From: a virus
Taxonomy: Duplodnaviria > Heunggongvirae > Uroviricota > Caudoviricetes
Length of the DNA stretch: 20,920 bases
Reading direction: 5' to 3' (one strand)
Virus record (IMG/VR): IMGVR_UViG_2585427758_000006
Made by a program: the position numbers and the translations under genes. Of the stretch, positions 1 to 20,920 are shown one piece after another. The notes under the pieces are model-generated. The model made no database searches. It was given only the letters and a program-made list of their open reading frames with translations, and was not told the DNA's origin. The number at the start of each line of letters is the position of its first letter. Within the stretch, counting starts at the first letter, position 1.

Positions 1-129
1 CCCGGTACGCACCAGAAAATCATTGATATGGCCATGAATGGCGTTGGATGCCGGGCAACAGCCCGCATTATGGGCGTTGGCCTCAACACGATTTTACGTC
101 ACTTAAAAAACTCAGGCCGCAGTCGGTAA
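1..129 (+). CDS. insA: IS1 InsA, C-terminal part (truncated by window start)
   Basis: Frame from position 1 reads ...[33 protein letters not shown], stop TAA at 127-129, matching the InsA C-terminus. Confidence 0.8.
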
Positions 130-551
130 CCTCGCGCATACAGCCGGGCAGTGACGTCATCGTCTGCGCGGAAATGGACGAACAGTGGGGCTATGTCGGG
201 GCTAAATCGCGCCAGCGCTGGCTGTTTTACGCGTATGACAGGCTCCGGAAGACGGTTGTTGCGCACGTATTCGGTGAACGCACTATGGCGACGCTGGGGC
301 GTCTTATGAGCCTGCTGTCACCCTTTGACGTGGTGATATGGATGACGGATGGCTGGCCGCTGTATGAATCCCGCCTGAAGGGAAAGCTGCACGTAATCAG
401 CAAGCGATATACGCAGCGAATTGAGCGGCATAACCTGAATCTGAGGCAGCACCTGGCACGGCTGGGACGGAAGTCGCTGTCGTTCTCAAAATCGGTGGAG
501 CTGCATGACAAAGTCATCGGGCATTATCTGAACATAAAACACTATCAATAA
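48..551 (+). CDS. insB: IS1 transposase InsB (normally expressed as InsAB' by -1 frameshift at the A6C motif)
   Basis: 167-aa [30 protein letters not shown]...HYLNIKHYQ recognised as the standard IS1 InsB sequence. Confidence 0.9.
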
Positions 552-566
552 GTTGGAGTCATTACC

Positions 567-818
567 CCCCGACAGTTGGTTAAGGCATTACCACAATATC
601 CGGCCTATGCAGCGGCAAATTATATAAAGGGACGGGTTGATGTGAGGTTTGATATTGGTGCTGATGGTACTGTCACCCGAATTGAGTTTATTCGTTCAGA
701 GCCGCACCATCTGTTTGATGAGCAGGTTGTAAAGGCGATGGCAAAATGGCGATTTGAGAAGGACAGGCCGTGTAAAGGCGTGAAGAAAACGTTTATCTTT
801 AGTCCTTCTGCACCCTGA
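567..818 (+). pseudogene. TonB C-terminal-domain protein, 3' fragment; 5' part separated by the IS1 insertion
   Basis: Open frame begins immediately at the IS1 end with no native start. Translation ...ALPQYPAYAAANYIKGRVDVRFDIGADGTVTRIEFIRSEPHHLFDEQVVKAMAKWRFEKD... aligns by eye with the E. coli TonB C-terminal domain (PQYPARAQALRIEGQVKVKFDV...MFEREVKNAMRRWRYE). Confidence 0.55.
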
Positions 819-949
819 TTATTTCATCAGAAATTAATTATCACTCTGTTGTTATTCTGTACATCCCGGCAGGGTAAGTCTTGTTCTGTCGGATATGAAG
901 ATGAAATATTGTTGGAGGACAGTGGGTACCTGCTCCTGTAACCGAACGT

Positions 950-1150
950 TCATTTCTCGTTATTTGTCATGCTGGCCGGGCGCAGATGCGTTGCATCTGT
1001 TGCCAGCCTTCTCCTGCAGGCTTCAATAACCCACGCTGAAAAGTTACCGGACCCTTTATGCTCAAGGGCGATGTTGATCTGTTCAATCATGTGATTGGGG
1101 AAACGGATATTGCGGGTTGTGGTTCTGCGGGTACGGTTTTTCGATGACAT
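950..1150 (-). CDS. Small DUF3950 / YlcI-like prophage protein
   Basis: Minus-strand ORF; likely start at the internal Met giving MSSKNRTRRTTTRNIRFPNHMIEQINIALEHKGSGNFSAWVIEACRRRL..., which matches my recollection of the DLP12 YlcI family. The 86-aa ORF in the track probably overextends the N-terminus. Confidence 0.55.
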   Translation of the reverse strand: MSSKNRTRRTTTRNIRFPNHMIEQINIALEHKGSGNFSAWVIEACRRRLATDATHLRPASMTNNEK

Positions 1151-1191
1151 ATTTATTTCCTTTACTGATTGCCATATGACGGGGATTTTAC

Positions 1192-1557
1192 ATGGCTGAG
1201 CTTCGTACACTCCAGAGCAGAATCAAAACACTGAATACCCGACGGGTGAATATTCTGAAGGGTGAACAGCGTCGTGTCAGTGGCAGTGCACGTGTTTCCC
1301 TCAAGCGTCATATCTGGCTCAGGGACGCCGGGCAGTGCCGTCTCTGTGGTCGTGTGGTTGACCTCTGTGACAGTGAACTCGATCACCGAATTGCACTTCA
1401 GTTCGGTGGTGGTAATGAGGAGACGAATCTCTGGACGCTCTGTACCGAATGCCATCGACAAAAGTCTGCTCGTGAAGCGGCGAGTGATATGCCGGACCCG
1501 ACGCTGCCGGAGGTGTCCGGAGGTAGTGGCAGAGAGGACGACATCATCGGACTGTAA
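1192..1557 (+). CDS. Phage HNH endonuclease (packaging-associated)
   Basis: HNH motif CRLCGRVVDLCDSELDHRIALQFGGGNEETNLWTLCTECHRQK; sits directly upstream of the cos/terminase region as in HK97-like phages. Confidence 0.85.
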   Translation: MAELRTLQSRIKTLNTRRVNILKGEQRRVSGSARVSLKRHIWLRDAGQCRLCGRVVDLCDSELDHRIALQFGGGNEETNLWTLCTECHRQKSAREAASDMPDPTLPEVSGGSGREDDIIGL

Positions 1558-1647
1558 CCCGACCCCGGGGGGGTATCATCCGGCGTAAAAAACGATCGCT
1601 TTGGACACCGCGCCCCCTCTCACGCAGAGAAAAAATTCCTGTTTCAG

Positions 1648-1778
1648 GGCAGTTAACATGTTAACTGGCTGCCCGGGCATTTTTGCGGTTTTTATCTTTA
1701 TTATTCAGTTTGTTGTGCGAAAAAAATGTTAACTGGCTTTTTCAGCAAATGTTAACCAGGCAGCAGTTAACATTTGCG
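1648..1778. promoter_or_regulatory. Putative cosB-like terminase recognition region: four GTTAAC-core repeats plus an AT-rich possible IHF bend
   Basis: Palindrome GTTAACATGTTAAC at 1652-1665; ATGTTAACTGGC repeated at 1658-1669 and 1726-1737; inverted pair AAATGTTAAC (1748-1757) / GTTAACATTT (1765-1774); AT-rich tract 1680-1720. Located about 70-200 bp upstream of the terminase small subunit. Confidence 0.45.
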
Positions 1779-1847
1779 GCATGAGACGCCGGGAAAAATG
1801 GGCTGAACCATACCCGGCTGAGTGCGTTCTGGACCCGGGAGGAGGCT

Positions 1848-2411
1848 GTGCTGACAACGCAAAAACGAAAATTTGCGCTGGCGCTCATGTCCGGGAAAAA
1901 CAAAACAGCGTCAGCCATTGCCGCCGGTTATTCGGCGAAGACAGCCAGGGTTAAAGGCTCGCAGCTGGCAAAAGATCCGGAGGTGCTCGCGTTTATAGCC
2001 CGTAAACAGTGCGAGACGGTGGAGGTGGATGAGGTTCCTGTTTACCGGCAGAAAAAATCAGAGCAGGAGGATAAACCCCGTCGCCGTGAGGCGGCTGCAA
2101 TACCACAGCCGGACGAAACAAATCCGGAGATGCCACCGTCCGCGGTGATGTCTCCTGGTATTGAATATATGGAGGATGGTCTTCCCGATCCGGTGAAAGC
2201 CATGGGGCGGATCCTGGTGGAAAACCTCTGCATTGATCCGAAACTGGCACTGGATGCGGCCTGGCGTCTGGCGCAGTTCACGCACCATAAAAAAGGGGAT
2301 ACCGGGAAAAAATCGGCAAAAGGTGACGCCGCGAAAAAAGCGGCTAACCGTTTTGCGGTGCCACCACCACCCCGCCTGGTGGTGAATAATGATAATGAGG
2401 GCAACGGATGA
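1848..2411 (+). CDS. Terminase small subunit (P27-like family)
   Basis: GTG start at 1848 with GGAGG 5-9 nt upstream; N-terminus MLTTQKRKFALALMSGKNKTASAIAAGYSAKTARVKGSQLAKDPEV is typical of small terminase; stop overlaps the large-subunit start (ATGA). Confidence 0.8.
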   Translation: MLTTQKRKFALALMSGKNKTASAIAAGYSAKTARVKGSQLAKDPEVLAFIARKQCETVEVDEVPVYRQKKSEQEDKPRRREAAAIPQPDETNPEMPPSAVMSPGIEYMEDGLPDPVKAMGRILVENLCIDPKLALDAAWRLAQFTHHKKGDTGKKSAKGDAAKKAANRFAVPPPPRLVVNNDNEGNG

Positions 2412-4069
2412 TACCTGTGTGGAGCACGGCCTGCCCGGACTGGGCAGAGCGCCTGAAAAAGGGGCTGTCGATTATTCCGGCTCCGATTTATCCGGAGCAG
2501 GCCGCACATGCCCTGGCGATTTTTAAACAACTGCGGATTGTGGATGCACCGGGCAGCCCGACGTTCGGGGAGTCCTGCGCACATTGGGTGTTTGACCTGG
2601 TGGCGGCCCTGTTTGGCTCCTACGATGCGCAGACCGGTGTACGCCATATCAAGGAAGTTTTTATCCTTATCCCCAAGAAAAACAGCAAGTCCACGCTGGC
2701 TGCCGGGATCATGATGACGGCGCTGTTACTGAACTGGCGGCAGGCGGCGGGCTACACCATTCTGGCCCCGACCGTGGAGGTGGCGGCTAACGCCTTCAAC
2801 CCTGCCAGGGATATGGTACGACGGGACGATGATCTGGATGACCTCTGTCAGGTGCAGACACATATCCGGACCATCACCCACAGGGTGACGGACACCACCC
2901 TTAAGGTGGTGGCTGCCGATCCGAATACGGTATCCGGTATCAAGTCCGTGGGGACGCTGATTGATGAACTGTGGTTATTTGGCAAGCAGTACAAAGCGGA
3001 GGACATGTTACGTGAAGCCATAGGCGGCCTTGCCTCCCGCCCGGAAGGGTTTGTGGTGTATACGACCACCCAGTCGAATGAGCCGCCAGCCGGGGTGTTC
3101 AGACAGAAACTGCAGTACGCCCGGGATGTCCGTGACGGCAAAATTCATGATCCGCACTTTCTGCCGGTGATATTTGAACACCCTCCTGAAATGGTGGAAA
3201 GCGGGGCTCACCTGCTGATGGAAAACCTCGCCATGGTCAATCCGAATCTCGGCTATTCAGTGGATGAGGCCTTTCTGTACCGGGAGTACCGTAAAGCCCG
3301 GGAAGCCGGTGAAGAGACATTCCGGGGGTTCATGTCAAAACACGCCAATGTGGAAATTGGTCTTGCCCTGCGCTCTGACCGCTGGGCGGGGGCTGATTTC
3401 TGGGAAGAGCAGGGCCGTTGTATCAGCCTGGACGATATCCTGCGTCGTGCTGATGTGGTGACGGTGGGGATTGACGGCGGAGGGCTGGATGATCTGCTGG
3501 GGATGTATGTGATTGGGCGTGACCGGGAGACCCGCGAATGGCTGGGCTGGGGCCATGCCTGGGCGCATGAAACCGCGGTGGTCCGACGGAAGAGCGAGGC
3601 GTCCCGGTTTCAGGATCTTGTTGCCTGTGGAGATATGACCATTGTCCGGCGTGTCGGGGATGACACGGCGGAAGTGGCGGAATATGTGCGTCGCATTCAT
3701 GAGGCTGAGTTACTGGACCATATCGGTATTGACCCGTCAGGGGTGGGGCAGATTCTGGATTCACTGGCGGAAGCCGGGATCCCCGACGGAATTGTGGTGG
3801 GGATAAGCCAGGGCTGGAAACTGGGCGGGGCCATTAAAACCACCGAGCGCAAACTGGCTGAAGGGGTGCTGGTGCATGGTGACCAGCCCCTGATGGCCTG
3901 GTGTGTCGGCAATGCCCGGGTGGAGCCTAAAGGTAACGCCATTCTTATCACCAAACAGGCCAGCGGACGGGGAAAAATTGACCCGCTGATGGCGCTGTTC
4001 AATGCGGTCTCCCTGATGTCCCTTAACCCGGAACCGAAAAAGAAAGAATATGCGGTTTTTTTCATATAA
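2408..4069 (+). CDS. Terminase large subunit
   Basis: 553-aa ORF translationally coupled to the small subunit, in the size and position expected for TerL; the family assignment is by recall of prophage TerL sequences, without a motif check. Confidence 0.9.
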   Translation: MIPVWSTACPDWAERLKKGLSIIPAPIYPEQAAHALAIFKQLRIVDAPGSPTFGESCAHWVFDLVAALFGSYDAQTGVRHIKEVFILIPKKNSKSTLAAGIMMTALLLNWRQAAGYTILAPTVEVAANAFNPARDMVRRDDDLDDLCQVQTHIRTITHRVTDTTLKVVAADPNTVSGIKSVGTLIDELWLFGKQYKAEDMLREAIGGLASRPEGFVVYTTTQSNEPPAGVFRQKLQYARDVRDGKIHDPHFLPVIFEHPPEMVESGAHLLMENLAMVNPNLGYSVDEAFLYREYRKAREAGEETFRGFMSKHANVEIGLALRSDRWAGADFWEEQGRCISLDDILRRADVVTVGIDGGGLDDLLGMYVIGRDRETREWLGWGHAWAHETAVVRRKSEASRFQDLVACGDMTIVRRVGDDTAEVAEYVRRIHEAELLDHIGIDPSGVGQILDSLAEAGIPDGIVVGISQGWKLGGAIKTTERKLAEGVLVHGDQPLMAWCVGNARVEPKGNAILITKQASGRGKIDPLMALFNAVSLMSLNPEPKKKEYAVFFI

Positions 4070-4094
4070 CCCTGTTCACACTGTAACCATCACG

Positions 4095-4117
4095 AACCGC
4101 TGCGGCGGTTTTTTTAT
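4095..4117 (+). terminator. Intrinsic-terminator-like hairpin between terL and the capsid gene
   Basis: AACCGC-tgcg-GCGGTT stem-loop followed by a T7-8 run, immediately upstream of the caggagg RBS of the next gene. Confidence 0.5.
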
Positions 4118-4132
4118 TTTCAGGAGGCTGAT

Positions 4133-6070
4133 GTGACTCTTAAACGGGCCTGTTCCCTGCTGACGGTGAAATCCTTCAGTGAGGATGAACGGGTGATCAC
4201 CGGGATTGCGTCAACGCCTTCTCCGGATCGGGATGGTGACATCCTGGAGCCGGAGGGCGCGGAGTTTGGCAGTGCGATCCCGTTTCTCTGGCAGCATGAC
4301 CATTCCCGCCCGGTGGGGCAGTGTACGGTACGCCGGGTCAGCGAAGGGCTGGAAATCACGGCAACACTGGTGAAGCCCGTACCGGATATGCCGTCGCAAC
4401 TGGCTGCCCGGCTGGATGAGGTCTGGGCGGCCATTAAGACCGGGCTGGTCAGGGGGCTGTCCGTGGGCTTCCGTCCCCATGAATACACCTTTCTGGACGG
4501 AGGCGGACTGCATTTTCTGCGCTGGGAACTGATGGAGGTGTCTGCCGTCACCGTGCCCGCGAATGCGGAATGCACCATCCGGACCATTAAATCTTACGAC
4601 CGCCCGTTTTCTGCCGCGTCCGGCAACCGGAAACCGGTGGTGAAAATCGCATCTTCTGCCGGCGCTGCGGCACAGTCAACAACCGTTTTTCATAAGGAAA
4701 AGACCATAATGAATATTGGCGAACAGATTAAAAGTTTTGAAAACAAGCGTGCAGCGCTGGCAGCCTCCCTTGAGGAGGTCATGACCAAAGCCGCAGAGGA
4801 AGGGCGCACGCTGGATGTGGAGGAGGAAGAGCACTACGACAACACCGCAGCGGAAATCCGTCAGGTGGATGCGCACCTGAAGCGCCTGCGTGAACTGGAA
4901 ACCAGTAAGGCCGCCACGGCACAGCCGGTGAAACAGGCCGGTAACGGGAATGTGGCCGCGGTGGCTTCTGCGCCGGTGATCCGTGTGGAGCAGAAACTGG
5001 ATAAGGGGATTGGCTTCGCCCGCTTTGCCAAATCGCTGGCTGCGGCTAAAGGCGTCCGATCTGAAGCCCTGGAAGTGGCCCGTCGTCAGTATCCGGATGA
5101 CAGTCGTCTGCATCATGTCCTGAAATCGGCAGTGGGCGCGGGGACCACCACGGATCCGCAGTGGGCAGGCAGCCTGTCTGAATATCAGGAATACGCACAG
5201 GACTTTATTGATTACCTGCGTCCGCAGACCATTATCGGGCGATTTGGTCAGGGCGGGATCCCTGCACTTCGTCAGGTGCCGTTCAATATCCGTGTGCACG
5301 CCCAGGTGTCCGGCGGTGCTGCCGGCTGGGTGGGTGAGGGTAAGGCCAGACCCCTGACGAAGTTTGATTTTGAATCCATCACCTTCAGTCATGCGAAAGT
5401 GTCGGCCATTGCGGTACTGACGGAAGAATTGATCCGTTTTTCCAGTCCGGCTGCTGATGCACTGGTCCGTAATGCGCTGGCGGAAGCGGTGGTGGCGCGT
5501 CTGGATACAGACTTTGTGGACCCGAAAAAAGCCGCAGTGGCAGATGTCTCCCCGGCGTCCATCACCCATGATGTGAAGGGCACGGCATCAACCGGTAACC
5601 CGGATGCGGATGCAGAGGCGGCGTTTGGCCAGTTTGTGGCAGCAAACCTGCAGCCCACCGGTGCGGTCTGGCTGATGTCCAGCACCAATGCCCTGGCACT
5701 GTCCATGCGTAAAAATGCGCTGGGTCAGAAGGAATACCCGGACATGACCCTGCTGGGTGGCTCCTTCCAGGGGCTGCCGGTGATTGTCTCCCAGTACGTG
5801 GGTGACCAGCTGGTGCTGGTGAATGCCCCGGATATTTATCTGGCGGATGACGGCGGCGTGGCAGTGGATATGTCCCGCGAGGCATCACTGGAAATGCAGT
5901 CTGAGCCGGGCGGCGACAGTACCACGCCGTCCCCGGTGGAGCTGGTTTCCATGTTCCAGACAGGCAGCGTGGCCATCCGTGCGGAGCGCTGGATCAACTG
6001 GCGTCGTCGCCGTACCGCGGCGGTGGCGGTGATCACCGGAGTGAACTACGGCAGTGCGTCCGGCGGCTGA
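4133..6070 (+). CDS. HK97-family prohead protease fused in frame to major capsid protein
   Basis: GTG start at 4133 with caggagg RBS. N-terminal ~170 aa carry HK97 prohead-protease signatures (...GIASTPSPDRDGDILEP...WQHDHSRPVGQ...GLSVGF...MEVSAVTVPAN); C-terminal ~450 aa resemble an HK97-fold capsid protein with a coiled-coil delta domain. Confidence 0.85.
   Translation: MTLKRACSLLTVKSFSEDERVITGIASTPSPDRDGDILEPEGAEFGSAIPFLWQHDHSRPVGQCTVRRVSEGLEITATLVKPVPDMPSQLAARLDEVWAAIKTGLVRGLSVGFRPHEYTFLDGGGLHFLRWELMEVSAVTVPANAECTIRTIKSYDRPFSAASGNRKPVVKIASSAGAAAQSTTVFHKEKTIMNIGEQIKSFENKRAALAASLEEVMTKAAEEGRTLDVEEEEHYDNTAAEIRQVDAHLKRLRELETSKAATAQPVKQAGNGNVAAVASAPVIRVEQKLDKGIGFARFAKSLAAAKGVRSEALEVARRQYPDDSRLHHVLKSAVGAGTTTDPQWAGSLSEYQEYAQDFIDYLRPQTIIGRFGQGGIPALRQVPFNIRVHAQVSGGAAGWVGEGKARPLTKFDFESITFSHAKVSAIAVLTEELIRFSSPAADALVRNALAEAVVARLDTDFVDPKKAAVADVSPASITHDVKGTASTGNPDADAEAAFGQFVAANLQPTGAVWLMSSTNALALSMRKNALGQKEYPDMTLLGGSFQGLPVIVSQYVGDQLVLVNAPDIYLADDGGVAVDMSREASLEMQSEPGGDSTTPSPVELVSMFQTGSVAIRAERWINWRRRRTAAVAVITGVNYGSASGG
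4709..6070 (+). CDS. Possible internally initiated major capsid protein (delta domain plus capsid), in frame within the protease-capsid ORF
   Basis: In-frame ATG at 4709 preceded by aaggaa at 4694-4699; the product MNIGEQIKSFENKRAALAASLEE... would begin at the start of the coiled-coil region. Analogous to the lambda C/Nu3 in-frame arrangement. Confidence 0.35.
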   Translation: MNIGEQIKSFENKRAALAASLEEVMTKAAEEGRTLDVEEEEHYDNTAAEIRQVDAHLKRLRELETSKAATAQPVKQAGNGNVAAVASAPVIRVEQKLDKGIGFARFAKSLAAAKGVRSEALEVARRQYPDDSRLHHVLKSAVGAGTTTDPQWAGSLSEYQEYAQDFIDYLRPQTIIGRFGQGGIPALRQVPFNIRVHAQVSGGAAGWVGEGKARPLTKFDFESITFSHAKVSAIAVLTEELIRFSSPAADALVRNALAEAVVARLDTDFVDPKKAAVADVSPASITHDVKGTASTGNPDADAEAAFGQFVAANLQPTGAVWLMSSTNALALSMRKNALGQKEYPDMTLLGGSFQGLPVIVSQYVGDQLVLVNAPDIYLADDGGVAVDMSREASLEMQSEPGGDSTTPSPVELVSMFQTGSVAIRAERWINWRRRRTAAVAVITGVNYGSASGG

Positions 6071-6114
6071 GTCTGATGAGGAGGACGGGAGGCGTGCGCC
6101 TCCCGTAACAGGTT

Positions 6115-6336
6115 ATGGCAAAGATCCGATATCTGCAGGGCACGCATGATGCCCGGGCCGGGGATATCCGTGATGTGGCACAGCCGTGTGCGGAGGTGCT
6201 GGTTCGCCTGGGGAAGGCGGAGTACATCACAGTGCGACGTCCGGCAGGTCAGAAAAAGAAACGTGATGCGGAGCATGGCGAATGTGGAACCTTTTGCGGC
6301 GAACCCGAAAAAACCAGAAATCAGGACGTGATGTAA
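6115..6336 (+). CDS. Hypothetical small protein between capsid and portal genes
   Basis: 73-aa ORF with a weak RBS that overlaps the annotated portal start by 55 nt in another frame; no recognisable family. May not be expressed. Confidence 0.2.
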   Translation: MAKIRYLQGTHDARAGDIRDVAQPCAEVLVRLGKAEYITVRRPAGQKKKRDAEHGECGTFCGEPEKTRNQDVM

Positions 6337-7646
6337 AAGAGGTGGGCTGGACCAGCCTGTTTCAGGCGGTGGCTGAGCCCTTTGCTGGCGCCTGGCAGCA
6401 GGGTGTGAAAGCCGATCCGGAAAGTGTCCTCTCCTTTCATGCGGTGTTTTCTTGCATTTCGCTGATATCCCAGGATATCGCCAAAATGCGGCTGCGCCTG
6501 ATGCAGACGGATACACAGGGGATCCGCTGTGAAAAACGGCAGGGGGATATTGCCCGTCTCTGTCGTCGTCCCAATGCACAGCAGAATCGTATCCAGTTTT
6601 TTGAACTGTGGCTGAACGCCAAACTGCGTCACGGCAATACGGTGGTGCTGAAAATCCGTAACTCCCGGGGGCAGATCAAAGAACTGCGTATTCTGGACTG
6701 GAGCCGGGTTGAACCTCTGGTGGCGGATGACGGCGAGGTGTTCTATCGCATCACGCCGGACCGGAACTGCGGGATCACGGAGGCGGTGACGGTGCCTGCC
6801 CGGGAAGTGATCCACGACCGGTTTAACTGTTTTTTTCATCCGCTTGTGGGGCTGCCGCCGGTGTATGCCGCCGGGCTGGCGGCCACGCAGGGGCATCATA
6901 TTCAGGAAAATTCGACGTCTTTTTTCAGAAATGGCGGCAGGCCGTCCGGGGTGATTGAGATCCCCGGCAGTATTACGGAAGAAAATGCGAAAAAACTGAA
7001 GAGCAACTGGGACAGCGGGTATACAGGCGAAAATGCGGGGAAAACGGCCATTCTGAGCAACGGGGCAAAATACAACCCCACGACGTTTTCACCGGTGGAT
7101 GCGCAGACGGTGGAACAACTGAAGATGACCGCTGAAATTGTCTGTTCGGTGTTCCGTGTCCCGGCCTACAAGATTGGCGTTGGCCAGCCACCTTCCAGTG
7201 ACAACGTGGAGGCGCTGGAGCAGCAGTATTATTCCCAGTGCCTGCAGACGCTGATTGAGTCCATTGAACTGTTACTGGATGAGGCGCTGGAAACGGGGGA
7301 AAACGAGAGTACGGAGTTTGACGTCACCACGCTGCTGAGAATGGACAGCGAACGGCGCATGAAAACGCTGGGTGAGTCGGTGAAAAATACGCTTCTCACG
7401 CCCAATGAGGCCCGTAAACGTGAGAACCTGCCGCCCCTTGCGGGAGGTGATGCACTGTATCTTCAGCAGCAGAACTACAGTCTGGAGGCGCTGTCCCGTC
7501 GTGATGCCCGTGAAGATCCGTTCGCGTCGACCGGGAAAACGGCCTTAGCGCAACCGCCTGACGGCGCATCTGACGGTAATAAGGCAATCACTGAAACAGA
7601 GCATGGTGCGGTGAAGGCGATGTTCAGGGGGATTCTGAAAAAATGA
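6282..7646 (+). CDS. Portal protein (HK97-like family)
   Basis: 454-aa ORF with portal-like segments (...FSCISLISQDIAKMRLRL..., ...GVIEIPGSITEENAKKLKSNWDSGYTGENAGKTAILSNGAKY..., ...LKMTAEIVCSVFRVPAYKIG...). The exact start is uncertain. Confidence 0.85.
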   Translation: MWNLLRRTRKNQKSGRDVKEVGWTSLFQAVAEPFAGAWQQGVKADPESVLSFHAVFSCISLISQDIAKMRLRLMQTDTQGIRCEKRQGDIARLCRRPNAQQNRIQFFELWLNAKLRHGNTVVLKIRNSRGQIKELRILDWSRVEPLVADDGEVFYRITPDRNCGITEAVTVPAREVIHDRFNCFFHPLVGLPPVYAAGLAATQGHHIQENSTSFFRNGGRPSGVIEIPGSITEENAKKLKSNWDSGYTGENAGKTAILSNGAKYNPTTFSPVDAQTVEQLKMTAEIVCSVFRVPAYKIGVGQPPSSDNVEALEQQYYSQCLQTLIESIELLLDEALETGENESTEFDVTTLLRMDSERRMKTLGESVKNTLLTPNEARKRENLPPLAGGDALYLQQQNYSLEALSRRDAREDPFASTGKTALAQPPDGASDGNKAITETEHGAVKAMFRGILKK

Positions 7647-16304: not shown

Positions 16305-17048
16305 ATGACACAGACTGAATCAGCGATTCTGGCACATGCCCGGCGGTGTGCGCCTGCGGAGTCGTGCGGCTTCGTGATAAGCACGCCGGAGGGGGAGCGG
16401 TATATCCCTTGTGTGAATATTTCCGCAGAGCCGGAGGCGTATTTTCGTATCGCACCGGAAGACTGGCTGCGGGCAGAGATGCAGGGGGAGATTGTGGCAC
16501 TGGTCCACAGTCATCCCGGTGGGCTGCCCTGGCTGAGCGAGGCTGACCGGCGGCTGCAGATAAAAAGCGCACTGCCCTGGTGGCTGGTCTGCCGGGGTGA
16601 CATTCACAAATTCCGCTGTGTGCCACATCTGACAGGACGGCGCTTTGAGCACGGGGTGACGGACTGTTACACGCTGTTCCGGGATGCTTATCATCTGGCG
16701 GGGACTGAAATGCCGGATTTTCATCGCGAGGATGACTGGTGGCGCAACGGTCAGAACCTTTACCTGGACAATATGGCGGTCACCGGCTTTTACCGGGTGC
16801 CCCTGTCCTCTGCACAGGCGGGCGATATTCTGCTGTGCTGCTTTGGTGCTTCGGTACCGAACCATGCCGCCATTTACTGCGGCAACGGTGAGCTGCTTCA
16901 CCATCTGCCTGAACAACTGAGTAAACGGGAGAGGTATTCCGAAAAATGGCAACGACGAACGCATTCTGTCTGGCGTCACCGCCACTGGCACGCATCTGCC
17001 TTCACGGGGATTTGCAACGATTTGGCCGCCGCCTCAGCCTGTATGTGA
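16305..17048 (+). CDS. K: Tail assembly protein K (MPN/JAB plus NlpC/P60-like domains)
   Basis: ATG at 16305 (MTQTESAILAHARRCAPAESCGFV...HSHPGG...), lambda gpK-like. The track ORF 16044..17048 is the same frame extended upstream into L. 3' end overlaps I by 103 nt. Confidence 0.8.
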   Translation: MTQTESAILAHARRCAPAESCGFVISTPEGERYIPCVNISAEPEAYFRIAPEDWLRAEMQGEIVALVHSHPGGLPWLSEADRRLQIKSALPWWLVCRGDIHKFRCVPHLTGRRFEHGVTDCYTLFRDAYHLAGTEMPDFHREDDWWRNGQNLYLDNMAVTGFYRVPLSSAQAGDILLCCFGASVPNHAAIYCGNGELLHHLPEQLSKRERYSEKWQRRTHSVWRHRHWHASAFTGICNDLAAASACM

Positions 17049-17626
17049 ACACGGCAGCGGAAGCCATTCGCGCCCTGTCGATGCAGATGCCGGGCTTTCG
17101 CCGTCAGATGAACGAAGGCTGGTACCAGATACGTATTGCCGGTGATGACACGGCACCGGAGGCGGTGTATGCCCGTCTTCACGAACAGCTGGGTGAGGGA
17201 ACGGTCATCCACATTGTGCCGCGACTGGCCGGGGCCGGAAAGGGTGGACTGCAGATTGTACTGGGGGCGGCAGCCATCGTGGGCTCTTTCTTCACTGCCG
17301 GAGGCTCGATGGCGTTATGGGGTACAGCCCTGGCAGCCGGCGGTTTTTCTGCCACCACGATGCTGTTTTCACTGGGGGCCAGCATGATACTGGGCGGTGT
17401 GGCCCAGATGCTGGCCCCGAAGGCAAAAACACCGGAGTACAAAAGCACGGATAACGGTAAACAGAACACGTACTTTTCCTCGCTGGATAACATGATTGCC
17501 CAGGGGAACCCGATGCCGGTGCCTTACGGGGAAATGCTGGTTGGCTCCCGCCGTATATCCCAGGACATCAGCACCCGTGATGAAGGCGGGGGCGGAACGG
17601 TCGTGGTTATCGGGCGACAGGGATAA
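16946..17626 (+). CDS. I: Tail assembly protein I
   Basis: 226-aa ORF MATTNAFCLASPPLARICLHGDLQRFGRR...GKQNTYFSSLDNMIAQGN...GEMLVGSRRISQDIST closely resembles lambda gpI along its whole length. Confidence 0.9.
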   Translation: MATTNAFCLASPPLARICLHGDLQRFGRRLSLYVNTAAEAIRALSMQMPGFRRQMNEGWYQIRIAGDDTAPEAVYARLHEQLGEGTVIHIVPRLAGAGKGGLQIVLGAAAIVGSFFTAGGSMALWGTALAAGGFSATTMLFSLGASMILGGVAQMLAPKAKTPEYKSTDNGKQNTYFSSLDNMIAQGNPMPVPYGEMLVGSRRISQDISTRDEGGGGTVVVIGRQG

Positions 17627-17835
17627 AACATAAAAAAATCCCGCAGTGATCGCGGAGCTGTGGGGACAGACAAATGAAGATCAATGTTAAGGAGTTGTTT
17701 TTGTTACTCGGGCAAAAAAACACTAACGCAGCGAAATTATAAGCGCCACAGTCAGTGTGTGAAAATGTGAAGATATTCAGAATTTTTATGCCATTACCGG
17801 TTTTAACCAACAGGATTATCGGTGGGCATGAAAGA

Positions 17836-17865
17836 AAACCCCGGTATCTGCTGATACCGGGGTTT
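17836..17865. terminator. Strong palindromic hairpin in the I-J intergenic insert (bidirectional terminator-like)
   Basis: Perfect 13-bp stem AAACCCCGGTATC (17836-17848) / GATACCGGGGTTT (17853-17865) with 4-nt loop tgct; A-rich before and T-rich after, so it could terminate on either strand. Confidence 0.5.
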
Positions 17866-17968
17866 CTCTTTAGCATGGCAGAAATGTGTTTCATGCTTTT
17901 CGGGCGAAGGATATCCGACTTCTGTACGGAATGGCAAGTGGCGGTTAATTTATTCAGGGGAAGGCTGT

Positions 17969-20920
17969 ATGGGAAAAGGTGGCGGTAAGGCACACACGCC
18001 TCGTGAGGCGAAGGATAATCTCAAATCCACGCAGATGATGAGTGTGATTGATGCGATTGGTGAGGGACCGATAGAAGGTCCGGTGAAGGGACTGCAGAGT
18101 ATTCTGGTGAACAAAACCCCACTGACGGACACGGACGGCAATCCCGTGATACACGGTGTGACGGCGGTCTGGCGCGCCGGGGAGCAGGAGCAGACACCAC
18201 CGGAAGGCTTTGAGTCCTCCGGAGCTGAAACCGGACTGGGCGTGGAAGTGACGAAGGCAAAACCGGTGACGCGCACCATTACGTCCGCGAACATTGACCG
18301 CCTGCGGGTTACCTTCGGGGTGCAGTCACTGGTGCAGACCACGTCAAAGGGCGACCGTAATCCTTCCTCTGTCCGGATTCTGATTCAGTTACAGCGTAAT
18401 GGCCGCTGGGTGACGGAAAAGGACGTCACCATTAACGGCAAGACCACCTCACAGTTCCTGGCCTCGGTGATTCTGGATAATCTGCCTCCCCGGCCCTTTA
18501 ACATCCGGATGGTCAGGGAGACGGCGGACAGCACCACGGACCAGCTGCAGAATAAGACGCTGTGGTCGTCATACACCGAAATCATCGATGTGAAACAGTG
18601 CTACCCGAACACGGCCATTGTGGGGCTGCAGGTGGATGCGGAGCAGTTCGGCGGCCAGCAGATGACGGTGAACTACCATATCCGCGGTCGCATCATCCAG
18701 GTGCCGTCAAACTATGACCCGGAAAAACGCACGTACAGTGGTATCTGGGACGGCAGTCTGAAACCGGCATACAGCAACAACCCGGCCTGGTGCCTGTGGG
18801 ACATGCTGACTCACCCGCGCTACGGCATGGGAAAACGTCTGGGGGCGGCGGATGTGGACAAGTGGGCGCTGTATGCCATCGGGCAGTACTGCGACCAGAC
18901 GGTCCCGGATGGTTTCGGGGGGACCGAGCCGCGGATGACCTTTAATGCGTACCTGGCACAACAGCGTAAGGCGTGGGACGTTCTCAGTGATTTCTGCTCT
19001 GCGATGCGCTGTATGCCGGTATGGAACGGTCAGACGCTGACGTTCGTTCAGGACCGCCCGTCGGATGTGGTGTGGCCGTACACCAACAGCGATGTGGTGG
19101 TGGATGATAACGGCGTGGGATTCCGCTACAGCTTCAGTGCCCTGAAGGACCGGCACACGGCGGTGGAGGTGAATTACACCGACCCGCAGAACGGCTGGCA
19201 GACCTCCACGGAACTGGTGGAAGACCCGGAAGCCATACTGCGCTACGGACGCAACCTGCTGAAGATGGACGCGTTCGGCTGTACCAGCCGCGGTCAGGCC
19301 CACCGTGCCGGACTGTGGGTGATAAAGACCGAACTGCTGGAAACGCAGACGGTGGATTTCACGCTCGGGTCTCAGGGGCTGCGGCACACACCCGGTGACA
19401 TTATTGAAATCTGTGATAATGACTATGCCGGGACCCTGACCGGCGGACGTGTCCTGTCCATTGATGCTGCCACCCGCACCCTGACGCTGGACCGTGAGGT
19501 TACCCTGCCGGAGACAGGTACATCGGCGGTGAACCTGATTAACGGCAGCGGTAAGCCGGTGAGTGTGGACATCACCGCACACCCCGCGCCGGACCGGATA
19601 CAGGTCAGTACCCTGCCTGATGGTGTGGAGACATACGGGGTGTGGGGATTCTCCCTGCCGTCACTGCGCCGTCGCCTGTTCCGCTGTGTCTCCATCCGGG
19701 AAAACACGGACGGCACCTTTGCCATCACGGCGGTGCAGCACGTACCGGAAAAAGAAGCCATCGTGGATAACGGTGCCCGCTTTGAGCCGCAGTCAGGTTC
19801 CCTGAACAGCGTCATCCCACCGGCAGTGCAGCACCTGACGGTGGAGGTGAGCGCAGCTGACGGCCAGTATCTGGCGCAGGCGAAATGGGACACGCCGCGG
19901 GTGGTGAAGGGTGTGCGCTTCAGTCTGCGCCTGACCAGTGGTAAGGGAACGGATGCCAGACTGGTGACCACCGCCATCACCGCAGACACGGAGCACCGTT
20001 TCAGCGGCCTGCCGCTCGGGGAATACACCCTGACGGTGCGGGCGATAAACAGCTATGGCCAGCAGGGTGAACCTGCCACCACCACCTTCCGGATTGCCGC
20101 ACCGGCAGCACCGTCGCGGATTGAGCTGACGCCGGGCTATTTTCAGATAACCGCAACGCCACATCTTGCCGTTTATGACCCGACGGTACAGTTTGAGTTC
20201 TGGTTCTCGGAAAAGCGGATTGCGGATATCAGGCAGGTTGAAACCGCAGCCCGCTATCTTGGCTCGGCGCTGTACTGGATAGCTGCCAGTATCAATATCA
20301 AACCGGGCCATGATTATTATTTTTATATCCGCAGTGTGAATACTGTTGGCAAATCGGCATTCGTGGAGGCTGTCGGTCGGGCGAGCGATGATGCGGAAGG
20401 TTACCTGGATTTTTTCAAAGGAGAAATCGGGAAAACACATCTGGCCCAGGAGCTGTGGACGCAGATTGATAACGGTCAGCTTGCGCCGGACCTGGCTGAA
20501 ATCAGGACGTCCATTACGAATGTCAGCAATGAAATCACGCAGACCGTCAATAAAAAACTGGAAAATCAGAGTGCGGCAATCCAGCAGATACAGAAAGTTC
20601 AGGTTGATACAAATAATAACCTGAACAGCATGTGGGCCGTGAAACTGCAGCAGATGCAGGACGGACGCCTTTATATTGCGGGTATCGGTGCCGGTATTGA
20701 GAATACGCCAGCAGGAATGCAGAGTCAGGTGCTGCTGGCGGCAGACAGGATTGCGATGATTAATCCTGCGAATGGCAACACAAAGCCGATGTTTGTTGGT
20801 CAGGGCGATCAGATATTTATGAATGAAGTGTTCCTGAAATATCTGACGGCTCCCACCATTACCAGCGGCGGTAATCCTCCGGCATTTTCCCTGACACCGG
20901 ACGGGCGGCTGACGGCGAAA
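17969..20920 (+). CDS. J: Tail tip / host specificity protein J, 5' portion (continues beyond window end)
   Basis: ATG at 17969 with RBS aggggaagg; [39 protein letters not shown]... closely resembles lambda gpJ from the first residue. Frame is open to the end of the window, so it is absent from the complete-ORF track. Confidence 0.9.

Follow-up and report, generated by a model that had tools for sequence, protein, structure and literature searches.

The window analysed here, the whole 20,920-bp stretch of viral DNA, carries between positions 1564 and 1777 what we read as a cos site of the HK97 type, cut with the help of an HNH endonuclease to leave 10-nt 3' ends. An array of GTTAAC motifs within it is predicted to be a cosB-equivalent recognition site for the oligomeric small terminase (TerS) encoded downstream. 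We put the probability of this reading at about 0.7. The motifs are invariant where their surroundings vary, they hold a fixed position relative to the cut, and they accompany one kind of TerS across Proteobacteria.

Gene context and prevalence

An HNH gene and terS are separated by 290 bp, and the repeats are located within this interval. According to the Pfam matches, the HNH gene stands directly 5' of the cos region and terS and terL directly 3' of it, the gene order of HK97-type systems, and genes for a prohead protease-capsid fusion and a portal protein follow on the 3' side of the terminase genes. The product of 1192-1557 is the packaging-associated HNH protein of HK97-type cos systems. 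The features referred to below are listed here, with distances marked + counted from the predicted left end of the packaged DNA.

1192-1557, plus strand: HNH endonuclease gene (Pfam HNH PF01844, E=3.7e-8; homologous RefSeq loci are annotated HNH endonuclease)
1568-1574, plus strand: conserved G-run within the C4G7 tract 1564-1574, an upstream cos element and not the cut site
1603-1618, plus strand: cosN, GGACAC and then the predicted 10-nt 3' cohesive end CGCGCCCCCT (overhang 1609-1618), from homology to mapped ends
1619-1640, plus strand: left-end block with an A-tract (CTCACGCAGAGAAAAAATTCCT), conserved, with hardly any variation in the 49 type-A variants
1650-1667, no strand: proximal box, palindrome CAGTTAACATGTTAACTG with GTTAAC copies 1 and 2, at +32 to +49; the family-wide GTTAA...TTAAC element
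1668-1723, no strand: AT-rich spacer with T5, T5 and A7 tracts, GC 30-42%
1724-1735, plus strand: distal copy 3, AAATGTTAACTG, at +106 to +117; core invariant and kept in the satellite-like element
1745-1756, plus strand: distal copy 4, GCAAATGTTAAC, from the repeat finder; invariant and kept in the satellite-like element
1764-1777, minus strand: distal copy 5, CAGTTAACATTTGC, in the opposite orientation to copies 3 and 4; the satellite-like element is similar only as far as this copy
1848-2411, plus strand: terS, small terminase (Pfam PF03592 Terminase_2), with a ribosome-binding site (RBS) and a GTG start
2408-4069, plus strand: terL, large terminase with ATPase and nuclease (Pfam TerL_ATPase and TerL_nuclease)

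The region is 94-98% identical to phages BP-4795, 2851, 1717 and YYZ-2008 and to many Stx1a, Stx2a and Stx2c prophages, and 1283 of 5426 complete E. coli genomes have the packaging module, frequently more than once. The window prophage is thus of the BP-4795 / phage 2851 / long-tailed Stx type, and its packaging module is a standard and very common lambdoid one. The cos of SfI/SfV belongs to a different module. At the far left of the window, an IS1 fragment with an insB-like ORF (1-570) abuts a fragment of a TonB C-terminal domain (576-818), and a DUF3950 (YlcI/YnfO) gene on the minus strand (950-1210) overlaps the start of the HNH gene, as listed, by 19 nt.

The predicted cut site and left end

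The position of the cut comes from two relatives with mapped virion ends. The Stx1 phage Lys8385Vzw was classified by PhageTerm as a cos phage with 3' cohesive ends CGCCCCCCCT (PMC7946995). It is about 95% identical to the window, with a TerS 94.7% identical, and its record ends in GGACACCGCCCCCCCT and starts with CTCACGCAGAG, also given as CTCACGCAGAGAAAAAATTCC. The Acinetobacter phage fEg-Aba01 is more distantly related and has a TerS of the same family. Its 10-nt 3' cohesive ends, CGCCCCCCAT, described as 'HK97 type', were identified with PhageTerm and confirmed on a heat/anneal restriction gel (PMC7354433); its record ends in GGACACCGCCCCCCAT, annotated as the 3' cohesive end, and starts with CGCACGCACAAAAAAAATTCCC. 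The two junctions fall on the homologous nucleotide, which aligns in the window with GGACAC CGCGCCCCCT before the cut and CTCACGCAGAGAAAAAATTCC after it. Over 1603-1640 the window differs from the mapped Lys8385Vzw junction in one base of the overhang. By homology to these mapped relatives, the cohesive end of the window prophage is predicted to be 1609-1618, with the top strand cut between 1618 and 1619 and the packaged left end beginning at 1619. The relatives thus have defined cohesive ends and not the ends of headful (pac) packaging. Nearly all of the 94 database records matching the region are prophage-derived and run from att to att, so that mapped ends are found only in Lys8385Vzw and, more distantly, in fEg-Aba01; the ends of IMG/VR contigs near the site are uninformative on virion ends. 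The deposited 'terminase' CDS of Lys8385Vzw (185-793) has its start 45 nt before the GTG to which all other TerS N-termini align; that start is probably mis-called, as the aligned GTG follows a GGAGGAGG RBS.

These ends displace one part of the original prediction, which had offered the G/C-rich segment ccccggggggg just after the HNH gene as a candidate nicking site, since by homology the mapped junctions put the overhang about 40 bases downstream of it. The comparison with cos regions of relatives that had been proposed as a check bears out its other part: the repeats do lie in the cos region, on the terminase-gene side of the cut and at a fixed position relative to it.

The G/C-rich segment is nonetheless a conserved part of the cos region. 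In 65 of 78 related loci, a run of at least five G precedes the predicted nick and ends 40-46 nt away from it; the window has 44 nt and HK97 has 43 nt, so that a G-run some 43-45 nt before the end is an upstream cos feature shared with HK97. It is also kept in a satellite-like element of E. coli CH427 (see below) despite diverged surroundings. It may be a contact for terminase or HNH or, as a guess, have a cosQ-like function. The PPompW prophage (LC567818, 1146-2604) shows an IS110-family element, ISEc20, lying directly against the cos G-run at the equivalent of about window position 1570, with G-runs on both sides of the insertion. The order there is Q, three tRNAs, the IS, cos and terS, and the lysis and HNH genes are missing. 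The G-run may be a target for insertion, or the IS may have brought about a deletion, and this prophage should be unable to cut its cos unless HNH is supplied in trans.

The left-end block with its A-tract is conserved across Enterobacterales, Pseudomonas, Burkholderiales and Acinetobacter.

The repeat array

GTTAAC occurs six times in the window where 2.46 are expected by chance, and five of the copies, at 1652, 1660, 1728, 1751 and 1766, are clustered downstream of the cut. The maximum number in any 125-bp span is five, compared with at most two in 2000 mononucleotide shuffles. The repeat finder returns a perfect 18-bp palindrome, CAGTTAACA followed by TGTTAACTG, at 1650-1667, the 12-mer ATGTTAACTGGC at 1658-1669 and 1726-1737, and AAATGTTAAC at 1724-1733 and 1747-1756. 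The pair GCAAATGTTAAC (1745-1756) and GTTAACATTTGC (1766-1777) is inverted, with 12 of 12 bases complementary. The cluster proposed originally is therefore real, with its palindrome, its twofold 12-mer and its inverted pair, but it holds five hexamers and not four. The 12-mer is indeed present twice, although it is not itself the conserved unit: its TGGC tail varies among variants, which leaves (A)AATGTTAAC as the unit that is conserved. The AT-rich tract described among the repeats is there as well, with 30-32% GC at 1675-1749 compared with 55-65% in the flanks, and the spacer 1668-1723 may be bendable DNA.

All five copies fall between +32 and +159. They are thus on the terS side of cosN, the side on which a lambda-type cosB has its repeated elements. 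The match to lambda is one of layout. The IHF consensus (WATCAANNNNTTR) has no match with at most one mismatch in 1558-1847, where there is only the AT-rich spacer between the repeats. A sigma-70 promoter scan of the region returns a single weak match, on the minus strand and made of the motif itself, and we found no terminators and no Rfam match there. Thus no promoter, terminator or Rfam element accounts for the region.

Conservation in the E. coli type and in a terminase-less element

A scan of viral contigs for the cosN core gives 120 loci, a set in which the invariance of cosN is partly built in by the search pattern. Among these, we compared 49 distinct sequences with the architecture of the window, which we call type A. 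Across 1619-1777, none of the 38 motif columns varies, compared with 47 of the 121 others (39%; Fisher p=2.5e-7, a value that overstates independence because the type-A sequences are related).

A more divergent copy is found in E. coli CH427, in an integrated element of about 9.6 kb between yljB and clpS (NZ_CM166357 639961-649600; 9962-19600 in our extract, L006, with the cos copy at about 19161-19335). The element encodes an integrase, an HTH regulator, YlcI/YnfO, an Icd-like protein, a RepA-family helicase and a protease-capsid fusion, and no HNH, terS or terL is found among its genes. Its capsid fusion has no BLASTP similarity to that of the window. In the cos copy, about 230 bp from the end of the element, the G-run is followed by cosN, the A-tract and all five motifs, spaced as in the window. 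Overall identity to the window is 80%, with diverged spacers, and the similarity breaks off just past the last motif. Elements of this type occur in 22 of 5426 E. coli genomes, and a second variant is present in one further extract (L061). By its annotation, the element looks like a cos-type phage satellite of BP-4795-like helpers. In an element without terminase genes, an operator for those genes would be useless and a packaging signal would serve, so that the retention of the motifs there argues for a role in cis.

The small ORF at 1658-1732, MLTGCPGIFAVFIFIIQFVVRKKC followed by a stop, encodes a hydrophobic 24-mer that resembles a small membrane peptide and begins at the ancestral terS start codon. 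We rejected it as a gene. It is frameshifted in two variants (L089 and L100) and stops after four codons in CH427, and being broken in this way it is probably a fossil of the ancestral terS start.

A GTTAA box across Proteobacteria

A scan of viral contigs based on TerS finds almost only near-identical type-A loci. Scanning instead one genome per species with a TerS profile gives 80 loci, from Enterobacterales, Pseudomonas, Burkholderiales, Acinetobacter, Xanthomonas and Alysiella, of which 78 could be anchored on the predicted left end. These species-level loci share a layout consisting of the G-run, a C-rich cut site, CACGC.AGA, an A/T-tract and TTCCC. GTTAA is found within +31 to +52 in 77 of the 78, and 71 have a GTTAA..TTAAC pair or a GTTAAC hexamer in that interval.

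In 70 of the 78 loci, which we call compact, the start codon of terS is at about +39, inside the box, which also overlaps the RBS and 5' end of the gene. The compact box reads GTTA-ATG-GCT-TTA-ACA, and in enterics such as Salmonella phage FSL SP-016 it reads GT(A/T)AAC-ATG-TTA-ACA. The other eight loci are expanded. Their terS starts at +64 to +163, and that of the window, shifted 190 bp downstream of the box, at +230, while the box is still at +33 to +48. Judging from these alignments, the position of the box is tied to the cut and not to the gene.

Several observations bear on what the box is read by. Among the loci with a terS GC content of at least 0.58 (n=45), TTA makes up only 5 of the 567 other leucine codons, yet it is the leucine codon of the box in 36 of the 45. 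A TTA box codon is present in 60 of 70 compact loci compared with 1 of 9 expanded loci including the window, which has CTG (p=1.3e-5). In four Pandoraea and Paraburkholderia loci (L236, L244, L260 and L276), terS begins ATG GCC/GCT TTT AAC (MAFNS) and not ATG GCT TTA ACA (MALT). This shift by one base keeps TTAAC and changes the N-terminus of the protein, which indicates a constraint on the DNA and not on the protein. No compensatory changes between half-sites are found in the 78 loci. The E. coli type has GTTAAC and the Acinetobacter type has direct AAGTTAAAG repeats; at the position of the box, relatives from Acinetobacter and Comamonas show GTTAAA(G) repeated directly, two or three times at intervals of about 11 bp, as in fEg-Aba01 (three direct AAGTTAAA, about 11-13 bp apart) and a Comamonas locus (three direct GTTAAAGC, 11 bp apart). 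Taken together, the rare TTA, the MAFNS shift, the lack of compensation and the direct repeats favour sequence-specific recognition by a protein over an RNA stem.

In the expanded loci, as in the window, extra copies further from the cut are seen near +110 to +150. Three Burkholderiales loci (L267, L290 and L291) carry additional GTTAA(AG) copies 100-165 nt upstream of terS: at +110 and +129 in Paraburkholderia, at +116 in Cupriavidus, and at +118, +129 and +140 in Comamonas. The window has them at +110, +133 and +148. On this comparison, the distal clusters were gained independently in three Burkholderiales lineages, and the expanded loci hint at a preferred spacing of about 75 bp between proximal and distal sites.

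The small terminase as the proposed reader

The N-terminal helix-turn-helix of the window TerS matches PF03592 at residues 2-57 with 35.7 bits (cut-off 26.1), and the protein has no match to any other Pfam family. A single-sequence search gives weak matches to solved structures. A profile of the 41-member family matches solved small terminases over residues 5-69, Pam5 with 2.6e-5 and SF6 (4zc3/3zqp) with about 4e-4. In the window, terS has a GGAGGAGG RBS upstream of its GTG and starts GTG-CTG-ACA.

HK97 provides the informative contrast. Its TerS binds one 15-bp site at +15 to +29 that includes the A-tract, using an arginine clamp, in a cos complex that has been solved structurally (PMC11331095). 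HK97 TerS has no Pfam match and no detectable sequence similarity to the window TerS, and at +33 to +48 HK97 lacks the GTTAA..TTAAC box. Given that HK97 has the upstream cos features, an unrelated TerS and no box, the box appears to go with the type of TerS, and TerL and HNH to go with the G-run and the kind of cut. It is mainly because of this modularity that we infer TerS to be the reader. By analogy with HK97, the conserved A-tract block at 1619-1640 might belong to the TerS site, or might itself be the primary site.

There is precedent for a recognition site built into the start of terS. The pac site of SPP1 overlaps both the RBS and the 5' coding part of gene 1, and synthesis of the terminase is repressed by the terminase itself (PMC6316719). 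SPP1 TerS binds at two regions, and the TerL that it recruits makes its cut in the interval which they flank (PMC6316719). A pac located in the start of terS is close to what the compact loci show.

Proposed mechanism and origin

The proposed site would have three parts: the upstream G-run (1568-1574); cosN, where the concatemer would be cut to leave CGCGCCCCCT; and, on the capsid-first side, the (A)AATGTTAAC array, with an inverted pair at +32 to +49 and a three-copy cluster at +106 to +159. Helix-turn-helix domains of TerS would occupy the proximal pair and the distal cluster, and the AT-rich spacer would be bent between them. TerS bound in this way would position TerL and HNH on cosN and so start packaging, and at the next cos bound TerS would arrest the motor and end it. 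FSL SP-016 and most relatives have the proximal box only. As compact phages manage with it alone, the distal cluster is probably a booster of affinity or efficiency, dispensable in principle.

As to its origin, the window would retain the old terS start (ATGTTAAC at 1658), with a decayed RBS, inside the palindrome. Some 190 extra bases relative to the compact relatives would have brought the three further motif copies, the new GGAGGAGG RBS and the GTG-CTG-ACA start.

A broader scenario joins these observations, and we offer it tentatively, as doubtful in its entirety. GTTAA-N(2-5)-TTAAC at about +33 to +48 would be the universal address label of a large family of HNH-assisted cos phages of Proteobacteria with a helix-turn-helix TerS. 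In most members it would be built into the first codons of terS, forcing the rare TTA even above 60% GC, and it could couple packaging recognition to terS autoregulation. Several lineages, the E. coli Stx-phage group among them, would independently have freed terS and added a second cluster at a distance of about 75 bp, and so have arrived by convergence at a two-part cosB like that of lambda but lacking IHF, and small satellites that encode capsid proteins would spread by copying the whole label.

Alternative explanations

The alternative that survives best, though we consider it unlikely, is that the array is read by a protein other than TerS, such as HNH, TerL, a host architectural protein or the DUF3950 protein YlcI/YnfO, with the motifs either acting within cos or forming an overlapping operator. 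HK97 TerS binds nearer the cut, on the A-tract, and a similar A-tract block is conserved in the window family; a YlcI/YnfO gene lies just upstream in the window and another in the CH427 element; and, at a separation of 8-10 bp, the inverted half-sites would be suitable for any helix-turn-helix or ribbon-helix-helix protein that acts as a dimer. Against these points, the box co-occurs with a Terminase_2 TerS in Enterobacterales, Pseudomonas, Burkholderiales, Acinetobacter and Alysiella, it is missing at +33 to +48 from HK97, where homologous upstream cos features go with an unrelated TerS, and the region has no IHF consensus.

The extra copies might instead be functionless fossils of a duplicated terS RBS and start (..AAACATGTTAACAG..) that pushed terS about 190 bp downstream. 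The motif is indeed the terS start (ATG/GTG TTA ACA) in SP-016 and 55 viral contigs, the window retains the degraded RBS and the dead ORF at 1658-1732, and phages such as SP-016 are viable with the proximal box only. Against this, the motif columns are all invariant where 39% of the neighbouring columns vary. In addition, one copy is inverted, the satellite-like element retains all five copies despite its diverged spacers, and distal clusters occur independently, at similar distances, in three Burkholderiales lineages. We therefore judge a purely fossil array to be quite improbable.

Least probable of all is an RNA hairpin that would control translation by hiding the terS start codon: half-sites do flank the start codon in the compact relatives (GUUA AUG GCU UUAAC) and the SPP1 terminase does autoregulate its synthesis, but the stem would have only five A/U-rich pairs and no Rfam match, the half-sites are invariant with no compensatory change in 78 loci, several relatives have direct and not inverted repeats, and the box stays by cosN when terS moves 60-230 nt and persists in an element without terS.

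Comparison with known packaging systems

Recognition by TerS thus remains the preferred reading, and known systems each resemble parts of it. HK97 (TerS gp1, TerL gp2, HNH gp74) is like the window in having HNH at the right end of the genome and terS and terL at the left, a 3'-protruding end, a G-run 43-44 nt upstream of that end and an A/T-tract after the cut. Like most relatives of the window, it has a short distance from the cut to terS. It differs in its single 15-bp site at +15 to +29, where the window has repeated GTTAA(C) at +32 to +49 and +106 to +159. The 3' overhang of HK97 is given as 10 nt (PMC11331095) or as 12 nt (PMC9410871).

The lambda cosB (R3-I1-R2-R1, bound by gpNu1 and IHF), to which the array had been likened, also has repeats in mixed orientation on the terminase side of cosN, over about 130 bp and with an AT-rich segment between them. 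The likeness holds for this layout but not for the IHF consensus site that defines I1, and it does not extend to the chemistry or the proteins: lambda has 12-nt 5' ends, needs no HNH and uses the winged-helix gpNu1, of another family, whereas the window has predicted 10-nt 3' ends, an HNH helper and a Terminase_2 TerS. Satellites copy or modify cos for packaging (PMC6739421). The PICIs that parasitise lambda replace cosB, whereas the CH427 element keeps an array of the window type.

The G1P of SPP1 and SF6 belongs to the same N-terminal helix-turn-helix family as the window TerS. SPP1 resembles the compact relatives in the overlap of its recognition sequence with the RBS and 5' coding region of the TerS gene, and it resembles what is proposed for the window in its two-part recognition, with sites flanking or next to the cut. 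Unlike the window family, which has defined cohesive ends, SPP1 and SF6 package by the headful from a pac cut, and their motif sequences are unrelated.

The staphylococcal phages phi12 and phiSLT, in the work of Quiles-Puchalt 2014 and Carpena 2016, reportedly have an HNH-dependent cos, and SaPIbov5 is said to carry the cos of its helper together with a capsid homologue, Ccm. In these systems, cos lies between the HNH gene and terS, as in the window, and SaPIbov5, like the CH427 element, is terminase-less, copies the helper cos and has a capsid-type protein of its own. Hosts and sequences differ from those of the window.

Novelty and significance

Published work on a close relative already covers the cos-type packaging of this phage group and its 10-nt end. 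In a literature search of incomplete coverage, which included the overhang sequences and the BP-4795 cos, no paper turned up in which the repeats, the G-run or the family-wide box are described. The array in the window is predicted to be an uncharacterised recognition array for a small terminase at cos, with an unusually clear comparative signature.

The packaging module is found in about a quarter of complete E. coli genomes and in many Stx1 and Stx2 phages, and its cos therefore decides which DNA phages, satellites and cos-bearing plasmids move between strains. The segment of about 1560-1780, with the cut site, the box and the optional distal cluster, is a small fragment directly testable for transduction. 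The cos signature is also a marker of packaging type and of virion ends that can be read for a prophage from sequence alone. Finally, the only DNA-bound TerS of a cos system solved so far is that of HK97, which is unrelated to the window TerS, and loci with one box, a palindromic box, or a box and a distal cluster make up a natural series on how a ring-shaped helix-turn-helix TerS would read DNA in cos systems.

Follow-up and report, generated by a model that had tools for sequence, protein, structure and literature searches.

The 645-codon reading frame at positions 4133–6070 of the window (the whole stretch of 20,920 nt that was analysed), which belongs to a Shiga-toxin-type E. coli prophage, raises the question of whether a prohead protease and a major capsid protein that share one frame are made only as a fused chain, or whether the shell protein is also made alone from a start nested within the frame. 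In BP-4795 and related Stx phages the gene bears the annotation 'putative major head protein/prohead protease', and RefSeq and all the Stx-phage records examined have one entry for it, either 'major capsid protein' or 'prohead protease'. The protease-capsid fusion has been noted in three publications (PMC6563490; bioRxiv 10.1101/2020.01.10.891226; PMC9671004), with one product in each, and the texts of these three hold no mention of an internal start. The fusion itself is already known and annotated, and the nested start is apparently the new part: neither the database records nor the literature yielded an annotation or a proposal of a nested start for protease-capsid fusions, though an earlier statement may exist, and the literature search returned no N-terminal, ribosome-profiling or proteomic results for ORF 4133..6070.

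This ORF is the sole long one at its location and encodes, in order, a protease, a linker, a delta-like scaffold and an HK97-fold capsid protein (Table 1). The preliminary description of the locus had proposed a single 645-aa ORF with protease, delta-like and capsid domains, and this was borne out by Pfam, AlphaFold2 (AF2) and Foldseek. Peptidase_S78 (PF04586) matched aa 48–152 with 34.7 bits (cut-off 21) and Phage_capsid (PF05065) matched aa 386–635 with 53.5 bits (cut-off 24.2), the protein also matched PHROG 80, 'head maturation protease', with E = 3e-41, and all domain matches were to the S78 protease and HK97-type capsid families. In Foldseek, the best PDB fold matches of the capsid body were the Bxb1, HK97, D3 and T5 capsids (E 1e-14 to 1e-9, probability 1.00). 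The AF2 model, built with a 38-sequence alignment, had a mean pLDDT of 77, while single-sequence AF2 gave a pLDDT of 38 with the delta hairpin alone well modelled; the two delta-like helices (aa 195–223 and 229–262) reached pLDDT 85–92 even without the alignment. His55 (4295–4297) and Ser110 (4460–4462) were invariant in the 38-sequence alignment (38–78% identity), and we take them to be the putative counterparts of HK97 gp4 His65 and Ser114, with a putative catalytic role. HK97 gp5 is cleaved at Lys103/Ser104, and on this model the disordered segment at aa 265–285 is the probable region of maturation cleavage; more broadly, the site would be expected to fall within aa 265–345. No separate scaffold gene was apparent adjoining the protease-capsid gene. 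The linker also contains GTTTTTC, a possible −1 frameshift motif that is confined to the E. coli clade.

Table 1. Features of the protease-capsid locus, in window coordinates
Feature	Position	Strand	Remarks
Shine-Dalgarno AGGAGG of full-length frame	4121..4126	+	5 nt upstream of GTG 4133
Full-length protease-capsid ORF	4133..6070	+	645 aa, 69.1 kDa, GTG start
S78 (HK97-type) prohead serine protease domain	4133..4567	+	aa 1–145; Pfam, AF2 pLDDT ~80–89
Disordered hypervariable linker	4568..4708	+	aa 146–192; AF2 pLDDT <50; variable in homologues
Internal Shine-Dalgarno AAGGAA (candidate)	4695..4700	+	encodes Lys-Glu; 8 nt upstream of ATG 4709
Proposed nested gene, delta-domain + capsid protein	4709..6070	+	453 aa, 48.3 kDa; conserved start codon
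Delta-like scaffolding segment, helical hairpin	4715..4918	+	aa 195–262
Disordered segment	4925..4987	+	aa 265–285; AF2 pLDDT <50
HK97-fold major capsid protein body	5000..6067	+	aa 290–645; Pfam, Foldseek

A single ORF of this kind could be an artefact, owing either to an error in sequencing or to a pseudogene in which the stop codon between protease and capsid has been lost; an unfused relative does exist (Burkholderia phage vB_SBP39), and the relative in Stenotrophomonas phage SOVA965 is annotated in pieces. The same 645-codon frame was nevertheless present in 93 phage records, inducible Stx phages included, in 80 IMG/VR loci and in a protein cluster of 9916 members, and the linker lacked a stop codon, leaving a single open frame, in 78 of 80 loci of different species, so that this reading is refuted in practice. 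The S78-protease-capsid family comprises thousands of prophage genes in Proteobacteria and other phyla, and fusions of possibly independent origin occur in actinobacteriophages of clusters EE, AU and AW and in thaumarchaeal proviruses. The 'coat protein' of Moraxella phage Mcat19 was considered as an independent fusion and rejected, as it consists of two separate, loosely annotated genes.

Within this frame, the preliminary description had pointed to an in-frame ATG at 4709 with an aaggaa Shine-Dalgarno (SD) sequence, placed at the start of the delta domain. Both elements are present, the SD at a spacing of 8 nt, and the ATG (4709–4711) lies in frame, (4709 − 4133)/3 = 192, and encodes Met193. 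The structure prediction that had been proposed as a check gave a matching boundary: in the AF2 model Met193 comes directly after the last residue of the disordered linker and two residues ahead of the first delta helix, which places the candidate ribosome-binding site at the 3' end of the linker. The 45-nt stretch around 4709 has the lowest GC content of the gene (33% vs 61%) and its weakest predicted fold (−3.5 vs −12.8 kcal/mol). The anti-SD duplex energy of AAGGAA is −6.2 kcal/mol, as compared with −10.3 kcal/mol for the AGGAGG of GTG 4133. Since about 13% of the codon positions of the ORF have an equal SD (12.7% match or better the value for AAGGAA), the window alone is no proof of a start at 4709, and the significance of this candidate start rests on comparison with its relatives. 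The in-frame ATG at 4781 (Met217) was rejected as an alternative; it has a stronger GAGGAGG upstream, but at a spacing of just 2–3 nt, and is further disfavoured by its location in a structured region and by the lack of an SD at the equivalent site of phage PAJU2.

A search of viral contigs with the query protein alone gave only relatives of 96–99% identity, too close to inform on the start; the loci of different species were gathered with a 10-sequence alignment as query. Met193 was invariant in 120 homologues of 73–99% identity, with variable residues immediately upstream, and TAAGGAAAAG was retained in 81 close loci with a variable spacer. At 38–56% identity, 131 of the 145 fused cluster representatives had a Met at the equivalent position despite the hypervariable linker; it lay 4–9 residues N-terminal to an E-Q-I that is conserved in the first delta helix, and the 14 exceptions were all Val or Leu. 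Twelve of these 14 were examined at the DNA level: the Val codon was GTG in 11/11 and the Leu codon TTG in 1/1, for which the chance is about 1e-5 given the Val codon usage of the individual genes, and all 12 genes carried GGAG, GGAGG, AAGGA or AGGAG 6–9 nt upstream. Five shorter database proteins start at the position equivalent to Met193. In the unfused vB_SBP39 (39% identity), the protease gene ends in TAA, followed by AAGGA, and the capsid gene begins at the homologous Met (MTIAEKI).

Besides the window's gene, the evaluation of ribosome-binding signals covered 78 loci, each of a different species, from the Gamma-, Alpha- and Betaproteobacteria and some further phyla, giving 79 genes in all. 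At the internal site the codon was ATG in 73, GTG in 3 and TTG in 3, and a GGAGG, AGGA or AAGG motif lay 5–10 nt upstream in 75 of the 79. The mean anti-SD duplex energy was −7.6 kcal/mol at the internal start vs −2.6 kcal/mol at 1118 other in-frame ATGs (Mann-Whitney p = 2e-31; paired Wilcoxon p = 8e-15), p-values that overstate independence because these genes share a phylogeny. At this site the SD match is poor in a few members of the family (L125, L152, L156, L126 and L146). The start regions of the family had a GC content of 46% vs 61% and a minimum free energy of −6.6 vs −11.8 kcal/mol (p ~1e-14). The reading of the site as one of internal initiation, put forward in the preliminary description, is thus supported by SD spacing, low GC and weak RNA structure across diverse genes, and lack of conservation of the 4709 ATG and its SD, which was to count against it, was not what the comparison gave: both are conserved far beyond expectation.

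An SD-like motif in this position could instead act as an anti-SD pause site that slows ribosomes while the protease domain folds, with no role as a start signal, and its location in the linker directly after a folded domain would suit such a role. A pause site, however, leaves unexplained both the conserved ATG, GTG or TTG at a fixed spacing and the start of the unfused relative at the same position; SD-mediated pausing has also been disputed by later ribosome-profiling work, and we regard this reading as very improbable.

More weight attaches to the proposal that the full-length polyprotein is the only product, with a protease on every shell subunit; the internal ATG and its purine-rich motif would then be either a relic of an ancestral two-gene arrangement or the reflection of a constraint on the protein. 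The frame is open, its upstream start has a strong SD, and the fusion is annotated everywhere as a single gene. When the genes were recoded synonymously according to their own codon usage, the SD weakened from −7.6 to −5.95 kcal/mol (p = 5e-11), so that most of the signal comes from the encoded amino acids (Lys-Glu-Gly, Lys-Gly, Lys-Glu) and codon choice adds only ~1.7 kcal/mol; a constraint on the peptide may therefore explain part of the motif. Packing would also permit this arrangement: by a rough estimate that assumes HK97-like dimensions, an internal part of ~30 kDa, present in about 415 copies, would take up about half of the interior of a T=7 prohead, which is crowded but feasible. A relic, however, would be lost by 38% identity within a hypervariable linker, and the replacement of Met solely by GTG or TTG (12/12) is a nucleotide-level signature, as are the dips in GC content and structure and the effect of codon choice. 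Synthesis of the full-length protein alone therefore appears quite unlikely. Comparison of the relatives shows strong purifying selection on the internal start codon, on its ribosome-binding site and on the open frame of the linker, and the gene probably gives two products, the second arising from a nested, unannotated start that would make the shell protein alone.

In the explanation that we favour, to which we assign a probability of roughly 0.75 with co-assembly and protease delivery included, one frame of the late operon would yield two proteins through two independent translation starts. Initiation at GTG 4133 would give a 69-kDa protease-linker-delta-capsid polyprotein, and initiation at ATG 4709, with its own SD and within an AT-rich, weakly folded stretch, would give a 48-kDa delta-capsid protein with the predicted N-terminus (f)Met193-Asn-Ile-Gly-Glu. 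Because the long and short products share the scaffold (delta) and HK97-fold shell domains, they would be expected to co-assemble into the procapsid, and the long form would carry the S78 serine protease into it, tethered by a flexible linker of ~45 residues. Once the procapsid is assembled, every subunit would lose its delta domain to the protease, which would also cut itself off, resulting in identical mature shell subunits, and the capsid would expand. We infer the synthesis of both products, their ratio, their co-assembly and the cleavage events from the architecture of the gene and its conservation. As to the ratio, a weak upstream start was considered as a family-wide device for low expression of the fusion and ruled out: the full-length start was ATG in 75 of 77 family genes, with a good SD (mean −7.8 kcal/mol, as good as at the internal start), and since the two starts are equally strong across the family, the sequence gives no sign of an excess of the short product.

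Both products might also be made without the long form serving as a shell subunit. It could be scaffold-bound cargo held through its delta domain, or could act in trans, with its capsid domain irrelevant or removed by self-cleavage in the linker before assembly. In HK97 the free gp4 protease relies on its C-terminal tail for targeting, and in many homologues a [PA]-G-[AV]-[ST]-[GA] motif, which could be a self-cleavage site releasing the protease, is conserved ~15–25 residues upstream of Met193. Release of the protease before assembly would, however, leave no reason for the frame to be kept open in 78 of 80 lineages, and we consider this possibility unlikely.

The dual-start arrangement proposed here resembles that of lambda C/Nu3, where the protease is N-terminal and an in-frame internal start yields the assembly part alone, and where the C-terminal assembly domain shared by the long form leads to incorporation of the protease into the procapsid. 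The lambda C protease belongs to an S49-like family, not S78, and the likeness is one of gene layout, an analogy rather than homology. The same class of nested layout includes phage Mu I/Z, HSV-1 UL26/UL26.5 and gp17/gp17.5 of the archaeal virus HFTV1, the internal start of the last having been demonstrated by initiation-arrested ribosome profiling and mass spectrometry (bioRxiv 10.64898/2026.09.13.751334). In lambda, Mu, HSV-1 and HFTV1 the internal start yields a free scaffolding protein, with a separate gene for the shell protein, whereas here the predicted nested product combines scaffold and shell protein in one chain, in HK97 style, so that the long form would itself be a precursor of a capsid subunit. 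With HK97 gp4/gp5 the locus shares an S78 protease and a shell protein of HK97 fold that carries a helical, delta-like scaffold at its N-terminus. In HK97, however, gp4 and gp5 are two genes, and here no stop codon intervenes, so that the tether of the protease would be covalent, unlike in HK97; the gene order also differs, being terL, protease-capsid, small ORF and portal here and portal, protease and capsid in HK97. The same fused architecture is found in PAJU2 ORF003, of the same family, which is 55.6% identical to representative P0135 (itself 45–47% identical to the window protein) and has at the homologous internal site an ATG with GGAGG 8 nt upstream.

The dual-start idea is a natural extension of known phage biology and should hold little surprise for specialists. 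Use of the internal start would make the standard single-product annotation of the gene incomplete, and many Shiga-toxin phages and related prophages would then have as their main capsid precursor a protein of 453 aa that is absent from the databases. The dual start would also constitute another route of protease loading, with the enzyme covalently attached to a minority of the shell subunits and dosed by dual initiation, and a compact one-gene system for engineered protein shells that assemble and process themselves. The principle of lambda C/Nu3 and herpesvirus UL26/UL26.5 would thereby extend to phages without a separate scaffold protein. We think it rather likely that a conserved, unannotated nested capsid gene occurs throughout the S78-protease-capsid fusion family, in which the two-start frame would supply protease, scaffold and shell as a complete procapsid kit that matures by itself, and the ratio of the two initiation rates, not a targeting peptide, would determine how many proteases each capsid receives.

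The gene is a single 645-codon ORF on the plus strand, and AlphaFold2 prediction from a 38-sequence alignment (mean pLDDT 77), in which His55 and Ser110 were invariant, resolved it into the parts listed in the table. ORF, Pfam and structure analyses confirmed the preliminary description of one 645-aa ORF with protease, delta-like and capsid parts, and its in-frame ATG with an aaggaa Shine-Dalgarno (SD) at the start of the delta domain was likewise found in place. Inside the otherwise variable linker, about 10–25 residues before Met193, a [PA]-G-[AV]-[ST]-[GA] motif is conserved (PGASG in many relatives), a candidate site for protease self-cleavage or recognition.

Table. Features of the protease-capsid gene and its surroundings
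Feature	Position	Details
Terminator-like hairpin	4094–4120	GAACCGC-TGCG-GCGGTTT, then T-run
Protease-capsid ORF	4133–6070 (+)	GTG start, AGGAGG 5 nt before it
Folded protease	residues 1–145	AlphaFold2
Caudovirus prohead serine protease (S78)	residues 48–152	Pfam
Disordered stretch (linker)	residues 146–192	AlphaFold2
Linker motif	4655–4680 (aa 175–183)	SAGAAAQ
Internal SD	4695–4700	AAGGAA, 8 nt upstream of ATG 4709
Internal ATG (Met193)	4709	Two residues ahead of first helix
Two long helices	residues 195–223 and 229–262	AlphaFold2; confident also in single-sequence run
Second in-frame ATG (Met217)	4781	GAGGAGG ending 2–3 nt upstream (4770–4783)
Second disordered stretch	residues 265–285	AlphaFold2
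Body	residues 290–645	AlphaFold2; matches solved HK97-fold capsid proteins Bxb1, HK97, D3, T5
Phage_capsid domain	residues 386–635	Pfam
Portal ORF	6282–7646	454 aa
Junction after portal	7635–7649	CTG AAA AAA TGA; next ATG (7643) in -1 frame
ORF right after portal	7643–9028	461 aa
Tandem repeat	7868–8562	162-bp (54-aa) unit PVPRDGRDYDPDVLQKAVNDAVANIPQPADGKSLTPDDVRPMLEQMVKEAVSHI, 4.3 copies, 96% identical

DNA 97–99.5% identical to this gene was carried by 93 phage records, all from a single group of Shiga-toxin-converting and related lambdoid E. coli phages (BP-4795, 2851, YYZ-2008, 1717 and JLK-2012). Its annotation there reads 'putative major head protein/prohead protease', 'major capsid protein' or 'phage prohead protease', which shows the protease-capsid fusion to be real and common, and to be covered by annotation already. 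That many independent records exclude the explanation that the single ORF is an assembly artefact. The fusion is known from the literature (PMC6563490; bioRxiv 10.1101/2020.01.10.891226; PMC9671004), and among the PHROGs one family is called 'major head and protease protein'. None of the records examined annotates a nested gene, and in that part of the literature which was searchable, an internal start for a protease-capsid fusion was neither proposed nor tested.

Upstream of the gene lie the terminase small and large subunits, and downstream a 73-aa ORF, the portal, and head-tail and tail genes. The order terminase large subunit, fusion, small ORF, portal (2408–7646) departs from the usual HK97-like arrangement (portal, protease, capsid) and is kept, with a small ORF of ~70–120 aa, in three distant relatives (L084, L085 and L091). 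The hairpin stands downstream of the terminase large-subunit stop (4069) and ahead of the SD that serves the protease-capsid gene, the scanned region holding 2 terminator-like sites versus 2.2 expected by chance. The portal ORF and the one after it, which contains the tandem repeat, match the N- and C-terminal halves of one PHROG 'portal protein' profile (phrog_2271, 859 positions); the two may be one protein in some relatives, and in the window a -1 shift on the A-run could yield a joined product.

Judged from the window alone, the internal start does not rise beyond chance, an equal or better anti-SD match being present at 12.7% of the ORF's codon positions. Within the gene, GC is lowest (33% vs 61%) and the predicted fold weakest (-3.5 vs -12.8 kcal/mol) in the 45 nt around 4709. 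The ATG at 4781 has a stronger SD than that at 4709 and is probably not a start, given its bad spacing, the structured GC-rich stretch around it and the lack of an SD there in phage PAJU2; Met217 itself is conserved as a residue of the delta helix.

Conservation among homologues was examined in close and in distant relatives. In 120 homologues (73–99% identity) from Salmonella, Enterobacter, Klebsiella, Serratia, Pantoea and others, 'M-N-I-A-E-Q-I-K-S-F-E' was invariant, while the residues just before that Met were very variable, yet nearly always included Lys-Gly, Lys-Lys-Gly or Lys-Glu. A profile-free search, run exhaustively against 1.84 billion representatives, returned 12,518 matches, and among the best 150 of these (38–56% identity), 145 were fusions. 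Five shorter proteins begin exactly at the place homologous to Met193. A Met 4–9 residues before the conserved E-Q-I was found in 131 of the 145 fusions, the remaining 14 having Val or Leu. For the 12 exceptions whose DNA was examined, Val was encoded by GTG in 11/11 and the single Leu by TTG, with GGAG, GGAGG, AAGGA or AGGAG 6–9 nt upstream in all 12; from the valine codon usage of each gene, the chance of this GTG/TTG-only outcome is ~1e-5. That Met gives way only to alternative start codons is hard to explain at the protein level.

Scanning one genome per species gave 80 loci at 39–77% identity, spread over Gamma-, Alpha- and Betaproteobacteria and a small number of other phyla; 78 of these loci had a single open frame through both domains. 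In these 78 genes plus that of the window (79), the internal start codon was ATG in 73, GTG in 3 and TTG in 3, with SD motifs at 5–10 nt (GGAGG in 27, AGGA in 25, AAGG in 12, and others), so that both the ATG and the SD whose conservation had been in question are kept. The mean anti-SD duplex energy was -7.6 kcal/mol, versus -2.6 at 1118 other in-frame ATGs within these genes (Mann-Whitney p = 2e-31; paired Wilcoxon p = 8e-15). Synonymous recoding of the seven upstream codons, with each gene's own usage, weakened the SD from -7.6 to -5.95 kcal/mol (p = 5e-11), so codon choice contributes to it; the signal comes mostly from the use of Lys, Glu and Gly residues in an otherwise free linker. Compared with the rest of the genes, the start region was lower in GC (46% vs 61%) and more weakly folded (-6.6 vs -11.8 kcal/mol). 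Reading the SD-like motif as an anti-SD pause site leaves the start codon unexplained, and the GTG/TTG result, together with the dips in composition and structure, contradicts a relic of an ancestral gene boundary or a peptide motif.

Burkholderia phage vB_SBP39 (39% identity) encodes the two functions in separate genes: the protease ends at TAA, AAGGA comes next, and the capsid gene begins at the homologous Met. In Pseudomonas phage PAJU2, whose ORF003 is annotated 'prohead protease fused capsid protein', a GGAGG precedes the homologous ATG by 8 nt. In Stenotrophomonas phage SOVA965 (PP079418.1 3502–5587) the homologous region carries three CDS annotations, one for a protease and two for pieces of 'major capsid protein', and the match is also in three pieces, which suggests frameshifts or sequencing errors in this record. 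Gp5 of Microbacterium phage Anseraureola (3807–5393 of locus L177), an independent fusion, has an in-frame ATG at codon 166, directly past the protease domain; GAGAGGA lies 10 nt before this ATG, and local folding there is weak. Actinobacteriophages may have the same nested arrangement, and this one case hints that it may be general.

Across the family, selection acts both on keeping the frame open through the hypervariable linker, which means that the fusion protein is of importance, and on a complete translation-initiation site at the end of this linker, so the protein from Met193 matters. A putative nested capsid start is well supported by these comparisons, and dual initiation is the simplest model. 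The two starts would give a 69.1-kDa protease-delta-capsid and a 48.3-kDa delta-capsid form, which would co-assemble via their common delta and shell domains; the long form would carry the protease inside on a flexible tether, and the protease would cut the delta domain, plus itself, off all subunits. In a variant of this model, the protease might cut itself loose ahead of assembly, perhaps at the linker motif. Across the family the upstream start is an ATG with an SD as good as the internal one, and therefore the GTG of the window phage was rejected as a general low-expression device. By a rough estimate that assumes HK97-like prohead dimensions, ~415 copies of a ~30-kDa internal part would take up about half the interior of a T=7 prohead, which would favour a minority of long forms. 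The logic of this layout is common to lambda C/Nu3, Mu I/Z and HSV-1 UL26/UL26.5, and to gp17/gp17.5 of the archaeal virus HFTV1, shown by ribosome profiling (bioRxiv 10.64898/2026.09.13.751334); here the nested layout would be placed on an HK97-style capsid protein that acts as its own scaffold.

Follow-up and report, generated by a model that had tools for sequence, protein, structure and literature searches.

The I-J junction of the window

In the window (the whole 20,920-nt stretch of DNA that was analyzed), two tail genes of a lambda-like prophage lie on the same strand (Table 1). The product of the first, a 226-aa ORF, matches Pfam Lambda_tail_I (E 1.8e-16), and loci homologous to it carry the annotation "tail assembly protein". 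The second contains the Pfam domains Ig_J, FNIII-A_GpJ, Phage-tail_3 and Phage_Tail_Tip and continues past the end of the window; its homologues are annotated as gpJ. Since the stop codon of I ends at 17626 and the ATG of J begins at 17969, the gap between them is 17627-17968 (342 bp). As described in the initial annotation, this spacer is AT-rich, with a GC content of 0.433 against 0.601 in gene I and 0.579 in the available part of J (flanks about 0.59), and only 0.4% of the 342-bp segments across the 20.9-kb window are equally AT-rich. The I-J gap of phage lambda was measured at 60 bp (15445-15504), and thus the figure of about 60 bp given in that annotation was correct. The spacer was also regarded there as an insert. 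It is indeed extra DNA in comparison with lambda, but it is not an occasional one in close relatives: in each of the 84 related junctions whose I protein is 94% or more identical, the gap measures 235 bp or more.

Table 1. Features at and around the I-J junction (coordinates are those of the window)
Feature	Coordinates	Strand	Description
Tail assembly gene I	16946..17626	+	upstream flank
pasB	17632..17729	-	primary transcript predicted at about 98 nt; 17632-17714 is the equivalent of the 83-nt PasB of the literature
PasB intrinsic terminator	17632..17664	-	7-bp stem CCCGCAG/CUGCGGG, variable loop, U7 tail at 17632-17638
Putative PasB seed	17671..17696	-	predicted single-stranded centre AACUCCUUAACAUUGAUCUUCAUUUG, including the invariant AUCUU box
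22-codon ORF	17674..17742	+	judged not to be a gene
A-R-N triplet run AGUAACAAAAACAAC	17694..17708	-	likely Hfq distal-face binding motif
PasB sigma-70 promoter	17736..17763	-	-35 TTCACA (17763..17758), 16-nt spacer, -10 TATAAT (17741..17736); promoter scan
CRP-like site AAATGTGA-AGATAT-TCAGAATT	17763..17784	+	upstream of the PasB promoter; conserved boundary between two modules
Second, weaker hairpin AUGCC/AUUACCGGU...AUCGGUGGGCAU	17788..17829		just upstream of the 13-bp hairpin
Module B-long	17792..17968		independent mosaic module with hardly any variation, located between pasB and J
Perfect 13-bp stem-loop	17836..17865		arms 17836-17848 and 17853-17865, 100% complementary, 4-nt loop
Weak promoter-like site TTGCCA-18-TATCCT	17908..17937	-	promoter scan, 9/12 matches
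Tail tip gene J	17969..20920	+	downstream flank

A pasB gene on the minus strand

Judged by its sequence and position, the minus-strand sRNA gene in the spacer is that of PasB (pathogenicity-associated sRNA B), an Hfq-dependent sRNA encoded in prophage PP6 of the EPEC strain E2348/69 (O127:H6) (Pearl Mizrahi et al. 2021, Sci Adv, PMC8550237). The published northern probe for PasB, AATCCCGCAGTGATCGCGGAGCT, matches the window exactly at 17637-17659, and when the window was aligned to NC_011601, 96 of the 98 nucleotides of the RNA were identical. In that genome PasB is located at 1466343..1466261 on the minus strand, between E2348C_1436 (I), which ends at 1466255, and E2348C_1437 (J), which starts at 1466496; the gene, its antisense I-J position, its promoter and its terminator are the same as in the window. 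The observation of an unusual spacer is therefore real, yet already known, because the strand opposite to the one first examined holds a published gene. A small RNA or moron locus had been among the options proposed for the spacer, and this option was the correct one except for the strand.

No promoter could be called with confidence in the initial annotation. The promoter scan, however, found a strong minus-strand promoter with near-consensus sigma-70 hexamers (11/12 matches). In every one of the 73 related junctions that have a complete module, a -10 hexamer stands at the same place, as TATAAT, AATAAT, GATAAT or TATCAT. From this hexamer, the 5' end of PasB would be expected at 17729; the 5' end given in the publication (17714 in window coordinates) falls 15 nt further downstream. 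At the other end of the gene, the terminator scan reported a minus-strand hairpin, TCCGCGATCACTGCGGG followed by ATTTTTTTAT, at 17656..17640. The weak hairpin noted earlier after an A7 run does exist, but it reads as the terminator and U-tail of PasB on the minus strand, and the end of the U7 tail is 5 nt from the stop codon of gene I. By consensus matches, pasB thus has its own promoter and Rho-independent terminator, the stem of the latter being weakened in the window.

The window differs from the E2348/69 PasB at two positions. The first is at RNA position 42 (position 27 of the 83-nt form; window 17688), in the putative seed, where the window has A and E2348/69 has C; it is the same position as in the variant that Zhu, Shabalina and Storz (2026, bioRxiv 10.64898/2026.05.13.724894) named PasB-2 in their study of PasB distribution. 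The second is a rare G to A change in the RNA at 17661. The terminator stem is invariant in 18 of 19 distinct variants, whereas its loop differs in length and sequence, and the change at 17661 removes one pair of this conserved stem; on folding, the window hairpin reaches -7.3 kcal/mol through an alternative stem, compared with -12.6 kcal/mol for the common allele. With one SNP in the stem and the other in the seed, the stability and the targets of the window PasB may therefore differ from those of the E2348/69 RNA. Among the matches listed for this allele, a single one, in NZ_CP062871.1 (strain Res13-Lact-PEA14-20), was 100% identical.

Rfam contains no PasB model, and the window had no match to any Rfam family at the gathering score. 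At E values up to 10 only chance matches were obtained (SSRC34_2, STnc310 and others), which were driven by the shape of a terminator and were far below gathering. In none of the public records inspected was pasB annotated, the feature column reading "none" throughout.

Hfq-binding features and pairing region

The A-R-N run of PasB, the motif being defined as in Tree et al. (2014, Mol Cell, PMC4104026), is likely to bind the distal face of Hfq. At least three consecutive triplets are present in all 19 distinct variants despite their differing sequences. Together with a U6-7 tail, the 3 to 7 consecutive A-R-N triplets give every one of these variants the sequence features of a class II Hfq-dependent sRNA, a class that contacts both the proximal and the distal face of Hfq. 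In E2348/69, PasB was validated by northern blot, and deletion of hfq lowered its level 110-fold (log2 -6.8) and 5-fold (log2 -2.4); its read level was 482-1082 as against 5-15 for the flanking tail genes. Its 37 RIL-seq interactions, in which PasB was always the second RNA of the chimera, were with trans-encoded partners (PMC8550237).

We infer that the centre of PasB, at about 17671-17696, serves as its seed. This region is unpaired in the predicted fold of the E2348/69 allele. The seed was analyzed by k-mer counts and seed-restricted duplexes; full-length RNAduplex was dropped, as it gave inflated and uninformative duplexes. Against the fragments of the seven top RIL-seq partners, 67 complementary 6-mers were counted, compared with 30.6 +/- 8.1 for shuffled PasB (about 4.5 sd above the shuffles), and they were clustered in the centre. 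In the computed duplexes, the central seed pairs with the start regions of napF, rpoS and caiF; with the Shine-Dalgarno/AUG region of napF it forms a 16-bp duplex (dG -26.2, z -4.2).

Consensus folding of the 19 variants recovered only the invariant terminator stem, and no pair in the PasB structure covaried. The 5' hairpin that appears in single-sequence folds of PasB is therefore unsupported and was not retained. For type 1 PasB, the z-scores for folding of the whole RNA were about 0.

A CRP-like site upstream of the PasB promoter

Compared with the 22-bp CRP consensus, the sequence at 17763-17784 carries two mismatches, and it is the sole match in the window with three or fewer mismatches, where 0.05 would be expected by chance. 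In all 73 complete-module junctions its half-sites are invariant, its N6 is variable and its distance to the -10 hexamer is exactly 24 nt. The centre of the site is 32.5 bp upstream of the -10 hexamer, which would place it at about -44.5 if transcription starts at 17729; canonical activating positions are -41.5, -61.5 and so on. By way of this site, CRP-cAMP may activate the PasB promoter. In the published data, PasB was more abundant in overnight static LB than in virulence-activating medium, opposite to the CRP-repressed Spf. Alternatively, the conservation of the site could be a mere effect of its position at a recombination boundary. The conserved CRP-like site is a small addition to the published picture of PasB.

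Distribution of the PasB family

Of 5426 complete E. coli genomes, 1809 carry the PasB family, at 5534 places in total and with as many as 11 copies per genome in some strains; the family also occurs in 147 phage records, mostly of Stx-converting phages. When single genomes of each species were scanned with a 24-mer, the hits were confined to E. albertii and two short contigs, which are probably contaminants; this adds little beyond the restriction of the family to Escherichia.

Among the 84 related junctions, 73 have a complete PasB module; in the other 11, which carry sodC, no more of it is left than the body and the terminator of PasB. The junction also takes up an IS element and modules of the long or the short kind among relatives. 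Even between variants that are only 60-70% identical, the -10 hexamer, a 5' GCGUUA, at least three A-R-N triplets, the AUCUU box, the 7-bp terminator stem with its variable loop and the U6-7 tail are kept.

Tree et al. reported three Hfq-CRAC peaks in O157:H7 Sakai, EcOnc22, EcOnc23 and EcOnc24, from prophages Sp15 (Stx1), Sp14 and Sp11, respectively (PMC4104026, Table S2); these RNAs were about 85 nt on northern blots and were destabilized without hfq. We found that the peaks map in the I-J gaps of these prophages, antisense to the tail genes, and cover a PasB-like body after a shift of about +137 between old and new coordinates, which was estimated from AsxR, Esr41 and AgvB. EcOnc22-24 share with the window PasB the I-J junction, the CRP-like site, the -10 position, the AUCUU box and the terminator stem, although their identity to the window RNA is just about 71% and they differ in the -35 region and the seed. 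We assign PasB and EcOnc22-24 to a single family, in which the scaffold is conserved and the seed diverges. This link is stated in neither PasB paper: Table S6 of Pearl Mizrahi et al. (PMC8550237) gives no EHEC homologue, and EcOnc is not mentioned in the text of Zhu et al. (10.64898/2026.05.13.724894).

The module between pasB and J

The second half of the spacer, module B-long, is a separate unit. It is present in 1446 of 5426 E. coli genomes and is at least 99% identical in 1442 of 1451 records. It joins freely with different PasB types, and PasB in turn joins a different, short module B; E2348/69 has the short module between pasB and J, whereas the window has the long one with the 13-bp hairpin. 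Within the window no other copy of module B was found, the only hit being the match of the hairpin to itself. Likewise, an apparent "second place" of module B in phage records was the same hairpin palindrome.

The perfect 13-bp inverted repeat reported in the initial annotation was confirmed. As RNA it folds with -27.1 kcal/mol on the plus strand and -26.0 kcal/mol on the minus strand (z -8.3 and -9.1), and none of 200 shuffled sequences was as stable. On both strands an A-tract precedes the stem, which can be extended to about 18 bp, and a U-tract follows it (tails UUUCUCUUU on the plus strand and UUUUCUUUC on the minus strand), which is the shape of a two-way terminator. The terminator scan of the window did not flag this hairpin, and comparison is uninformative about a terminator role since the module is almost invariant. 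Judged by its shape, the hairpin is most likely a two-way intrinsic terminator or insulator. Together with the weaker hairpin just upstream, the segment 17788-17874 folds with -41.3 kcal/mol (z -7.1). In both lambda and the short module, the corresponding position ahead of J has a non-homologous hairpin with a T-run behind it, and in the short-module hairpin a compensatory C-G to T-A change is seen.

It is conceivable, though rather unlikely, that module B-long encodes a second minus-strand sRNA of about 70 nt (17901..17830), running from the promoter-like site TTGCCA-18-TATCCT to the 13-bp hairpin. Such a gene would add to PasB as the second of two tandem antisense sRNA genes and would not exclude it. 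The fold of 17828-17901 on the minus strand has the typical shape of an sRNA, with a 5' hairpin, an A-R-N-like stretch AAAGAGAAA and a strong terminator with the tail UUUUCUUUC (-31.9 kcal/mol, z -7.3), and in one natural variant (L076) the upstream hairpin is preserved through G-U pairing, which holds for the minus strand only. However, the promoter match is weak, and both strains with Hfq data (E2348/69, and Sakai in Sp11, Sp14 and Sp15) carry the short module instead. The near-invariance of the module in 1446 genomes speaks for this second sRNA, but it also makes the module too uniform for covariation, and recent recombinational spread explains it equally well. Two further Sakai CRAC peaks, EcOnc33 and EcOnc54 (Sp6), were considered as RNA of this module and rejected, their positions being near nanS/lysis and between L and K rather than at the I-J junction.

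Discussion

The best explanation of the spacer is that it is very probably a small self-contained transcription unit, a moron placed in antisense between late tail genes of a lambda-like prophage, with the pasB unit as its first half and an independent mosaic module as its second. The unit has its own promoter and terminator, is 342 bp long where lambda has 60 bp, has a GC content of 0.43 compared with 0.59 around it, and occurs in modular variants. The identity and position of PasB and its promoter and terminator signals are observed here; the expression, the Hfq dependence and the partner RNAs come from the work of others on E2348/69 and Sakai. The direction in which PasB would regulate its targets is our inference.

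Another explanation, the control point for J expression suggested in the initial annotation, is that the spacer acts mainly in cis on the late operon, where the plus-strand hairpins, or pairing between PasB and the I-J mRNA, would set how much J is made or how the transcript is processed. PasB is perfectly complementary to the late transcript in the I-J spacer, and a hairpin with a T-run stands just upstream of J in lambda, the short module and the long module, although the three are non-homologous. Lambdoid late transcription is antiterminated by Q, however, and reads through intrinsic terminators. Furthermore, the 11 sodC-type junctions, which lack the hairpin and the PasB promoter, still have I and J, and the recorded partners of PasB are trans-encoded. 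We therefore regard this explanation as improbable. To the same low degree we would credit PasB with a second role beside its action in trans, as a cis-antisense regulator of tail synthesis on the late mRNA of its own prophage after induction, or of a superinfecting or co-resident relative with the same module. If so, the pairing would lead to cleavage or to a block of J translation, PasB would alter phage yield or act against related phages, and the up to 11 diverged copies per genome would mean that each prophage is matched to its own antisense RNA.

It is hardly credible that the spacer is a decaying moron remnant without present function: its GC is low and the junction takes varied DNA (sodC, an IS element, long and short modules), but promoter, terminator and Hfq-binding features are kept in diverged variants and the RNA is abundant and Hfq-bound in two pathotypes. 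The 22-codon ORF proposed in the initial annotation does exist, with an ATG and an upstream purine-rich stretch, but we reject it as a gene because it is not conserved (no more than 18 of the 84 related junctions have an intact MKINV frame, and the ATG is missing from variants of types 2, 3 and 4, with ACG in type 2); it is antisense within PasB, the promoter scan found no plus-strand promoter in the gap, and a small protein encoded there is extremely doubtful.

The small self-contained unit resembles several known systems. Lambdoid morons (Juhala et al. 2000, cited in PMC4104026) are likewise extra DNA between conserved genes; the spacer shares with a moron that it brings a promoter and a terminator of its own, departs in GC content, is missing in lambda and can be exchanged among relatives, but its cargo is a non-coding RNA rather than a protein gene. 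At the same junction, 11 relatives carry a protein moron, sodC. The anti-sRNAs AgvB and AsxR of EHEC prophages (RF02702 and RF02703) are, like PasB, prophage-encoded, Hfq-binding and antisense-oriented, with a conserved scaffold and variable pairing regions. They are, however, 51-60 nt long and occupy a moron site downstream of PR', as a convergent sRNA pair (Tree et al. 2014, PMC4104026), whereas PasB lies in the tail operon. Neither model matched the window, whether at gathering or with E values relaxed to 10, while the same models find AgvB and AsxR in Sakai control loci; on this ground and that of their location, we rejected the reading of the locus as AgvB or AsxR. PasB has no known role as a sponge of another sRNA. 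Lambda OOP RNA is also small, with a sigma-70 promoter and an intrinsic terminator, and is antisense to a phage mRNA. Its action is in cis, on the cII mRNA, whereas the documented partners of PasB are trans-encoded.

We propose the following picture. In the first half of the spacer (17627-17791), pasB would be transcribed from its own sigma-70 promoter, and PasB would be produced in the lysogen while the tail genes are silent. The RNA would be bound to Hfq through its U-tail and A-R-N run, and its centre would pair with host mRNAs and with those of other mobile elements, in many cases within or beside ribosome-binding sites; napF, rpoS, caiF, yijD and a Mu-like prophage gene are examples of partners. 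The likely outcome would be a change in the translation or stability of the paired mRNAs. In the second half (17792-17968), the 13-bp hairpin would probably terminate in both directions; it would protect the PasB promoter against read-through that comes in antisense from J and, on the sense strand, may halt transcripts that are not antiterminated by Q ahead of J.

The main value of these results is for annotation, as one complete E. coli genome in three carries the PasB family, yet it is unannotated in the records inspected. The lambdoid I-J junction appears as a regular slot for cargo that is transcribed against the late operon, namely PasB variants, sodC or an IS element. The grouping of PasB and EcOnc22-24 in one family, the conserved CRP-like site and the near-perfect pairing with the napF start are modest, testable additions, which leave the picture of prophage sRNA action unchanged.

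An sRNA gene in the I-J spacer

The window is late-region DNA of a lambda-like prophage, with genes for an HNH endonuclease, both terminase subunits (small and large), a prohead protease-capsid fusion, a portal protein, an HK97/lambda-type tape measure protein, a K-like JAB/NlpC-P60 protein, I and J. AT-richness peaks at the start of the window (48-818), where the final part of an IS1 transposase gene (48-551) is directly followed by a fragment coding for a TonB C-terminal domain alone (576-818). The arrangement suggests that an IS1 element entered a tonB-like moron located upstream of the genes for HNH endonuclease and terminase.

The gap between tail genes I and J has exactly the bounds proposed in the initial annotation, and its AT-richness was also correctly described: GC content is 0.433, versus 0.601 in I and 0.579 in J, and just 0.4% of the 342-bp windows of the whole stretch are equally AT-rich. 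The I-J gap of lambda is 60 bp, in agreement with the length of about 60 bp given in the initial annotation.

Features of the I-J region
Feature	Position	Strand	Remark
Gene I	end at 17626
I-J gap	17627-17968		342 bp
Predicted RNA, ~98 nt	17729..17632	-	bounded by promoter and terminator
Intrinsic terminator, TCCGCGATCACTGCGGG then ATTTTTTTAT	17656..17640	-	consensus scan
Sigma-70 promoter, TTCACA-16-TATAAT	17763..17736	-	11/12 consensus matches
CRP-like site, AAATGTGAAGATATTCAGAATT	17763-17784		2 mismatches to the 22-bp consensus
13-bp inverted repeat	17836-17848 and 17853-17865		perfect
Weak promoter-like site	17937..17908	-	consensus scan
Gene J	ATG start at 17969

A consensus scan of the spacer found no promoter or terminator on the plus strand. 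The minus strand has a near-perfect sigma-70 promoter, although the initial annotation had called none with confidence. Together with an intrinsic terminator, it bounds an RNA whose 3' end and the stop codon of I are 5 nt apart. The hairpin previously noted beside an A7 run exists, although not as it was read, the A7 being the U-tail of this minus-strand terminator. The spacer is a small-RNA moron, as had been suggested among other options, but with the gene on the opposite strand. A 22-codon open reading frame, also pointed out there, is present as a reading frame; it was rejected as a gene, being antisense inside PasB and intact in 18 of 84 related junctions, with its ATG missing from the other PasB sequence types.

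The spacer sRNA is the already published PasB, and EcOnc22-24 are its relatives. PasB is an 83-nt sRNA of prophage PP6 of EPEC E2348/69 (NC_011601 1466343..1466261, minus strand), with E2348C_1436 and E2348C_1437 as neighbours and AATCCCGCAGTGATCGCGGAGCT as the northern probe (Table S6, PMC8550237). Window positions 17637-17659 are identical to this probe. In E2348/69, the neighbours are tail assembly gene I (end 1466255) and gpJ (start 1466496); the alignment of the two loci, which begins at the stop codon of I and extends to about 17795, has 2 mismatches, and the RNAs are identical at 96 of 98 positions. PasB was validated by northern blot in E2348/69, its level falls by log2 6.8 and log2 2.4 upon hfq deletion, its normalised counts are 482-1082 versus 5-15 for the flanking tail genes, and it has 37 RIL-seq interactions (PMC8550237). 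The published 5' end, derived from RNA-seq coverage (legend of Fig. S6, PMC8550237), corresponds to 17714, 15 nt downstream of the start inferred from the -10 hexamer. Because TATAAT and the 5' GCGUUA are conserved, we favour the predicted start near 17729.

Sequence types and distribution of pasB

We compared 84 I-J junctions of IMG/VR relatives (I protein at least 94% identical), together with loci from public genomes. None has a short gap like that of lambda; the lengths fall into three classes (235-260, 337-343 and 848-851 bp). The pasB module exists in at least five sequence types, whose identity with the window RNA is only 60-71%. Every type retains a -10 hexamer whose position is fixed, GCGUUA at the 5' end, a run of U, three or more A-R-N triplets in succession, an AUCUU box that does not vary, and a 7-bp terminator stem (CCCGCAG/CUGCGGG) with a loop variable in length and sequence and a U6-7 tail.

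At the sensitivity of blastn, 1809 of 5426 complete E. coli genomes have the module, at 5534 places (median 2 and maximum 11 per genome), as do 147 phage records, mostly of long-tailed Stx1a-, Stx2a- and Stx2c-converting phages; a pasB annotation is absent from the public records inspected. When a 24-mer was searched in one genome per species, hits were confined to E. albertii and two short contigs. These contigs, with the 24-mer of the pasB promoter region, are from the unrelated species Asaia platycodi (L088, 546 bp) and Streptomyces flavalbus (L090, 3.4 kb), and are most likely E. coli contamination of the assemblies.

Eleven relatives (L060 and 10 other IMG/VR loci, gap 848-851 bp) have an insert of about 610 bp at the I-J junction, which carries on its minus strand a gene for a Cu,Zn superoxide dismutase (Pfam Sod_Cu, E 4e-32) that has a terminator hairpin of its own. 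In this sodC-type insert the PasB promoter and the CRP-like site are replaced, and the PasB body and terminator remain downstream of sodC.

Relationship with EcOnc22-24

One pasB type sits in the I-J gaps of the EHEC Sakai prophages Sp15, Sp14 and Sp11 (loci L091, at 953-1013, L092 and L093). Tree et al. placed the Hfq-CRAC peaks EcOnc22, EcOnc23 and EcOnc24 in those gaps (Table S2, PMC4104026); on northern blots the RNAs measure about 85 nt, and loss of hfq destabilises them (PMC4104026). Since the coordinates of Tree et al. 2014 refer to an older Sakai version, AsxR, Esr41 and AgvB were located by Rfam in the current record, which gave an estimated shift of about +135 to +146 (around +137). 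The shifted EcOnc22 peak covers the PasB-like body and is antisense to the tail genes. Because the peak coincides with this body at the same gaps, EcOnc22-24 and PasB evidently form one family, although the Sakai RNAs are only about 71% identical to the window PasB. The link is unstated in Pearl Mizrahi et al. 2021 (PMC8550237), in whose Table S6 PasA and PasD have EHEC homologues entered and PasB has none, and in Zhu et al. (bioRxiv 10.64898/2026.05.13.724894), from whose text the term EcOnc is absent.

A CRP-like site upstream of the PasB promoter

A search of the whole window with the 22-bp CRP consensus (up to 3 mismatches) gave a single match, upstream of the PasB promoter, where 0.05 would be expected by chance. 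Across the window and the 73 related junctions retaining the promoter, neither half-site (TCTGA, TCACA) changes, and the central six bases are variable. The -10 hexamer lies exactly 24 nt away in all of them, despite these 24 nt belonging to three unrelated sequence families. The conserved site may take part in the control of the PasB promoter, although its centre would be near -44.5 from the inferred start rather than at -41.5. Overnight static LB gives a higher PasB level than virulence-activating medium does, opposite to the pattern of CRP-repressed Spf, under conditions that differ in much besides cAMP. Alternatively, recombination could explain the conservation, because the block is the boundary of two mosaic modules. 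The site is unmentioned in the PasB papers (PMC8550237; Zhu et al.).

RNA partners, proposed seed and the window allele

With a U-tailed terminator, an A-R-N run and a single-stranded centre, PasB has the predicted anatomy of an Hfq-dependent trans-acting sRNA. In every chimera of the RIL-seq table, PasB is the second RNA (PMC8550237). Its partners include the napF 5'UTR, map, hflX, the fabR-yijD junction, the rpoS start region, bfpB, caiF and the tolC 5'UTR. A further partner is in a Mu-like prophage: the 3' end of a gp16-family gene, which overlaps the start of the gene that follows. This junction (L097 1005-1110, E2348/69 prophage PP9) is the top partner by odds ratio and is just upstream of a Mor activator gene; this Mu-like partner suggests inter-prophage cross-talk.

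When 6-mers complementary to PasB nt 1-66 were counted in the seven strongest partner fragments, 67 were found, versus 30.6 +/- 8.1 for shuffled PasB, and the matches were concentrated at nt 34-58. The start region of napF (L098, E2348/69), which is among the strongest RIL-seq partners, pairs with nt 39-54 in a seed-restricted duplex of 16 bp with one G-U (CUUCACAUUGAUCUUC versus GAAGGUCAAUGUGAAG), over the Shine-Dalgarno sequence and AUG (dG -26.2 kcal/mol, z -4.2). Seed-restricted duplexes were also computed for rpoS (dG -24.4, z -4.0) and caiF (dG -24.1, z -2.9). We infer that a central seed of PasB pairs with targets, often at translation start regions.

The window allele differs from the common type 1 sequence by two SNPs. 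Position 17688, at the centre of the proposed seed, is A in the window and C in the common sequence; the PasB-2 variant of the preprint (bioRxiv 10.64898/2026.05.13.724894) is at the same position, and the A allele weakens each computed duplex by 2.5 to 6.4 kcal/mol. The other, at 17661, is a rare G-to-A change that loses one pair of the conserved terminator stem; the hairpin folds at -7.3 versus -12.6 kcal/mol without it. Among the matches listed, only NZ_CP062871.1 has a spacer 100% identical to that of the window.

The 13-bp hairpin upstream of J

The perfect 13-bp inverted repeat of the initial annotation was confirmed, and folds at -27 kcal/mol on either strand (z -8 to -9). It is part of a separate module (B-long, 17792-17968), which is seen with different PasB types, while PasB is seen with a different, short module. 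A total of 1446 genomes have B-long, nearly always at an identity of 99% or more, and relatives of it were found in no other context. Because an A-tract precedes and a T-tract follows the hairpin, it would read as an intrinsic terminator from either strand. The short module has a non-homologous plus-strand hairpin, ACAGGCAYCC...GGRTGCCTGT then TGTTTTTG, with a compensatory C-G to T-A change, and lambda has CCGCC...GGCGG then TTTTGTCATTT at the same place. Thus, from three unrelated hairpins, a terminator-like structure on the plus strand recurs just upstream of J; sodC-type junctions are without a hairpin there.

Judged by its shape alone, the 13-bp hairpin is a candidate insulator, which would halt antisense read-through ahead of the PasB promoter and sense transcripts not antiterminated by Q ahead of J. 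A weak promoter-like site on the minus strand raises the rather unlikely possibility that the hairpin terminates a second RNA of about 70 nt transcribed from there. In the two strains for which Hfq data exist, the short module takes the place of B-long.

In locus L027, an IS3-family element with two overlapping transposase ORFs (2370-3640) lies within B-long, inserted into the hairpin ahead of the 13-bp stem-loop. The short module of L077 has more tandem copies of the 7-nt TCAGACA than its other variants do, a few bases before the ribosome-binding site of J.

To the known PasB, our results add the family link with EcOnc22-24, the CRP-like site, and the proposed seed with its napF pairing; a second RNA or a cis role may possibly be further additions.
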